DNA of 64,000 bases. Source: Promethearchaeota archaeon (GTDB lineage: Archaea > Asgardarchaeota > Heimdallarchaeia > Hodarchaeales > Hodarchaeaceae). The notes under the pieces are model-generated. The model saw only the letters and a list, made by a program, of their open reading frames with translations, was not told the origin of the DNA and made no database searches. Each line of letters begins with the position of its first letter. Positions within the stretch are counted from its first letter, which is position 1. The position numbers and the translations under genes were made by a program. Of this stretch, positions 1 through 64,000 are shown one piece after another. The stretch spans positions 128,001-192,000 of the forward strand of contig JBHLMN010000010.1 of the NCBI GenBank assembly GCA_048938105.1, written 5' to 3'.

Positions 1-999
1 TTTATCTAGCTGATATTTCATGTTCTTATATTGTTCTTTAAGATCTAACTCAATCTTGGCTTTGGGATATTGATCCTGTATATCCAGGACAATTTCTTTA
101 ACTTTCTGCATTTTTCGATGGAGCTCATCTAAGTCAAAATCACGTAAAATAAACTTTAATTTAGATTCATTCACAGACCCTTCAGCTTCTAGAACGTGAT
201 AATAACCCTCTTGCTTTTCAGTTGTTTCTGGTGCTTGATCTTTAGGAAACTGTGTAATGATATCACCCAAAATCCGAACAGCATTAACCATTTTATCCTT
301 AGCATAACCTGGATGAAAATTGAAACCCTTTATTGATATTGTTCCGCCAGCAGCATTAAAAGTCTCAGATTCTAAGACACCCATCTCATCACCATCAATA
401 GTATAACCAACATCCGCTCCTAATGCTTCAACATCTAAAGCATCGACTCCATGACCCACTTCTTCGTCTGGTGTGAAGACTATTTTAATAGTCCCATGTT
501 TAATGGAAGGATCGCTTACTAAAATATCTATTACGGTCATAATCGCAGCAATCCCTGCCTTATCATCCCCTCCAAGCAAAGTTGTACCATCTGATGTGAC
601 AATATCACTTCCAATGAATTTTTTCAAACTTGGAGTTTCTTGGGGAGAAATAACTAGATCAGGATTACCTGGGAGTACAATATCCCCCCCATCATAATTT
701 TTAATTATTTGAGGTTTAACATTTTCCCCTGGTTCTTCTGGTGAAGTATCCATGTGAGCACATAGACAAAGAACAGGGACTTTCTTAGCCAATTCCTTGG
801 AAAGATTTGATTGAAGGGTTGCAATAACATAACAATGCTCATCTACAGAAGCATCTGTCAAACCAAGCGCTTGTAATTCTGTGAGCAACAAATTGGCAAG
901 ATCAAACTGTCTTTGAGTGCTAGGAATTTCAGAAATGTCTTCCTGACTCGTTGTATGAATTGTAACATATTTCAGAAATCTGTCTACTACCGATGACAT
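1..999 (-). CDS. pepT: Peptidase T (M20B tripeptide aminopeptidase), 3' end runs off the window
   Basis: Read manually from ATG at 999: MSSVVDRFLKYVTIHTTSQ..., with AHMDTS, LLGGDDKAG, FTPDEEVGHG and HPGYAKDKMVNA motifs typical of PepT. Confidence 0.92.
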   Translation of the reverse strand, partial: MSSVVDRFLKYVTIHTTSQEDISEIPSTQRQFDLANLLLTELQALGLTDASVDEHCYVIATLQSNLSKELAKKVPVLCLCAHMDTSPEEPGENVKPQIIKNYDGGDIVLPGNPDLVISPQETPSLKKFIGSDIVTSDGTTLLGGDDKAGIAAIMTVIDILVSDPSIKHGTIKIVFTPDEEVGHGVDALDVEALGADVGYTIDGDEMGVLESETFNAAGGTISIKGFNFHPGYAKDKMVNAVRILGDIITQFPKDQAPETTEKQEGYYHVLEAEGSVNESKLKFILRDFDLDELHRKMQKVKEIVLDIQDQYPKAKIELDLKEQYKNMKYQLDK

Positions 1000-1149
1000 A
1001 AGCACATCAACTACACCAGCTAGCTAGAGGAACTTGTTAAAGGCTTTACTACTCAGACACTAAGAAAAGATTTATTTCCCTATTGAGGAATACGTGAAAG
1101 AATACCCCCATTTGATTACATCGATGAGAATTAGTAAGGTAGAACAAAA

Positions 1150-2601
1150 TTGGAAGATTTATTAGAATATGTACTAGAACTGGGGAAAGGGGATGAATAT
1201 TTAGACATTCGATTGGAATCCTTTCAAAATGTAGTTATTAAGTCAATCAACAAAGAAATAACAAAGGCATTTACTTACCAAAAAAGAGGATTGGGAGTTC
1301 GAGTATTATTTAATGGTGCCTGGGGGTTTGCCTGTACCCAAAATTTAAACAAAGAGCAACTGCAAAAAACTGTGGATATCGCCCGAAAAATGGCAACTAT
1401 CGAATCAAGCCGAACAAAAAATCCAATTCAACTAGCAGAAATTCCAATCGTAGAAGATCGGGTCGAATTAAATTGCAAAATTGATTTTAGAGAAATTAGC
1501 CTTGAAGAAAAAGTCAAAGACGTTTTACAATGGCATAATGAGATCGATATATCTGAGAACATTGTGAGAACGATTGTAGATTATGCAACTATTTCAGCAA
1601 GAAAATTCTTCTGGAGTAGTGAAGGAACGAAGATCGAATTCATTCGTCCAATTGTTAATGTAAATTTAGGAGCTGTGGCTAGAGGAACATCTGGCGTTCA
1701 GGCATATTATCAACCATGGGGAGGAACAACTCCAGATGTAGGTGGAACAGGTGGGCACGAAATACTAGGTCAAAATGGAAATCTCACTGAAACATGTCGC
1801 AGAATGGGCGAAAAAGCTCTTAATTTAGCAAATGCAAAACCAGCACCAAATCTTCGAGATGTTCCCATCGTTTTTGATCCATCTTATATGGCATTACTTG
1901 TACATGAGATTGTGGGACACCCATCTGAAGCAGATCGAGTCCTTGGTTGGGAAAGTGCCTGGGCAGGAACCACTTGGTGGAAGGGAATAAGTAAAGATGA
2001 AGGAAATCCTACTAAGATTGGATCTAAATACGTCACGGTTTATAATGATCCAACAATTCCAAACAACTTTGCTTACATGCTATATGATGATGAAGGAACC
2101 CCTTGTAAGAGAACTACACTGATTAACGAAGGGATCCTCACTGAAAGAATGCATTCGCGCGAAACAGCGGCGATTATGGACGTAAAACCGAATGGTGCCA
2201 TGAGAGCAAATACATATGAATATCATCCTATTATTCGGCAAATCAATGTATACTGGGGGATTGGAGATTGGAAGGCAGAGGAAATAATCGAAGACACAAA
2301 AGAAGGGGTCTATCTTTTGGGAGCAAACATCCCTTCTCTCGACGACCAACGATTCAATTGGGCAATTTCAAGCCAAGAAGGTTATCTTATCAAAAATGGA
2401 GAATTAACAGATCACCTTTATTCATGTACGGCAACAGCAACCACTCCAGCTTTTCTTAAAAGTATTGATGCGCTTGCTAAAGACGATCAAAACCTCTTTT
2501 GGTCAGGATGTGGAAAAGGAGACCCAATGCAAGGTGGAACAGTATCGAATGGAGGCCCAACGATGCGTGGCTTAGCAAGCCTCAAAGGACCAGGAAGCTG
2601 A
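1150..2601 (+). CDS. tldD: TldD family metalloprotease
   Basis: GxGVRV..GAWGF N-terminus, HExxGH (HEIVGHPSEAD), YDDEG, C-terminal CGKG. Confidence 0.9.
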   Translation: MEDLLEYVLELGKGDEYLDIRLESFQNVVIKSINKEITKAFTYQKRGLGVRVLFNGAWGFACTQNLNKEQLQKTVDIARKMATIESSRTKNPIQLAEIPIVEDRVELNCKIDFREISLEEKVKDVLQWHNEIDISENIVRTIVDYATISARKFFWSSEGTKIEFIRPIVNVNLGAVARGTSGVQAYYQPWGGTTPDVGGTGGHEILGQNGNLTETCRRMGEKALNLANAKPAPNLRDVPIVFDPSYMALLVHEIVGHPSEADRVLGWESAWAGTTWWKGISKDEGNPTKIGSKYVTVYNDPTIPNNFAYMLYDDEGTPCKRTTLINEGILTERMHSRETAAIMDVKPNGAMRANTYEYHPIIRQINVYWGIGDWKAEEIIEDTKEGVYLLGANIPSLDDQRFNWAISSQEGYLIKNGELTDHLYSCTATATTPAFLKSIDALAKDDQNLFWSGCGKGDPMQGGTVSNGGPTMRGLASLKGPGS

Positions 2602-2616
2602 TAAGAGGAGATAAAG

Positions 2617-4014
2617 ATGCAAGATTATTCAGAACGTTTGGAATATGCCTTAATAAAAGCAAGGGATAAAAAAGAAACAGCTCAAGCTGAAGTTTTTCTG
2701 GGAGCTAATCATCTATTAACTATACGCTCGGCAGTAGGGAAGATTCTCGAAAGCAAAGTTATTCAGGATGCAGGTTTAGGGATACGGATTCTAACGAAAG
2801 ACCAAGGATTAGGTTTTTCCTCAACCTGCGATTTTTCCGACAAGTCTATTTCAGATGCAGTTGAAGAAGCTTTAGTATTATCAAAGTATCGGAAAATCCC
2901 TGATTACTCTTTCTCATTTCCTAAAAAAGCTACTCGGGTAAGTAAGTTCCATGATAAAAAGATCGTTGACATGATTTTTTCGTATAAAGAAGTCAACGAG
3001 CAAGTCAATCAGATGTTACAAGAGACTCTTGAACTAAATCCAGCAGTTAAAGAGGTAGCTGGTCCAACTCATCTGGTGGAATACTCTAAACAGGTCATGA
3101 ATACTAATGGTATAGACATTTCGGAGAAAGGTACATACTGGAATATTGAACTGCTAGCAGTCGCTGAATCAACTACAGACAGACGAGAAGGGTCAGATTC
3201 TTCGGCTGGATGGAATTTCAGCGAAATTAATACTGTTCCTCTTTCAAAACATGCAGTAGACATGGCAGTAACAAGTCTTGATGGTACAAAACTGCAGGCT
3301 GGTTCGTATGAAATAATTTTAAGTCCCATGTCAGTTTCAACATTCTTGCATTGGCTAGCATTGCTAACTTATCCACAAAATCAGGAAAGAAACATGCCTC
3401 TATTGAGAGATAAAATTGGTGAAGAAATCGCTTCATCGTTAATGACTGTAGGCCATGATCCTTTAACGGTACCAAGCCCCACTTCTGGATCGTATGATGA
3501 CGAAGGGGTACCAATTCAAGATCTGTGTCTAATTAAAGAGGGAGTATATAAATTAATACCCCTTGATACATTCTATGCTACTCAATTCCAAACCACATCG
3601 AATGGTACTGGATATCGAATCCTAGCAGCTTCTGGAATGACTCAGTATCCTGGCCAGCTTTATCAAAGTGAACCGTTACCTCAGCTTCCCGCAGTTTATA
3701 TGGAAGAGGGGAAAAATAGTATTGAAGAAATGATTGCGGAAACGAAACATGGTATTTACCTTGATTTCCTCCATTATGCTTATGTGACAAACGGAGGAAC
3801 TGGGGACTACACAGGGATATTAAGACAAGGAACCTTCTTAGTCAAAAATGGAGAAATAACAGAACCCATTCAAAAATGCCGTCTCTTAGACAACATCATT
3901 GAAATGGCCAAGAAAATTAAAATGATTGGTCCTAGTCGTATGGCTGGGCACTGGCGAGACATGCTGAAAGTTCCTCCAGTAAAAATATCAGAAGTGAATA
4001 TTACACCCTATTAA
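2617..4014 (+). CDS. PmbA/TldE family protein
   Basis: Follows tldD; GLGIR, YDDEG and TGDY motifs; lacks HExxxH as expected for the non-catalytic subunit. Confidence 0.88.
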   Translation: MQDYSERLEYALIKARDKKETAQAEVFLGANHLLTIRSAVGKILESKVIQDAGLGIRILTKDQGLGFSSTCDFSDKSISDAVEEALVLSKYRKIPDYSFSFPKKATRVSKFHDKKIVDMIFSYKEVNEQVNQMLQETLELNPAVKEVAGPTHLVEYSKQVMNTNGIDISEKGTYWNIELLAVAESTTDRREGSDSSAGWNFSEINTVPLSKHAVDMAVTSLDGTKLQAGSYEIILSPMSVSTFLHWLALLTYPQNQERNMPLLRDKIGEEIASSLMTVGHDPLTVPSPTSGSYDDEGVPIQDLCLIKEGVYKLIPLDTFYATQFQTTSNGTGYRILAASGMTQYPGQLYQSEPLPQLPAVYMEEGKNSIEEMIAETKHGIYLDFLHYAYVTNGGTGDYTGILRQGTFLVKNGEITEPIQKCRLLDNIIEMAKKIKMIGPSRMAGHWRDMLKVPPVKISEVNITPY

Positions 4015-4055
4015 TATTATGGGGTAAAAAAAAAGAAAAAAGAAGTAAACGTTCC

Positions 4056-4775
4056 TTAGCCTCGTGTTACAGGGAGATACGGTGCAAGTAAAGAAGCTAA
4101 TAAACCAATTTCACGATTTTGAGTATAAACGATACCAGGGCCAGTATAACGAATCACAATCCCTTCACCACCAAGGAAAAAGCTTTTCTTTCCACCTACT
4201 TTTGAGACTCTGTGTTCCATATGAGATTGAAAAGCCATCATCACACCATTGTCACAAACAAATTCTTGTCCTGGAGCTAGTTCATGACGCTCAACGAATC
4301 CATACCCACCAATCCACACATCCCCTTCCCCTTCAGCCATGATTTTAGTCAGTACAAGTCCTTCCCCACCTAACACACTCTTGAATCCACCTAATTTAGA
4401 GGTTACTGCTATGCTGGTAGTCCCACAAATATATGCATCTCTACTTAATGTCCATTCCTCACCTTTTTGAAGGTGGAAGTGAACAATATCACCAGGAGCA
4501 CCGTGTGCGAAGGCAACCATTCCCATAGGGGCGCCATCTTGGATAGAAAAAAAGTTTTGAAACATTGATTCGCCTGAGAATTTTCGTTTCAAGCCCCGCA
4601 TAATACCTCCAGAGGACTTTGTCTCCATATGAACATGACCATCCATATAAACCATAGCCCCGCCTTCTGCTCGTACCTGTTGGCCAGGCTGATCTAGGAA
4701 GATTTTAACCACAGAGAAGGCCGGACTACCCGTTATCTCATATTTTAGAAAAGAATATTCTTTATCTGCTGACAT
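4056..4775 (-). CDS. AIM24/TIGR00266 family protein
   Basis: AEGGAMVYM, GESMFQN, GGEGL, GPGIVYTQ motifs. Confidence 0.9.
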   Translation of the reverse strand: MSADKEYSFLKYEITGSPAFSVVKIFLDQPGQQVRAEGGAMVYMDGHVHMETKSSGGIMRGLKRKFSGESMFQNFFSIQDGAPMGMVAFAHGAPGDIVHFHLQKGEEWTLSRDAYICGTTSIAVTSKLGGFKSVLGGEGLVLTKIMAEGEGDVWIGGYGFVERHELAPGQEFVCDNGVMMAFQSHMEHRVSKVGGKKSFFLGGEGIVIRYTGPGIVYTQNREIGLLASLLAPYLPVTRG

Positions 4776-4904
4776 ATTTTCACATCTTGCTTGGATAATC
4801 TATTTCACAGGAAAATCATGACTTATATTTAATTAAGCTTTGTAAGTAATCAATCAGTATCAAATCATTCTAAAAGTATTAGAACTCCACATTGGACTAA
4901 TCTT

Positions 4905-6173
4905 TCACGAAGATCTCCTTTTACGAAGATTGTACATTGTGGAACGTAATTTTTTCCTAGCAGTTTTAGAATATTTCTCTTCGTTCAACACATCGTTTAA
5001 CATCTGAACATTTTGAGTTTGTAATCTTTGAAGATTTGTTGATCCTGTTTGAGAAATTCTTCGTTCCAGCTTATCTTGAAACATATGCATAGTTCGCTGA
5101 GCTCCTGAAAAATTCCCTTGATCCGCCATCTCCATAGCCTCATATTGGACAAACGCGGCTTCTAAAAGATGCACATTTTCTAAAACTTGATCATCTTCGG
5201 TGGTTAGAAGTTTTTCATCAGATGTAGGGATAATATTACACGAAACTGGCTTGAGCTGAATTGGTTTTGTTGATCCACTTCGGGGAATCCATCGTACATT
5301 GAATGTCACAGCTTCAATTTCTTCAGCTTTTATTGGTGGAATTGTCACATCTAGGATAATTAACAATTCATTACCACTTCTGAGATCACCCATTTTCGTA
5401 CTGGACGATAAACGGTCTTCATAAGGAACTCCTAGAGCTCTTCGTATTTGAACTCCTTCTGCTTTTTGCCATTCCACCTCGATATTATAAGCAGCGGTTG
5501 CTAGAAGTCCTTGAAACTCATGTTCAATGAATTTAGGGATATCATCTGCAGTTTCAATGAAATAAAATGATCCTCCAGCCACATCAGCGATATTCACCAT
5601 TAAATCCTCGTCAAAATCGTCACCGACTCCAAAAGTGCTGATGCCTATACCTCCTTCATAAATATCAGTCACAGATTCTCGAATTCGGCCACGATCAGTG
5701 ATCCCCTCATTTGCGAGACCATCAGAAAGGAGAAGTACCACATTCCGATACTCAAGATGTTTGGCACTTTCAACCTGTTTTGCTCCTTCCACGACACCCC
5801 CATGGAGGTTTGTACGGCCACGACTACGAATGGAACGGAGGCGGGTAATAATAGAGGCAGGATTGGTTAATTTCGCTGAAGAAATAATTGTATCCACACG
5901 ATGATCGTAAATTGTTAAGGCGAAAACATCATCCTTTGAGAGATTATTGACAACAAATTCAACAGCTTCTTTAGCTTTTTGGAGCTTGGATCCGTGCATA
6001 CTCCCTGAACGATCGAGAACTACTCCTAAATTTAAGTTTGTTCTGGAAACTTGGATCTCTCTTCCTGTTAATTTTAACTGAATATAAAGATGCGTCTCAC
6101 CATCAGCTAACGCATAGGGTGAGCTTGGAGTTACCTCAATGTTAATATCCTCTTGAGTATTTACTTCTATCAT
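4905..6173 (-). CDS. vWA (MIDAS) domain protein with C-terminal helical extension
   Basis: DRSGSM (DxSxS), T in GRTNL, LLSDG, FGVGDDFDE; likely start ATG 6173 (MIEVNT) after GAAGGA rather than the overlapping 6293 start. Confidence 0.9.
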   Translation of the reverse strand: MIEVNTQEDINIEVTPSSPYALADGETHLYIQLKLTGREIQVSRTNLNLGVVLDRSGSMHGSKLQKAKEAVEFVVNNLSKDDVFALTIYDHRVDTIISSAKLTNPASIITRLRSIRSRGRTNLHGGVVEGAKQVESAKHLEYRNVVLLLSDGLANEGITDRGRIRESVTDIYEGGIGISTFGVGDDFDEDLMVNIADVAGGSFYFIETADDIPKFIEHEFQGLLATAAYNIEVEWQKAEGVQIRRALGVPYEDRLSSSTKMGDLRSGNELLIILDVTIPPIKAEEIEAVTFNVRWIPRSGSTKPIQLKPVSCNIIPTSDEKLLTTEDDQVLENVHLLEAAFVQYEAMEMADQGNFSGAQRTMHMFQDKLERRISQTGSTNLQRLQTQNVQMLNDVLNEEKYSKTARKKLRSTMYNLRKRRSS

Positions 6174-6183
6174 AATTATTCCT

Positions 6184-6753
6184 TCATTTGGCTTGTTCGA
6201 GCTTCTTTTGTACTTTATAAACCATTTCTCCTTTTTTTGTGAGTCTGTGGCGTTTTTTAGGACGTCCAGGCCCTCCCATTGTTTTCTTCTCAAGTGGAAA
6301 TTCTGGCTTGATTTTCTTGGGCTTACTCTTAATCTGTTCTATTAACCCAAGGTTACTTAATTTCTGCAAACCTACATTAATCGTAGTAGGAGACATTTGT
6401 GCTACTTTTTGAAGTTCAACAACATTTGCATCTTTATGTTGTTTAATTTGATGGAGAAGGGCGCGATGAGACCGTTTTAGCTCCGTTATCTCAGGATGTT
6501 GAAGAATTTGACGATCAAGGATATCTTCTGCTTGTGGAGTAATAACAAAAGTGTTAGAATCTGGAGGTTGTCTAATGATAAATCCAACCAGTTCTAATTC
6601 TTTTAATCTCCTATAAACTGTAGCAGTTGTTAGTGAATCAGAAGATTCTTTAGTAAAATGCTTGTTAATATCAGAACTACTAATAGGTTGAGACTGATTT
6701 CTAATAAATTCTAGAATCTCTTTCGTCCCCGTGGAAGCCAGTAAGTCTAACAT
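6184..6753 (-). CDS. Tandem winged helix-turn-helix protein
   Basis: Two wHTH units: ATVYRRLKELE...FVITP and PTTINVGLQKLSNLGLI...GRPKKRHRLTKKG. Confidence 0.8.
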   Translation of the reverse strand: MLDLLASTGTKEILEFIRNQSQPISSSDINKHFTKESSDSLTTATVYRRLKELELVGFIIRQPPDSNTFVITPQAEDILDRQILQHPEITELKRSHRALLHQIKQHKDANVVELQKVAQMSPTTINVGLQKLSNLGLIEQIKSKPKKIKPEFPLEKKTMGGPGRPKKRHRLTKKGEMVYKVQKKLEQAK

Positions 6754-6777
6754 CGTTTAAAACCATTTTAATACTTC

Positions 6778-8121
6778 TTATTCATCAGAAATCTGTTCAA
6801 GAGAAATTTGTTGCTGAACTCGCGGATCCTGAATATTCTGAACCTGAATCCGAGGCATCCTAGGCACCCGACCAGGTGTTCTCCCTTTGAGAATATCGAC
6901 TTGCTTTTTGCTAGCGTATAAGTGTATAGGGGTTCCTTTGTAATGAATACTGATACCTTGCCATTTCTTGTTATTGAATCGGAATAAATCTCCGACACCA
7001 GTTGCTTTCTCTTTTTTCACCTTGATATCTTTGAATTCACCTTTCAGAAGCGCTTCTAAATTATCTGGGAGGTTCTGGTCTGTTTCTATTTTCTGCATGA
7101 AAATTCTATCAGTCAGAAATCCTTTAAGTACAACCTCACTAAATTGGGACCAAAGCTTGGGGGAGCCATAAATCTCGACACCCAATAACTTATCACTATA
7201 CGCACAGATAATGCCCATCTGATTCTCAAGCTTAGTTGCTGCAGAAAGTGTTTCTTGAAGAGTTTTGAGGTGTTTATCCTTTTCATATGATTTTTCTTGA
7301 ATCTCTCTATAACTATGAGTAGGAGCATCTTCCTCGCTGAGAGCTAATGCACCTGCTACCGCAGACACAGTTTCCCATAGGGTAGTCTGATCTCCAGCTT
7401 TCGCTGACACGTTTGCCATCTGTGAGGCCATTCGAGTTTTAGCAGACTTGAATTTTAAGGAGGTTGTTTCTCCACGAGAACTAGAATATCTCCACCGAGA
7501 CTGTTCAATGCACTTTGCGGGAATTTTTAAGGGATTAGCCTCATCATGGCCAACAGGGATGAGAATAGGCTCAAAAATGGTTCTATCTTGCTTCCCACCC
7601 TCAACTTGATGAAGATAGGGAATTAAAACGGGGAGCTCACTTTTATTAATTGCTTCGAGTAATTCGACACTCTCTGAACCTTCACTTTCTTGGATCCATG
7701 CAAGCTCCTGCTCCTCAGCCTCAAGTAAACCTAATACAAGGGTTGATACGTCACTCTTAAGAAGAGGATAAACAGAAAACTTATCATGGGTGACAGGTGT
7801 CCCAATGTCAAAATAATTTCCTAAATCTTGAATAATATCTTGAAAATTCACTTTTTTCCACCTATTATTTTTTTTTAAGACCTCCTCAGCATAAAGAGAG
7901 AGGATCAATCGATTGGAATTCGTATGTAATCTTACAATTAAGTTTGCTTGTTCTAATTCTTTGACCCTGCGGTAAATAGTTGCAGTAGTAAGTGATAAAT
8001 CAGGAGATTGAGCGAAATGAACGTTAATCATTGGCACAGTGGTACCAGGATTATGGTATAAATAAGAAAGAATCCTTAGCGACCCTTTTGCTGAGAGAAG
8101 ATCTTGGATTGTTTTCATCAT
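6778..8121 (-). CDS. wHTH fused to ARPP-1/DUF6569-like domain
   Basis: N-terminal wHTH (TATIYRRVKELE); GGKQDR, CIEQSRW, QTTLWETV and GVEIYGSP pattern recognised as DUF6569/ARPP-1. Confidence 0.72.
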   Translation of the reverse strand: MMKTIQDLLSAKGSLRILSYLYHNPGTTVPMINVHFAQSPDLSLTTATIYRRVKELEQANLIVRLHTNSNRLILSLYAEEVLKKNNRWKKVNFQDIIQDLGNYFDIGTPVTHDKFSVYPLLKSDVSTLVLGLLEAEEQELAWIQESEGSESVELLEAINKSELPVLIPYLHQVEGGKQDRTIFEPILIPVGHDEANPLKIPAKCIEQSRWRYSSSRGETTSLKFKSAKTRMASQMANVSAKAGDQTTLWETVSAVAGALALSEEDAPTHSYREIQEKSYEKDKHLKTLQETLSAATKLENQMGIICAYSDKLLGVEIYGSPKLWSQFSEVVLKGFLTDRIFMQKIETDQNLPDNLEALLKGEFKDIKVKKEKATGVGDLFRFNNKKWQGISIHYKGTPIHLYASKKQVDILKGRTPGRVPRMPRIQVQNIQDPRVQQQISLEQISDE

Positions 8122-8376
8122 GAATTCTCAAAAAGTGTAATATTTATAAAACTTTCGAATTTATCAAATTATGGAATCAATTTGATCTCAACATTTTAAC
8201 AAACTTATATTTGATTTAATCATTAAAAAATCTTAGTTTAATATCTAGATGTGAGGAGAAAAGAGAAAATAAAGAAAGAAAAAGCGAGAACACAAAATTA
8301 ATGTAAAATTCAAAAACTTGTTTGAAGTTTTATTTCTTTCTGTACCAACTAACAACAAAAATCAAGTTAGGCACTT

Positions 8377-9132
8377 TTATTTGCTCGATTTCCTTCTTGG
8401 GAAAATTAAGACAAATGTGCATAAGACTACAAGAACTGATAATACCCCAGGAAAAGGACTTGCTGCTGTTTCTGTCTCTGTTGTTTCAGAAATTGATGGA
8501 TGAATAATCTCCACCGTGCGATCCACAGTCGTTTCCACAGTTACTGTTATTGTTACTGTTGTTCTTTCAAGCGGAGATTCAAATGAGGAATAAATGTTAA
8601 TCTTTTTCACCTTGGGTGTAAAATAAATGTTCGGATCTGATTTAAAAACCGCACGATATTTTAAATATAACGCAACACCACTAAAGGTGAAATTTGAAGA
8701 GTAATAACTGATATAATGAAAACCTTCGGCGTTGGTGGTATTTGATAACCCAACTTGGAACCTCAATTCTGTACCTACTGGTTGACCTGCTGAATACCAA
8801 GTGAAATTACCCGCTATTCGAAGAACAACTCTAAAATAGGTCAATCCTGATTCAAATGTTCCTATTAGGGGAGATGTATGACCAGGATAGAGCCAAATAT
8901 CATCATAGTAGGCACCATTATACCCTCCAAACAAGATTACTTTATCTAAACTTGTAATATAATTCATTGAAAAGCTATGTCTGGCATTTGGCAGAGTGGA
9001 CTGATTCTTTTGGTTCCAAATATTCATTGTCAAATCATAAATCCAAGTATCATCAAGGTACGTGCCATTATATCCCCCAAATAAAACTACAATATCAGCA
9101 GTGGTATCATATGCAATTGAGTGGAATTTCAC
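8377..9132 (-). pseudogene. 5'-truncated kelch-repeat surface protein with C-terminal membrane anchor
   Basis: Only two kelch repeats (LFGGY..DDTW, LFGGY..DDIW), starts mid-repeat, no signal peptide; Thr-rich linker, PFPG, TM and RRK tail. Confidence 0.6.
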
Positions 9133-9374
9133 AATATATTAATCTATTGTTTGATAATGAGACCTCTTGAGAATTTATTTGTTGGGGTACTCTCAAGTCA
9201 GTCTGATTACAGAATTGGTTCTCAATTCATATAATGAAAGAAATTTTGATTAAAAATAACAAGAACAGTATGTGTTATGAAATAAGCTTTATGAGGATAG
9301 AAAGTAAGCTCTCCTTTTTTTCTTTTTTTGCCTGTTTGAATATTTTTTAAAAGAAGACCTGAAAATGGCACATT

Positions 9375-10697
9375 ATGAGTGAAATACGGAATAAGTTATT
9401 GGCTACTGAGAATTTAGATCCTAAAGCCCAATCACTTCTTCTGCAATATGTTCTCGTTGATTCGATTCGATTAGTAGCGTTTAATATTTCTAGTATGTTT
9501 ATCATTTTATTTTTACTAGATACATTAGAATCAACCGAAGTGGGAATTCTCTTTGCTGTAAGCTATCTTATCCTCACATTGATTGATTATCCCACAGGTG
9601 TCTTAGGGGATCTCATTGGTTATAAGAAAGTGATGATGCTCGCTTATTTTTTTCATATCATCTCATTTATCCTACTTATATTCTCTGAGACATTCGTTCC
9701 CCTATTATTCTATAGCGCGTGTTCAGCAATTGCTTCCTCCCAAGAGAGTGGGGCCTTAGAATCGTGGTTTGATAATAATTATCGTATGTTTACACAAGCT
9801 ACGGATCCAGAGCGGCAAATATACAAAGCCTTTCAAGCAAGAATATCAATTTTAATCTATGCATTATCTGGCCTCTCCTTTATCGCCGGTGGAATGATCG
9901 CTCAATATCTTTCAAGGAAATTTCTATTCGGGGTATCTTTATTCCTCATCATTCTTGTCTTTATTTTGATAATTGGAGTAATTAAAGACTATAACTCCTT
10001 TGATCAATCGGATTTCACAATGAGGGTCTATTTTAGCCAGTTTTTGGGAGGATTTAGATTTCTTTTCTCCCAAAAAGGGATATTATTGTTTTTTGTAGGA
10101 ACAACAATTATCTGGGCTGCTAATAACAGCATTTGGGTTAATTTTTTGTTGTTTCCCATTTATGAGGGCTATTCAGGAGGTCAAGATCATACCACAGCCA
10201 TGTTTCGAGCAATCATTTTTGCCTCTGGAGTGTTATGGCAACTATTCATTGTGAAATATATCAATAAATTGACTCGGATTAAACTGTGGATTTTCATTAC
10301 GACGGCGTTTTCAAATGTGATATTTTTCTTTGCTATTTTTCTCTATTATTCATGGTTTCCCCCGATAACGTTTGATCTCATGCTACTCTTGGGGTTATTT
10401 ATTGTGTTTCAACTCCCTGGAATGTGGGAACCATTGGAATTTATATTGAGAAACCGACTCAACTTAGATCTAGTCCCTGATAATATACGCAATGCAGTCT
10501 ATTCGTTATTACCAACATTAACAACCCTGATAGGAATCCCTGGGGCACTAATTGGGGGTTATTATTTGAAATATATTGGATTTGCTGAAACAGTCCTATT
10601 TACCTCACTTTTTAGTGGACTTGGAGTTTTATTGACTGGTGTAGGCCTCCTATGGTTGCCTGAAATTAGGGAACAGATCAAGAAGGAAAGAAATTAA
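9375..10697 (+). CDS. MFS transporter
   Basis: About 12 hydrophobic segments; DYPTGVLGDLIGYK motif A; SGALESW. Confidence 0.88.
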   Translation: MSEIRNKLLATENLDPKAQSLLLQYVLVDSIRLVAFNISSMFIILFLLDTLESTEVGILFAVSYLILTLIDYPTGVLGDLIGYKKVMMLAYFFHIISFILLIFSETFVPLLFYSACSAIASSQESGALESWFDNNYRMFTQATDPERQIYKAFQARISILIYALSGLSFIAGGMIAQYLSRKFLFGVSLFLIILVFILIIGVIKDYNSFDQSDFTMRVYFSQFLGGFRFLFSQKGILLFFVGTTIIWAANNSIWVNFLLFPIYEGYSGGQDHTTAMFRAIIFASGVLWQLFIVKYINKLTRIKLWIFITTAFSNVIFFFAIFLYYSWFPPITFDLMLLLGLFIVFQLPGMWEPLEFILRNRLNLDLVPDNIRNAVYSLLPTLTTLIGIPGALIGGYYLKYIGFAETVLFTSLFSGLGVLLTGVGLLWLPEIREQIKKERN

Positions 10698-10781
10698 CTA
10701 TTCATACTAGATAATAGGTTAAAAAAAAAAGAGGTAGAAGTATTAGTTATCTCTTTTTACGTCTTCAAATGAAAGTCTTAT

Positions 10782-12221
10782 TCATTTATTATAGGGAGCA
10801 CGCTTTTCGGCGACATATTCTTGATGACGATCTTTAATCAACATGAAGAAAGAGAAGCCAATCAAAAATAGGACTAGCAGGACAAAGATGCCAATTTTGT
10901 AGGCGAGGGCGTTGGAGCCGAAACCTTGGCCTGATGCAAAGAAGCCAATTACACCCCCGAAAAGAATGATACCGAAAGCACTACTTCCCTTGCCGGCAAG
11001 CTTACTGAAACCAAAATATTGACCAATCTTATCGGGAGGGGCAAGCTCAAGAGTCATAGTTCGTTGAACAACCCAAATGGAACCCATACCAAAGCCAACC
11101 AGAATGGCCATGAGAAAAACGGTGAAATTAGGAAGAAAGCTGAGTACGATCGGAAGCTCAACATCGGGGTCGAAACTGTCAGCGAAAATGGGAATAGCAA
11201 GCGCAATCAACCAGACAATACCTACAACTTTGGCTAGAAACTTTGGCCCTTTCTTATCAGCGATTGGACCAGCAATACCAGTCAACAAAACAGCGAAAAC
11301 GACACCAACAAGAAGTAAAATGGTAGCAGTAGTTTCATCCATCCCAAATCCTTCAACAGCTGCAGGTTTCATAATATTAATAACCGTTTGGACTACATCA
11401 ACTGCAAAAAACCAGCCAATCACAAACCAACGCATATCCTTGTAATTCCACACTTCTTTGGCTGTGTCAACAGTTTCAGATAGGGCTGAACCTAATAAGG
11501 AACGAAAACCCAACTCAGCTATTCGATTTCGGCCAGCACGCTCCCGAGACAACAAGAAGGGTAAAGCAATGAGGAGAAAACCAAGCGCATAAAGCAACCA
11601 CATTTCATTGAGATGACCAATCCACTCACTTTTAGGACCCAATACAGTTTCATATTGATCAGGGTTGATCGTACCAATATCATCAGGAAGATCCACAGCT
11701 TCAGTAAAAAACGCAATCGCAGCGAAATTGAAGATAACAGCAAAAAAAGAACCAAAATATCCTAAAGCAACACCTACAGCAGAAACCCACCCTTTATCCT
11801 TATCTTGACAGATGCGAGGAATCATGGTATCATAAAACAAATTTCCCCACTGGTAGAAGATGTTAGCAGCAATAAAACAGAATAAAGCAATAAAGAGATT
11901 ATTAAACAGGAAAACAAGACCAGTAAAAAGAATGGTGAGCGACCCAAAGAGAATAGTACCAGGTTTGCCTTTACCATTGTTATCAGCAATCGTCCCCATG
12001 ATAGGAATAGTAAGGGCAACAAGGAAGGTACTGAGAGCAATAGCTATGCTGGCTAAGAAATAACTGAGACCATAATCGAAACCATTCCACATCCCCAAGA
12101 GGGTGCCATATTGCAAGACAGTCATGGAGACAATACCCATACTGAAGACAGTATTGGCAATATCATAGGAAGACCAGAGAAGAACATTGAGTTTAGACGT
12201 AGGGGGAGAGGGATCAGACAT
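10782..12221 (-). CDS. MFS transporter, UMF1/Atg22-like
   Basis: W..YD.AN at N-terminus, FYDTMIP, G.ALGYFG, GQYFGF..LAGK motifs. Confidence 0.85.
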   Translation of the reverse strand: MSDPSPPTSKLNVLLWSSYDIANTVFSMGIVSMTVLQYGTLLGMWNGFDYGLSYFLASIAIALSTFLVALTIPIMGTIADNNGKGKPGTILFGSLTILFTGLVFLFNNLFIALFCFIAANIFYQWGNLFYDTMIPRICQDKDKGWVSAVGVALGYFGSFFAVIFNFAAIAFFTEAVDLPDDIGTINPDQYETVLGPKSEWIGHLNEMWLLYALGFLLIALPFLLSRERAGRNRIAELGFRSLLGSALSETVDTAKEVWNYKDMRWFVIGWFFAVDVVQTVINIMKPAAVEGFGMDETTATILLLVGVVFAVLLTGIAGPIADKKGPKFLAKVVGIVWLIALAIPIFADSFDPDVELPIVLSFLPNFTVFLMAILVGFGMGSIWVVQRTMTLELAPPDKIGQYFGFSKLAGKGSSAFGIILFGGVIGFFASGQGFGSNALAYKIGIFVLLVLFLIGFSFFMLIKDRHQEYVAEKRAPYNK

Positions 12222-12712
12222 AAAACAGGCTCCAAAAGAGGGTAAGATCGGTTGAGTACTCCTATCTAAGAATTTTTCTCATCATAAATGGAGGTGAGGA
12301 AAAACCAAAAGCGAACCTGAAAACTAGACACACACAGCTTAATCATGGTTCTAGGGAAAAATCACACATGCAAGTTGCCATAGGTTGCCATAGATATTGC
12401 CATAACTTTATAACATAGAAGAAGAATACAGCATATGGGGTTAGGTCAGGAATAAACACCCTTTTTAATAACTGATAAACCCGGGAAAGAAATATAGAAA
12501 GCCATGGGCATCCAACGAACCGAAAAAACCTTTTTTTTCCTAACGTTGGGTGCCCCTCCCTCCCCCCTTTCAAAAATGAACTGATCTATGTTCTCCCTCA
12601 GTCTATTCATCACCTCATACCCGCATAGATCCATTATTAAACCTATTGATTTTCTTTTTCCTGAAATGCTCCTCCTTTTGCTGTCCTCCAGTTTATAGAT
12701 CATAACCAAGTT

Positions 12713-13033
12713 GTGAGTGACGTCCATCTTAGTGTACAAAACCTTTTTAGGAACGAAATCCTAGACATAGTGATGTTCATGTTAGAAAAAAAATCATCCA
12801 TTGAATTAGTTAATCCCGAGATAAGTAGAATTAAAGTAGGAGCAGGAATAGGACTGATCCTGATCTCATTTATTCTATTAATTTCCAGTTACCTATTTTC
12901 TGAGTACATAGAATCAATTAAAATAATCTTAAAGTTCGGAGCTTACCTCCTTAGCGGATTCGGGGGAGTATTAATTGGATTTGGACTTGGAGGTGGAAAA
13001 TACAGGAGTCAATGGATAAAAAAAAGAGATTAA
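12713..13033 (+). CDS. Small two-TM membrane protein (start may be about 12773)
   Basis: Two hydrophobic helices and a basic C-terminus. Confidence 0.55.
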   Translation: MSDVHLSVQNLFRNEILDIVMFMLEKKSSIELVNPEISRIKVGAGIGLILISFILLISSYLFSEYIESIKIILKFGAYLLSGFGGVLIGFGLGGGKYRSQWIKKRD

Positions 13034-13243
13034 ACCGAATCTTTAAACATATAAGATTCAAATAAGGAGGGATTTCTCTTTTTTGTAAGTATATCTGAAA
13101 ATCATTGATTGATGTTCACGCTAGGGTTCCAGTAGTCGTGCGGATGGTTTTATCCATTTTTGAAAATACTAAATATATTCCCTCCTAAATAATCCCCAGC
13201 ATTCCCAAGGAATGTTGTATTAAAGAATTTGGGAGTTATTCGT

Positions 13244-14608
13244 TTACACTCTCTTCTGTTTCAGAATTAATAACCCGAAGACGAAAAAGATGATTACTAG
13301 GAGAAGGAGCCCTATTAAGATGTTTTCGCTCAGAATGGGGGTTAGAGTAAGAGCAGAAGTAAGAACAGAAGTAGGAGCAGCTCGGGGATGCTCATCTTGA
13401 TTGTTTGCATCGCCGTCAATAGGATAGGGATTGTCAACGATCCCATCACCCTCGGTATCGGGTTCCGTCCAATCATCCCAGTAGTTCTGGTCAAATGTAT
13501 TATTTCTCCCATCATCATTAGCTTGATGAGATGATACAAATAGATTATTACTCATGAAAGAGTTCCACGACACATTACAATATGAAGACTCTTCATCCAT
13601 TGAAATACCATATTCACTATTATTGGAGACTATATTGCTAAAAATGGTAATGTTATTAGACCCTACGAGCTCAAGCCCTTGCCCATTGTGGGAAACCGAA
13701 TTATTAGAAATTTTTACGTTATTAGACTCGTAGAGATAAATTCCTTCCCAATTATAGTAGACGATGTTGTTGGAAATAGTGACCTCCGTAGAATAACTAA
13801 TACGAATTCCTCCTTCATATCTATTGGTTATTATATTGTTATAAATAGCATTATTATTAGAATAATAAAGATTAATTCCTTCCCCGTTGTTGTTGGAAAC
13901 TAAGTTGTTAGAAATAACACCATTATTAGACCTACTAAAATGAATTCCATAGCCATTGTTGTTTGAGACGGTATTATTAGAAATGGTGCTATTATGTGAG
14001 TCCTCAAGAAAAATACCAAAGCCTAGAATCCAGTCCTTATTTATGTTTGATACATTATTGTTGGCAATTATGGTATTCCTTGAGTTCTGTAGTGTTATTC
14101 CACTAAGCAAATAATTAATCACAACGTTATTTTTAACGGTTCCATGTGTAACATTGTGTAACTCAATACCTGATTGAGCTGAAGATAAACCATTAAGAAA
14201 AATATGTTTAATACAAAAATGTGCACTTAAATTAAACATTCTGATTGAACTACCAATGGCCGTGATATTAAAGTCTTCAATGCGGTAAGGATCATCAATA
14301 GTACCCAAACCAGGGAATCCTTGGGATTCAAAATCATCATTCTTTGTAATTATAATGGACTCATGAGGTATGAACTGACGATCTTTTGGGGCAATAATCA
14401 TATGTTGAATAGATTGATCATCCAAGAATTGGTTATCAGGGATAATTGGAAGTACTTGGCCTAATCCATAGATAGATAGACAAAAGAAAATCATGACAAT
14501 GAGAACAGTATTACTAAATTTCAAAGTGGTTTCCTTTTTGATCCAAATCCTAAGGTTTATCTTAAAAATTTCCTTCAGATTAGTATGATCTCTTCTTTTC
14601 CCAATCAA
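13244..14608 (-). CDS. NosD-like right-handed beta-helix surface protein with C-terminal TM anchor
   Basis: Repeated GI.L..S.N..I.NN.V..N coils; GTIDDPYRIE; NYWDDW..PD..GDGIVDNPY; C-terminal TM plus KQKRV. Confidence 0.85.
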   Translation of the reverse strand: MIGKRRDHTNLKEIFKINLRIWIKKETTLKFSNTVLIVMIFFCLSIYGLGQVLPIIPDNQFLDDQSIQHMIIAPKDRQFIPHESIIITKNDDFESQGFPGLGTIDDPYRIEDFNITAIGSSIRMFNLSAHFCIKHIFLNGLSSAQSGIELHNVTHGTVKNNVVINYLLSGITLQNSRNTIIANNNVSNINKDWILGFGIFLEDSHNSTISNNTVSNNNGYGIHFSRSNNGVISNNLVSNNNGEGINLYYSNNNAIYNNIITNRYEGGIRISYSTEVTISNNIVYYNWEGIYLYESNNVKISNNSVSHNGQGLELVGSNNITIFSNIVSNNSEYGISMDEESSYCNVSWNSFMSNNLFVSSHQANDDGRNNTFDQNYWDDWTEPDTEGDGIVDNPYPIDGDANNQDEHPRAAPTSVLTSALTLTPILSENILIGLLLLVIIFFVFGLLILKQKRV

Positions 14609-15282
14609 TAATCTGATTGAATAAACTCAATGTTGTCAGCATCAATATTTGAGTCGATAAATTGCACATCCACTCGATCAGGCTGGTACATGGTACAAAT
14701 TACTAACTTTCTTGCTTCAATTGAGAGATTTTTGATTATAAAGACTTTTTTCATTCGGGTTGGTATTCTGAGTTTATTTAGGATTATATCTGGTAGTAAA
14801 AACCATTTTGTGAAGAACCCAAGGAATGAAATGGTGACAATAGGTGCGTTGATTACACCATTAATGCTAGGGCCTTTTTTCTTAGGATTAATTGGTAACC
14901 AGACCGATTCAGATGCATTAATATCCCTTTCAACCTTAATATCTCCCCAAAGCTCAATATTCTTCCCTTCAATTGAGTACACTTTTACTGATTTACCATT
15001 AAAACGAATTACCTTGCCTCGCACATTTCCTTTGATTTCACATGCTCCCTCCACGGTAATGTTTTCGGAGGAAATCATATCATTTCCTATTTTTAAAGAG
15101 TTATTGACGTAAATCGATCCCCTGGTGGTTACAAGATCTTCATTGACTGTTAGTGCTCTTTCAGATATGAGGGAAAATACTTGGATAGAGCCAAGTGCTG
15201 TGGTTACACCAGTTATATGAAGATCATCTTCTAAAATCAAGTCTTCTTTTAAAATTTGGGAGTGAAATTTCATATAGTTCAA
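14605..15282 (-). CDS. Bactofilin/polymer-forming cytoskeletal-like beta-helix protein
   Basis: Repeating I.V.G..I.G beta-coil pattern (ITVEGACEIKGNVRG, IELWGDIKVERDINA). Confidence 0.5.
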   Translation of the reverse strand: MNYMKFHSQILKEDLILEDDLHITGVTTALGSIQVFSLISERALTVNEDLVTTRGSIYVNNSLKIGNDMISSENITVEGACEIKGNVRGKVIRFNGKSVKVYSIEGKNIELWGDIKVERDINASESVWLPINPKKKGPSINGVINAPIVTISFLGFFTKWFLLPDIILNKLRIPTRMKKVFIIKNLSIEARKLVICTMYQPDRVDVQFIDSNIDADNIEFIQSDY

Positions 15283-15809
15283 TTTCCATATTGATTGTCT
15301 ATTAATTTAAAATTTAGTCAGTGTGACAAAAACCTTGAATTTTTATACTTTTAGATTTTTTCTGTGTTGAAGAATAAAGGTATATTGAAATCAATTTCTC
15401 TATAAAATAATAGCTTCCTCTCTTAAACCATAAGTAAAGAAACAAACCATAGTCTTTTTCTCACTGTATTACTCGTATATACGTTGTTATTACAGTGGCA
15501 AATATCAGTGTATTATTGACAACCGAATCATGAAGGGGTTCTCCAATTCAACACCGATCCCATTTTCTCTAATCAATTGGGATTAATTTTTTTCTTTTAT
15601 TCATCAATCCCTTTCTTACATACAATTTTACGAGTTTCTCTTGCTCTATCACCCTCTTTTTTGTGATAGGCTTATACTCAGATCACTTTAAATTATAGTA
15701 ATTCATATATCAGAATAGCATTCCAGAGATTAGACTGAGTAATTCCATTCTGAGAGGATTTTATTTCCTAAATATCTTAATCATTTATTCTAAATGGAGA
15801 AATCTTAAG

Positions 15810-18800
15810 GTGGGTATGGTTAAAGAAGATACCAAGCTAGATTTTCAACTTATTGCTAACTTAAGCGTTGATGTGATATTTCAACTGGCTTTGAATGGTG
15901 ATATAACGTATTGTTCCCCATCAGTTGAACAAATGCTTGGTTACAGATCTGATGAAGTTATTGGTGCCAATTTTCGTAATTTTATGAATCCTACTGACAC
16001 TTCTAGTGCAGCAGAGGCCTTTCGACAATTAATCTCTGGTGAAATAATTGTCAACTTCGAGTTTCAGTTGTTACGCAAAGATAATTCACCTGTTCAGGTT
16101 GAGTTTAGTGCTGCGCCTGTTATCACTCAAGGAACAGTGGTCAGTATCCAAGGAATTTGTCGCGATATCTCTGAGCTCAAACAGGTAAAAGAGGAGACTC
16201 GTCAGAGCGAAGAACGCTTCTATGAATTTATTGAAGCGTCTCCCGATGGTATTGCAATAACAGACCTTGATGGAACAATCCTCATGGTTAACAATTACGG
16301 GGCAACGACACTTGGTTATGAAGACAAAGAAGAATTAATAGGGAAAAATGGATTTGACAACCTTATTCCAGAAGATAGAACCCGAGCACTTGAAAATGTA
16401 ACACATGTTTTAGAAGCTGGAAGACTTGATACAACAGAATATTCTCTTATTAAGAAAGATGGGTCAATTTTCTCGGTGGATATGACTGTGTCTACAATCA
16501 AAGATGCCGATGACAATCCAGTCAGCTTCATGGTTGTGATTCGAGATATCTCTGACCGCATAAAACTGCAAAAAGCAGTACAAGAAAGTGAGATCCACAC
16601 TCATCAAATCATCGAAAATATTCGAGATATCGTTTTTACTCTATCTCCTGAAGGATACATCACTTCTTTAAATCCTGCATTTGAGGAAATCACAGGATTA
16701 TCTCTAAATGAAGCTATTGGAAAACATTTTACTTCCATGATTCATCCTGATACTAGTTCCAGTGCTCTGAAAGCATTTAAATCGATTATACAAAATAAAT
16801 CGACTGGTACAAGTGAGGTTCTACTCAAAACTAAAGAAGATACTTATGCAATTATTGAAGGACGAGTAACTCCTCAATTTGATCAAGGAGAAATTGTTAG
16901 CTTTTTTGGTGTTGCTCGAGACATAACCAAACGTAAACAAGCTGAGGAAGCTCTTCGAGAAAATGAAGAAATGTTCCGATTATTATCTGAACAATCTTTT
17001 TTAGCTATTTGTTTGGTTCAGGACGATCGAATAAAGTATGTTAATCAAGCTTTTCTCGATTTTGTGAATCTTCCTTCAGAAGAAGTCCTGTCTTGGACGA
17101 GAAAAGAGTACTCACAATTTATTCACCCTGATGATCGACAAGTTACCCTAGAACAAGGACGTAAAAAGCAAATTGGTGAAAAAGAAGGAGTAATTCCTCA
17201 TTATTCTTTACGAATAATCACCCTATCTGGAGAAAGAAGGTGGATCGAAGTTTATTCGAAAACAATAGACTATAAAGGGAAACTGGCAAATTTCGTAACC
17301 TTTATTGACATTACTGAAAGAAAACGAATGGAAAAATCACTTCGAGAAAGCGAGGAACAATACCGTGATATTTTAGAGAATATTCGTGATGTTGTTTTCA
17401 CTCTCACGCCTGATATTACAATTTCATCAGTTTCACCAGAATTTGAAAAATTCACAGGGTATTTATGCGCCGAAAGGATTGGAAAAAGCTTCATGGAGAT
17501 TGTTCACCCTGATGACATTCATAGTACTACAATGGGATTTAAAGCAACACTTCATGGAGAAACTCCTCCTCCACACGAAACACGAATTATATCTAAATCT
17601 GGTGAGATTGTAACTTGTGAAATAAAAGCAACACCTCAGGTCAAAGATGGTGATATTGTCGGGTGTTTAGGTATTTGTCGAGACATCACTGAACGAAAAA
17701 AGGCCGAAGAGGAACTTATTAGAACCAAAAAACGACTTGAATATCTTCTTAAATCCTGTCCAGCAGTGATCTATTCTTGTACGCCAGATGGCCATTTTGA
17801 AACCACATTTATGAGTGAGAACATTGAGAAAATCCTCGGACATCAGGCTGATAATTTTGTTCACAAGCCAGAGTTCTGGGAAGAGAGTATTCATCCTGAA
17901 GACAGAGAACATGTTATTGCTGCATTTAGTGAAATAACTGAAAAAAGCTATTATAGTGATGAGTACCGATTCAAGCATAAAGATGGTTCCTACCACTGGA
18001 TGCTTGAAGAAGCCAATCTTATTCCTGATGATAATGGAAATCCCTTGGAAGTCGTTGGTTTTTGGACAGACATTACCGAGCGTAAAATTGTAGAAGAGAA
18101 ATTACGACAGAGCGAAAAACAGTATAGAACGCTATTCGAGAATACGCCCATTGGACTTTATCGCAGTACACCTGACAACAAATTTCTTACAGCGAATCCT
18201 AAATTTATCAAACAAGTTGGATTATCTTCTTTCAAAGAACTATGCACTATTAGTCCCAATGGGTTAGCAACCCAAAGGAATTATCCAAGGGATCGTTTTA
18301 TAAATGAAATTAATAAAAAAGGGGAAGTCAAGGGATTTGAATCCCAATTTATTAGACCAGATGGAACTTTCACCTACATCAGAGAGAATGCACGAGCAAT
18401 AACGGATTCAGATGGGTCAATTCTATACTATGAAGGGAGTGTGGAAGATATTACTGACCGGATTTTAGCAGAGAAAGCAGTTTGTGAAAGTGAAGAGAAA
18501 TTTAGATCAATTTTTGATAGTGCACCTATCGGGATGGCCCTTACAGATTTAGACTTTCAATTCACTAGGGTTAATAAAGCTATTACTGAAATGATGGGAT
18601 ATTCTGAAGAAGAACTTATAGAATCATCTCTTCCTGAGATTACACACCTCGAAGATCGAATAAACGATTTAAAATTCATTGAAGGTTTCGTTAATAATGA
18701 AAAACCTACCTATCAGACTAAAAAAAGATATCTTAAGAAAGATAGGAAACCTTTTTGGGCTCGTACGACTCTTTCCCATCTTTATAACGATAAAGGAGAA

Positions 18801-19541
18801 CCTATCAATTACCTTGCAATGATTGAAGATATTACTGCAAGTGTACAATTAGAAGAAGGTTGGAAACAGCAATTATTGAAATATGATGTCACTGGTGGAA
18901 ATATCTATCTAGTAACAGAAAATACTCCTGTGTTATCCCAGACTGTATTTAAAGATCTTATTGAGGTGGGATACAGAGGGTACATCATTTCTAGAGCTTT
19001 AGAAAAAGATTATCATATTCCCACGAAAGAAAATTACGTTTTTCATCACTTGAATGAGAAGATGGACAACGAGGCCCTCTTAAAGATTATAGAAGACACA
19101 CCAAACAAAAGTGTCATTTTAATTGATCGAATAGAATACTTATTCACAAATAGAGGGTTCGAGGAAACAATGCAACTTGTTTATAAATTATCTGAGACTG
19201 CATATCTGAAAACCTCGATTATTATAATATCTGTTGACAAGCTCACATTAACAGAACGACAAATGCACATTTTAAAGAAAGAAACCAAAGAAATCGAACT
19301 CCGCTCATTAGCAGCACTTTCTGAAGAAAATCTTGAGATCTTAAGATTAATCTATCAACAGAATAATTTAGGAAAAAAACCATCATATTCTGTCATTGGA
19401 AAGGAGTTAGAGATTAGTAGACCAACAGCTAGAAAAAGAATAAAGCATCTAGTAGCTACAGGATATTTAATTGAAAGAAGAAAGAGAAATAGTAAAGTTT
19501 TAGAATTAACTGAAAAAGGTAAGCTTCTATTCTTGAGATAA
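15810..19541 (+). CDS. One-component sensor: 8 PAS domains + DUF835 (inactive KaiC/RecA-like) + wHTH
   Basis: Eight PAS/PAC units ending DIS/DIT; GGNIYLV...VILIDRIEYL...GFE DUF835-like segment; C-terminal ISRPTARKRIKHL...LTEKG wHTH; no histidine kinase. Confidence 0.85.
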   Translation: MGMVKEDTKLDFQLIANLSVDVIFQLALNGDITYCSPSVEQMLGYRSDEVIGANFRNFMNPTDTSSAAEAFRQLISGEIIVNFEFQLLRKDNSPVQVEFSAAPVITQGTVVSIQGICRDISELKQVKEETRQSEERFYEFIEASPDGIAITDLDGTILMVNNYGATTLGYEDKEELIGKNGFDNLIPEDRTRALENVTHVLEAGRLDTTEYSLIKKDGSIFSVDMTVSTIKDADDNPVSFMVVIRDISDRIKLQKAVQESEIHTHQIIENIRDIVFTLSPEGYITSLNPAFEEITGLSLNEAIGKHFTSMIHPDTSSSALKAFKSIIQNKSTGTSEVLLKTKEDTYAIIEGRVTPQFDQGEIVSFFGVARDITKRKQAEEALRENEEMFRLLSEQSFLAICLVQDDRIKYVNQAFLDFVNLPSEEVLSWTRKEYSQFIHPDDRQVTLEQGRKKQIGEKEGVIPHYSLRIITLSGERRWIEVYSKTIDYKGKLANFVTFIDITERKRMEKSLRESEEQYRDILENIRDVVFTLTPDITISSVSPEFEKFTGYLCAERIGKSFMEIVHPDDIHSTTMGFKATLHGETPPPHETRIISKSGEIVTCEIKATPQVKDGDIVGCLGICRDITERKKAEEELIRTKKRLEYLLKSCPAVIYSCTPDGHFETTFMSENIEKILGHQADNFVHKPEFWEESIHPEDREHVIAAFSEITEKSYYSDEYRFKHKDGSYHWMLEEANLIPDDNGNPLEVVGFWTDITERKIVEEKLRQSEKQYRTLFENTPIGLYRSTPDNKFLTANPKFIKQVGLSSFKELCTISPNGLATQRNYPRDRFINEINKKGEVKGFESQFIRPDGTFTYIRENARAITDSDGSILYYEGSVEDITDRILAEKAVCESEEKFRSIFDSAPIGMALTDLDFQFTRVNKAITEMMGYSEEELIESSLPEITHLEDRINDLKFIEGFVNNEKPTYQTKKRYLKKDRKPFWARTTLSHLYNDKGEPINYLAMIEDITASVQLEEGWKQQLLKYDVTGGNIYLVTENTPVLSQTVFKDLIEVGYRGYIISRALEKDYHIPTKENYVFHHLNEKMDNEALLKIIEDTPNKSVILIDRIEYLFTNRGFEETMQLVYKLSETAYLKTSIIIISVDKLTLTERQMHILKKETKEIELRSLAALSEENLEILRLIYQQNNLGKKPSYSVIGKELEISRPTARKRIKHLVATGYLIERRKRNSKVLELTEKGKLLFLR

Positions 19542-19576
19542 ATCTTCTTTTATCCGCATTAGTTTGAAATAAGACA

Positions 19577-20215
19577 TTACTCAATAGGTTGACGAATAAT
19601 AGTTCTGAGTCTCTCAGGTTTCGTTCTTCGAGGATCAGAGAGGTATATTTCATGATGTTTTCCTCTCAAGCTGTGTCCCTGATCCTTAATATAATTATGC
19701 ATCCGTTCGATGGTGGGGCCTTCTTCATAATATGGCCCAAAGTACAGGATTTGAGCAGATAATCCTTCAATATAGGTTTCAAACCGAACTCTTGATAGAG
19801 AGGGAGGATTTTTCTTCTTTTGTACTTCCTCAATTGCCTCGTCCACCATGTCTTGTGTGATAAAATCAGGCTGCATAATCATGGAGGTCCATAACCATTC
19901 ATCTTTCCTTTCCATGAATGATTCTGTAAAAATCTCCATATCCTTAGCCCACCATAGACCCTCAAGGGGCATAACGACGTAATCTTTTCCTGTTTTCTTT
20001 ACTATAAATTTCAATGTATATGAAAGGGGGTACAAGGTCATCATGGCATCTTGATATTCTTGGGATGTACCAGGATACCCCTGCCCATCTATCATGAGAA
20101 AATTCAATGGAGGGACATCCACAATTGAAAATTCTTTTGCTGACACTCCCGAGTAAAAATCTTTCAGTTCTTTTTTGAAATCTATTTTTTTCATATTCTT
20201 CATAACTCCTTTCAT
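19577..20215 (-). CDS. GyrI-like small-molecule-binding protein
   Basis: FLMIDGQG, YVVMPLEGLWW, HHEIYLSDPRR, RTIIRQP. Confidence 0.9.
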   Translation of the reverse strand: MKGVMKNMKKIDFKKELKDFYSGVSAKEFSIVDVPPLNFLMIDGQGYPGTSQEYQDAMMTLYPLSYTLKFIVKKTGKDYVVMPLEGLWWAKDMEIFTESFMERKDEWLWTSMIMQPDFITQDMVDEAIEEVQKKKNPPSLSRVRFETYIEGLSAQILYFGPYYEEGPTIERMHNYIKDQGHSLRGKHHEIYLSDPRRTKPERLRTIIRQPIE

Positions 20216-20419
20216 GGATAAAGTCTCGTTTCATCCCAAAAAGTATTCTTTTATATTTTGATAGTGAGTGAAGGAGGGAAACAGAAATCTGTAATTATAT
20301 TTAAAACACGCAAGTATCTGATTAAAGTTGATAAGGAAACAAAAATCATTCTCAATTATGCAGTTTATAAATACAGAACAATCCATTTAAAAGCTAGAGT
20401 CCTCTGTTGGAAAATCCAG

Positions 20420-22168
20420 ATGAAAAAAGATAATTCTATAGATGATGCATTACCCACTTCTGGCCATTTACCGATGTATGTCATGCACAAATTCTTTGCA
20501 CGAAAACAGGAGGATGTCATCAGAGAATATATTCAAACTTATTCAAACAAAGGAGACATTGTCCTCGATCCTTTTTGTGGGAGTGGTGTAATGATTGGGG
20601 AGGCTTTGAGATTGGAACGGAAAACGATAGGAGTAGATATCAACCCTGTTTCAATATTCATTACAAGAAATACAATAAGATACGTTTCAAACATTGAACA
20701 GATTATTAAAGAATTCAATCATATTAAAATCGGAGTGAAAAATGATATCAACAAGTTATATCAGACTACTTGTCGTAAATGCGGAGAACAAGTATATGCA
20801 ATTTGTTTCACCTGGAAGAAGAATAATATAGTAGATGTCCGTTATGAATGTCCGCACCATGGCAAAATAATTAGTCAGGTGAATGAAGAGGACTTAAGCC
20901 TCTTGAAAAAGATCGAAAAGGGTACGATACCCGAATATTTTGATGAGAACGGCGAATGTCGATATTGGTATCCTACAAATAAGCTCTACTATCGGGATGG
21001 AACACCCTTTTTGAAAAAAGAGCGATTTAACTCTATTGATGAAATGTTCAGCAAAAGAAACCTCATATCTTTGGCAAAATTATATGATAGAATCAAAAAA
21101 ATAGATGATTTAGAGCTACAAGAGGCATTTAAATTTGCATTTTCATCAATGACACATTTAGCCTCGAAAATGACTCCTGTGCGGCCATCTCGCCCATTTA
21201 GTTCAGCTTGGGTTCAACAAAGTTACTGGTATTGCCAACACAATATGGAATCAAACGTTTGGATCCTTTTTGAACGAGCGATAATAGGACGACAAGGCTT
21301 GATAAAGGCCAAAAAAAGCATGTCAGAAGTTTTCAAGGATAAGAAAGAAGCTACTTGCTTTGACCAATTGGTGAATGAAAATGATTTTAATTATATATTA
21401 TTAGAATCATCAATTAATACTTTGGAAGGAATCAAAGAAAATAGTATAGATTGTGTGATAACTGATCCCCCTTATGGCCCTTCGATCCAGTATGGAGAAT
21501 TACTCTATCTGTGGGGATGTTGGCTAGAATTAATGGATAATTTTGACAAAATTATTGAAGAAGAGATCATCAAGAACCCTCATCAAAATAAAGGCGATAG
21601 AGAATATGAAAAAATGCTGAGACAGGCATTCAGAAAAATATATTATGTGTTAAAACCTGAGGGATATTTTATTATTACATTCCATAGTCCTAGCTTAAAA
21701 TATCGGAATATTCTTGTTAGATCAGTATTGTTAGCGGGATTTGAGTTTGAAAAAATAGTCTATCAACCTCCACCTAGGGCCTCAGCAAAGAGTCTTCTCC
21801 AACCATTTGGTTCACAACGAGGAGATTACTTCTTTAGATTCAAAAAGCCAAAAGAGAGAATAGAGAAATCTTACGAAGCAATTGAAGTAAATAAAGTTGA
21901 AGAATTAATTGTAAACATCACCAGAGAGATAATAATGGAGAGAGGTGAACCAACTCACTATACAGATATCCAAAATTCGTTAGACCCAATTCTCTATGAA
22001 GAACTGAAAAAAGCACATCTTTTGATGGATTTTAATCCTGAGAGTGTTGAAAGAATTTTAAAACGGTATGTTGGGAAAGTATTTGAATTAGTAGATATGG
22101 AAATAAGACTTCTAGGGAAAAAACCACTCCAAGGAACAGGATGGTGGTTGAGTAATGCTAAGCACTAA
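20420..22168 (+). CDS. Amino (N6-A/N4-C) DNA methyltransferase with Zn-ribbon insert
   Basis: MHKFFARK, DPFCGSG (motif I), CRKC..CPHH insert, TDPPY (motif IV); likely start MKKDN at 20420. Confidence 0.88.
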   Translation: MKKDNSIDDALPTSGHLPMYVMHKFFARKQEDVIREYIQTYSNKGDIVLDPFCGSGVMIGEALRLERKTIGVDINPVSIFITRNTIRYVSNIEQIIKEFNHIKIGVKNDINKLYQTTCRKCGEQVYAICFTWKKNNIVDVRYECPHHGKIISQVNEEDLSLLKKIEKGTIPEYFDENGECRYWYPTNKLYYRDGTPFLKKERFNSIDEMFSKRNLISLAKLYDRIKKIDDLELQEAFKFAFSSMTHLASKMTPVRPSRPFSSAWVQQSYWYCQHNMESNVWILFERAIIGRQGLIKAKKSMSEVFKDKKEATCFDQLVNENDFNYILLESSINTLEGIKENSIDCVITDPPYGPSIQYGELLYLWGCWLELMDNFDKIIEEEIIKNPHQNKGDREYEKMLRQAFRKIYYVLKPEGYFIITFHSPSLKYRNILVRSVLLAGFEFEKIVYQPPPRASAKSLLQPFGSQRGDYFFRFKKPKERIEKSYEAIEVNKVEELIVNITREIIMERGEPTHYTDIQNSLDPILYEELKKAHLLMDFNPESVERILKRYVGKVFELVDMEIRLLGKKPLQGTGWWLSNAKH

Positions 22169-22238
22169 CAATGATTAAGACTAATTTTTGTTTCACTTTC
22201 CTCCCTAAGCTAGACAAGAATTTGTCTTAAACCGTCAT

Positions 22239-22272
22239 TTTCGGTTATCTAGCCGAAATGTTTTTATAAGTG
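22239..22272 (+). promoter_or_regulatory. Imperfect palindrome next to a TATA-like box upstream of the LRR gene
   Basis: tttcggtta-tc-tagccgaaa followed by tttttataag shortly before the ORF start. Confidence 0.35.
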
Positions 22273-22288
22273 GGATCCTCGTAATTTC

Positions 22289-23743
22289 TTGAATAAGGGG
22301 GTTCTTTTGAGCCAGATTGCAGATCAAATTATCCAGCTGATTGTCCAGCAGACTGGTCTCTCTCGGGAACAAATCTTAGCTAGCGTGCAGCTACTTCAAC
22401 GTTCACTACAACCTCACATTAAAGAATTCGACAATTATAATGATCCTACTTTTCCCCAGTTGCTCGCTCAAGAGCTGAATGTTGATTTAGGCGATCCTAC
22501 AAATTATCTCTACGTAGAACTGCTCTTCGACGAAGCTCCGCTCATAGTTCGAGTTATCCCCTTTACCACCGTTAATAAAGATAAGATTAAGGCGACTTTG
22601 CGTGCAATGATTTTAGAGTGTGAACCACTGATCAGGGATAAGTTTAAATTGTCGGAGAACCAACAAATCACTCTGACTGATGAGTTATCGTTCATGTGTG
22701 GTCCTTATGCGCATCCAGAACAAGGTCAGCTTTATGTTCAGGACGGGACTGAGTTCTCTTTTCGAGCTTACGAATCTTGGGCAAATTTCGATGGAGAGTT
22801 TGATCATATCCGAGTTCTGGAAGATTTTATCGACCACGCAGAGCTGTATCGTACTTTTATTGATTACCAGATTGTGCGCACCGCTGATCCCACGAAGACT
22901 TTCATCCCCTATTCGTTGTTAAACAAGGTGATGAATTTTCCCCCTGATTGGGCAGCTTTTGATCCAGAGAATCGTTTTAGTTCTTTAGAGTTTCCATATA
23001 TTACCCTCGAGTCTTTTCGAGCTACCCCCGACTTAAAATCCCTTTTGATAAACAATCCTCGAGTTAAAGAGATCATTGGAGTGGAGGCGCTCCACAATTC
23101 CCCCCTACTCTCCATTATCTCAATTTTCCAGAAGTCTATTTCGTTAGAGGTTCTAAATTTTCCACCTTTTCTCTCGTTGCCTAACCTTGAGCTTATCCAC
23201 CTCCAATTTGACTCCAAACTGCGAAATGATTTTTTTGATCTCTCATTTTTGTACAATTGTCCCAAACTTCGACAGATTGAGTTCTATATCAATCATTCTC
23301 CTTCCTTTAAGCAACTCCTCCTTCCTCCATTGAATCATCACTCTCATTTAGAGGAGATCCGCATTGGTTCTCATTCGGAATCCGTTGTCCTCTCTCCCCC
23401 GTGGGATTGTCCCAACCTCAAAATTTTGGAAATTTGCACAAGACTAATTGAGACTCTGGATCTTACACCACTAAGCCACTGTCCCAAGTTACAAGAACTA
23501 GATCTTTCTTGTAATCGCTTTGTCACACTGAATCTCTCCCCACTACGCCATTGTCAAAAGCTACAGAAATTAAATCTCTCCTCTAACTGCCTGACATCAT
23601 TAGATTTAACCCCTCTCGAGAATCACTCTTCCTTAGAAGTAATCAATCTCAAACGTAACAAACTAGAACACATTGACCTCTCCCCATTAGAGAACTCCCC
23701 CAGAACCCAAATCAACCTCCAGAACAATCCAATTACACTCTAA
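22289..23743 (+). CDS. Leucine-rich repeat protein
   Basis: C-terminal repeats LxxLDLSxN / LDLTPLxxCxxL. Confidence 0.85.
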   Translation: MNKGVLLSQIADQIIQLIVQQTGLSREQILASVQLLQRSLQPHIKEFDNYNDPTFPQLLAQELNVDLGDPTNYLYVELLFDEAPLIVRVIPFTTVNKDKIKATLRAMILECEPLIRDKFKLSENQQITLTDELSFMCGPYAHPEQGQLYVQDGTEFSFRAYESWANFDGEFDHIRVLEDFIDHAELYRTFIDYQIVRTADPTKTFIPYSLLNKVMNFPPDWAAFDPENRFSSLEFPYITLESFRATPDLKSLLINNPRVKEIIGVEALHNSPLLSIISIFQKSISLEVLNFPPFLSLPNLELIHLQFDSKLRNDFFDLSFLYNCPKLRQIEFYINHSPSFKQLLLPPLNHHSHLEEIRIGSHSESVVLSPPWDCPNLKILEICTRLIETLDLTPLSHCPKLQELDLSCNRFVTLNLSPLRHCQKLQKLNLSSNCLTSLDLTPLENHSSLEVINLKRNKLEHIDLSPLENSPRTQINLQNNPITL

Positions 23744-23877
23744 CTCTAAGTAGAATGATATTATTACCTGTTGTTTTGCTTAAGTAAAACCTGCTATAAT
23801 TCTTTTTTGCTTTATAGATAACTACTTCTTTAAAAGGAGTATATAAAGAAGCGAATATTTATATACTTGATTATTTT

Positions 23878-24741
23878 ATGTCTTTATTAGCTCACGACTA
23901 TTGGAGAGTTGTGTTTATGAAACCCCCTGTCAACCTTGTTGACCGCCCCTTTGACTCGAACCATCCCTCTGACGATTCCACTATGTCCTGTGAACAGTAT
24001 GAAACCTGGTTCTTAGGTTCCCTCATGCGTGTTAAGAAACCTCAGAGAGATTTCAATCGACTGTCCTCCTTACACAACCGGATTACTCATGAAGAAACGA
24101 ATTTTGATGAGCGACTTCAAGTTAACTGGCGTGTTGCTTCTCAATTGTCAGAATTCTTTCCTCTTAAATGGTTAATTGAGATAACAGCCCAATTTAGAAA
24201 ATTAGATGCCACTAAATTAGGTATTAAAACCTATCAAGATCGTGTCTGTTCTTACTTGGGTTATATCGAATTATACTTAACTTTTCGGGGACTAACCTTG
24301 TTAGATTCAACCTTGGTGGAGATTAACGCTTTTTTAGCTATTAATATTTCCAAAAACGATGTCCGTACTTGGAAATTAAAACTCCTCCGAATTACTCCTG
24401 GATTACAAGAGCAATGGATCAAGATTCGTGCAAGAACCCACCAAAGCGCCATAATGTCCACTGTTGTCCATGTTATGAATCGAGAACTGGTATTAACTAA
24501 TTGTACGAAAGAAGAAGTTTTCAAAGTCAAACAGTGTGCATTACTTTTGGCACGGAAGTTTGTTGAAACTAAAAAAGCGCGACATATTAAAAAACCTGAA
24601 GTTTGGGCTCGTGCTATCTGTACCAAAGCCCTCTTTGAGACCCTTCCTCGTTATCACAGCGTGGCGTTTCCTCATCTATCTCATAAAACTCGAAAAGTAA
24701 TAGAAAACAAACGTTGGCAACTCGACCGCCTCATTGGTTAA
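23878..24741 (+). CDS. Divergent TFB/cyclin-box-like protein lacking the Zn ribbon
   Basis: Three segments align by eye, in order, to the TFB at 58479 (linker, end of repeat 1, KxP motif of repeat 2). Confidence 0.5.
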   Translation: MSLLAHDYWRVVFMKPPVNLVDRPFDSNHPSDDSTMSCEQYETWFLGSLMRVKKPQRDFNRLSSLHNRITHEETNFDERLQVNWRVASQLSEFFPLKWLIEITAQFRKLDATKLGIKTYQDRVCSYLGYIELYLTFRGLTLLDSTLVEINAFLAINISKNDVRTWKLKLLRITPGLQEQWIKIRARTHQSAIMSTVVHVMNRELVLTNCTKEEVFKVKQCALLLARKFVETKKARHIKKPEVWARAICTKALFETLPRYHSVAFPHLSHKTRKVIENKRWQLDRLIG

Positions 24742-25079
24742 AATAAATGAGTAAATATTCTATTATTCTTCTCTTGTAATTATTACGTGACTCTTTCTAT
24801 TCTTTTAGTTCACTATAAGCATTTTTCCACCAATGAAACCTTCGAAAATTTTATATCTGATCCTTGTTTCTCTTTTTGGTTGATTATCCTTTATACCTCA
24901 TTACATGAACATTATTTTCCTTAGAATCAGTTTTCTCTTGAAACTTCCCCCAAATTCGGAATAATCAATCCAATTTCACAGGTTTTGAGTGAATGATTCT
25001 CAACATGCTCTAAATTATAAATAACTTTAATTCAGGGCATAGATGGATCAATGAAAAATGTATTTCCAGGAAAGGCAAA

Positions 25080-25631
25080 ATGATGATAGATGATTTAGTT
25101 TTAAGGCAGAAAGAGCAGGAGACATTAAAAATCGATAATTTAATTATTAAACTTGACCATATAGCCTATAGAGTAAACAGAGGAGAGAGAAGGAGATTTA
25201 TTGACGAATTATCAAATGTGGTACCATATCAAGAGTTTAAAAACTTCAAAGTACTCAATGCAAATGCAGTTACTACCTGTATAAAACTTCATAGCACTTT
25301 ACCTGTCATTGTTGTTTCCGAGGGGGTTACTGATGACTCCATTGTCGAAAAATATTGTCAAAAATATGGTTCTAGAGTCCATCATTTGGCATATCTAGTA
25401 AAAGACATTCGAAAAGTAGTTGAGGTTCAAAAACAGCGAGGAATTCAATTTACAACAGAAAAGATCATTGGCAGTGAAGCGGAGGGAATATTACAAATCT
25501 TTACAACCCCAACTGAGACAACTAACCATATTTTAGAGTATATCCAACGATTTGGTGATTTTGATGGTTTTTTCACTCCATCTAATATTTCCAAGCTAAT
25601 GAAATCTACTGAAAAATTAGGCGAAGCTTAG
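25080..25631 (+). CDS. VOC family protein resembling the HPPD C-terminal catalytic domain
   Basis: LDHIAY, VHHLAY, ILQIFT, EYIQR, GFF: His/His/Glu triad pattern. Confidence 0.75.
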   Translation: MMIDDLVLRQKEQETLKIDNLIIKLDHIAYRVNRGERRRFIDELSNVVPYQEFKNFKVLNANAVTTCIKLHSTLPVIVVSEGVTDDSIVEKYCQKYGSRVHHLAYLVKDIRKVVEVQKQRGIQFTTEKIIGSEAEGILQIFTTPTETTNHILEYIQRFGDFDGFFTPSNISKLMKSTEKLGEA

Positions 25632-25739
25632 AGATTATGAGACTCCTTTTTTTAATTCCTAACTGTGAAAAAAAAGGCTTGGCAGCTTGTCGAATATCTC
25701 GTTTGCACAAACCAAAACTGTTTCCAAGACTAATAAACA

Positions 25740-26339
25740 TTGTATGGAGGAGGTTCAATAGAAGTGAAATTTGAAAGAAAACCCTTACCTTTACTAGTAT
25801 GTCCAGTTGTTTTAGTTACTACACAAGATAAAAAGTATGATCGGGCAAATATAATAACGTTAACCCTTGTTGGTGGTTTTTGCTGGGAACCACCGATTAT
25901 TGGAGTCGGGATTGGAAGAAGCCAATATTCTAAAGGATTAATAGATCAAATTGGTGAATTTGTTGTCAATGTTCCTACAACTGAATTGATAGAAGACGTT
26001 GAATATTGTGGTCTTGTTTCTGGAAAAGACATTGATAAATTTGCAAATACTAACTTTACTCCAGTCCCTTCTAAACATGTCAAACCACCAATGATCAAAG
26101 AATGTCCAATTAATCTGGAGTGTAAAGTAATAATGAGCATTCCACTTGGTTCAAATGTATTATTCCTTGGTAAAGTTGTATGTCTCCATGTTGATGAATC
26201 AATTCTTGATAGTAAGGGTGGAATGAATTTAATGAAAGCTAATCCTATTATGTTTAATTTAACGAATAGCTATTGGAGTGTGGGTGAAAAAATTGCCTCG
26301 TATGGATTCAGTAAATCTCAGAAAAATCTCATAGATTAA
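25740..26339 (+). CDS. Flavin reductase family protein
   Basis: PVVLVTT, EPP, GEFVVN, CGLVSG..DKF, IKECPINLEC. Confidence 0.9.
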   Translation: MYGGGSIEVKFERKPLPLLVCPVVLVTTQDKKYDRANIITLTLVGGFCWEPPIIGVGIGRSQYSKGLIDQIGEFVVNVPTTELIEDVEYCGLVSGKDIDKFANTNFTPVPSKHVKPPMIKECPINLECKVIMSIPLGSNVLFLGKVVCLHVDESILDSKGGMNLMKANPIMFNLTNSYWSVGEKIASYGFSKSQKNLID

Positions 26340-27129
26340 AGAGGTCTTTAGCATTTTCAGTTAAAATTCTTTTTTTATTAGCATAAGAAATGGGGGCATA
26401 TGTTACCTTGGTTTTTTCCCAAGTAATGTCACGAGCTCCCCATGGATAATCAGAACCAAATAATATCTTTTCAACACCCATAACATCCACAGCTTCAGCT
26501 AATCGGCGTGGATGGGGAATATAGGAACATTCAAGGAAGAGGTTGGGGTGATGAGCTGCCATTTCAATATGGGAGAAGCGATCGTTAAGACCATACTCTT
26601 CTTTCATGTGTAAACACACAAAAGTTCCATCCGAGTATGTTTCTGCTAATGCTGCGATGTCCTTAACAGACCCTTCTGGCCCCCATCCGGAGTGGATCAT
26701 AATAGGAAGCTCAAACTCAATTGCTTTTTCAACGAAAGGTTTCACAATAGGATCTGTGAGCTTGTACCCATCAAATACTGGATGTAGTTTTAACCCTCGA
26801 AAGTTTTTCTCTTCGATCAAATCTTGAAAATCGTCTGGAGAATCATACTTTGGATTAAGCCAAGCCACAAGTAGGAATCGTCGTTTCATTGGTTCAACTC
26901 GGGTGGCAAGTAACTCATTTTCTTGTCTCATTGACTCTTTTTTTGGCCCACAGAGTAAAACCGCTTCCGTTACATGAGCATTATTTAGAGCTGCCAAATA
27001 CTCATCGAAGGAAGGAAGGTTTTTTGCATCTGAAATGAAAAATGTAACGGGACTTAACGGAAAATGAGTATGTATATCAATTGTGGGAAGAAATTTTAAC
27101 GATTCATCAGCCATTTGTCTCAATTCCAC
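26329..27129 (-). CDS. Amidohydrolase_2 family metallohydrolase
   Basis: IDIHTH, GLKLHP, IHSG, LHM, LFGSDYP. Confidence 0.9.
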   Translation of the reverse strand: MELRQMADESLKFLPTIDIHTHFPLSPVTFFISDAKNLPSFDEYLAALNNAHVTEAVLLCGPKKESMRQENELLATRVEPMKRRFLLVAWLNPKYDSPDDFQDLIEEKNFRGLKLHPVFDGYKLTDPIVKPFVEKAIEFELPIMIHSGWGPEGSVKDIAALAETYSDGTFVCLHMKEEYGLNDRFSHIEMAAHHPNLFLECSYIPHPRRLAEAVDVMGVEKILFGSDYPWGARDITWEKTKVTYAPISYANKKRILTENAKDLFNL

Positions 27130-27324
27130 TTAAAAAAAGCGACTTGATTTCTCTTCTTTTTTTAGTCAGACTAATTTATATATTTATACAATGTGTGGAA
27201 ACAAACGATCTTATATTTCATAAAGGATATGAAGTAAAAATAGAAATAGTGACTTGTGAATACCTTGTATACAAAAGAAATTCTTCCTTCATTCTTCTCT
27301 TAGTAGGTAATTATCTTGAAAACC

Positions 27325-28428
27325 ATGTCTGATCATTGGGCTATCTTTGTTGAGGGAGCTGAGATCAGATGGACATTTGGTAATCCGAGTGCTGAATTCC
27401 AAAAAATTGTACTCAATTTTCTGTTGGGTCTTGGGAATTTGGGAGAAGAAATATTTGGTGAAGGCATTGCAAGTATAACCTTTGATTTACAAAAGCATAC
27501 TGGAATGAAAGCTTCTGAGATCTTCATCGTTTCTTTACAGGATCAATTTCTTTTGATAATTAGTGACCCTGCCACAACACTCCTCTTAATCACGACTCAA
27601 GGAGGAATCCCCATCGATATCAAAGAAATAATGACCGCTGTACTAGTGGGTCAAGCTTCAATTCTTTATGCGAACACCATATCTGATTTAAATGTATTAG
27701 GAAAAAGAGCTGTTGAGAAGAAATATAGAGACATCATTCTAGACATCAATAATGAATATCTCAAGGATGATTTAATATATACCATTGTAGGAAGATCAGG
27801 AAGTAATTTTTCCATCCTAACATTTGAAGAATGTTTATTACTACATTTTTATCTTAGAAAGCAGATTGTGCCAACAGATTATCTCCCCTCATCTAGTTGG
27901 TGTTTAATCTCACAATTGGGTGGAGGAGCTATCCCTTTCTCATTTAATATTAGGGATGAGTTAGTCATGGGGGGATATTTCGCAGCTATAATCGAATTCA
28001 TCTCTACTCTCTTTGGTACGAAACCCAAGTACATCTCATTTGGTTCCACTCAGATACGCAGAGTACGCTTTGTCTATGGTGGAGATTACTTTATGGCTAT
28101 TGATGCATCTTTCATGATCGACCTATTGCTTAGGCGGCGGTTTCAGAAACAATTTTTTGAAACAAATTACTCGATAATAAAAGACATGTCCGTTGGGATT
28201 AAAGAATTGATCATTGAAGAGATCATTCAATTCAGTGAAAAAAAATTAACCGAATTATCTGTTGAAACCCTTTTACGTACTTACATAGGCGAAGGAAGTG
28301 AAGATTTAGAGCTATCATTCGGAACAAATGTGGAAAAGGGGAAAGAGAAAGAGCTTTTGGAGCTTTTACGGGAGGAACGTATGGATCAAGTATTACGTGT
28401 ATGGGGACGATATTTAATTAATTTATAG
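27325..28428 (+). CDS. Tandem longin-like domain protein
   Basis: Two segments with longin pattern: FLLGLGNLGEEIFGEGIASITF and MGGYFAAIIEFISTLFGTKPKYISFG, each preceded and followed by beta-strands. Confidence 0.55.
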   Translation: MSDHWAIFVEGAEIRWTFGNPSAEFQKIVLNFLLGLGNLGEEIFGEGIASITFDLQKHTGMKASEIFIVSLQDQFLLIISDPATTLLLITTQGGIPIDIKEIMTAVLVGQASILYANTISDLNVLGKRAVEKKYRDIILDINNEYLKDDLIYTIVGRSGSNFSILTFEECLLLHFYLRKQIVPTDYLPSSSWCLISQLGGGAIPFSFNIRDELVMGGYFAAIIEFISTLFGTKPKYISFGSTQIRRVRFVYGGDYFMAIDASFMIDLLLRRRFQKQFFETNYSIIKDMSVGIKELIIEEIIQFSEKKLTELSVETLLRTYIGEGSEDLELSFGTNVEKGKEKELLELLREERMDQVLRVWGRYLINL

Positions 28429-28512
28429 AAATAAAAGGAAAAAGCAGATTATTTTCGATTAAGTAAAGAAGACACATGTCAATGAGATTTCTTACTACAT
28501 AATATCCGTTGG

Positions 28513-29166
28513 GTGAGTTTTTCTATGCAACTGTACATTGTACGACATGGTCAAACTGAATTCAATGTTGGAGAACCACGTTTTCGTGGCCAACTAGACA
28601 TACCGCTTTCAGAAATCGGTATTCAACAAGCTGAAGCAATTGCATTAGCACTGAAAACCATTCCTTTTAATACGATTTACTATAGTCGGTTACAACGTGC
28701 AAAGATAACTGCTGAAATGATCCACCATTTTCATAGTTCCTCGCGTTTTATTGAAGAACCACTACTAATAACAATGAATTTCGGTGATTGGCAAGGACAG
28801 TTCCATAAGGAAGTATTTAAAACAGTTGAAGAAAGGAAAGCATGGTTAACGAACCCTAACACTCTTGTCATTCCCAATGGAGAAACATTTTATGAAGTTT
28901 TAAACAGAGTTCACCGATTATTGACACGGTTACGCGCCCAACTGGAAGAAAACATCGCGTTAATTACACACAGGGTTGTTATTATCATTCTGTTACTGTA
29001 TTTATTCAAATTAGATCCTTCTCACTTTTGGAATTTCCGTGTTGACACAGCTTCGATTACCCAAATTCAATATAACTCAAATAATACATTTCGGTTGATA
29101 AAACTCAACGAGACACATCATTTGACTAATTTAGCTCACTCTAATTCTAGGGAAACTACTTTTTAG
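28513..29166 (+). CDS. Histidine phosphatase family protein
   Basis: VRHGQT, FRGQLDIPL, SRLQRA, FGDWQG, ITH. Confidence 0.92.
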   Translation: MSFSMQLYIVRHGQTEFNVGEPRFRGQLDIPLSEIGIQQAEAIALALKTIPFNTIYYSRLQRAKITAEMIHHFHSSSRFIEEPLLITMNFGDWQGQFHKEVFKTVEERKAWLTNPNTLVIPNGETFYEVLNRVHRLLTRLRAQLEENIALITHRVVIIILLLYLFKLDPSHFWNFRVDTASITQIQYNSNNTFRLIKLNETHHLTNLAHSNSRETTF

Positions 29167-29315
29167 AAAGAAACTAATAATTGCACTTAAAAGAATAATT
29201 TAGATTTAACTGAATAGAGACAATCACCCGAGAGACAGTATACACATCTTAAAACGCAAAAAAGAATCAAGACGAAGATTTATCAAAGCTTAAAATAATC
29301 AACTGGCGCCCAAAG

Positions 29316-30944
29316 ATGACAAATTCAATCAAAAATACCTTATTAAACAATTATCAGGTGTTGATTGTACTATCGATAATTACGCTTTTTACTATTATTT
29401 CTGGTGTAATTTATTATCTAAGCCTCATTGAAGAAAATCAGGAAGAGGAGAATAATCCATCTGATGAAATAAACAGTCCTGTATTCGATGGTTATAACTT
29501 ATTCGTTCTCGAGGATAAAAATCTGCTAACCTTGAATAGAAGCTTGAAACTTCTTATCACTGATATGGAAGGAGAAGTAATTATTGAAAAGGATTATCTT
29601 AAAGAACCTCGGGGATTAGATGTTTATCCTGTAGAATTATTTAATACTACAACTGTGTTATTAGGCGCTGATGATGGAGCTGTCCTTTGGAATTTTGTAA
29701 CAAATACAACATATGATTTGGGTTTTGAGGGACATCATGATCTTGAATACAACGTTAATTATAACACATTTTTTACAATGAGCTGGTATGCAACTGAAAT
29801 TGATGGGATTCTCTACGGTTTTGATGTTATTAAAGAGTACGATTGGCAAGGAAATTTACAATGGTCCCTCGACACACGGGAATTCGTTTCCCCGACAATG
29901 TGGTGCCCTTTTCAAGATAGCTATGGAGAAATCAGAGATCTAACTCATGGTAATACAGTCTTTTATGACTCCGAAGAAGATATTATTTATTATAATTCCC
30001 GTAATTGTAATACATTTTGGAAGATTGATCACAAGACAGGCAGAATACTTTGGGCATTAGGAGAATATGGTGATTTTCAACTTTTCGACAGACGTGGAAA
30101 TCTTCGAGAACATCTATTTTTTCATGCCCACTCTGTTGAAAAAATAGACGCTAATACATTCATTTTATTTGACAATGATATGCATAACCAGACGGATCCA
30201 ACGAACTTTCGATCTCGTATTTTAGAGATTGTTGTTAACGAGACCACCATGACTGCCAACGAATCATGGGTATGGGCAGCTCCTGTGGAGTATTACACTA
30301 ACATTTGGGGTGATGCAGACCGTCTACCAAATGGTAATCGTTTGGGGACATTTGGAACGGAAACTCATCCCAACACTGACATTGGACCAAGATTAGTAGA
30401 GGTTACCAATGAGGGAGAGATCGTATGGGAGTTGACTTATAGGACAACTGAAGATTATATGTATGGGATTTATCGCATGGAGCGATTTCGCTTTACTCCA
30501 ACTCTCAGTTCTCAACCAAATATAAAGATGGTATCAACAGATAGTGTTAACGTTAGCTGGCAAACATGGTTTAATTTCAGAACAAAACAACAAATGAAAG
30601 GACTTTATGCGATCTTCTTTGACGGTACGCTGATTGATAGCGGTTTATACACGTTTGAAAAGTGGTGGCTCCCCTCCAACTTGGATGTTTCCTTAAATAA
30701 TTTGTCACCAAGAAAACATAACTTAACAGTTGTACTCTCAGACATGATGGGAGGCTCCACACGTAATAGTGTCATCATTCACGACACCACGAGCTCTACA
30801 ACCACTCAACAGACTAACCTGGAAACAACGACATCTTCAATGGCAAAAACAAGTAGCTTCTCTGGATTATTAGCCATTATATTGTTCATTAGCAGCCTAG
30901 TAGTATTCATTCAAATACGAAAGAAGAGAATAGAATTAGAATAG
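29316..30944 (+). CDS. Arylsulfotransferase (ASST)-like membrane-anchored protein
   Basis: HHD, THGNT, SRN, FHAH, LFDN, GDADRLPNGN motifs; N- and C-terminal TM. Confidence 0.85.
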   Translation: MTNSIKNTLLNNYQVLIVLSIITLFTIISGVIYYLSLIEENQEEENNPSDEINSPVFDGYNLFVLEDKNLLTLNRSLKLLITDMEGEVIIEKDYLKEPRGLDVYPVELFNTTTVLLGADDGAVLWNFVTNTTYDLGFEGHHDLEYNVNYNTFFTMSWYATEIDGILYGFDVIKEYDWQGNLQWSLDTREFVSPTMWCPFQDSYGEIRDLTHGNTVFYDSEEDIIYYNSRNCNTFWKIDHKTGRILWALGEYGDFQLFDRRGNLREHLFFHAHSVEKIDANTFILFDNDMHNQTDPTNFRSRILEIVVNETTMTANESWVWAAPVEYYTNIWGDADRLPNGNRLGTFGTETHPNTDIGPRLVEVTNEGEIVWELTYRTTEDYMYGIYRMERFRFTPTLSSQPNIKMVSTDSVNVSWQTWFNFRTKQQMKGLYAIFFDGTLIDSGLYTFEKWWLPSNLDVSLNNLSPRKHNLTVVLSDMMGGSTRNSVIIHDTTSSTTTQQTNLETTTSSMAKTSSFSGLLAIILFISSLVVFIQIRKKRIELE

Positions 30945-30997
30945 CCTAGAGTTACTAGCAGTTGTAAAAATTACTTTATGTATGAATAAGAACTTAA

Positions 30998-31990
30998 TTG
31001 TATCAAACCAAAATTAATTATATCCAAAACCAAGAATCAAATTTCTCTAGAAATGGCTGTGTTGAATTAATAGTGGACGTAGTATTTGAGAAGAACATTT
31101 CAACAGGTAATATGTTTATTGTTAAACATTCACTTATCGTGTACTTCCTACTAGCCTATATAATATCTTGGGCTGGTTGGATACCACTTATAATAATAAC
31201 TGTTGCTTCTTCATCGATACAATGGATGACATTAATGACTATAGGCATTATTGGTCCTCTTCTTGCTTCAATAATCACAATAAGTATAATTCATGGGAAA
31301 AAAGGTATAACAGAGTTTCTTGGCAGAATATTTGCATGGAGAGTACCTTATATCTGGTATTTGGCTGCTTTTGCAATAGCGGTTATTATTTGGCTTTTAC
31401 CAACAATTATCCATATTTGTTTAAGTGGAACCCCTCCAGTATTATTTAGTAAAACACCTTATATTCCCTCTTCTTGTACCTTTCTTCAGATTCACGATAA
31501 CACCCTCCTGTGTATAATCCTTCAGTTTATCACGATTTTTCTAATTAATGGTATTACGGAGGAACCAGGATGGAGAGGTACTGCATTACCCAAACTTCAA
31601 GAGAAGTATAATGCGGTATTCTCCAGTATAATCATTGGAATCATCCATGCATGCTGGCACTTACCACTATACTTCATTCCTGGGTCTACTAAATACTTTG
31701 CTAATACAGGAAAACTTCTTCTCCCCTTTATATCCTTCGTTATTGTTACAGTCTTATGTTCATTCATCTATACCTGGCTTTACAATTCAACAGAAAGTAT
31801 TCTATTCCCCATGATCTTTCATACGATATGGAATTTATCTATTGAGTTATTAAGACCTCCCACGGCAGGGTATCCTGTTGGATATGATGTGATTTTAATA
31901 GCAGTAGAATTTGTTTGGGTTCTGTTATTGATCCACTTCTTTGGAAGTGAAAGACTAACAAGAAGATCAAGAGAAAGTGATCAGAATTGA
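30998..31990 (+). CDS. CPBP (CAAX/Abi) intramembrane glutamic endopeptidase
   Basis: EEPGWRG, WHLPL, HxxxN (HTIWN); true start probably near 31112. Confidence 0.9.
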   Translation: MYQTKINYIQNQESNFSRNGCVELIVDVVFEKNISTGNMFIVKHSLIVYFLLAYIISWAGWIPLIIITVASSSIQWMTLMTIGIIGPLLASIITISIIHGKKGITEFLGRIFAWRVPYIWYLAAFAIAVIIWLLPTIIHICLSGTPPVLFSKTPYIPSSCTFLQIHDNTLLCIILQFITIFLINGITEEPGWRGTALPKLQEKYNAVFSSIIIGIIHACWHLPLYFIPGSTKYFANTGKLLLPFISFVIVTVLCSFIYTWLYNSTESILFPMIFHTIWNLSIELLRPPTAGYPVGYDVILIAVEFVWVLLLIHFFGSERLTRRSRESDQN

Positions 31991-31995
31991 AGAGA

Positions 31996-33303
31996 TTAAT
32001 GGAGAAATGAAAACTCTAGAAACCACCCAATATTTTGAGTAAGATCATAGAGAGGATCAATGTTTTCAGGATGAGCTGGTGCTGTGATTGAAAGAGTCAC
32101 AGTCCTTTGGTCAGAAATAACTTCCAAATTAGGACAAAAGTCTCCTATCAACCTATTAAAAGTTCTTGCTATCTCAGTTCTTTCTTTGAATGAGTTTAAT
32201 AACTCTTTTGGTTCCGCTTTAACTTCTATCCCCTCAAACGCATTACTAAATCTGAATTCTTTTCTTTCCATTTGATAAGTCTTCATTGAAATCTTAAATG
32301 GGATCAGAGGCAATTCCTTACTCCCAATCACAGAAATTATTTTAACATCCCAATTAAAGGTGACAGTCTTGAAATATCCTATATTGAATCTAATCTCTGC
32401 AGAAGTGTCAGAAATTTTATGATCACTAGCAAAATAACATTTATCAGATATTTTTTCTTTAATCTGCTCCAGAAGTTTCGTTTCCTGCATTGATGTTGTA
32501 GTAATATCTTGTGTAATATCAACTACTTTTTCGGGCTTATAAGAAACTGATTTCCCATAGGAAACATCTCTTGGGAAATCTCTAAACTGCTGTTTCCTAC
32601 TAGGGATTCTTTCGAAGATCCTTCTAGCTGAAGCTCTGTGTTGAACTGTAGATAATGAAGTTACATTTGCTAGAATAGATATCAGATCAAGAAGAGCACC
32701 TACATACCGTACATTAGTATGATCAGATCTAATAATAACATCAATTGAATTTCCAGCTAGTTCTAATTTACATTCCTTTAAATCAGAAATAGCTGCGATT
32801 TTTGATGCAATCTGAAAATTATTATCACTTAAATACGATTGTAAGAAAATTGGGTCAGAAGCCTGGATAAATAATCGTTTATCTAATAAGGAATGTCCAA
32901 GTTGAACATTTTCTCCTCCAAAAACTCTGTTAAAAAATCCCTCTTTCTTGACTATTACTGAAAAATTACCCTTAATGGGCTTTTCAATAACAAGGTTTGA
33001 AGAAAGGATAAGATCCTGTTTATGATGTTTTCCACTTCTATACACCTTGTATTTCAACAACAGGTCACGAATAGGGTAATTATCGACTCTCGGAGAGGCA
33101 TAAATCTCAGGGTTTGAAAAGAATCCACCTTCCGAAACAATAGTCACTTGTAAATCAGGAAATTGGTTCTCAATCATTGCTTTCGCTGATTCTGAAAACT
33201 CTTTTTCTTTTACAGTGCTATAATAAATCAATATTATGATAAAGATGAAGAAGAGTAAAAAAAAAGGGATAATAAACACAGAACCATCTGCCATTTTAAC
33301 CAC
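31996..33303 (-). CDS. Hypothetical protein with N-terminal TM anchor
   Basis: 435-aa ORF with a single N-terminal hydrophobic helix. Confidence 0.75.
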   Translation of the reverse strand: MVKMADGSVFIIPFFLLFFIFIIILIYYSTVKEKEFSESAKAMIENQFPDLQVTIVSEGGFFSNPEIYASPRVDNYPIRDLLLKYKVYRSGKHHKQDLILSSNLVIEKPIKGNFSVIVKKEGFFNRVFGGENVQLGHSLLDKRLFIQASDPIFLQSYLSDNNFQIASKIAAISDLKECKLELAGNSIDVIIRSDHTNVRYVGALLDLISILANVTSLSTVQHRASARRIFERIPSRKQQFRDFPRDVSYGKSVSYKPEKVVDITQDITTTSMQETKLLEQIKEKISDKCYFASDHKISDTSAEIRFNIGYFKTVTFNWDVKIISVIGSKELPLIPFKISMKTYQMERKEFRFSNAFEGIEVKAEPKELLNSFKERTEIARTFNRLIGDFCPNLEVISDQRTVTLSITAPAHPENIDPLYDLTQNIGWFLEFSFLH

Positions 33304-33495
33304 GACATCTATTCAAACCAGATGAAGTGTCTCTTCTTTATAACTTATTTGATTGCAGAACAAATAATATTTTCTGTTGTAACTCCAATAACTCATGGTA
33401 ACAATGAGATCTTTAATTTTTTTGAACATGCATCAATAACAAACGCCGCTTCAATTGAAATACTAAGTTATTCCTCTTTTCCGTGATCCTCAAAG

Positions 33496-33509
33496 ACTCC
33501 TTAAGGAGT
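33496..33509. promoter_or_regulatory. Perfect 14-bp palindrome between divergent genes
   Basis: actccttaaggagt. Confidence 0.3.
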
Positions 33510-33617
33510 TTCATGTTATCTTGAAAAAATTTAGAGGAATATTCTCTTTAATAAATCATCAGATATTTAAAGAAGAATATGATCAGTCAGTTATCATAAG
33601 TAAAAAATGGTGGTTGA

Positions 33618-35441
33618 ATGAGTAAAAACAATACCACAATTTTTAAGTTTGTTAATCTGCTTTCACTGATCGCAGCAATAGCTGGTACCGCAGCTCTATT
33701 AATAGGAATTGATTTACAGGTTATTGGAGGCTGGTTCCTTTTATTAGGAGCTGAGATTATTTTTTGGATAATGTTAGAGAGAGATATTAGGATTACTCGT
33801 TATTTTGGGGGGATAACTTCTTTTATTTTGGTAGCGTTAACCACTTTCGTAATAATAGGTGATTATACAATATTATTTTCTCGATATGACATCTTGTTTT
33901 TAGTTATCTATCTACCATTTCGGACTATCTATCTTGGGATACCTCATGAAAGATTGACATTTGCAATTTTATTTTCTTCTGTTGCAACTATTTTTTCTTC
34001 AATATTACTTGTTTTCACAGATGACTTTGCTTTCGTTTATTATACAGCAGCTATAATTTTCATTGGTGGTGAACTATTATATTTCTGGAAAAGAGATGAG
34101 GAGGAGCTATATCACCGGGTGTTTGGGATGTTCCCCACTGTATTTGTCTTACTACTATTATTTCTCGTATTTGCACCTATTGAAAACACACCTGATATCC
34201 GCCTAGATTTGTTTATAATTCTCATATACTGCCCTTTTCGGATCATTGAAAGTAGTTTACCCAAAAGTGCCACAAAAGGCCGAACAGTGGCATTTCAAGT
34301 ATTCTATAGCTTTTTAGGTTTAGGATTATTAGCTTTAACAATTACTTTGGAAGCTTTACTTGCTTTGGGAACATTTGAACCTCAAATACCAAGTTATGTT
34401 GACAAGTCTTGGTCTTTATTAGAATTCACTTTTGACTTACTAGAACCTACTCCTTTGTGGTTATTAGGTGGATTTCTGTTTTTAACATTTCACTCGTTAG
34501 ACATTGGTGTCCTTTTTCTGGGTGGTCTCGTTATCTTTATTATCAGTGAGATTATCTTTTTCTTTAAGCTAGGAGTTGATATACTCTCCAAAGAGAGAAG
34601 TATCACAAGAGATTCAATATACTTCAAATTACATGCCATATTATGGTATTTAGGAATTCTAGCAGCTGCCTATGGTCTCTATATAGCAATTTTTGTGCTA
34701 GGTGATAACGAAAAGTTTTTAGAAGCTTCCAATCTGATAAAATTAATATCAATACTTTTGGTTGTTTATTTACTAATTAAATTACTTCTGAATTGTATCA
34801 CAACAACATTTTGGGCTCCAACAACAATTACTCTTCTTAGTCAAATAAGTTTTATAGCTGGTACTTTAATTCCATATGCATTTACTGAACCAATAGTTGT
34901 AGAAAACATACAAATTGAACCTTTCATGCTAGGAGTCACACTTGGCGTTGCAGCGGTTATATCTTTGCTAATCGCGACCTATACTATTACAGAACGCCTG
35001 AAATCGTTTATATTATATCTTTGGGCCGGTTGGGCCGCGATTGAATTAATCGTATCCATTTTTGGCCTTCTAGAGCAAAATAATGATTTAATATTTGTTG
35101 CAGTACCGTTAACTATTTTGACCATGTTAATGACTATTATTTCTTCAAGAGAACGATGGTGGGCGACTGGAAAAGGCCCAGTGAGCGCCCCTAGCCCTCC
35201 ACCACCATCTACCCCACCTCCGATTTCTCCACCACCATCTGGTTTGGAAAGCCCTCCATCAGCAACCAGACCACCTAGCCCTCCACCGACAACAGATCTA
35301 CGAGGCCCTCCATCAGAAGCTAGTCCTCCAAGTCCTCCATCGGATGTTAGTCCGCTAGATCAGGAACTATCTGAATTAAAGAAAAAAGAGCGAAGCGATA
35401 AATTGAAAAAGATGATGCAAGAAGAACTTGAGAAGTATTAG
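33618..35441 (+). CDS. Polytopic membrane protein with Pro-rich C-terminal tail
   Basis: Many TM segments, then PSPPPPSTPPP... and a charged terminal helix. Confidence 0.85.
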   Translation: MSKNNTTIFKFVNLLSLIAAIAGTAALLIGIDLQVIGGWFLLLGAEIIFWIMLERDIRITRYFGGITSFILVALTTFVIIGDYTILFSRYDILFLVIYLPFRTIYLGIPHERLTFAILFSSVATIFSSILLVFTDDFAFVYYTAAIIFIGGELLYFWKRDEEELYHRVFGMFPTVFVLLLLFLVFAPIENTPDIRLDLFIILIYCPFRIIESSLPKSATKGRTVAFQVFYSFLGLGLLALTITLEALLALGTFEPQIPSYVDKSWSLLEFTFDLLEPTPLWLLGGFLFLTFHSLDIGVLFLGGLVIFIISEIIFFFKLGVDILSKERSITRDSIYFKLHAILWYLGILAAAYGLYIAIFVLGDNEKFLEASNLIKLISILLVVYLLIKLLLNCITTTFWAPTTITLLSQISFIAGTLIPYAFTEPIVVENIQIEPFMLGVTLGVAAVISLLIATYTITERLKSFILYLWAGWAAIELIVSIFGLLEQNNDLIFVAVPLTILTMLMTIISSRERWWATGKGPVSAPSPPPPSTPPPISPPPSGLESPPSATRPPSPPPTTDLRGPPSEASPPSPPSDVSPLDQELSELKKKERSDKLKKMMQEELEKY

Positions 35442-35716
35442 GGATTATTTTCCCTGGACGAGCACAACATCGAAAAATTTGATGTTAAAATATTGCAATT
35501 TCATTGGGGTAACTAATTTACCATTACCCGACAATATAATAGATGTTTGCTGAAAATAAGAGAATTAATTGTAGATATGTTAATATAAAAATAGAGAAGT
35601 TAAGAGTTTTTAAGAGTATTTTAAAGGGAAAATCATCCCGTACTACATTTGTGTACAAATTCTTTAGATAATAATTAATGTTTGAATAGGGGAGAGGAAA
35701 ATAAGAGAGTGGGAAT

Positions 35717-36235
35717 ATGAATAGTGACAACTGGATACTAAAAATTAATTTAGTAGGAGTCCCTCATAGCTTAGCAATGGATTTAACTCATTTGGTTAAT
35801 CCAAATAGAAACTCTATTTGCTCAGTGCTTGATACAATTGGTGTAGATGTAAATACTGAGAATATACGTGTGGATAATGAAATCGTAAGGATGATCTTTT
35901 GTAATGTAAATGCTGACAATAAATATAGAGAACTACGTCAAGCATATTACCAAGGGGCTTTTGCAGCGGTATTTTTCTTCTTGAAGGATGATTTGGAGGC
36001 ACTAAATAAAATAAGAGATTTACATACAGAATTCACATTAAGTTCGTCTGAGGATTCCCAAAGAGCGTTAGTAGGAATAGTGGACGAAACAAATGGAAAC
36101 AAAAAATCTCAAGCAGAAGATTTAGCCAAAATATTAGGAATACCTTATTATGAGATGAAAAACACTGATAACATTGGCTTTAATGAAATGATCACAGAAT
36201 TAGTAAGCATTCATATAGATTCTTTAAAAAGTTGA
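35717..36235 (+). CDS. Degenerate Rab-like small GTPase
   Basis: LKINLVG, DTIGVD, YRELRQAYYQGA, IPYYE retain the Rab pattern; G1, G3, G4 and G5 residues replaced. Confidence 0.75.
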   Translation: MNSDNWILKINLVGVPHSLAMDLTHLVNPNRNSICSVLDTIGVDVNTENIRVDNEIVRMIFCNVNADNKYRELRQAYYQGAFAAVFFFLKDDLEALNKIRDLHTEFTLSSSEDSQRALVGIVDETNGNKKSQAEDLAKILGIPYYEMKNTDNIGFNEMITELVSIHIDSLKS

Positions 36236-36296
36236 AATAAGGGGTAGGGGAATTTTCTTCAAGAGAATTCGCCCAACATCATTCCCGATTCATCTG

Positions 36297-37196
36297 TTAT
36301 GAGACTCTATTCACCTTAGCAATTAAGAACATGGATAATAATATGAATAAAACCCCAAAGTAAATCCAAATAGTATAGAACTGCTGTACAACAATAAATT
36401 CAAATAATAATGGAACAAGAACTTGAAGAATAAGGAAAAAAGAAGTATTAACTGACCCGAGTCTTGCAACGGCCCAAGAATTGAGACCGAAGGCAATAAT
36501 TTGCGGAAGAACTCCTAGAAAAACAAGTAGTGGGATTATTCTCCTAGGTATGAATCCAAACAAGTCAGAAGTGAAACAAGAAAAGATGATCAAGGGAAGG
36601 AGAGTATAAAAATTGATAGCATAAATAAAATTTAGAGGATTAATGTGATTATCTTCAGTTTTTGTGATATCAAGATATTTACTCGATAAAACAATGTAGA
36701 ACGCCCACAGTATAGCAGCGAGGAGTGAGATGATTATTCCAAGGTTTAATGCACTTGATTGGCTAGTCCAATCTCCATTATAACTAATAAGAAATATACC
36801 TACAAGAGAAATAAGTGCAGTACATATTATTTTAGTAGTTAGTATTTTTCCTTCAATTTTCCAAGCAATAAATGGAACAATGACAACGAAAGAGGAGGTT
36901 AACAAGGTAGAAAGCCCTGCAGTCGTAAGTTTCTGACCAATCGTGGCTGCAGGATAAGCAAGGGCATTTAGAAACCCTATTAGGACACAAGTCTTAGAAG
37001 ACAAAAGAGAAAATCCCTCCTGTCTATGAAACAAAAACATAAACACTGTTAATATTACCACAGCTATTCCAAATCTTATCGTTAAAATGGTAATCGGATT
37101 CAGATAATTTAGAAGATCCTCAACAACTAAGGGTGTGATTCCCCATATAATGGTGGCAAATAGAAGATAAACATTTGCTTGCTGATGGGACTGCAC
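36297..37196 (-). CDS. DMT/EamA family transporter
   Basis: IWG, IRF, about 10 TM in two repeats. Confidence 0.88.
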   Translation of the reverse strand: MQSHQQANVYLLFATIIWGITPLVVEDLLNYLNPITILTIRFGIAVVILTVFMFLFHRQEGFSLLSSKTCVLIGFLNALAYPAATIGQKLTTAGLSTLLTSSFVVIVPFIAWKIEGKILTTKIICTALISLVGIFLISYNGDWTSQSSALNLGIIISLLAAILWAFYIVLSSKYLDITKTEDNHINPLNFIYAINFYTLLPLIIFSCFTSDLFGFIPRRIIPLLVFLGVLPQIIAFGLNSWAVARLGSVNTSFFLILQVLVPLLFEFIVVQQFYTIWIYFGVLFILLSMFLIAKVNRVS

Positions 37197-37320
37197 AATG
37201 AAGTAACGAAGTTAGAAAGAAATAAATCTTCACCCTCCATCTGGAGATCTAATTCAATGATAATATGACTTATCGGAAATATTTATTAATTCATGACCTC
37301 GAACCTATAACTGGATTCAT

Positions 37321-37992
37321 ATGTTGTACCACTTTCTGCTTGAGATTCAACATGATTGCCCGTTTTCAAACTTCTCTCGTGATCATAAGGAAGTAGAAAT
37401 TCTACTATGGTGTAATCATTCTCACCATGATGTCTTAGAATTAAGAGGAGATAGTCCTGCTCTTGAAAATGCAATTAAAGATATTGAAGATAAATTAGGG
37501 ACTATCATTAAGATATACCCAGAACATAACCAAGTTCAACTAGTTATCAAACTATGTGAATGTTCTAAACTTCCGCTTGCTTCAATCTATGAAAAGCATG
37601 ATTGTGTTGAACTCCTTCCAGTGAAGTTCTTGGCTGGTCGAGAAGTAGTGAACTTAATAATCACTGCAGAGGATGCAGGATTAATTTTAGAAGACATTCA
37701 TAAAGAAGATCCATTAACCAAAGTTAGCGTGATAAAGTTAGCACCGTTAAAGACATCATATAACCCTATTCCGATTCTTCTTTCTTTGGATGACCTGAAA
37801 AACAACCTTAGCCCACGTCAGTTTGAAGCAATAACTAATGCATACAATAGTGGATACTATGAATTACCCCGGAACGTTTTAATTGATTCACTTGCAGAGG
37901 AGATGCATATTCATAGAAGAACATATGAGGAGCATCTACGGAAAGCGGAAAGGAAAATCATGAATTTGTTAATCCCATCCCTAATCATTTAA
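37321..37992 (+). CDS. HTH_10 (Bat-like) transcriptional regulator
   Basis: HDCP at N-terminus; LSPRQ..AYNSGYYELPR...EHLRKAERK. Confidence 0.9.
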   Translation: MLYHFLLEIQHDCPFSNFSRDHKEVEILLWCNHSHHDVLELRGDSPALENAIKDIEDKLGTIIKIYPEHNQVQLVIKLCECSKLPLASIYEKHDCVELLPVKFLAGREVVNLIITAEDAGLILEDIHKEDPLTKVSVIKLAPLKTSYNPIPILLSLDDLKNNLSPRQFEAITNAYNSGYYELPRNVLIDSLAEEMHIHRRTYEEHLRKAERKIMNLLIPSLII

Positions 37993-38060
37993 CACCGAGT
38001 GGGTTCACTACTCTCAATTTAGAGAATTATATTTAATGAGGTCAAACTTATATTTTATCC

Positions 38061-39074
38061 CTAAATCACTGACTCTGTAGTGTATTCATTTTCACAGGGA
38101 CTGCCCTCACACACTTCTACTTCATGTGCGCCCAAGGTTGCTACCCAAGACCAAAGGGTACTTTGCACATCGAAATGATCACATACACCATGTTTATGAT
38201 CTCTCAAGATTGATTTTACCGCGTTAATAGTGATTGGTTTCGTATGGATAGCATACCAATTTTTGATCCCTTCAAGACGGGATAGAGTAGTATGCGCATT
38301 TGCTTCGGTGATTTTAAGCTCGAATTTTCTCATTTCTTCAGACTGAAAGTGATTTGTAGCAATAAGAAACTCATCTTGAGTGTATGTAGTACTAACTTTG
38401 TTGGGAGAAGCTTCTACGCGAGCAGCCGTCCCACTTTTATCAACAATTAGATAAAGATTGGCCTCACTAAGTGGAACCTGTTCTAAAAAATCGACTGCAT
38501 CTTGTACGTCACGAAAACTGTCTAAAATCCATCGAATCGTCATGTTTAACATGAGGGCGGGTTGGATCTTACCATTGTAATATGCAGCCGTTGTGCAACC
38601 ACAAGCTAATCCTGCTTCATTGACACCACCAAAACCTCCAACGTAGTGGTCGGTAAATAGCACACTCCGCAATTTATTTGTGGGGTGTATGTGATGCACC
38701 GCAAAATACTCCTGAACTTCTGTTAACCAATCGTAATTCCGTGCAATCAGTGGTTTTCCACTTTTTGTGTGCTTAGCTGGAATAGTAAAGACTGTACAGT
38801 GGTTTAGAGGGGAAGAAGTATAAAAACCTTTGATGTAGGAACAGTCATATAAAATCAAAGCATTTAACTGTTCTTTTTCTAGAGTAGATGCATCAGCTAT
38901 TCCTTGAAGCTCCTCTACCAAACCAGGTGTGTGTTGTTCCATTACTTTTTCACAATTTGTGGCCCATTCCAATCTTTCATCACTTGCTTTTGGAAGAGTA
39001 AGTCTTCCTGTGATCATCTTACCAAGTTGGGTTCCCATCTCATAATAAGAACCCTTTAATTTCATTCTTTCCAT
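38061..39074 (-). CDS. C45 family autoproteolytic acyltransferase/hydrolase
   Basis: CT nucleophile, ARNYDW, GVNEAGL, TNHF. Confidence 0.9.
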   Translation of the reverse strand: MERMKLKGSYYEMGTQLGKMITGRLTLPKASDERLEWATNCEKVMEQHTPGLVEELQGIADASTLEKEQLNALILYDCSYIKGFYTSSPLNHCTVFTIPAKHTKSGKPLIARNYDWLTEVQEYFAVHHIHPTNKLRSVLFTDHYVGGFGGVNEAGLACGCTTAAYYNGKIQPALMLNMTIRWILDSFRDVQDAVDFLEQVPLSEANLYLIVDKSGTAARVEASPNKVSTTYTQDEFLIATNHFQSEEMRKFELKITEANAHTTLSRLEGIKNWYAIHTKPITINAVKSILRDHKHGVCDHFDVQSTLWSWVATLGAHEVEVCEGSPCENEYTTESVI

Positions 39075-39786
39075 GGTTTTATATCCTCATTCAATATAAG
39101 CAAATTTCCTTCACAAAAGTGACATTAAAGTTATTGATTTTTTATATTCTTTTCCATTAGGGAGTTTAGAATCATTTACCACCATATAAGAGGAGATCTT
39201 ATCTAACTTTATGTTTTAATAAATCGATAGGGTCATCTCACCTTGTGAGGGTCATTAATCTCTAAATAACAATGATATTACTTGATAAATAGACTAATTA
39301 CAATGGAAATTGAACCTAGTTAATAAGAATTTCGCTAGAGGCAACTAATTGGAAATTAAAGTAAAATTAAGGACTTTCTCGGAAACAGATTTAATATGGT
39401 GCTATTTAAAATCAGTAGTAGCACAAAGCATAATTTTAAGCTTTTAGGGAAAAGATAATATAATATGACTAGTATATGATGTCATTGGCTGCATTTTATA
39501 ATTGCTTTGTATCTAATAAGAAAATCAATCCTTGAAAATACTTCATTAGATTCGTTTGATAAGAAAATAACAAGAATTATAATTTCCCTTATAAAAGAAT
39601 GAGGAATAAAGAAGAGGAAAAAATGTTGTTAAATCCGAAATTCTCTTCCCCCCAAAGCTAATTCTTAAAAGAAACAATCAGGGAAAGCTGTAATCAATGT
39701 AAAACAATCGACTTCGTTTGAGGGTCTTGAATAAGATCGTTTAGACGGGAGAAAAGTATTCAATTCTCAAGAAAGGAGAATTCAAC

Positions 39787-41067
39787 ATGAATAGTTATCC
39801 AGATAAGCAATACAGACCGACCAGTGACTTTGTAGTAAGAGCTGCTTACTCAAAAATTCGACGAGGAAAAATAATTGAGATAAGCATCTATCTTAGCTGC
39901 ATATCAATTATAGGTTATGTGTGGGTGTGGCTTTTAGCGATCTGGTGGTTACTTTCTTTCAGAAGAGTAGATGAAGAATTTATCGCCGTATGGAAAAATG
40001 TTCCAGAATTTGAGGAACAATATCCATTTCAACGTAGGTATCACGAACTAATTACCAGTAATTGGTCTTATCAACAGAAACTTCGATCGAAAAACACAAC
40101 AAAAATGCTTCTTATGGTAATCCTTGCTATCCCTTTCCTTGGTTACGCTCTTGTCCTTGTTGCAACAGCTCTGACACTTGGAATCATACTTCTTGTCTAT
40201 TATTACCTATTACAAATCCCAAATAAATATTTATCAAAAATCATTAAACAGGAATCACAAATTTTTCGTAAGACCCAAGTTCGGCCTCAACCTTCGACTG
40301 AAAGGGGGATTTTTTGTGAGAGATGTGGGACAAATCTCCCAGAAAGAGCCCGTTTCTGTGATACCTGCGCTTATCCAGTTAGAATTCCAAAAGAAGAAAA
40401 AATAGCCTTTAAACAAGTCAGTTTTCGACAGGCAGTTGAGCTCTTAGATTCCGAGAGATACCACCGTGGAACACAAATGGACATCGAATTTGAATGCGTA
40501 GCCCTTCAACCTGCATCTCCGGAAAAATATGGTAGACCAGCACCTTATAGAACAATTCGAGTAACAGACCCAGGTCAGTTAATGACTCGTACACTCCATG
40601 TATGGGGAGATCCAGGTCATAGATATAATATTGAGCTGGTTTCTTCAGTTGAACCAGGAGATAGACTGCTTATTATTGGCCCCAGAAGACCAAAAGACTC
40701 CCCGTATTATAAGGACGAAAATAATAGGGATGTTTTCTGGATAGAACGATGGGATGGAACGATTGCTGATTCAGGAACAAGGCTAGTAAAACTAGAAGAC
40801 ATCTCAACCATGAAAGTAGAAGAAGAAGTCCCTATAGAAAAACCACAGGATCTAATTGAAGTCGCTAAGGCTCCGCTTTCCACTAAACCAGAGATCATAA
40901 CACCACCATTCTACTGTCAACTTTGTAGTATCAAGCACAAGGCAGGCACACCACGAATGCAGTGTGATGCCTGTGGAAGACTCGTCTGTATCGAAGCGTT
41001 TGCAGAGATGGCACAAGTCGGACGAACCAATTGCCCTATGTGTGATGGAAAATTAAGCTCCATTTAA
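39787..41067 (+). CDS. Membrane protein with zinc-ribbon, OB-like region and C-terminal RING-like Cys cluster
   Basis: N-terminal TMs; FCERCG..ARFCDTCA ribbon; CQLC..CDACG..C..CPMC at the C-terminus. Confidence 0.75.
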   Translation: MNSYPDKQYRPTSDFVVRAAYSKIRRGKIIEISIYLSCISIIGYVWVWLLAIWWLLSFRRVDEEFIAVWKNVPEFEEQYPFQRRYHELITSNWSYQQKLRSKNTTKMLLMVILAIPFLGYALVLVATALTLGIILLVYYYLLQIPNKYLSKIIKQESQIFRKTQVRPQPSTERGIFCERCGTNLPERARFCDTCAYPVRIPKEEKIAFKQVSFRQAVELLDSERYHRGTQMDIEFECVALQPASPEKYGRPAPYRTIRVTDPGQLMTRTLHVWGDPGHRYNIELVSSVEPGDRLLIIGPRRPKDSPYYKDENNRDVFWIERWDGTIADSGTRLVKLEDISTMKVEEEVPIEKPQDLIEVAKAPLSTKPEIITPPFYCQLCSIKHKAGTPRMQCDACGRLVCIEAFAEMAQVGRTNCPMCDGKLSSI

Positions 41068-41166
41068 AGGGAATAAAATACTCGTGATTGCCTTATATTA
41101 TACTAAAAAACTGTAAATTTTCGTTTAATATAGTACCGTAGAGACCTGTGGGAGATTTTTTATCTC

Positions 41167-41258
41167 AATTCGATCAGAAAGGTTCCCCATAATAAATAGG
41201 GGTCTTTAACTGGAATAAAAGAAATTCTCGGAAATATTTCGATTCCTCTGATCGAATT
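41167..41258. repeat. 12-bp perfect inverted repeat enclosing 68 nt with internal hairpins
   Basis: aattcgatcaga (41167-41178) and tctgatcgaatt (41247-41258). Confidence 0.6.
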
Positions 41259-41479
41259 ACCAATAAGGATTTCTTCATAAGAAATCTATATACTAGGTAA
41301 TTGTGATGTGAAACAGTCGTTTAAGTGGCTTGAAGACCATTTTCATTGATGATGGGGGAGTACTCAATGACAATAATCTTCGAACTCTTAAGTGGAAAGA
41401 CCTTGTCAGTAAATTCTTTCCACCTCAAGCTTAGCGAGTAGGTTTAAGCCGATAAAAAATCCGTAAAAATCATCCATTT

Positions 41480-42232
41480 TTAGGGGAGGCCATTGAAGAT
41501 ATTTTTTAATGCCTTTTTTAAAGCCATGTGGAAAGGATGTCCCGCTGAAAAGATCATTGCTTCATGGGCCATCTGATAGGATGTATCGCACGAACAGGAG
41601 ATATACCCAGCGTATTTTATCCCCTTTTTCTGGAATTGTTCTGCCCAGCGCTTTAAATCTGCACTCATTTCAATTTCTGGAACCTGATTGAAGAGTATAA
41701 ATATCTCCCAATTGCTAATGGATTTTGCTCTTTTATATATTACTTCAATCATTTTCTTTGTCCCGCTCACTGCATAAGAGTTTGGTCGAAGGATAATTAT
41801 TGCTTTATTGCATAACATGATCAGATTAATCAAGATCATATGCCAACCAGGTGGAGAGTCAAAAATAACATAATCATACTGATCTTCGAGAGCTTCAAGA
41901 TCCTGTATCATACCTTGGAGTGTAGAAATAAACCATTTCTGATCTGATCCCATAATTTTCTCATTTGGATCAAAATCTTTATTTGTGAAAATTACATCTA
42001 TGTTGAGTTGAGCATCATGGACGATAGTTTCCTTAAAATTGACATCCCCTTTCAGATAATCGTTAAAATGTAGATCAGGTTCACATTGAAAGATATAATG
42101 AAATGTAGGCATAAAAAAGTCGCTTTCAATTAATAACACTTTATTCTCACTCGCTAACTGACTAGCCATGTTCAAAGCGACTGTGGTTTTTCCTGTTCCT
42201 CCCTTATAGCTATGGACAAGTATCCTCTCCAT
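41480..42232 (-). CDS. MinD/ParA family ATPase
   Basis: Deviant Walker A KGGTGKTT; YDYVIFDSPPG; FNQV. Confidence 0.9.
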   Translation of the reverse strand: MERILVHSYKGGTGKTTVALNMASQLASENKVLLIESDFFMPTFHYIFQCEPDLHFNDYLKGDVNFKETIVHDAQLNIDVIFTNKDFDPNEKIMGSDQKWFISTLQGMIQDLEALEDQYDYVIFDSPPGWHMILINLIMLCNKAIIILRPNSYAVSGTKKMIEVIYKRAKSISNWEIFILFNQVPEIEMSADLKRWAEQFQKKGIKYAGYISCSCDTSYQMAHEAMIFSAGHPFHMALKKALKNIFNGLP

Positions 42233-42253
42233 AAAAACACATCCTAAGAGTGT

Positions 42254-42787
42254 TCATCTAGCATAATAATAAATCTTACCTTCAGACTCTCTGAAGTCAA
42301 GTAATGCTTCGTTTACAAATTTTTCAATATGTTTTTTTATTGTGGTTTGGTCTTTTTTCATGTATTCCATCAAATCATCAATTGTTACACCTGGGACTTT
42401 TTTTAGTTGTAATTCCAGTAATGCTAAAGCAGTACTGTTTTCTTCTTGGGTCAAAGATTGTCGGGTACTCCAATTCTTTAAGCTCCATTCGTCTTTTAGA
42501 GATTCTAGGAAGTCGCTGATTGCCCTTTTAATAAAGTCATTAATATTAGTAATGGCATACTTAATCTTGATATGCCGACTAGCAATAATTTTTTGGATTT
42601 CTCTATAAACGTCCTCATCAATCTCTAATACCAACCCATGATAGACCTTATTTACACAAAATCGTAAAACATCTGCTTTACTTTTAAGTTTATTCTGTTC
42701 TTGAACCGAACGAAATTTCTCCTCATCTTCTTTATCTAGGTCTACTCGAACTGGATATTTTTTGCTCTCTGAATTAGCTTTTGACAT
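42254..42787 (-). CDS. DNA-binding protein with RHH-RHH-wHTH architecture
   Basis: VRVDL..SKADVLR and LEID..NINDFIKRAI RHH-like units; C-terminal wHTH (TIDDLMEY..QTTIKKHI). Confidence 0.6.
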   Translation of the reverse strand: MSKANSESKKYPVRVDLDKEDEEKFRSVQEQNKLKSKADVLRFCVNKVYHGLVLEIDEDVYREIQKIIASRHIKIKYAITNINDFIKRAISDFLESLKDEWSLKNWSTRQSLTQEENSTALALLELQLKKVPGVTIDDLMEYMKKDQTTIKKHIEKFVNEALLDFRESEGKIYYYAR

Positions 42788-42947
42788 TCTTTTTACCCTA
42801 ATTAAAATTAAGGAACTGCATTATATATTAACATTTCTATCCATATATCAATATTCTTGTTGGAAAACTTTATATATACCATTGATTTCTAATGGTAAAT
42901 GTTATCCTGAGACGGATAACACACCATCATAAAAAGAGAGAAACAAC

Positions 42948-43538
42948 ATGAAACATAAAAGAACCATACAACTACTTGTATTCATTGGCTTTTTGAGTAT
43001 TTCAACGATTTCACAGACAGCAGCGAATTACGGTGAAGTTAGGAGTATCGCAGTTATTCCAGGGATGGATCCAAATTGGTTTCCACCAGCTATTCATAAT
43101 CCTAACCAACAAGCAGCTTTTCTACGAGTATTTGGTGATTATGGAGAAAGAATGATCACTTTTTGGACGGTACCAGGCCCTTTTGATTCTCAAGACGCCC
43201 TTGGTTTCAGTTTCGGTTGGTTTGTTACAGCAGAAAATCAACAAGAAGCAGCAAAGGTTCGGGAAGAAATAGATTCGATTTTCTATTTGCAAAAAAATGG
43301 ACAAACTTCTTGGAATCTCATCAGCGATGACAAAACACCTATTGTAAGGATGCCTGAATTAACTAAGTTTGTAAGAGAAGGTGGTTGGATTCCCCCTGAC
43401 TGGGAAATCTATTCCTATCGAGAAGGAGGGGCTTTTAAGCCAAATACTCTTTCTCCTGGACAATACACAATTCGTATTGACTTTTACTACCTTGGTGAAT
43501 ATGATGGCTCTGAATATCTAGAATTTGAAATCTATTGA
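42948..43538 (+). CDS. Secreted hypothetical protein
   Basis: Signal-peptide-like N-terminus; Ig-like PGQYTIRI end. Confidence 0.75.
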   Translation: MKHKRTIQLLVFIGFLSISTISQTAANYGEVRSIAVIPGMDPNWFPPAIHNPNQQAAFLRVFGDYGERMITFWTVPGPFDSQDALGFSFGWFVTAENQQEAAKVREEIDSIFYLQKNGQTSWNLISDDKTPIVRMPELTKFVREGGWIPPDWEIYSYREGGAFKPNTLSPGQYTIRIDFYYLGEYDGSEYLEFEIY

Positions 43539-43557
43539 AGCCAAATGAATACTGCAG

Positions 43558-43597
43558 ACTTCGATGTTCCATAACATCGAAGTTCTTTCTTTTTTTT
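43558..43597 (+). terminator. Hairpin plus T-tract terminator
   Basis: acttcgatgtt-ccat-aacatcgaagt (11-bp stem) followed by tctttctttttttt, 20 nt after the stop codon. Confidence 0.7.
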
Positions 43598-43656
43598 GGA
43601 GGTGAAACTTAATGAAGAATAGAAATGAGAAAATGAAAACAATAAGGTGAAAAAAA

Positions 43657-44781
43657 ATGATAAAAATAAAAACCACAAGAGGAATTGCTGGATTTGCTGG
43701 GTTGATATTAATAATAGCACTGGTAAGCGTTGGGGGTCTCCCAGCAAGTTGTGAAATTAATCCAATAACAGGTGATGGAGCAGGTCTTACAACAACTGTT
43801 TGGTCCGATGATTTTAATGACGGGAACTATGATGGCTGGATGGTGCAAAACGGTACCTTTTCCGCAAGTGATTATACACTACGAACTACAGCTAAACATA
43901 TGTGGCATGTGGTAAACCACACTAGCACAATTGCATACGGAACATGGAGTTTTGATGTGTACATTAATACTACTAAGTTTATGAGCCTTGGTGAGCACCT
44001 GTATATCTTTTTCATGGGAGATTCTCTTGAAGTTGATCAACAGGATTGTTATGATATCATGATCTGGATAAGTTCAGATGGAACTCCGGGATTTACTTTG
44101 TGGAAACGTGTGAATGGCAAGGTGACCGAGCTAGGTTCATATAGTTATCCTAGTGGTCTTTCTGGGTGGTATCACATCGATGTGACCCGTCATACAAGCG
44201 GCCAATTCTACCTCTTTGTGAACGGATCACTTAGGATAGATGCAATGGACAAAACTCATACAACATCGAAATATTTCGGATTTGTAGCACTGGATGGGCA
44301 TAAATTGGACAATATCAATGTTTTTGACGAGATCAATGTCTTCCCAAAACCAAGTAACCTCAAATTCAGCGATGATTCCGTAACAGTCTCTTGTCAACAA
44401 AATAGCAGTAACACAGCTTGCATTTATGTGCAAAATGAAGGAGAAATAGCAGGTTCTGCAACTATTGAAGTGGGAGAGACACCCGATGGTATCTCTTTAA
44501 GCCTTAGTGACACTAGTATAAGCACCTTAAAGTTCGGAAAGACAAAAACTGTGACTGCAACCGTTGAAACATCTGGAACCGTCACTCCAGGTGACTACAC
44601 AGTCGACGTGGAATTATATAACGACTCAAATAAATTAGACACAGTGCAATTAGCCATAACTGTTACAGGTAAGGAAACAACATCAACAAAGACTGACAAC
44701 GGTACCGCACCAGGAATCCCAATTTTGGGCGTGATCATGATTCTGGGGATTATTACCGCTTTCCGACGCAAGCAACGTTAA
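43657..44781 (+). CDS. Cell-surface protein with Ig-like (NEW3/CARDB-like) domain and C-terminal sorting signal
   Basis: Signal peptide, WSDDFNDG beta-sandwich, PGDYTV, Thr linker, APGI-TM-RRKQR. Confidence 0.8.
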   Translation: MIKIKTTRGIAGFAGLILIIALVSVGGLPASCEINPITGDGAGLTTTVWSDDFNDGNYDGWMVQNGTFSASDYTLRTTAKHMWHVVNHTSTIAYGTWSFDVYINTTKFMSLGEHLYIFFMGDSLEVDQQDCYDIMIWISSDGTPGFTLWKRVNGKVTELGSYSYPSGLSGWYHIDVTRHTSGQFYLFVNGSLRIDAMDKTHTTSKYFGFVALDGHKLDNINVFDEINVFPKPSNLKFSDDSVTVSCQQNSSNTACIYVQNEGEIAGSATIEVGETPDGISLSLSDTSISTLKFGKTKTVTATVETSGTVTPGDYTVDVELYNDSNKLDTVQLAITVTGKETTSTKTDNGTAPGIPILGVIMILGIITAFRRKQR

Positions 44782-45049
44782 CATACTTTTACTCTGCTCT
44801 TATGGTCACGATAACCACTATCTGGGCCAACGGGGGGAATTTTCTCTTCTTTTTTACTCAAAAAAATTTAACAAAAACCTTGAATCTCCCTTTTTCTCTC
44901 TCGGATTCTATCACCCTATTAAGGTTTGATATTATATAAAAGTAATTTAGTCTTAAAGACCTAAAATTAGAAAGATTAATTATAAGAATCAAAGAATTTT
45001 TATTCTTGAATACCAGTCTAGAGCTAAAGAGTCATACCGGTGATCATAA

Positions 45050-45334
45050 TTGACTGAAAAAGTAAGCTTTTATACCGATAAAAAATCTTGGGAAAGGTTT
45101 AAAGACCAGGTATATCGTTCCAGTGGAACAATGAGAAATTTAAGCAGTGAACTGAACAAGATTATTGACGATAATACTCTAATCAACTTAGAAGTCAATT
45201 TAAAGAGATTAATTTCATCGAAAGAAAACCAATCATTCTCTTTAGAAGAAATCAAGCAAGACCGACCGACCGTTCCTATACCTGCAGAAGAAATAATTCG
45301 TGAGATGAGAAACTCCCATGTTAATCTATCTTGA
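45050..45334 (+). CDS. Putative VapB-type antitoxin
   Basis: Small ORF overlapping a PIN gene; RHH-like N-terminus; AEEIIREMR C-terminus. Confidence 0.7.
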   Translation: MTEKVSFYTDKKSWERFKDQVYRSSGTMRNLSSELNKIIDDNTLINLEVNLKRLISSKENQSFSLEEIKQDRPTVPIPAEEIIREMRNSHVNLS

Positions 45335-45776
45335 CAGCTCTATGATTGTGAAGAGATATATCCAAGAAGCAGGAACATCTTTTGCAGACTTTCTCTATGA
45401 TCAAATAGGGCAAGGATATCTAACATTAGCATTTAATCTCCTGAATATTGTTGAAGTATTAGGCGTGTTTGATCAATATTTAAGAAGAAATTGGATTGAT
45501 CAAGACACCCTCAACAAAATAATGTCAAAATTCATTGATGAAACATTAAGATTACTGAGAATCAATCAGTCGGAAATATTACCTACTTTAGTTTCAATAC
45601 AAATGAATGCATGGACGTTTGCGTTACAAAACCGATTATATATTGTAGATGCGGTCCAAGTAACAAATAGTAAACGATTTGAAGCGAACTATTTTAGTTC
45701 GGGAGATAAATACGTTACTAATGTTGCAAACGAGCTTGGATTTGAGGTTTATACCCAGAAGAGGAAAATACATTAA
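45318..45776 (+). CDS. vapC: VapC/PIN toxin
   Basis: IYLDSS..VKRY..E, E, DAVQV, SGD acidic residues. Confidence 0.85.
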   Translation: MLIYLDSSMIVKRYIQEAGTSFADFLYDQIGQGYLTLAFNLLNIVEVLGVFDQYLRRNWIDQDTLNKIMSKFIDETLRLLRINQSEILPTLVSIQMNAWTFALQNRLYIVDAVQVTNSKRFEANYFSSGDKYVTNVANELGFEVYTQKRKIH

Positions 45777-45918
45777 TAAAACGGATAAAAGAGGAAATCT
45801 CTAAAACATGTGAGAAAATTTACACCAATTACACTTTTCTATAAAGCTGAGATAATATTTTGTTACATTGACCCATTAGATCGATAAGCTCATAGGACCT
45901 CCAAGAATATTGGTCAAA

Positions 45919-47202
45919 TTACGCTCCTACTGCTGAATAATCCATCTCACTAAAACTTTTAGCTTTTCTGGGCCGGAGTCTATATGTTAAAAATCCTGCA
46001 AATGCTAGAGTTGAAATCATTAGCAAGAGTTCTCCCAATAAAAGCCAATTTAATCCTTGAAAGATTGTCGTAAGAGCAGGAATGTCTTGTGATAAACGAT
46101 TTCTCAGTGTTGTATTGATATTTATCCCAGTTAGATACTCTAGTCCAGTTGGAGTTACCCCAATAAGAACCCCCACAATAGCAATGATTCTAGCAATTCT
46201 AGAAGGTCGTGAAATACTCGGGATGTTAATTTGAGAAAGTACTTCGTGCTCTAATGTTCTGAATTCAATCTTTCCATCGATTTTACCCGTTATCAATGGT
46301 GTGATAATGAAACTCAGCTTTTGATTGGGCTTTGTAAGTTGTGCGACTCTAGAAGGGGGACTAACTAAACAACCAGGGCACAATGGAACTACCTGGATTA
46401 CATCTATAGCAAACTCAAGTTGTTCTAGCTTTTGGGTTTTTCTTGTGCCAGTCACAAGATAAGATTTCCCTTTTTCTTCTTGTATCGCAAAATGAGAGAG
46501 CTCAACAGTTAAATCAAAATTTTTATACGGAATCATTCGATCAAAGTATGAAATTCCAGTATAGATCGTTCTTTTATCTGGTCCTTTCTTTTTTAGTATC
46601 ATTTTCGCCTCTTGGCTAATTGGTTCTGCTGCTAGGTCTTCAGAAGTTAATATTACACTTTTAGTGCCAAAATCAAGTCCTATAGTTGGTAAATAGTTTG
46701 TTGTGAAACCTTTTCCTACAAATGCCTCTTTTAATGAAGTTTTCCCTGTCCCCAATTCACCTAGAAGGATTATCTTTGCTATGATTGACTCTCCTTCTTC
46801 TTCTGGAGCTATACTCATACCCCTTCCTATATCGATAGCGAGCTGCTTTAAGATAGACTCAGGATGAATTGAATCACTAGCTTGGGGAGATTTGAACCAG
46901 GTATCTCGAGCAGAAGTTTTTATAAATTCGATATCACTGGCTAATTTTTCCTGCCATTCAGTTATTAATTCAAAAACTTCGTTATCACTCACTTTTCCCT
47001 CTAAATCAGCTTTAGTTCCAATTAAATAAATCTTAATAAGTTGTAATTGGTCTGAAAACTCTATTATCTTCCTAAACCATTCAGTTATACTCTTAAATGT
47101 TTCTGGTTGTGATAGATCAAATAAAATTAGTACAATATGGGCTTCACGATAAAAACTGGCACGGTGGGTACTTTCAACGGTTGGAGGGTCAAGGAACATC
47201 AT
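45919..47202 (-). CDS. Circularly permuted Rab-like GTPase + beta-sandwich + two C-terminal TMs
   Basis: Motif order FLDPP(G3)-TKAD(G4)-TSAR(G5)-GELGTGKT(G1)-PTIG(G2); possible ATA start at 47214. Confidence 0.75.
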   Translation of the reverse strand: MMFLDPPTVESTHRASFYREAHIVLILFDLSQPETFKSITEWFRKIIEFSDQLQLIKIYLIGTKADLEGKVSDNEVFELITEWQEKLASDIEFIKTSARDTWFKSPQASDSIHPESILKQLAIDIGRGMSIAPEEEGESIIAKIILLGELGTGKTSLKEAFVGKGFTTNYLPTIGLDFGTKSVILTSEDLAAEPISQEAKMILKKKGPDKRTIYTGISYFDRMIPYKNFDLTVELSHFAIQEEKGKSYLVTGTRKTQKLEQLEFAIDVIQVVPLCPGCLVSPPSRVAQLTKPNQKLSFIITPLITGKIDGKIEFRTLEHEVLSQINIPSISRPSRIARIIAIVGVLIGVTPTGLEYLTGININTTLRNRLSQDIPALTTIFQGLNWLLLGELLLMISTLAFAGFLTYRLRPRKAKSFSEMDYSAVGA

Positions 47203-47487
47203 TTTAATTTCTATTGAAATTGCCTCCTAGGTCACTCAGTTGATTTTCTTATTGTACATTATTATTTTATAACACTTGTCTGTTAAGTCTAATAATTCAC
47301 CAAATCCCCAGATTCCATGATTAGTCAATTGAATGGCTAGGGTTATCTCAACATTACCCTTATAAGGCATGGAAAATGGTTGATACCTGGCCTGCGCCTA
47401 CTTTCGGGAGAGAAGCTAAATCACAGAGATCGATATTGAGTAGATCACTCATTAGAATTAGCAGCCCTTTTTTTAATTAAATTTCAT

Positions 47488-48123
47488 TTAATCTTTTTCC
47501 CTACGCCGACGAAAAATAAGGATAATTATATTAAAAATGCCAACACTAAAAAGAATTTCTAAAAAACTCACAGCAATAGTTTGTTTCTCTGTGTAGTAAG
47601 ACACATTACTCCAGTGGGGAGGCCAATAAGTGGTTCCTAAGTAAATACCTGCATCAATTAAAATCTGGTCTGGATCGAACTCAAACCACTCTCCATCGGC
47701 TTCTAAGCTGATTTTTACTAGAGATTGACACTCAGAACAGCTGAAATTATACGACCAGTACTTCTGAGGAGAGAGGATTAACGATAAATCCATGTTTAAA
47801 GTTAAATTTTCGGATTTCAAAAAACTCGGTACACCCCGTTCACCTATTTCCTCTATAGTAAGAATTAACTGATTTAGCGAGTGAATAGTCGTATCTAAAT
47901 TAGCCACCCCTAATGTAATATGAGTTAAAGTAATTACATCCCAGCAAGTAGTAGTTATGTTATCTCTAGAGAATTTACCAGAACACCAAGAAGTCTTTGA
48001 ATCGAGAATTTGGACGTCGAATGGGCACTGTTGATTGGTTGCATATATCATATTACTTTGAATAAGAAGAGTCCCCAAAAAAAAGATAGAAAGGATTCCA
48101 CTAGTTGTAAATTGCAACTTCAT
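47488..48123 (-). CDS. Surface protein with signal peptide and C-terminal TM/basic tail
   Basis: N-terminal hydrophobic stretch; C-terminal TM plus RRRREKD. Confidence 0.7.
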   Translation of the reverse strand: MKLQFTTSGILSIFFLGTLLIQSNMIYATNQQCPFDVQILDSKTSWCSGKFSRDNITTTCWDVITLTHITLGVANLDTTIHSLNQLILTIEEIGERGVPSFLKSENLTLNMDLSLILSPQKYWSYNFSCSECQSLVKISLEADGEWFEFDPDQILIDAGIYLGTTYWPPHWSNVSYYTEKQTIAVSFLEILFSVGIFNIIILIFRRRREKD

Positions 48124-48397
48124 GACATTTCGAATCCTTTAATTTCTTTGGTAAATTTCCGTTGAATTTAATTTTTTGTTTCGAAATTAGATAGTATATC
48201 CTTTTTATAGATAACTTTTAATGAAGTTTCGTTGATTTCGTTTAACTTGAGTATTTCTATTTTCATAAAAAAAATTCTCTCATTAAAACGAAAAGAGTTC
48301 TTATCCTTTAACTTATATATACGAATATCTTTCATATTGAGAGCTCCTAGAACGAACTTCTTTGTGAGATCATCTAAAAGATTGGATTGGAATAAAC

Positions 48398-49516
48398 ATG
48401 GGAGATTCCTGTGAACAGTTTGATATTGTTATTATAGGCGCAGGTCCAGGTGGAACTAGCGCAGCAATCCATGCAGCACAGCATGGATTCTCAACGTGTC
48501 TATTGGAAAAAGAAATATTGGGTCGAACAGGGAGATACAAGGCCTGTGGTGGGGCATTAGATTGGAACCTCGTCCAACAACTTGATTATCCCGAAGAGAA
48601 GATTGAGCGAATTGTTGACTCCTTAGAGCTCCATCATGTAGATGGGGAAATATATTTAAAAACAGGAAAAGGAGCGGTGGTGTGGCGGAGTCTATTTGAT
48701 AAATATCTAACCGACATTGCGGTTGAAAATGGCTCAAAATTAAAGGAAAATGAACCACTAGTTGCAATAGAAAAAGAGGGGATGTATTACACTGTTTTCA
48801 CAAAGAACAGAAAATACCAGACAAAATACGTTATTGCTGCAGATGGGGTCTCTTCACCAACTTTAAGGACGCTGAGATGGCCCCGTTTTGCGCGAGAAGA
48901 TTTAATTTTAACTATCACACAAGAGATGAAGACAACTAGGCAACACATGGAAGAAAACTTGGGGAGTAGTACATTACATTTGTTTTTTAGCATTAAACAG
49001 CTCAGTCATCTCGGCTATGCATGGTTATTTCCCAAAAAGCAGGTCGTTACTGTAGGTTGGGGAAACCAACTAATAAGAGTTAAACACCCCAGAGAAAAAA
49101 TCAAACCATTCCTTGAGTTACCACTGGTCAAAGAAGTAATAAAAAATTCATCACTAGACCTATTTAAAGCCCACCTAATTCCAGTGGGGTTGAGATCACA
49201 GCTTTACAAGGAGAACGTGTTTGCTGTAGGTGATGCAGGAGGACTAGTGGATCCTATCAGCGGGAAAGGAATCCCTTATACCATAAGATCAGGCCAAATT
49301 GCCATTGAATCAATCAAAATGTGTGAAAACAAGGATGTCCCAGAGCAACTAGGAATTCAGTATGAAAATACATTAGAAAAGCACTTTCTTCAGGTGTTAA
49401 AAGCAAAAAGACTAGCTCGAGATCGGATCTATCAAAATGAGGAGACGTTAAAGCAGTTTTTAGCGCTCTGGGAAAAGCATCGGAGTTCAGAAATCGTCAG
49501 AAGAGGATTGATTTAA
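48398..49516 (+). CDS. Geranylgeranyl reductase family FAD oxidoreductase
   Basis: GAGPGG, KACGG, AADG, GYAWLFPK, GDAGG.VDP.SG.GI. Confidence 0.9.
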   Translation: MGDSCEQFDIVIIGAGPGGTSAAIHAAQHGFSTCLLEKEILGRTGRYKACGGALDWNLVQQLDYPEEKIERIVDSLELHHVDGEIYLKTGKGAVVWRSLFDKYLTDIAVENGSKLKENEPLVAIEKEGMYYTVFTKNRKYQTKYVIAADGVSSPTLRTLRWPRFAREDLILTITQEMKTTRQHMEENLGSSTLHLFFSIKQLSHLGYAWLFPKKQVVTVGWGNQLIRVKHPREKIKPFLELPLVKEVIKNSSLDLFKAHLIPVGLRSQLYKENVFAVGDAGGLVDPISGKGIPYTIRSGQIAIESIKMCENKDVPEQLGIQYENTLEKHFLQVLKAKRLARDRIYQNEETLKQFLALWEKHRSSEIVRRGLI

Positions 49517-49622
49517 CTTGAAAATATTTTATCTAGATTAGGGAAGACAATCAGAAGAAAAAGAGTAATAAAGATCTCCCAATCTTGATGTTGAAAGTCA
49601 AGAATAAATTTACAGCCTATTC

Positions 49623-49886
49623 TTAACAACATACCTGTTTCAATTCTTGTCTTAGTAATTTTCTGATTTTAGTTTTCAAAACTCCACTTATACATCCACA
49701 TCCAAGTGGATGTGTTAAGATTGCATTTGATGGACATTGTAACTCGCAAGCACCACATTCTATACATTTATCTCCTTCTATGATTGTAGCTTTCTTATTT
49801 TCATCAAAAATAATTATTTGATGAGGACAAACATCGATACACCATCCACACCCAATACACTGATCTTGGAATATTTGTGCTGTCAA
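49623..49886 (-). CDS. hgcB: HgcB-like 2[4Fe-4S] ferredoxin
   Basis: CIGCGWCIDVCP, CIECGACELQCP, GCGC and terminal CC; TTG start after AAGGAG; directly downstream of the hgcA-like gene. Confidence 0.8.
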   Translation of the reverse strand: MTAQIFQDQCIGCGWCIDVCPHQIIIFDENKKATIIEGDKCIECGACELQCPSNAILTHPLGCGCISGVLKTKIRKLLRQELKQVCC

Positions 49887-49902
49887 ACTAATTTCTCCTT
49901 GT

Positions 49903-51567
49903 TTAAAATAAATACATTATTGGAGGAAATAACGCTGGTACTATTAATGCAATCACACTTAAAACAATAGCAGGAATAGAAAAGAGAACTAAATCACTCT
50001 CTACATCCAAATGATTTGTATAAGGTGTATTGCCAGCAAAATCTAAACCTATGAACATACTAACAAGTAATGTTAATGCAATCCAGAAAATTAAATTTGG
50101 CAACGATATACCTGGATCTTGCACCACCATATAGATAATTACGGTGATTACACTTCCTAAACCAAAAATAACTCCTTTAGTAAAGAAGGAATTGGTGAAA
50201 TTAAAAAGCGGGTATATCCATGCAAAAAGCATTGATAAGACTATTCCGAGGGCCATGAGGCGAAGGATAACATTAAACCAAAAAACTGCCCCTATAACTT
50301 GAAAAAACATTAGTATTGCTGCTAAAAGCATTAGTGGGAAGAAAAAAGTTACCAAAATAAAGAAAGAATGCTGTAAACCCATCAAAGTCCTAAAGGAGAA
50401 TTGAAATTTTACCTTGGCATGATTTTTTTCCTTTTTCTGCGACCTAAGAAATGAATTTAAATCATCAATATATACAGGACCGAATCTTGGTTTCCATCCC
50501 TGTTTCTTTAGCTCTTTATGATCTACTCCTGTAGCTGAAAGCTGAGGTAGTGTTATCTCCTTATGATTCACATGTTCATCTACATCAAAAAGCCTCAGGG
50601 CGTCGGAAATCTGAGAATGAGTGAAATGCTTCCCTCCAGCGGCACACCATACATTAATCCCACTAGAATCAACTATTAAAACATAACATGTAATGTTCTG
50701 TTTAACTAGCGATCGCCAAACTGCCCATACAGTCCAGTAATAATTCCCTGTAATTAGAAGTGGTGATTGAGGAGAAGGTGTTCCAACGGTGTACAATCCT
50801 GGTGAAATTGATTTTCGGGTAAATATTCCATTGAGAATGCACCAAGCCACTTTTAATCCCTTAAAGTGTTTTCCTAATACTGTTTCAAATGAAGATATTG
50901 GCTTAATTCGAATTTCTGTGGCTAGCTTTGGCTGACATTCAAAAAATTTTATGGGACTCTTTTCATAGAGTAGTTTGAATGAAAAAAACGGGGTAAGTAA
51001 CGATTCGAAATCTTTAATCGGGTGTGTGGAGACGATATTCTTCATTATGCTTAATTGCGAATTCATAAAATGCTTGAATGAGAAGACGAGTTTTTTGAAA
51101 GAAGATGTAGGATAACTGTCAGCTGCAATAAACATTGTCCCCGATTCTTTTAATAATTGAGCTGTTTGCTTCAGAAAAAGTTTTTGCCTAAGAGGTGAAA
51201 ATTCGGAAAGCGCAAAAGTTGATATTATCACGTCAAATTTACCAATATTCTTTAACTTATTAAATATCTGATATGATACAAAATCACCCTGAATAAAGTC
51301 AATATCAACGTTTTCTGTAATTGATTTTTCCTTTGCATAGGCTATCATTTCTGCTGAAATATCCACTGCAGTTAATTTTAATCCTCTTTTTCGAAGGTAA
51401 ACTGCTAACTGGCCAGTCCCACAACCAATTTCAAGAATGTGGCCTTGGACTCCTATTCTCTCTTTAATCATTTCATAAATTAGTTGTGATTCGGGAAAGA
51501 GTTTATGAAATTCCTCATCATAACTTTCAGGTTTTTTTTCAAGGATTTTCATATAAATAAGACTCAT
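49903..51567 (-). CDS. Class I SAM methyltransferase fused to HgcA-like corrinoid + TM protein
   Basis: LEIGCGTG, VDIS..M, QGD (MTase); PGLY.VG.P...P.L.TGNY, GINVWCAAGG, LPQLSATGV, FGPV (HgcA corrinoid domain); 4-5 TM with DFAGNTPYT. Confidence 0.85.
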   Translation of the reverse strand: MSLIYMKILEKKPESYDEEFHKLFPESQLIYEMIKERIGVQGHILEIGCGTGQLAVYLRKRGLKLTAVDISAEMIAYAKEKSITENVDIDFIQGDFVSYQIFNKLKNIGKFDVIISTFALSEFSPLRQKLFLKQTAQLLKESGTMFIAADSYPTSSFKKLVFSFKHFMNSQLSIMKNIVSTHPIKDFESLLTPFFSFKLLYEKSPIKFFECQPKLATEIRIKPISSFETVLGKHFKGLKVAWCILNGIFTRKSISPGLYTVGTPSPQSPLLITGNYYWTVWAVWRSLVKQNITCYVLIVDSSGINVWCAAGGKHFTHSQISDALRLFDVDEHVNHKEITLPQLSATGVDHKELKKQGWKPRFGPVYIDDLNSFLRSQKKEKNHAKVKFQFSFRTLMGLQHSFFILVTFFFPLMLLAAILMFFQVIGAVFWFNVILRLMALGIVLSMLFAWIYPLFNFTNSFFTKGVIFGLGSVITVIIYMVVQDPGISLPNLIFWIALTLLVSMFIGLDFAGNTPYTNHLDVESDLVLFSIPAIVLSVIALIVPALFPPIMYLF

Positions 51568-51757
51568 TCTTATTCAATTCCACTAGGTCTCTTATAAAAT
51601 TGAATCAGCTTTAAAATGAATACTACTCTTCTAAACTTCTTTCAGCTATAAATTAGTTCCTGCCCGAAACTCGAAAGCATGATTTTTATGTTCTTCATAA
51701 AGAAGTTCTATGTTTTCAAAGCCTTCATTAATGAATAGCTCTATTTTTAAGAATTGT

Positions 51758-52753
51758 TTAAAGTATAAATGAGATATTTAAGCCCACAAAGAGAAAGAAA
51801 ATTATAAAAAAGAGGACTCCTGTTGATGTGGACATATTCTTCCTAATGAGATTAAAAACGAGTAATATCAAGATAATGAAACAGAGTATTGAGCTAAAGA
51901 CCATAATTGCCTCAAATTCAAATTGAATGATAATTAGCCCACAGATCCCAAAAATGAGTGTAGTATTCCATAAAATCTTTCCAATCTGGGCACTTATTCC
52001 GAGTTCAGTTTGACCTTTTTGAATCGATTTGACGATTAACCAAAATTCTTCGACATTAGTGACAAACGCCATAATGATGAGGCCAAAAAAGGTTTCAGAT
52101 AACCCTGTGAAAAGGACTAGTTGCTCCGCGCTCGTCACTAAAGTCTCACCACCAAGAAAAATAACTACAAGAGAGAAAAGAATTTTAAAAGCAATCATGA
52201 GCCTGTGATCTTCTTCTCCCTCGTCATCATCTGCAGGTCTACTTGCGTTAACTTGATCTTTTGCCTCCTGTGTTGATAAGAATTCACGATACTTGTTCTG
52301 AACTTTAACGCTGTTAATAACATAAGTACCAAAAATAGCCAAATTTATTAGCGCAAATAGGAGAAGAAAATGGGGGAGTATCATAGAAATTGTAATTGAG
52401 ATGCCTCCAATGAGTAAAAGACTATAATAGAACAAAGGGATTTGCTGGAAGTCAAATTTGAGAAATAATGCAGGAAGCCCAAAAGCGATCGCCACAGCTA
52501 TTATCGTGTTACCAATTAAATTTCCCAGAGAAAGATAGGGAAACCCACTAGAAGCAGCGATCAATGACACAATACTCTCTTCTAGATCAACCCCCAAAAT
52601 AAACATGCCTACAATAACAGGGGAGATAGTATATACTTCACTAAAATCTTCTAACAGATCGATAATATAATCTGCAAAGAAATATATCACTACATAACCA
52701 ATGAGAAACAAAATAACCCAGAATAAGAGTTCTAGATTCATAACCCATAACAA
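51758..52753 (-). CDS. Na+/Ca2+ antiporter (CaCA) family
   Basis: Two alpha-repeats (GVDLEE..GNLIGN; TNVEE..AQIGK) and an acidic central loop. Confidence 0.8.
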   Translation of the reverse strand: MLWVMNLELLFWVILFLIGYVVIYFFADYIIDLLEDFSEVYTISPVIVGMFILGVDLEESIVSLIAASSGFPYLSLGNLIGNTIIAVAIAFGLPALFLKFDFQQIPLFYYSLLLIGGISITISMILPHFLLLFALINLAIFGTYVINSVKVQNKYREFLSTQEAKDQVNASRPADDDEGEEDHRLMIAFKILFSLVVIFLGGETLVTSAEQLVLFTGLSETFFGLIIMAFVTNVEEFWLIVKSIQKGQTELGISAQIGKILWNTTLIFGICGLIIIQFEFEAIMVFSSILCFIILILLVFNLIRKNMSTSTGVLFFIIFFLFVGLNISFIL

Positions 52754-52846
52754 TTAACCTATTGCTTTATTCTTTTTGCCTTAAAAGTTATGTAATTAAT
52801 AGGGTAAAGTCTCCAAGACTTTACGACTGCTTGTTCTTGGAGTTCA

Positions 52847-53116
52847 GTGTGGTCATTTCAGATTAATATGACCTCAACATCAACTACAATCCCAAAAACA
52901 ACTACGAGTGAAGAAATAATTTCCCCCACTACCACATGGACTCGTGAAACAACCCCAGCAACTTCTCCTGCAACAACTCGTGAAACTTCTGAAAAAAAAT
53001 CGGCCCCGCAAATTGCTGCACTAGACCCAGGTATTATTCCACTTGCGGTTAGTGGAATGATCCATGGTGGTAGTATAGCAATAGGAGTGTATGCTATCAA
53101 AAGAAAAGTACGTTAA
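52847..53116 (+). pseudogene. Orphan C-terminal fragment of a surface protein
   Basis: Thr-rich linker, DPG, hydrophobic segment and KRKVR, with no globular domain. Confidence 0.5.
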
Positions 53117-53358
53117 AAGATTATAAGCTCATGGGATCTCCAAGAACATTAGTCATATTACACTCCTACTGCTTTATAATCCATTTCACTTAACCTTTTG
53201 GTTTACGAATAACCTGAGGTAACATAACAGTCAACCAAAACCGCAGATTGCTACTAATATAAGCTCTGACTTACGATTTACTCAAAAATATCTTTTTTTA
53301 ACTAGAAAAAATGAATTGTACCATAGTAGAAAGAGTCTAAAGGAAGAGTATATTAACA

Positions 53359-54222
53359 ATGGATAATTTATCTGATGTACAAATTAAAAACATTCTTCTT
53401 CCAGTGGATAGATATCATCCCTCTCTTCACGCAATCGAATTTTGTGTGCTTCTAGCAAAAAAATATGATTCGAAAGTGAAAGTTCTGCATGTTGTTCCAG
53501 AAAATATGATTCGATCGCTTTCTGATTCAGATTTGCAGCATAGATTGAAGGATGAACTTAAAGGTCACTTAGAACAAAGTGGAAGAATAGCGATTAGCAA
53601 TGCAAAAGCTATTTTCACTGAAGAAGGCATCCCAGTTGAAACAACCCTTATTGAATTTGGAAATCCCACAAAAACAATTCTTAATATGTCTAGTAACTAT
53701 GATTTAATTGTAATAGGTGTAAATGGTGAAGTGGGATATAATATAGGTTCAGTGCTAAAAGAGGTTCTTAATAATAGTCACAGTAATGTTTTAGCAATTA
53801 AAGGAAAGAAACCTTGTAATAATGTTCTTGTAGGTTATGATGGTTCTGAAGATTCAAAAATGGCCTTAAAATATGCCAGTGATATTTGTCAGAAATTTAG
53901 TGCTTCATTATTAATTGCTAATGCAACAAAATCAATCTTACCAGTGATAAGAACAGGTGTAACCAAAAAAAGGTCTGAAGCTCTTTTAAACGAAGCAAAA
54001 AGATTAATAGAGAATGTTGATATAGACATTAAATTGCAGACAATAGCTCAAAAACCAGCTCAGGGATTAAAGAAAATCGCAGAGAAAGAAAATGTAGATT
54101 TAATTGTAATTGGAAACAAGGGGAGAAGTATGATTAATAGACTTGTTATGGGATCAGTAAGTAAGAAAATAAATAAAAATGCAAAGATATCAGTGCTTAC
54201 TGTAGGCACATTTGGAAACTAA
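53359..54222 (+). CDS. Universal stress protein (tandem USP domains)
   Basis: ILLPVD..S..A; VLVGYDGS; DLIVIG..G....GSVS. Confidence 0.92.
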   Translation: MDNLSDVQIKNILLPVDRYHPSLHAIEFCVLLAKKYDSKVKVLHVVPENMIRSLSDSDLQHRLKDELKGHLEQSGRIAISNAKAIFTEEGIPVETTLIEFGNPTKTILNMSSNYDLIVIGVNGEVGYNIGSVLKEVLNNSHSNVLAIKGKKPCNNVLVGYDGSEDSKMALKYASDICQKFSASLLIANATKSILPVIRTGVTKKRSEALLNEAKRLIENVDIDIKLQTIAQKPAQGLKKIAEKENVDLIVIGNKGRSMINRLVMGSVSKKINKNAKISVLTVGTFGN

Positions 54223-54366
54223 GGAACTCTTTAATGTTTCACATTGACCAAGTTTTGAGATCGAAGGAGGTAGCTCTATGTTTATACATCCTTACTTATT
54301 CACTAAATCCTTTAGATTAACCTCAAGAAACAAAGATAGAAAGTTTAAACAAGGAAGACATGCAGA

Positions 54367-55884
54367 ATGCTGACCACACACAAAATGTTTGAAGAGATAT
54401 TCAAAATAGCTGATGATGGGATCCCAGAGTTTAAAACTTATTTCAACGGGACATGGGCTTTTGATGACAGATTTCTGGATATAAAAAGTCCTATAGATGG
54501 GAAAATCATTGCACGTATACCCCAACTATCTGAAGATAAAATTACCACGGCAATTGAAGCAGCGTATACGAAAGGAAAAGAAGAGATTCGAAGTTACCCA
54601 GGGGAAAAGAGAGTCAGCAATTTCTTGAAAGCAGCAGAACTAATGAAAGAAGCTTTTGAAGATTTTGTGAATGTCCTCATTTTAGATACGGGTAAACCTC
54701 GGCAGAAGAATGCTGAAGGGGAAGTCAAAGCAACAATTGAACGCCTAGAAAGGACAACTATGGAAAGCACACGGTTAATTGGAGAATTTATCCCCGGAGA
54801 TTGGAGTGATGAAACACTTGAGACTCAAGGAATAGTTAAAAGGGAACCATTCGGTGTGGTTTTAACAATTGGTCCGTTTAATTATCCTCTATTCATCCCT
54901 GCCACTAAAATTATCCCTGCTCTGCTTGTCGGTAATGCAATAATATTAAAACCAGCTTCAGTAGCTCCACTAGCACCATTGATGTTTACAAGGATATTAG
55001 AGCTGGCTGGCTTTCCCAAACATAGCTTTACTACCTTAACACTTAGGGGTAGCGATACTAATATGTTAGTACAAAGTGGTAAAATCTGTGCGATCAGTTT
55101 TACTGGTAGTACCCAAATCGGAGCAGAAATTATCAGAAATGCTGGTATTAAAGCATTTCACCTGGAACTGGGAGGTAAGGATCCAGCAATCGTTCTAAAT
55201 GATTCTGATCTTGGAACTACGGTTAACAAACTAGTAAAAGGAATAGTGAGTTACTCTGGACAACGGTGTGACGCAATACGATTGATACTGGTCGAAAAGC
55301 AGGTACATGATCAAGTAAAGAGTATGTTAATTGACCAATTAATGAATATATCCCCTAAGAATCCCCTTGAAGATACTTCAGCCATTATGGGGCCAGTAAT
55401 TGATGAAAAAAGTGCTCTGTTCATTGAGGAAGTCTATAATGATGCCATTGATAAAGGCGCCAAACCATTACTTAAACTCAAACGTACGAGGAATTATGTC
55501 TGGCCTCTCCTATTAGAGGTTACAAAAAGTATACTTCCTACCCTTAAGGCGTTTCAAGAAGATGTTTTTGGTCCATTAACTCTGATGCTTAAAGTTCAGG
55601 ATGAAGATGAAGCAATTGAAATCGCCAACTCCTCTAAATTTGGCTTAGATGCTTCAATCTTTGGGCAAGATGGATCTCGAATAAGAAAAATTGCTCGGAA
55701 ACTCCAGGTTGGTGCAGTGTTCATTAATGAGTATCCTCGTCATGGAATTGGCTATTATCCGTTTGGAGGTATGAAGCAGAGTGGGATTGGCAGAGAGGGA
55801 ATCGGCTATTCCACCTGGCAATTGACTACAACCAAAACAATAGTCCACAATTTCAAAGGCTATGGTGTGTGGGAGTACCTTTGA
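54367..55884 (+). CDS. gapN: Non-phosphorylating NAD(P)-dependent glyceraldehyde-3-phosphate dehydrogenase
   Basis: ALDH motifs PFNYP, FTGS, ELGGKD, SGQRC, EDVFGP; IPGDW and GYGVWEY typical of archaeal GapN. Confidence 0.85.
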   Translation: MLTTHKMFEEIFKIADDGIPEFKTYFNGTWAFDDRFLDIKSPIDGKIIARIPQLSEDKITTAIEAAYTKGKEEIRSYPGEKRVSNFLKAAELMKEAFEDFVNVLILDTGKPRQKNAEGEVKATIERLERTTMESTRLIGEFIPGDWSDETLETQGIVKREPFGVVLTIGPFNYPLFIPATKIIPALLVGNAIILKPASVAPLAPLMFTRILELAGFPKHSFTTLTLRGSDTNMLVQSGKICAISFTGSTQIGAEIIRNAGIKAFHLELGGKDPAIVLNDSDLGTTVNKLVKGIVSYSGQRCDAIRLILVEKQVHDQVKSMLIDQLMNISPKNPLEDTSAIMGPVIDEKSALFIEEVYNDAIDKGAKPLLKLKRTRNYVWPLLLEVTKSILPTLKAFQEDVFGPLTLMLKVQDEDEAIEIANSSKFGLDASIFGQDGSRIRKIARKLQVGAVFINEYPRHGIGYYPFGGMKQSGIGREGIGYSTWQLTTTKTIVHNFKGYGVWEYL

Positions 55885-56195
55885 AAATCTAATACGTGAA
55901 TTCAATAATTACGACAAAACAAAGAGTAAATATTCGAATTTGACTCTACGAGGAGGTAAATCTGGATTCGGAGGAGGAAGATCCACCATCATCTCATGAT
56001 CAACCTATGAGTCGTTTTCTAATCCTAGAATTATTTTTGTTTGCCACAGATAAATTATATCAAATGCAATGTCCAAGTCAAAGGTGTTTTGAAAAACGGG
56101 GGTGTTGGGAAATTAGAAATAGAGAACGAAATAAATTTAAGCCTTTTTTTCTAATCAATCCATTTTCATCGAAGGTATCTGTTGCGAATGTGAAT

Positions 56196-56675
56196 CTAAC
56201 TTGTTAGTTTTTTAGTGATATGGAAATAGAATTGTATCACTAGTACCATTGTGACAACCAAGCTTAATAATCCAATAATTGCAGCATGACCAGGCATGTT
56301 CATTATTAGAAGAATTAATATCGAAAAAAGATTCAAAGTTAGAAAAGAAAGCAAGATAAACACATTTGGTACAGCTTTTCCCCGAATAAAATAATGATCC
56401 AGCATTATAGAGATAGGGATTTTTTTGATCGTAGAATAAGGTTCAGTGATTTTATACTTACTACCTACTAATTGTTCAATAATGTTATGCTGTATCAGTT
56501 TATTAAGATGCCAGTGAACACTACTGGGGCTAGAAAACTCTAATGCTCTCTGAATTTCTCGGACACCGAGGGGTTTATCCTTAAGGCGCAGATAGATGAA
56601 CACTCGAGCTGTAGTTGTGTTAGAAAAAAGATTGTCTAATATTTTTGTTTCTACTAAGGTCATATTACTTTTCAC
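56196..56675 (-). CDS. Membrane-bound wHTH transcriptional regulator
   Basis: GVREIQRALEFSSPSSVHWHLNKL followed by two C-terminal TMs. Confidence 0.85.
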   Translation of the reverse strand: MKSNMTLVETKILDNLFSNTTTARVFIYLRLKDKPLGVREIQRALEFSSPSSVHWHLNKLIQHNIIEQLVGSKYKITEPYSTIKKIPISIMLDHYFIRGKAVPNVFILLSFLTLNLFSILILLIMNMPGHAAIIGLLSLVVTMVLVIQFYFHITKKLTS

Positions 56676-56717
56676 CTAGTTAATATTGTAAGACAATAGG
56701 TTGGCTAGGTGACTTCT

Positions 56718-57548
56718 TCAGGCTAGATATTGCCGTAAAGTACTATTTAATGTAATGAAATAAGGTTGAGCGAACACTTGTTCAAGATTATCTAATTTTA
56801 AAAAATAGTACCTCTCAGTTTTGATATTACCCCATGTCACATTATAAGTAGCAACTCCAGCCATCCAATTCCAGGAAGGTATAGAATGATGTATTATTCC
56901 ATTTTCATTCTCATATTCAATTGATAATTTACCTTTATAGTGACGAACGCTCATAATGATACCCTCATTAAAATACCCTATGTAAATGTAGACGTTTTGC
57001 ATTCCATAATAGACGGTGTAGATGCTTGGAATCCGAGAAACAAAAGAATTTGTGTCAAGTTCAATTTCTTCAACAAGGTATTCTTCTAAAGTGATCGGAA
57101 TACCATTAGTGATGATTATATCTACTGTTTCCCGAAATGATTGGCATAATTCCTCGAGATCAGTTTGACTTATATCAAATTGAGTTTGATTTGAGTCCAA
57201 TCTATCATTATCAGTTAAATTGATGAATTTTATCTTATCAAAATGACGATTAAAAGTAGTCCACTTTTCAGTTGTTGAGTTATACAATGTTCTAACAGCT
57301 GTAATATTATCATACCACACAGTAGTATTAAACCACCTAGTCATCATATTTCCATCATGATAGTCATAGTAACAGATTTTATTTCCCATGTAATATGGTA
57401 ATTCATCTTGATTAATCCATTTTTGAAGATCAACTGGAGTGTCGATTAACCTTGGAGCAAATAAAATATTACTAAATCCAAGTCCGGCAATTAATACGAT
57501 AATAAATAAAACAAAACCTACTGCCACAGATTTTACAATGGTCTTCAT
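56718..57548 (-). CDS. Membrane-anchored extracellular hypothetical protein
   Basis: N-terminal TM, several N-x-T/S sequons. Confidence 0.75.
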   Translation of the reverse strand: MKTIVKSVAVGFVLFIIVLIAGLGFSNILFAPRLIDTPVDLQKWINQDELPYYMGNKICYYDYHDGNMMTRWFNTTVWYDNITAVRTLYNSTTEKWTTFNRHFDKIKFINLTDNDRLDSNQTQFDISQTDLEELCQSFRETVDIIITNGIPITLEEYLVEEIELDTNSFVSRIPSIYTVYYGMQNVYIYIGYFNEGIIMSVRHYKGKLSIEYENENGIIHHSIPSWNWMAGVATYNVTWGNIKTERYYFLKLDNLEQVFAQPYFITLNSTLRQYLA

Positions 57549-57612
57549 ATTAAATTTCCTCTTAATTGAAAAGTAAAGACTTCTTCAGACTGTGTTACTC
57601 AATAATCAAGAT

Positions 57613-57678
57613 GTATATAAATACACACATTGAACACTCGTGTACATGGCTTGAACATTAATGTACACTCCCTGAACA
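57613..57678 (-). promoter_or_regulatory. TATA box with upstream tandem pseudo-palindromic operator boxes
   Basis: TTTATATA on the minus strand at about 57614-57621; ttgaacactcgtgtaca (57630-57646) and ttgaacattaatgtaca (57651-57667), 21-bp spacing. Confidence 0.6.
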
Positions 57679-57758
57679 GTATCTAAAAGATGATCTTAAA
57701 TCAGATTTACTGGGTATAAACCATTAGGAAATAATATTAGGCATAGGGAAGAATAGAA

Positions 57759-57944
57759 ATGAGTTCTAGATCTTCGTATTATCACACTCCCAAAGGTAAA
57801 GAAATTATGAGAGAAGCTCAGAAGCGATATGACCAAACATCTAAAGGAAAAGCAGCTAGGAAAAGAGCTTCAGAAAAGCAAAGGAAAAAACTCAAAGAAG
57901 ATCCTGAATATAGAGAAAAAAGAAGGGAATACAATAAACAATAG
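57759..57944 (+). pseudogene. Basic helical-repeat fragment (virus/HNH-associated-like)
   Basis: YYHTPKGKE...YDQTSKGKA repeated unit; ends early. Confidence 0.4.
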
Positions 57945-58077
57945 AACTCAACAGTTTATATCCCCCTGAGTCTTAAATATCCGAAAAAAACTTCTTTGTC
58001 AAAATGAATTCTTGTATATTTTTTTCCTTATACCAATCATATTGAGTACATGGGAGGCCTTGTAGGAATCATTTTAG

Positions 58078-58293
58078 GCACAGCTCAAACATCCAGCAGG
58101 TACTCCACGAATGCAATGTAATGCCTATGGACTATATGTTTGTAAAGAAGCCATGGCACGATTGCTTGCCCGTGGGATTAAACCTAATCCTACAAACACT
58201 GCTCGAGAGGGTCGCTTCTCTAAAAAGCTGATTTATGAGCGAGAAGACCTACGTGCCTTATTTGAGGATGACAAAGAGGAAAACGAAATATGA
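58078..58293 (+). pseudogene. Chimeric remnant: RING-like fragment joined to a DUF6262/TnpC-like HTH
   Basis: KHPAGTPRMQCNAYGLYVCKEA matches the C-terminus of the 39787 ORF; followed by AMARLLARG..NPTNTAREG.FS..LIY...DLR. Confidence 0.5.
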
Positions 58294-58478
58294 GGTATAT
58301 TCCCCCTTTTATCTTCCCCTTCCCTCTTTTTTTCAATTTTTTTATATAATTTAAATTAAATTTTAGTACTATGAATTTAGATTTTAGGATATATAAAAAA
58401 TAAAATCCCTCTCCACTAGATTTTTTTTATTTTCTTTAATATAGATTCTGAATTTCAAGTAATTAGTTCTAGCTTGGT

Positions 58479-59471
58479 TTATACAGTAATCTCGATGCTA
58501 AGTTTCCGTACTAGCTCTTTGTAGCGGTTTCGGACAGTTACCTCCGTAACATGGGCTACTTCACTGATTTCCCGTTGTGTTCGTCGTTCTCCATTGATTA
58601 TTCCCGAGATGTAGATTGCTGCTGCCGCAAGTCCCGTTGGGTCTTTTCCTGCTGTCAGTCCTGCCGCTTTTGCCCGTTTTAGGATAGAGGCGGCTTTTCG
58701 TTGACACACGCCTGACAGTCGTAGTTCTGTTCCGAATCGCACTAGGTAGTCTATGGGTGACGCTAGTGGGATGTTCAGGTACAGTTCGCGGAGGAGCAGT
58801 CGATAACATCTGCCTAGTTCTTTTTTGGTGATCCGTGATTCTTTTGCGATTTCGTCCAATGTTCGGGGTACACGTCGTACTCGTGCGGATGCGTAGATGG
58901 TCGCCGCGACCATAGCTTCGATCGATCGTCCCCGTACTAGGCGTTTTTCGATTGCTTTCCGGTAGATGATTGCTGCGGTTTCCTTTACATTTCGTGGGAT
59001 TCCCAGCTGGCTTGCTAACCTGTCCATTTCGGACATTGCGAATGCCAGGTTTCTGTCCATGGACGAGTGGACTCGGGTCCGTATCTGCCATTTTCTGAGT
59101 CGGTAGATTTGTGCTCGCCGTGATGCTGACAGTTTATTGCCGAATGTGTCCCGATTTTCGTATCCTATGATGGTTGAGAGTCCTTTGTCGTGTACTGAGA
59201 ATGTTGATGGTGATCCCACCCGACTTCGTTTATCTCGTTCTTCTGAGTTAAATGCCCGCCATTCGGGTCCTTCATCGATCAGTCGTGTTTCCAGTACGTA
59301 CCCGCATTTTTCGCAGATCAGTTCTCCCCGGTTTTCATCTGCTACGATATCGGTTGACCCGCAATTTTTGCATTCGAGGATTTCTTCTTCGTCTTCTGCC
59401 GCTGCCTTTTTTTGGGGTTTCTCCTTGTCCCCTTTTATGAGTGCCATTCTCTGTGGGCTCCTTTTAATCAT
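58479..59471 (-). CDS. tfb: Transcription initiation factor IIB
   Basis: CKNC..CEKC Zn ribbon, GPEWRAF B-reader, two cyclin repeats (GRSIE; GKDP), TEVTVRNRYKEL. Confidence 0.98.
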   Translation of the reverse strand: MIKRSPQRMALIKGDKEKPQKKAAAEDEEEILECKNCGSTDIVADENRGELICEKCGYVLETRLIDEGPEWRAFNSEERDKRSRVGSPSTFSVHDKGLSTIIGYENRDTFGNKLSASRRAQIYRLRKWQIRTRVHSSMDRNLAFAMSEMDRLASQLGIPRNVKETAAIIYRKAIEKRLVRGRSIEAMVAATIYASARVRRVPRTLDEIAKESRITKKELGRCYRLLLRELYLNIPLASPIDYLVRFGTELRLSGVCQRKAASILKRAKAAGLTAGKDPTGLAAAAIYISGIINGERRTQREISEVAHVTEVTVRNRYKELVRKLSIEITV

Positions 59472-59951
59472 TATGGTGAGTAGTTTTTTCTTGCGTGTGG
59501 TCTTCTTCTCTTTCTTTTTCTATGTTGTAGAGTGTGGTGTCTCCCATTTTCTTCTTCGAGAGTGTTCTTTTAATCACACTCAACATCGGAAAAAGTAGTA
59601 CGCCATTCTGGAGTTATAATACTCTCTTATTCCTTTATTAGATCTCAGAAAATTATAATTTATAAACCTTTACATAGATTTTTATACTACATAGTAGTTA
59701 TCTTGCGGTCACGCCTTGCTTGAGCTCTAGTGGGCGTTATGGGGGATTTTCCTTTGGTATTTCTTTCGTTGGGGCTCGTCTTTTCGCTCTCTCTCGACTT
59801 GATGTCTATTCTGTTCTTTTGTCGGGACTGTTTTTGTTGTTCTCGGTTTTGTTTGCCTTTCTTTCTCTGGAAGGGGATTTTGTTGTCTCTGTTTCCAGTC
59901 TCTTCATCGATCCTTTGGATTTGTTCACCCAGTATGTGTTTAAGAATTTAC

Positions 59952-60087
59952 CCTTACGATGATAGTAATATGTTTTTCTCGACCGATTTCTCCGTGTTTT
60001 CTTTGGTCAGGTGCGCTGGGACTTTTCCCTATTTTCTCTTTTCTTTTTTGACCTGTCTTGATGATGTTTGATGTCGTATAACGTTGG
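59952..60087 (+). repeat. 136-bp imperfect direct repeat, copy 1
   Basis: ccttacgatgatagta...tttgacctgtcttgatgatgtttgatgtcgtata.cgttgg, recurs at 61112. Confidence 0.92.
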
Positions 60088-60273
60088 ATAATGGAATAAA
60101 CGTTCCGAACACATGTTAAGATGAATATCAAACTTTTGAGTCGCATCCATAATTCAGGGAGGGATAGCTATTTTGGACCATATTTTTATTGAGTAATGGC
60201 CAGAGTAGTCCTGACGCGAGTAAAAATTCAAAATGCTCTTGAACCTTGGTACTATACCAATCTACATCTAGAT

Positions 60274-60696
60274 TTATTCCATTACTCGCGTGAGATTAAA
60301 AGTATCGAAATGCTTGTCAAAACTATAGATTTCAGTGAGATTCAAGCGGTCCATCAAAATTTTGGCTAACGAGTCATTAATCCCTACTTTATATCGTTGA
60401 GCGAGAACAGTGGCCCCTTGATAGTCACTATGGGGCACATCGAGGACTGTAATCGATTCCTTTGTTAATAGATCATAAATGAATTGAGACGATTCACTAT
60501 AACTCTTACGAGATTCTAAGATGTTTGCTACTTCTGATAAATGTACAACACTAGTGACGACGTTTTCTCCATTATCCACTCGTGTGATAATCTCCCTCGC
60601 GACAGTTTTTATTCTTTCGAGATGTTTTGGGAGCTCTTGGATGGGCTCCAGAACCGCATATAAAAATATCGAAGCATCAATAAAACGAAGTTTCAT
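60274..60696 (-). CDS. vapC: VapC/PIN toxin
   Basis: FIDAS, HLSEVAN, INDSL, IYSFDKHFD. Confidence 0.9.
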   Translation of the reverse strand: MKLRFIDASIFLYAVLEPIQELPKHLERIKTVAREIITRVDNGENVVTSVVHLSEVANILESRKSYSESSQFIYDLLTKESITVLDVPHSDYQGATVLAQRYKVGINDSLAKILMDRLNLTEIYSFDKHFDTFNLTRVME

Positions 60697-60932
60697 GCTT
60701 TGTCTCCACTAAGTAAATACTCCTTTAATTTATGGTAATCCGAATAGACTTCGGGGGGTATTTCAACCTTAAGGAATTGAAAATACTTTTGTAAATTGGG
60801 GTCATCTTTAGGGATGACTAAGAGAAGATCACCATCTTCAACTAGAAAAACTTCGTTTGATTGGATCTTTTTACGCCATTCAGGAGGTAAAACAACTCGC
60901 CCTTGAGAATCGATACGTTTAAGCTCAATCAT
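60693..60932 (-). CDS. AbrB/MazE family antitoxin
   Basis: MIELKRIDSQGRVVLPPEWR; 4-nt overlap with vapC; likely start ATG 60932. Confidence 0.85.
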   Translation of the reverse strand: MIELKRIDSQGRVVLPPEWRKKIQSNEVFLVEDGDLLLVIPKDDPNLQKYFQFLKVEIPPEVYSDYHKLKEYLLSGDKA

Positions 60933-61111
60933 AATGAACCCATATTCTAATGTCATTCCCCACTTTATAAAGCTGATCCCCAATTGTTCTTCGTGATTAC
61001 CATGTAACTTTATATGAAATATTAATCTAAATCGATATTGAATTGGTGGGTTTCGTATCTTCATTCCAGTCATCTTAACTATCACTTTGATGCTCTTTCA
61101 ACAAAAAAAAG

Positions 61112-61247
61112 CCTTACGATGATAGTAGTATGTTTTTCTCGACGAGCTCTCCTTGTTTTCCTTGGTCTTGTACGCTGGGCCTTTTCCCCTGTTTTCTCTT
61201 TTCTTGTTTGACCTGTCTTGATGATGTTTGATGTCGTATAGCGTTGG
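61112..61247 (+). repeat. 136-bp imperfect direct repeat, copy 2
   Basis: Matches 59952-60087 with scattered mismatches. Confidence 0.92.
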
Positions 61248-61433
61248 TCAAATACATTAAGGTTATTATAGAAAAAATATATCTTTGAATTTAATTTTAG
61301 AATTAATTCTGAAAAATCCCATTAATTCTCTTTATTTTGATTGAGCCAGTGAATTCTATTTTGTGCTTTGGATAAATGGTTTTAATTTTTCAATAAAAGT
61401 TAAAGAACAGTTCTGAAGAAACGTTGGGTAGGT

Positions 61434-62741
61434 CTATTTTCTAAGAATGACAAAAATTATAGAGAGAAAACTCGCACCAATTAGACAAAATCCTCCAATA
61501 TTTGTTACAAAAGATAAAGATTGGCCATTGATAAGGAGTAATGAGCCAAAAAATGATCCAATTCCGAAAGACATAATTCCAATCGTTTGTAATGTACTAA
61601 TAATGGTTTCTTGTTGCATATTATGCTCGTGTGGGTGATCATGAATTCCTATAACGATGGAAGCACTTCCACTAAAGCCTAAATCAAGATGTTTATGAGA
61701 ATGAGAATAACCTTGAGTTACTTCTATTTCTAATACAGCTTTATTTCGTGCTGGTTCTAAAAAACCTTCTGCAAGCCCTGCTAAGAATAAGATTAAAAAC
61801 AAGTAGAGAATAATACTGATTTCTGGATAAAAGAAAACCACGATCCCTTTTGCTAACAGACTAAAGATTAATGGTAATGATGATCCAACCTTGTCAACCA
61901 AGCGTCCTGTAAATATTTGGCTAATCCCCCATGTTATATCTCCCACTAAATATCCTAAACTAATACCAACCTCAGATATTCCTCCTTGCTGATTCAATAA
62001 GATAGAAAGATTAGGTGTATAAATTCCATGTGCAAAATCATAAATAATGTAAATTAGTATTACCAATAAAATAGAAGGACCCATAAGGAGAGTTCGTATT
62101 CCCTGTTTGATGTGGAAATGTTGCCATTTCCATCCATTTAAAGACTTGGATTTTGATTGATTTTCCCTGACTCTAATTAAATTAAGGATAATAATCAAAA
62201 TGAATGTTATTATAAACATTAAACCAGAAACTATCTGTATTGACTGATCTGCTGGTATTTGATATTCTAAAAGTATTGCCCAAAATATTCCTGCAACCCC
62301 TTGCCCTAAAGCCAGTCCACTAAGTACCGCAGCAAAAAGATTTCCAAGAACTTCGCCCTCTCTTTTTTCAAAGTTTGAAGCGAGAGCTATAATTCCTAAA
62401 AAGATGAACCCATACCCTAGTCCATCGAAAATCCTGATAAGAGTAAGGATATAAGGGTCACTCAAGATAGTCATTGAACCCGTTATAAGAAGAACTGATA
62501 ATCCTCCTAACAGGAAGCGATGAGTATTTGATATAATAATTTTACAAAGTACCATAAAACTGATAATCTGGCCGATTGAGAAGAGTGTACTTGCTATTGA
62601 GATTAGAGAAACATCCCCTCCAATATTAATAACCTGAAAAGGGAATAAAAATCGAAAACACCCCAAACTTAATGAAATCCCAAAAAGCAGTAAAAAATAT
62701 TTCTGTATGTTTTTATCAGTCAAGATCAACCAAGAAGACAA
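61434..62741 (-). CDS. MFS transporter with His-rich insert
   Basis: GRLVDKVG motif, about 12 TM, HSHKH...HDHPHEH loop. Confidence 0.85.
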   Translation of the reverse strand: MSSWLILTDKNIQKYFLLLFGISLSLGCFRFLFPFQVINIGGDVSLISIASTLFSIGQIISFMVLCKIIISNTHRFLLGGLSVLLITGSMTILSDPYILTLIRIFDGLGYGFIFLGIIALASNFEKREGEVLGNLFAAVLSGLALGQGVAGIFWAILLEYQIPADQSIQIVSGLMFIITFILIIILNLIRVRENQSKSKSLNGWKWQHFHIKQGIRTLLMGPSILLVILIYIIYDFAHGIYTPNLSILLNQQGGISEVGISLGYLVGDITWGISQIFTGRLVDKVGSSLPLIFSLLAKGIVVFFYPEISIILYLFLILFLAGLAEGFLEPARNKAVLEIEVTQGYSHSHKHLDLGFSGSASIVIGIHDHPHEHNMQQETIISTLQTIGIMSFGIGSFFGSLLLINGQSLSFVTNIGGFCLIGASFLSIIFVILRK

Positions 62742-62945
62742 AATAGCTAGTTCCTATCAATTTTAAATGATAAATAATATTATAATGAGGACATTTATCC
62801 TTTGATTATATATTGTATATCTGGAACAGGAGGAAGATCTGGTTTTCAGGGCTGATATAGAATTCTTTAATCTTCAAAAAACTTTTTGTCTTCTTTTTTT
62901 AAGTTTCTATGATCAATTCTACAAGAAAATCATCACAAGAAGGAA

Positions 62946-63470
62946 GTGATTCTCATGATTTGGGTAACAAGAAATTATGTCCATGTAGACAGAGTTGCAT
63001 GTCCTTGGTTGATTCAACGATTTGTAGATAAGGATGCAGAATTCCTGTTTGTTCCTGCGAATGAGGTAGAGACAGTGGCAAATGCGGTCGGAGGAGTTCC
63101 ATTTGATATTCCAGGGGTAGAATTAACCCATAGGGGAAAGGAATGCTCCTTCGATGCAATTATTCAAAAATATAAGTTAATAGAATCCGCTCTACTAGAT
63201 CTCGCAGAAGTTGTTAGAATTGCAGATACAGGTGGAGAAGATCCTAATCTGATTGCTGCAGGTTTGGACGCCATCGCTACTGGCGTCCCTCTGATCACTA
63301 CAAATGATCATGCTGCCCTTCAACAACAGATGGTTGTCTATGATGCTCTATTAGCCTTCTTCCGATACAAAAGATTGATGGCACAATATGTGGATGAAAC
63401 GAAGAATATGACCCGAGCAGAACGAAAAGCCTTCTATCAGAAGCATTATGGAACCAATGTTGATACTTAA
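62946..63470 (+). CDS. ChrB-like chromate resistance protein (C-terminal domain)
   Basis: WVTR..HVDRVACPWLI.RFVD, FD....THRG..CSFD, ADT. Confidence 0.88.
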   Translation: MILMIWVTRNYVHVDRVACPWLIQRFVDKDAEFLFVPANEVETVANAVGGVPFDIPGVELTHRGKECSFDAIIQKYKLIESALLDLAEVVRIADTGGEDPNLIAAGLDAIATGVPLITTNDHAALQQQMVVYDALLAFFRYKRLMAQYVDETKNMTRAERKAFYQKHYGTNVDT

Positions 63471-63553
63471 GAAAGGGATAACCAGAAATTGTGAAGTATG
63501 CATAACATAATTGTTAAGGTTAGTCAGGGTCACCAAAACGGACATGGTTAGTG

Positions 63554-64000
63554 ATGGGGTCAAAGCAAGTTCATTCCACCTTTTCTCAGCGTTCATTTTA
63601 TGTTATTTGCATCATGGGAACGATTGCCATTCTTAGTAGTACCATGGCAAAAAATCCCACTCTTCCCCTCTTTGCTGGTCAATTGGGCGCAACAGAATGG
63701 CAACTTGGGATCATCGCGGCAATTGGGCCAATTCCTGGCATACTCTTGAGTGCACCTGCCGGAGTATTCGCCGACCGCTGGGGACGGATTCAAATGATAC
63801 AACTATCACTATTCTTTTTTGCTACTGCTCCCCTTTTTTATCTATTTGTGACAGAACCTTGGCAACTCGTCCCAGTACGATTCTTTCACGGGCTAGCGAC
63901 TGCTATTTTCGGCCCAGTAATCTTATCACTTATTGCTTCGTACTATCCGTTCGAACGAGCAAGTCGAATGAGTCTGTATTCATCCGTGACCATGATAGGC
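63554..64000 (+). CDS. MFS transporter (DHA1-like), runs off the window
   Basis: Read manually: MGSKQ...SSTMAKNPTLPLFA...PAGVFADRWGR...RFFHGLA. Confidence 0.85.
   Translation, partial: MGSKQVHSTFSQRSFYVICIMGTIAILSSTMAKNPTLPLFAGQLGATEWQLGIIAAIGPIPGILLSAPAGVFADRWGRIQMIQLSLFFFATAPLFYLFVTEPWQLVPVRFFHGLATAIFGPVILSLIASYYPFERASRMSLYSSVTMIG

Follow-up and report, generated by a model that had tools for sequence, protein, structure and literature searches.

The 64,000-nucleotide window (the whole stretch of Promethearchaeota DNA that was analysed) carries on its minus strand an ORF of 427 codons closed by a TAA stop (45919..47202). All the features described below are on this strand. The ORF encodes a G-domain, a linker, a β-sandwich and a membrane hairpin, and the same architecture is found in an orthologue sharing 65% identity with it. 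The upstream boundary (47212..47229) is made of a TAG (47227-47229), a GGAGG (47223-47227) and an ATA (47212-47214). All but the GGAGG are in frame with the ORF, and 8 nt separate the GGAGG from the ATA. These elements, already pointed out in a preliminary description of the locus, are confirmed in the sequence and in its translation. The ATA pairs with the start methionine of the orthologue P0002 (IEIKMMFLDP versus MEVKMILVDP) and, as judged from the sequence, it may be the true start of the ORF, four codons ahead of the ATG. With a GC content of 0.35-0.37, the gene does not differ from its surroundings and, on this basis, a recent transfer was rejected.

The ORF is recognised by the Pfam Ras profile (PF00071) with 73.8 bits, above the gathering threshold of 21.6; the score with the NCBIfam small_GTP profile is 24.8, below the cut-off of 42.5. 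The Pfam match comes in two pieces, the order of which is reversed: residues 13-100 correspond to positions 64-145 of the Ras profile and residues 143-184 to positions 1-42 of Roc/Ras. With a canonical-order profile, positions 48-171 are found at amino acids 4-134, followed by positions 1-47 at amino acids 148-194. The motif order is G3-G4-G5-linker-G1-G2 with one copy of each motif, and both the two-piece match and the reading of the motifs bear out the reversed order first proposed from the sequence. The first half of the G-domain (residues 1-128; 46819..47202) contains β3, α2, β4, α3, β5, α4, β6 and α5. The second half (residues 142-181; 46660..46779) contains β1, G1, α1, switch I with G2, and β2. 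Between them, a new and acidic α5-β1 connection is formed by residues 129-141 (46780..46818), including APEEEGES at residues 132-139, with a pLDDT of about 71-75.

When the five motifs of Ras proteins are considered, G1, the G2 threonine and G5 are present in the ORF, and G4 and G3 deviate. The P-loop reads GELGTGKTS (residues 148-156; 46735-46761), with G148, G153 and T155 invariant in the family described below. G2 reads PTIGLDF and contains Thr173 (residues 172-178; about 46669-46689). G5 reads TSAR (residues 96-99; 46906..46917), S97 being invariant. In G4, which reads TKAD (residues 63-66; 47005..47016), K64 and D66 are invariant and a threonine stands for the asparagine of NKxD. Finally, at the start of switch II, a degenerate G3 reads L-D-P-P-T (residues 4-8; 47179..47193) at the site where family members have WDLGGQERF. 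The aspartate is retained; the glycine of DxxG and the catalytic glutamine are gone, in agreement with the preliminary description.

It had also been argued that no G1/G2 half is missing upstream, and this holds for the window and for 12 family loci alike. With filters off, a G1-G2 profile gave negative scores only on the six-frame translations of 47203-47700, the ORF's own G1-G2 giving 73.8 bits in this test. The 450 nt upstream of the 12 family loci, taken from 12 genomes, contain no G1/G2-like sequence (maximum 1.1 bits), and an in-frame stop is found about 0-30 codons ahead of β3 in these loci. Gene calls for the orthologues place a different gene upstream, ending 137-190 nt ahead of the start, and the N-terminal extension of P0181 (18 residues) is devoid of a P-loop. 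On the other side of the domain, no second G3-G5 occurs after β2.

Structure prediction, which had been suggested as a check, was performed. The AlphaFold2 model of residues 1-200 (pLDDT 82, pTM 0.82) displays one compact G-domain, in which the elements follow each other as β3, α2, β4, α3, β5, α4, β6, α5, β1, α1 and β2, the strands of the second half being at 143-148 and 177-180. According to this model, the ORF product is predicted to adopt a single α/β G-domain fold with both halves packed in one chain. The structural comparisons are those of a predicted model, made with aligners that depend on sequence order. Foldseek ranks Rab3D and Rab8a first, with alignments of about 117-125 columns. 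Rabs (Rab3D, Rab8a, Rab9, Rab6 and others) superpose on the β3-α5 part through their residues about 57-175, with Z of 9-9.8 and rmsd of 2.0-2.6 Å. With VIA-align, permuted GTPases of the YRG type cover residues about 5-190 of the model, that is, both halves. The matches include 8pv1_Cd (Z 10.6, 145 residues aligned), 8csp_9 (Z 9.9, 155 residues aligned), YqeH (3h2y, Z 9.5) and YlqF (1puj, Z 9.0).

The β-sandwich and the two transmembrane segments announced downstream of the G-domain are both present in the full-length model (pLDDT 86). The inter-domain linker (residues 182-210; 46573..46659) has a pLDDT below 60 around residues 201-206 and 15% identity to orthologues. It is short in the ORF, whereas in many relatives it reaches hundreds of Pro/Glu/Lys-rich residues. 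The β-sandwich (residues 211-333; 46204..46572) is modelled with a pLDDT of 94-98, is conserved and contains the motifs YFDRMIPYKNF, PLCPGCLVSP and FIITPL of the family. The presence of PLCPGC near residue 273 and of FIITPL near residue 298 identifies the protein as a long form. This module aligns across at least 50 relatives and is also found in proteins without a GTPase domain. Searches of Pfam and NCBIfam gave nothing significant for the C-terminal module, and the structural matches of the sandwich (MG, Ig-like, ZU5 and transglutaminase-barrel domains, Z 8-9.9) indicate no more than a common fold. The membrane hairpin (residues 334-408; 45979..46203) has two hydrophobic helices (335-358 and 386-408) separated by short ones, and hydropathy peaks at 334-358 and 383-407. 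It is followed by the basic C-terminal tail LRPRKAKSFSEMDYSAVGA and the stop codon (45919..45978). The C-terminus (...SEMDYSAVGA) contains no cysteine, and prenylation motifs of the CaaX or CC type are absent. As GTP has to be available from the cytosol, and in view of the pair of helices and the basic tail, we infer that the N- and C-termini, and the G-domain with them, are cytoplasmic.

The preliminary description had also called for the reversed order to be sought in other Asgard genomes. A profile spanning the junction, from G4 to G2, gives a colinear match in 73 of the 399 genomes of the phylum, with 70/135 in f20, 3/14 in f19 and 1/21 in the genus of the ORF. Among the matches listed, all but two are free of internal stops. 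The ORF itself matches positions 1-120 of the 121 of this profile without stops (E = 5.7e-35). Dozens of independent genomes have the reversed order, which is therefore not due to chance. A true circular permutation, opened at the β2-β3 hairpin, is supported.

Family members are distributed over at least 28 protein clusters, all of which begin at strand β3, with G3 near position 10, G4 near 68, G5 near 100, G1 near 147 and G2 near 172. Canonical WDLGGQERF, NKxD, TSAK, GxxGVGKT and TxGVDF motifs are found in many clusters, and the lysine and aspartate of G4, the serine of G5 and the two glycines and the threonine of the P-loop are invariant in 28 sequences. The acidic linker between α5 and β1 is present in all members, with a similar length and partial conservation. 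All clusters but two reach the PxFPGC motif, most of these having F.ITPL as well. Most members carry the uncharacterised β-sandwich and the helical membrane hairpin or, in the short forms, a single tail anchor. The named relatives all come from Asgard MAGs. In orthologues, the frame is intact; their G-domain is 56-59% identical to that of the ORF, the sandwich 80.5% and the membrane part about 82%. In the genome holding the ORF, it is the sole permuted one versus 54 other small GTPase ORFs, full length and canonical, and none of the 20 other species of the genus carries the gene. An all-against-all BLAST of the ORFs from 12 loci linked the permuted gene alone, no synteny was observed with orthologue contigs or same-genus genomes, and a search for related loci in genome contigs and metagenome contigs gave no match.

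In a maximum likelihood tree of re-permuted G-domains, the permuted proteins do not form one clade and 4 supported subclades are observed; a single clade is not rejected by the AU test (p = 0.425). The ORF clusters with P0002, P0005-8 and P0013 (98% SH-aLRT), and its position is among Asgard Rab-like paralogues. We consider, with a probability of about 85%, that the gene codes for a circularly permuted Rab-like small GTPase of a conserved Asgard family, the members of which are tethered to the membrane and have their G-domain assembled in cis. Within this family, the ORF is a divergent long form.

Two groups of known GTPases help to situate this family. YRG proteins (YlqF-RbgA, YqeH, YjeQ-RsgA) are also permuted P-loop GTPases in which α5 is joined to β1, and no other structures match both halves of the model as well in a colinear way (Z 8.3-10.6, with 115-155 aligned residues). 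However, these matches span G4 to G2 only. The YRG order is G4-G5-G1-G2-G3, with a break after β3 and before α2, whereas the ORF has its G3 at the N-terminus. Moreover, YRG proteins are ribosome-assembly factors of the TRAFAC type that carry RNA-binding domains; they fall outside the Ras superfamily and share 11-20% identity with the ORF. Canonical Asgard and eukaryotic Rab-like GTPases resemble the ORF in fold, motifs and sequence, but they have the G1 to G5 order, about 180-210 residues, and are soluble. Eukaryotic Rabs attach to membranes via C-terminal prenyl groups located after α5. The ORF has the swapped order, and a protein module placed after β2 serves as its anchor.

Guanine-nucleotide binding by the ORF product is likely, because G1, the G2 threonine, G4 (TKAD) and G5 are kept. 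In contrast, G3 has lost the catalytic glutamine and the glycine that senses the γ-phosphate, and hence intrinsic hydrolysis and signalling through switch II are probably weak or lost. Those relatives whose motifs are all canonical probably act as true switches. The subclade of the ORF may itself be losing nucleotide dependence, as suggested by the degenerate G3 and by the arginine that P0002 has for the P-loop lysine. Carried further, this idea would make the ORF product a nucleotide-independent pseudo-GTPase, having kept fold and anchor as a scaffold and no longer binding or sensing GTP. The DPPT sequence of G3 without glycine or glutamine, the change of the G4 asparagine to threonine, the stepwise decay of G3 across the subclade and the GVGRTS sequence of P0002, the representative of an orthologue cluster, point in this direction, as does the faster change of the G-domain relative to the C-terminal module (56-59% versus 81% identity). 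However, the ORF still has the GxxxxGKT P-loop, the G2 threonine, the lysine and aspartate of G4 and the serine of G5. Family-wide, there is no variation in the K and D of G4, in the S of G5 or in the G, G and T of the P-loop, and P0180, the other cluster member, has GVGKTS, NKAD and TSAK. On balance, such a pseudo-GTPase appears unlikely.

A GTPase opened at the same place is known in eukaryotes. In cpRAS, the motif order is G3-G4-G5-G1-G2, with the opening located between strands 2 and 3 (Elias and Novotny, 2008; Biol Direct 3:21; PMC2430557). According to a 2007-08 survey, breaking the β2-β3 turn of a GTPase should block folding, and cpRAS, thought to be eukaryote-specific, was the sole counter-example (PMC2430557). 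The preliminary description, which had cpRAS beginning at G4 and the ORF using a different permutation point, must be corrected in both respects: the motif order of cpRAS begins at G3 and its break is the same as that of the ORF (PMC2430557). The two also share the new α5-β1 loop and the location of the domain toward the N-terminus of a larger protein. However, cpRAS belongs to the RAS family and has a TIE G2 motif, whereas the archaeal ORF is Rab-like with PTIGLDF in G2. The cpRAS proteins (840-3900 residues) contain VWA/Sec23-trunk or macroglobulin-like regions, the domain being inserted in a COG2373/macroglobulin-like protein in the second case, and have no membrane anchor. The permuted domain of the ORF is followed by an unclassified β-sandwich and a membrane hairpin, replaced by a single tail anchor in the short-form relatives. 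No VWA domain was matched in the ORF with Pfam. The Rab-type G2, the structural matches to Rabs and the position among Asgard Rab-like paralogues place the ORF outside the RAS family proper.

It may be asked whether cpRAS descends from an Asgard permuted GTPase by a shared permutation event. The two agree in motif order and in break point (PMC2430557), and authors from the cpRAS group consider CPRas as potentially present in the LECA (PMC13393502). Moreover, macroglobulin-like domains surround one cpRAS protein, and generic MG-like matches are obtained with the sandwich of the ORF. Nevertheless, the latter are at the common-fold level and the domain partners differ. The family motifs are those of Rabs (TIGxDF and WDxxGQERF) and not the TIE of the RAS family, the best structural matches are Rabs, and the tree positions the ORF among Asgard Rab-like paralogues. 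In addition, no protein of cpRAS-VWA length (840-970 residues) was present among the best 150 matches of an exhaustive HMMER search. Such a descent is quite improbable. As far as motifs and published classification allow cpRAS to be compared, it is more likely that the Asgard family arose independently. Its members would then represent a second family with the β2-β3 break, found in dozens of Asgard genomes and mostly endowed with canonical catalytic motifs, and this recurrence suggests that the topology is robust and was selected more than once. If the event were nonetheless shared, a rare eukaryotic oddity, possibly already in the LECA, would be of archaeal inheritance. The novelty thus lies in the context, namely a Rab-like domain in Asgard archaea with its own membrane anchor, and not in the topology. 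A literature search on archaeal permuted small GTPases, of incomplete coverage, returned the cpRAS paper alone and no archaeal case; the archaeal variant is apparently undescribed. The ORF adds to the family a divergent form with a decayed G3 and a C-terminal module in common with GTPase-less proteins.

As a member of this Asgard family, the protein would be a permanently membrane-tethered nucleotide-binding module, in no need of lipid modification. The chain would leave the G-domain at the end of β2, close to the switch regions, and continue through the short linker and the sandwich to the two-helix hairpin. With the tether starting from β2 and not from α5, the switch face might be turned toward the membrane side. 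Speculatively, a motion of switch I and β2 could then pull on the tether. To our knowledge, a membrane-coupled switch acting through a β2 tether has not been described for small GTPases, and the exit of the chain by the switch regions offers a testable idea for coupling nucleotide state to the membrane. In the boldest version of this reasoning, one permutation event inherited from an archaeal ancestor would account for both the Asgard family and cpRAS and, relatedly, the β2 tether would link the hairpin mechanically to the nucleotide state of the switches and the interswitch; we give it little chance. More generally, the closest archaeal relatives of eukaryotes would have a route to place Rab-like switches on membranes without prenylation, using either a built-in tail anchor or the sandwich and hairpin. 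This bears on GTPases of membrane identity before the lipid anchors of eukaryotes.

The two halves might also complement each other between chains, the G-domain then existing only as a domain-swapped dimer or oligomer at the membrane. Permutations derived from tandem duplication can go through swapped intermediates, and the sandwich and hairpin module could gather chains. Yet the monomer is modelled with confidence (pTM 0.82), and the α5-β1 linker is universal, similar in length and partly conserved, as expected for closure within one chain. The YRG and cpRAS precedents are themselves intramolecular (PMC2430557), and such an arrangement is very improbable.

Finally, the C-half of a first and the N-half of a second canonical GTPase could have been left side by side in a non-cooperating pseudogene or chimera, as might be imagined from the eukaryotic tandem-Rab proteins that align colinearly with the query with an offset of about 75 residues, and from the adjacent canonical GTPase genes of same-genus genomes (G009, G013 and G002), which give read-through matches with internal stops, but this is extremely improbable and largely refuted by the absence of an upstream G1/G2 remnant in the window and the 12 loci, the in-frame stops just before β3, the lack of a second G3-G5 past β2 with only about 30 residues from β2 to the sandwich, the architecture kept in 73 genomes with invariant nucleotide-binding residues, and the confident single-domain model. 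An origin of the permuted family by tandem duplication and trimming is plausible. In this respect, the canonical GTPase genes lying side by side in related genomes represent raw material for duplication, and nothing more.

The permuted Rab-like GTPase gene is real and conserved; it is permuted at beta2/beta3 and joined to a conserved membrane module. Its ORF lies on the reverse strand, from an ATG at 47202 to a TAA at 45919-45921, and encodes 427 aa. The Pfam Ras profile matches it with 73.8 bits (cut-off 21.6), in two stretches of reversed order: residues 13-100 correspond to profile positions 64-145, and residues 143-184 to Roc/Ras positions 1-42. Direct reading of the sequence gives a G3 remnant (LDPPT, residues 4-8), G4 (TKAD, 63-66), G5 (TSAR, 96-99), alpha5, an acidic linker (APEEEGES, 132-139), G1 (GELGTGKTS, 148-156), G2 (PTIGLDF, 172-178) and beta2, every G-motif being present once. 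The two-piece match and the single occurrence of each motif bear out the account of the motifs in the preliminary description. In a search of the 5.85 Mb genome with a profile put back into canonical order, 54 small GTPase ORFs proved canonical and full-length, and the halves were swapped in the focal ORF only. An ORF at about 35700-36235 (+) gave just a partial small GTPase match (profile positions 32-114).

On the same strand, upstream of the annotated start, stand an in-frame TAG (47227-47229), a GGAGG (47223-47227) and, 8 nt after the latter, an in-frame ATA (47212-47214), which aligns with the initiator Met of P0002, a 65% identical orthologue. The annotated ATG lies 20 nt from the GGAGG. 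In view of this spacing and of the orthologue's Met, the ATA may be the real start; alternatively, an ATG-to-ATA change may have moved initiation four codons downstream.

Residues 1-200 were modelled with AlphaFold2 using 28 family sequences (pLDDT 82, pTM 0.82). The model is a G-domain in permuted order, with beta3, alpha2, beta4, alpha3, beta5, alpha4, beta6, alpha5, beta1, alpha1 and beta2 following one another; together with the motif order, this places the break at beta2/beta3, where it had been mapped initially. The best Foldseek matches are Rab3D, Rab8a and other Rabs, over only about 117-125 columns, a limit that sequence-order-dependent alignment would be expected to impose. VIA-align comparison with 48,161 chains returned two kinds of top match. 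With Rabs, model residues 1 to about 130 superpose on chain residues about 57-175 (Z 9-9.8, rmsd 2.0-2.6). With permuted GTPases of the YlqF/YqeH/YjeQ (YRG) type, which share the alpha5-to-beta1 join with the model, the match runs from about residue 5 to 190. Scores against the permuted model were Z 10.6 for pre-60S 8pv1_Cd (145 residues), 9.9 for mitoribosomal 8csp_9 (155 residues), 9.5 for YqeH 3h2y, 9.0 for YlqF 1puj and 8.3 for YloQ 1t9h. The YRG-type matches span both halves and show that the model places these halves as in one G-domain.

A full-length model from a 66-row alignment has a pLDDT of 86 and a pTM of 0.51, which means that two rigid parts are joined by a flexible link. It contains the beta-sandwich (residues 211-333, pLDDT 94-98) and the two membrane helices (335-358 and 386-408, with short helices in between) that had been recognized from the sequence; hydropathy peaks match both long helices, the second of which is followed by a basic tail. 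The similarity of the sandwich to macroglobulin, Ig-like and ZU5 domains goes no further than a common fold (Z 8-9.9), and the module corresponds to no family in Pfam or NCBIfam. It also occurs behind coiled-coil or proline-rich heads lacking a GTPase domain. Such is the case of a 514-aa paralogue in the focal genome (L002:670-2214; G000 contig C28:26489-27121 region), where a PxxxGC / F.ITPL sandwich and membrane helices follow a long acidic, proline-rich region. Matches to the C-terminal module alone were found in 20/20 other genus genomes searched, in open frames of about 460-570 aa.

Two membrane helices, a basic tail and a requirement for GTP from the cytosol would place both the G-domain and the sandwich in the cytoplasm. 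The protein would be permanently tethered and nucleotide-binding, without need of a lipid anchor. Nucleotide binding is likely, since G1, the G2 Thr, G4 (TKAD) and G5 look intact in the focal copy. Because G3 reads DPPT, without the DxxG glycine or the glutamine, as already noted in the preliminary description, switch II probably senses the gamma-phosphate poorly or not at all, and intrinsic hydrolysis is likewise probably weak or lost. G3 decays stepwise within the subclade, from WDPAGA (P0013), WDLAGD (P0008), WDSPGD (P0007) and WDLPSS (P0005) to LDPPT in the focal protein and VDPMR in P0002. Identity to the orthologues is 56-59% in the G-domain and 80-83% in the sandwich and membrane parts, a contrast that fits a G-domain under relaxed or changed constraint. 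That the focal copy has become a full pseudo-GTPase is a serious, though less likely, alternative. More speculatively, for a tethered nucleotide-binding protein, exit of the chain at beta2, beside the switches, would turn the switch face toward the membrane side, and movements of switch I and beta2 could act on the tether.

A decayed tandem GTPase is rejected because no G1/G2 is found upstream of the focal ORF or at 12 loci from 12 other genomes, the orthologues begin at the same point, and no second G3-G5 follows beta2. As originally argued, no half is missing: stops interrupt every frame of the 285 nt separating the focal ORF from the upstream gene, and a G1-G2 profile run there with filters off gave only negative scores. 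The orthologue P0002 and its cluster mates P0180 and P0181 share this starting point (MEVKMILVDP aligning with IEIKMMFLDP); the genes upstream of them are unrelated and end 137-190 nt before the start, and the 18 extra residues of a longer P0181 gene call contain no P-loop. At the 12 loci, beta3 is preceded by an in-frame stop at a distance of about 0-30 codons, and the 450 nt upstream hold no G1/G2-like sequence. Canonical small GTPase genes do adjoin head to tail in three same-genus genomes (G009:C1:2090483-2091463, G013:C133:120645-121205 and G002:C23:48365-48925), and the permuted profile matches across the stops of these genes; the apparent permuted match in G009 is two such adjacent genes. 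Pairs of this kind could be raw material for permutation by duplication, fusion and trimming.

The reversed order was also looked for in other Asgard genomes. Exhaustive HMMER and profile searches yielded proteins sharing this motif order in at least 28 distinct clusters (G3 near residue 10, G4 near 68, G5 near 100, G1 near 147, G2 near 172). A PxFPGC motif follows in all but two clusters, and in most of those F.ITPL and hydrophobic helices come next. The named sources are Lokiarchaeota, Promethearchaeota and Hodarchaeales MAGs, and the annotation of the proteins goes no further than GTP-binding or hypothetical. In many members the motifs WDLGGQERF, NKxD, TSAK, GxxGVGKT and TxGVDF are fully canonical; Lys and Asp of G4, Ser of G5 and Gly, Gly and Thr of the P-loop do not vary among 28 family sequences. 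A junction-spanning profile (G4 to G2) has colinear matches in 73 of the 399 genomes of the phylum, which comprise 70 of 135 in one family-level group, 3 of 14 in another and, in the window's genus, 1 of 21, where the match is the window's own genome. Only two of the matches listed are interrupted by a stop. Short forms of about 220-290 aa, with one hydrophobic helix at the C-terminus, make up the majority of the genomic copies; long forms, including the focal protein, whose inter-domain linker is unusually short, carry the sandwich-plus-hairpin module.

The topology proposed in the preliminary description thus stands, but its novelty does not. Contrary to what was stated there, cpRAS does not begin at G4: it was defined as G3-G4-G5-G1-G2, with its opening between strands 2 and 3, and presented as a counter-example to the claim that no order other than G4-G5-G1-G2-G3, that of the YRG proteins, is possible (Elias and Novotny, 2008; PMC2430557). 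Since order and break are shared with the archaeal family, the permutation point was already known. However, cpRAS is a RAS-family domain (TIE motif), judged eukaryote-specific and found in large VWA or macroglobulin-like proteins (PMC2430557), whereas the archaeal family is Rab-like in motifs, best structural matches and tree position, and its partner is a membrane anchor. Judging by the published description of cpRAS, it is more likely that the archaeal family arose independently. A literature search of incomplete coverage found no archaeal case, and the focal gene is an archaeal, membrane-anchored new variant of a known permutation. When re-permuted domains were placed in a tree, the archaeal proteins fell into four subclades with good support, inside the Asgard Rab-like radiation. 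The tree does not recover a single origin, the AU test does not reject one (p = 0.425), and the C-terminal module common to all four subclades speaks for it.

Within its genus the focal gene is accessory. The other 20 species lack it, and five same-genus genomes checked contain no DNA match; its GC content is unremarkable, and among relatives with a named source the nearest are proteins of Hodarchaeales MAGs. Positions 42500-50500 form a variable region, since they show no synteny with same-genus genomes, where the flanking genes have homologues (nucleotide identity up to 86%) dispersed over different contigs and positions. The upstream gene (47488-48123, reverse strand) encodes a 211-aa protein that has a hydrophobic segment near its N-terminus and a membrane helix near its C-terminus; no Pfam family matches it, and the gene is not a neighbor of the orthologues. 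At 45050-45776 (+), two overlapping ORFs converge on the GTPase gene's 3′ end, one of 94 aa and one of 152 aa with a weak PIN-domain match (E = 0.039); they resemble a toxin-antitoxin pair of the VapBC type. The same-genus genome G009 has a 78% identical DNA copy at another place.

Follow-up and report, generated by a model that had tools for sequence, protein, structure and literature searches.

A methyltransferase-corrinoid protein fusion with a downstream HgcB-like ferredoxin in a Hodarchaeaceae genome belongs to the CpaM/HgcAB-like system, a sister family of HgcAB

In the window, by which we mean the whole stretch of 64,000 nucleotides analysed here, two adjacent genes encode a class I SAM methyltransferase fused to an HgcA-like corrinoid protein (M::A) and a separate HgcB-like ferredoxin (B). 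This locus is a member of the CpaM/HgcAB-like system, the sister family of HgcAB, and is not canonical HgcAB; because it belongs to that sister family, a role as mercury methylase is improbable. Modules of this kind were already known, CpaM and the HgcAB-like fusion both having names in NCBIfam. Our favoured reading, to which we give a probability of about 0.6, is that of a two-gene, three-module CpaM/HgcAB-like system in which SAM methylates Co(I), the ferredoxin acts as reductant and a metal or metalloid is the acceptor.

Results

The M::A gene lies at 49903..51567 on the reverse strand and encodes 554 aa, as obtained from the ORF list and the Pfam and NCBIfam domains. The B gene (49623..49886, reverse strand; ORF list and NF040864) starts with TTG and encodes a 2x[4Fe-4S] ferredoxin of 87 aa. 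They are separate genes in different reading frames, with a spacer of 16 nt between them (49887..49902, reverse strand) in which we read an AAGGAG ribosome-binding site. A preliminary description, made from the letters alone, had proposed just this arrangement, a 554-aa frame joining a class I SAM methyltransferase, an HgcA-type domain and a membrane domain and followed after 16 nt by a ferredoxin with its own ribosome-binding site, and it was borne out in each of these points, including all the motifs on which it relied (LEIGCGTG, VDIS and QGD; TGNY, GINVWCAAGG, LPQL and FGPV). About 28 nt upstream of the M::A ATG the sequence reads TTTTATAA (51592..51599, reverse strand), a TATA-box-like element that may be the gene's own promoter. 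The upstream Na/Ca-exchanger gene was considered as part of the operon and left out, because it is not conserved in orthologs and the TATA-like box intervenes.

There is a negligible chance that two separate genes have been joined by an assembly error or a frameshift: Logan contigs do end near 50,638-50,673 in every run aligned, but these breaks fall on the ultra-conserved cap-helix codons, away from the domain junction, a single 7.9-kb contig covers the methyltransferase domain together with linker and cap helix, four runs from three studies show no indels (X2-X4 cover the locus in part), and same-genus frames, orthologs and listed database proteins are of like length, the last carrying both domains. 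In the phylum survey the same-genus open frames measure 551-561 aa, and the window-type orthologs that were fetched measure 553-556 aa. A protein search returned 447 M::A homologs, of equal length and with both domains among the matches listed, and the ESM Atlas holds two clusters with this architecture, mainly from Chloroflexota; the overall fold of a Chloroflexota cluster resembles that of the window's M::A protein (TM 0.79 over 522 residues). Since hundreds of ~550-aa proteins, mostly from Asgard archaea, share the architecture, the fusion is not an assembly artefact, and this objection, which the preliminary description had itself raised, is refuted for practical purposes by contigs and homologs. 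The phylum survey also led us to consider selenocysteine read-through at in-frame TGA/TAG/TAA codons; as TAA and TAG are as frequent as TGA, these were read as ordinary stops between in-frame adjacent genes.

The N-terminal class I SAM methyltransferase domain (residues 1-215; 50923..51567, reverse strand) was delimited with NF043040, Methyltransf_25 (Pfam, E 2.8e-18) and Foldseek, which matches it to class I methyltransferases. Its landmarks are G48/G50/G52 of motif I, the acidic D69 and S121-E122, and the SAM site is intact: among 111 homologs G48 and G50 never vary, and the conservation of G52 and D69 is at least 90%. The best methyltransferase model, by about 80 bits, is CpaM (NF043040, 'corrinoid protein-associated methyltransferase', of the type hypoth_equivalog), with 125.4 bits and E 2e-36 over model positions 1-191 of 216, below its cut-off of 180; a same-genus M::A protein scores 222 bits on this model and so exceeds the same cut-off. 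The HgcA-like neighbour expected of a CpaM is here fused to the methyltransferase itself. Methyl transfer from SAM to the corrinoid by CpaM is hypothetical family-wide.

The corrinoid-binding domain (residues 253-380; 50428..50811, reverse strand), recognized by PF03599, NF043039 and NF040863, is a homolog of HgcA and of the CFeSP large subunit. It was matched by CdhD/PF03599 (53 bits, E 3e-14) and by CFeSP 2h9a_A (E 1e-10, residues 253-376), and its best Foldseek match is the published HgcAB model 9a0b_A (E 1e-11). Conservation among homologs and the CFeSP alignment placed the cap helix GINVWCAAGGK at residues 303-313 (50629..50661, reverse strand), where G303, N305, W307, C308 and A310 are invariant in 111 fused homologs; Cys308 is the presumed cobalt ligand. 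The membrane domain (residues ~386-546; 49930..50412, reverse strand) was defined by AlphaFold and the HgcA profile, whose alignment covers it and reaches position 317 of 325. Five transmembrane helices are predicted, at 390-421, 427-455, 461-483, 489-513 and 519-546, in a model of pLDDT 94.4 and pTM 0.90 with confident inter-domain packing. The protein thus has the CFeSP-type domain and the C-terminal transmembrane domain of a canonical HgcA. The canonical motif N(V/I)WCA(A/G)GK is kept at Cys308 and altered at its Lys: 120 canonical loci nearly all read NVWCAAGKGTF, and a gapless comparison with the window's NVWCAAGGKHF puts Gly312 at the place of the canonical Lys, with a Lys at the next position. 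G312 is at least 90% conserved in the 111 fused homologs, and the residue after it is variable in a 33-sequence alignment, while the canonical Lys is kept in every one of the 120 canonical hgcA loci.

The profile search and the tree, both proposed in the preliminary description, placed the locus with the HgcAB-like proteins. The best HMM matches of the M::A protein are the CpaM and HgcAB-like fusion models, the latter (NF043039) with 206.1 bits and E 1e-60 over positions 15-279 of 350 against a cut-off of 285, and HgcA (NF040863) scored 167.6 bits (E 4e-49) against a cut-off of 275, so that relatedness is evident with all NCBIfam scores under cut-off. In the tree, 30 canonical HgcA rows form one clade (SH-aLRT 100) and the window's protein lies outside it, in a 10-row M::A subclade with support 99; one long-branch CpaM-linked row is the sole exception to the separation from the canonical clade. 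HgcAB-like proteins carry corrinoid protein and ferredoxin in one polypeptide and the window has them in two genes; it shares with the bona fide fusions their side of the tree and the link to CpaM. The earlier suggestion that Lys-to-Gly marks a paralogous branch agrees with the tree, which separates the canonical Lys and the Gly of the fused family. Likewise the statement of the preliminary description that canonical HgcA has no methyltransferase domain held in 120 canonical loci, and a CpaM-type gene adjoins canonical hgcA in none of them. We found no description of the methyltransferase-HgcA fusion or of the CpaM link in the open literature (subscription journals lay outside the scope), and when the CpaM paralog served as query in a word-index protein search, the relatives retrieved were all from Asgard archaea and none was a named CpaM.

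A survey of Asgard genomes, as had also been proposed, showed M::A to be widespread and every fusion permutation of the methyltransferase (M), corrinoid protein (A) and ferredoxin (B) to be present, namely M+A::B, M::A+B, M+A+B and M::A::B. The window's locus is of the M::A+B arrangement, and a second copy in the same genome, on another contig, is split as M+A+B. In 11 of 12 Asgard loci the gene immediately upstream of a bona fide HgcAB-like fusion is a bona fide CpaM (265-280 bits, cut-off 180), and four ORFs of 596-655 aa with two 4Fe-4S motifs contain all three modules, the three tested each scoring above both cut-offs. On the tree the M::A fusion needs three changes, and the well-supported branches are compatible with a single origin. 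This fusion pattern indicates that the M, A and B modules are functionally linked. Because the modules fuse in every permutation and the methyltransferase is absent from canonical loci, a SAM-to-corrinoid step supplied in cis by the fused domain, as the preliminary description had conjectured, is strongly suggested.

The ferredoxin shows the hallmarks of HgcB, with two CxxCxxCxxxC motifs, the extra conserved Cys (CIECGAC, GCGC) and a terminal Cys pair, and in 28 orthologs the eight cluster Cys as well as C63, C65 and C87 are invariant. It matched HgcB NF040864 with 71 bits (E 6e-20, model positions 8-93 of 93; cut-off 99 not reached) and positions 296-349 of the HgcAB-like NF043039 with 51 bits. 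A ferredoxin gene lies directly downstream in 37 of 39 M::A loci, and 30 of these 37 ferredoxins have the Cys-Cys tail; among the nearest orthologs, three ferredoxins have only one Cys at the C-terminus. Furthermore, a complex of M::A and ferredoxin was predicted with a score of 0.76, the best control reaching 0.01, in a model without cobalamin; 58 of 80 solved complexes attain the mark applied to this score, as do 2 of 110 mismatched pairs. Runs agreed in at least 63% of contacts and partner pLDDT was at least 74. The predicted interface comprises M::A residues 308, 311-312 and 342-351 and ferredoxin residues 59-65. To our knowledge no HgcAB structure has been solved, and memory is therefore unlikely to lie behind this prediction.

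Neighbouring genes link relatives of the locus to metals and metalloids. In the sister M::A clade an ArsR/SmtB regulator occurs in 18 loci and an ACR3-type gene lies directly upstream in six, and in the cultured Lokiarchaeum ossiferum ArsR, ACR3-type, M::A, ferredoxin and CDF genes stand together. The orthologous loci of the window's own subclade have no ArsR, ACR3 or CDF neighbours, and the neighbours of window-type orthologs vary between sub-lineages; this subclade, in which the window's copy falls, is a divergent one of Heimdall/Hod type and lacks metal-resistance neighbours. The metal(loid) assignment is borrowed from the sister clade, whose members are ~30% identical to the window's.

As regards corrinoid supply, at least nine proteins with B12-binding domains are encoded in the genome, several of them small proteins of methylotrophic type, and no corrinoid protein of the CFeSP/acetyl-CoA synthase type was found in it. 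Neither CobS nor CbiB was found in this 99%-complete genome, so the corrinoid must be imported.

Discussion

We propose that the HgcB-like ferredoxin would dock on the corrinoid domain, at the face that bears the cap helix, and reduce cobalamin to Co(I). The fused methyltransferase domain would then bind SAM and methylate Co(I), and in the resulting methyl-Co(III) the lower ligand would be Cys308. From this Cys-ligated corrinoid the methyl group would go, in the form of a carbanion or radical equivalent, to an acceptor at the surface of the membrane. Probably the acceptor would be a thiophilic metal(loid), which the GCxC motif and the C-terminal Cys-Cys of the ferredoxin would present. The corrinoid relay would serve to convert the electrophilic methyl of SAM into a form able to attack a cation. 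As(III) can be methylated directly by SAM enzymes, which makes a corrinoid relay chemically unneeded for arsenic. For canonical HgcAB it was shown in 2024 that SAM is the methyl donor, via methyl-Co(III) and with Cys ligation (PMC11588087), as the preliminary description had stated. The purified canonical HgcAB uses SAM without any methyltransferase domain (PMC11588087), and a dedicated methyltransferase is thus not strictly required.

An organic acceptor, i.e. a membrane lipid, quinone or small metabolite methylated at an unactivated or nucleophile-poor position, is unlikely. It would suit a membrane-anchored M::A protein, a geranylgeranyl reductase family gene adjoins the ferredoxin gene and a radical SAM protein gene abuts the window-type ortholog in two genomes; the reductase gene, however, is convergent and missing from the eight orthologous loci, and thiophilic ions are indicated by the invariant extra Cys, the Cys-Cys tail and the sister clade's ArsR/ACR3/CDF genes. 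Given this orientation and lack of conservation of the reductase gene, the lipid substrate considered in the preliminary description found no support and was dropped.

Rather unlikely is a methyltransferase domain that serves repair only, SAM and low-potential electrons rescuing oxidised Co(II) while the methyl is routinely taken from another substrate, brought by a protein whose gene lies elsewhere. A corrinoid domain combined with a SAM-binding domain and a small redox protein does mirror the MetH reactivation set, in a genome with several small B12-binding proteins of methylotrophic type. Against this, the ~60 loci examined have no linked domain or gene for binding a second methyl donor, the methyltransferase alone is a constant partner, with fusions in all permutations, and the genome is without a corrinoid protein of the CFeSP/acetyl-CoA synthase type.

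We regard it as quite improbable that the locus is a true mercury methylase, an HgcAB ortholog with an added SAM-loading domain that makes methylmercury. The HgcA-like domain with its cap-helix Cys, the membrane domain and the CIECGAC, extra-Cys and Cys-Cys features of the ferredoxin are as such a protein would have them, the HgcAB model is the best structural match and SAM is the donor of HgcAB. However, the scores fall short (168 vs 275 bits on NF040863 and 71 vs 99 on NF040864), the protein lies outside the canonical clade, and the motif Lys, present in 120 of 120 canonical loci, is Gly. Moreover, Pyrococcus furiosus and M. methylutens, cultured organisms with HgcAB-like fusions, made no methylmercury (PMC5893877; PMC10083202). 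Mercury as acceptor, a role left standing in the preliminary description, is thus unlikely in view of scores, tree, Lys-to-Gly change and the negative tests of relatives.

A reductive corrinoid protein acting, for example, in halomethane dehalogenation, with methyl transfer not physiological, has a parallel in the dechlorination of CCl4 by heterologously expressed HgcAB reported in a 2026 preprint (10.64898/2026.04.26.720869), but is very improbable, as it does not explain why a SAM methyltransferase with an invariant SAM site should be so strictly linked and repeatedly fused, a linkage that canonical hgcA loci lack.

Returning to SAM-dependent methylation of a metal or metalloid, we advance only tentatively, as a possibility that we would not call probable, the wider idea that the CpaM/HgcA-like/ferredoxin set is a B12-dependent, polarity-inverting methylase for thiophilic metal(loid) cations, an ArsM-independent organometal(loid) route in Asgard archaea and Chloroflexota, and the ancestral complete form that preceded HgcAB. 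HgcAB has no evident SAM-binding domain, and the sister family bears on how the HgcA corrinoid gets its methyl group; a methyltransferase always beside or fused to the corrinoid protein in that family offers independent comparative support for a SAM-to-cobalt route. The M::A protein is also tractable, in that the SAM-to-cobalt step can be dissected by deletion of a single domain, and the ArsR/ACR3/CDF operons of its relatives, one of them in a cultured Asgard archaeon, make the question of the acceptor approachable. In metagenome surveys, an hgcA-like match from Asgard archaea or Chloroflexota should not be scored as a mercury methylator.

Comparison with known systems

The closest system is CpaM with the HgcAB-like fusion, the latter being the 'fused HgcAB' paralogs of the mercury literature (P. 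furiosus, M. methylutens). It shares with the window's locus a class I SAM methyltransferase, a Cys-on corrinoid membrane protein and a 2x[4Fe-4S] ferredoxin. In the CpaM system the methyltransferase is free and the corrinoid protein is fused to the ferredoxin, whereas in the window the methyltransferase is fused to the corrinoid protein and the ferredoxin is free; this free ferredoxin has the GCxC motif and the Cys-Cys tail, which the fused ferredoxin parts mostly lack.

Canonical HgcA and HgcB resemble the window's proteins in the CFeSP-type domain with its cap-helix Cys, the C-terminal membrane domain and the downstream ferredoxin, which in both has an extra Cys and a terminal Cys-Cys; ArsR-type regulators are found nearby in some members of both the canonical and the M::A groups. 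SAM as methyl source is established for HgcAB and would apply to the window's module by analogy. Unlike canonical HgcA, the window's protein has an N-terminal methyltransferase domain, Gly for the motif Lys, a place in a separate clade and scores below cut-off.

The corrinoid domain of the CFeSP large subunit (AcsC/CdhE; PDB 2h9a, 4djd) is homologous to that of the window. Its cap helix has Thr where the window's protein has Cys308. CFeSP is soluble and passes a methyl group, received from methyl-tetrahydrofolate via MeTr, to the Ni site of acetyl-CoA synthase. In the MetH reactivation module, an AdoMet domain with flavodoxin, SAM and a low-potential carrier methylate the reduced corrinoid, as a repair step and not as the main route; the likeness to the window's module is one of logic only, the folds being unrelated and without homology. 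Set beside these systems, the fused module suggests how the HgcA-type family may be loaded with methyl groups.

Gene content and authenticity of the fusion

The 554-aa methyltransferase-HgcA-like fusion (51567..49903, minus strand) and the 87-aa ferredoxin (49886..49623, minus strand) were both recovered as ORFs where the preliminary description had placed them, with all the motifs it had named, and the 16-nt spacer from which the ferredoxin was said to draw its own ribosome-binding site indeed holds AAGGAG. Reading of the sequence also gave a TTG start codon for the ferredoxin gene and a TTTTATAA box ~28 nt 5' of the ATG of the fusion gene. Pfam assigned class I methyltransferase models to residues ~39-150 of the fusion protein (Methyltransf_25, E 2.8e-18) and CdhD/PF03599 to residues 255-352 (E 3e-14). 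The NCBIfam assignment is finer-grained: residues 2-191 matched NF043040, "corrinoid protein-associated methyltransferase CpaM" (125 bits vs cut-off 180), and residues 253-517 matched NF043039, "HgcAB-like fusion protein" (206 bits vs cut-off 285), the latter above the 168 bits scored against HgcA, NF040863 (cut-off 275). The ferredoxin scored 71 bits against HgcB, NF040864 (cut-off 99).

An assembly artefact was considered for the fusion and rejected, on the strength of many homologs of the same length and of indel-free contigs, one of them spanning the junction. When 5.8 billion proteins were searched, 447 matched, and among the 120 listed nearly all were of 540-590 aa with both domain types; their source names span Hod-, Heimdall-, Loki/Prometh-, Odin-, Thor- and Hermodarchaeota, and one is encoded in the 6.03-Mb Ca. 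Lokiarchaeum ossiferum genome. Orthologs in genomes of the same genus measure 553-556 aa. The ESM Atlas holds two clusters of the same architecture, 97-98% bacterial and mostly Chloroflexota, one of which aligned with the Atlas model of the window protein at TM 0.79 over 522 residues. Contigs from four public runs of three studies carried no indels in the locus. A single 7.9-kb contig, from the probable source run, covers the methyltransferase domain, linker and cap helix. The breaks between public-run contigs at 50,638-50,673 fall on the cap-helix codons, which are ultra-conserved and are matched by contigs of other organisms as well.

Predicted structure and ferredoxin docking

AlphaFold2, run with 111 homologs, modelled the fusion protein at pLDDT 94.4 and pTM 0.90: a Rossmann-type domain at the N-terminus precedes a corrinoid domain, and residues 390-546 form five membrane helices. 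Its top Foldseek match was 9a0b_A, a deposited computational HgcAB model (E 1e-11), with class I methyltransferases and CFeSP next; no experimental HgcA structure was found in the PDB set searched. Residues G48, G50, E122, T273, N275, G303, N305, W307, C308, A310, P341, L343 and R393 are invariant across the 111 homologs, with G52, D69 and S121 at least 90% conserved, and in a 33-sequence alignment the SAM-site residues G48, G50, G52 and D69, together with S121-E122, are among those that never vary.

In 28 ferredoxin orthologs the eight cluster cysteines, the GCxC motif (C63, C65) and the last cysteine (C87) are all invariant. The last six residues of 37 ferredoxins linked to such fusions carry Cys-Cys in 30, CxC in 3 and a single Cys in 4, and the Cys-Cys tail is absent from split-type ferredoxins (0/4) and triple fusions (0/4). 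Complex prediction for the fusion protein and its ferredoxin scored 0.76 vs 0.01 for the best control, a mark that 58 of 80 solved complexes attained, as did 2 of 110 mismatched pairs; at least 63% of contacts were common to the runs, with partner pLDDT of at least 74. The predicted interface joins residues 308, 311-312, 342-351, 362-365, 379-386 and 515-520 of the fusion protein to ferredoxin residues 15-23, 39-52 and 59-65. This model, built without cobalamin, supports the cap-helix face as the predicted docking site.

Placement relative to canonical HgcA

For comparison we took 120 canonical loci from named genomes by the codon pattern of N(V/I)WCA(A/G)GK. Since nearly all of them read G(I/V)NVWCAAGKGTF or a near variant, the window cap helix, NVWCAAGGKHF, places Gly at the canonical Lys position in gapless register. 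The suggestion that this change marks a paralogous branch held: the fused family keeps G312 at 90% conservation or more, and in a maximum-likelihood tree of the corrinoid and membrane domains (83 rows) the 30 canonical sequences form one separate clade (SH-aLRT 100), with all CpaM-linked forms opposite except the long-branch row P0112. The window protein falls in a 10-row subclade of fusions (support 99), itself inside a 13-row clade (96), and a larger Loki-type clade of fusions, with cap helix AARG, lies apart from it. Asgard sequences had already been assigned to a "fused-HgcAB" subtree by Lin et al. 2023 (PMC10083202), who removed alignment columns 1-327 for poor alignment; the methyltransferase domain would lie within those columns. 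Separately, one Asgard locus (L181, G025:C110, 1067-2092, minus strand) holds an HgcA-like gene whose cap helix is the canonical GINVWCAAGKGTF and which is followed by a ferredoxin downstream, and therefore canonical-type hgcA seems to occur in the phylum beside the CpaM-linked forms.

Arrangements of the module in Asgard genomes

An above-cut-off HgcAB-like match was present in 58 of the 300 Asgard genomes surveyed. Writing M, A and B for methyltransferase, HgcA-like protein and ferredoxin, with :: for fused parts and + for separate genes, all four arrangements were seen. In M + A::B, 11 of 12 loci have a same-strand gene of ~220 aa immediately upstream, and three such genes tested scored 265-280 bits for CpaM. 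M::A + B comprises the window and 38 further sampled loci, the ferredoxin gene being directly downstream in 37 of the 39. M + A + B is the second copy in the window's own genome, on contig C14 outside the window (L003: 6367-8267, minus strand), where a 220-aa CpaM-like methyltransferase, a 324-aa HgcA-like protein with cap NVWCSAVGGN and a 72-aa ferredoxin with no Cys tail are encoded, with an MFS transporter gene just upstream on the same strand; in the tree this copy stands alone on a long branch, and similar loci are present in other genomes. M::A::B occurs as uninterrupted single ORFs of 596-655 aa in four genomes of two families, and three ORFs tested passed both NCBIfam cut-offs (CpaM 247-261 bits, HgcAB-like 356-385 bits). 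No CpaM-type gene adjoins canonical hgcA in any of the 120 loci (0/120), and no canonical A ORF from them matched a CpaM-domain HMM built here; methyltransferase matches of any kind lie near hgcA in 9 of 120, at 27-58 bits and 0.4-5 kb away. The fusion permutations and this negative control thus make a textbook case, by gene fusion, for M, A and B working jointly and for their link being peculiar to the non-canonical clade.

Many M::A and ferredoxin pairs in the phylum survey (e.g. on G178:C65, G205:C16 and G238:C1) share one reading frame with a single stop between them, often TGA, which we read as ordinary stops.

Gene neighbourhoods and corrinoid supply

In the Loki-type sister clade, 18 loci carry an ArsR/SmtB regulator (56 bits vs cut-off 55), which in 8 of these is the gene directly upstream, and in 6 loci the gene directly upstream, on the same strand, is an arsenite efflux gene of ACR3 type (274 bits vs cut-off 283). 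The order in L. ossiferum is a divergent ArsR-type gene, ACR3-type gene, fusion, ferredoxin and CDF cation-efflux gene. No ArsR, ACR3 or CDF neighbour was found in the examined loci of the window's own subclade: the window has a Na/Ca-exchanger-family transporter gene upstream and a convergent geranylgeranyl reductase gene downstream, and orthologous loci have methyladenine glycosylase, radical SAM protein or aldo/keto reductase genes instead. At two same-genus loci (L165: 5184-6326; L169: 5414-6556) the fusion gene is directly abutted at its start by a gene for a radical SAM protein of 380 aa, Cys-rich at the N-terminus; this gene is absent from the window. CobS and CbiB were not found in the window's genome (99% complete), which has at least nine proteins with B12-binding domains; the organism therefore uses corrinoids, which it probably imports. 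No CFeSP-type protein was found there.

Elsewhere in the window, a 427-aa protein (45919-47202, minus strand) matches Ras/Roc small GTPases and ends in a membrane helix. Genes of the small GTPase class recur near the C14 copy and near orthologous fusion loci; they are typical Asgard "eukaryotic signature" genes and probably unrelated to the module. By eye, a 330-aa ORF (58479-59471, minus strand) resembles TFB/TFIIB, with an N-terminal zinc ribbon and then cyclin-like repeats, and coincides with the jump at 58-60 kb in both G+C (0.425) and AT skew; an overlapping pair of 94 and 152 aa (45050-45776, plus strand) has a PIN/VapC-like toxin-antitoxin appearance, and a similar pair lies at 60274-61085 (minus strand).

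Proposed function and comparison with known systems

We propose, with a probability of roughly 0.6, that the ferredoxin would bring the corrinoid down to Co(I), the fused methyltransferase domain would move the SAM methyl onto cobalt, and the Cys-ligated methyl-corrinoid would pass it on at the membrane face to an acceptor. Such a relay would be chemically sensible if the acceptor were a cation beyond direct methylation by SAM. The SAM domain might alternatively serve repair only, as in MetH, or the methyl might go to an organic acceptor, or the corrinoid might act reductively in dehalogenation; we favour methyl transfer to a thiophilic metal(loid), because of the ferredoxin cysteines and the sister-clade operons. 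A true Hg methylase is unlikely, since cultures of two organisms that carry HgcAB-like fusions produced no methylmercury (PMC5893877, PMC10083202).

NCBIfam already has names for the components, with a hypothetical function, and public databases list the fused form under generic names; we found no description of the methyltransferase link or fusion in the open literature. This window adds the divergent Heimdall/Hod-type subclade lacking metal-resistance context, the second, split copy within one genome, the 120-locus negative control and the four permutations side by side in a single phylum.

Among known systems, the CFeSP large subunit aligns with the fusion protein at E 1e-10 but has a cap-helix Thr in place of Cys308. 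For HgcAB, both the Cys ligation and the use of SAM are established (PMC11588087), and canonical hgcAB is, from published work, frequently linked to ArsR-type regulators and ars genes, a linkage in which the Loki-type fusions resemble it.
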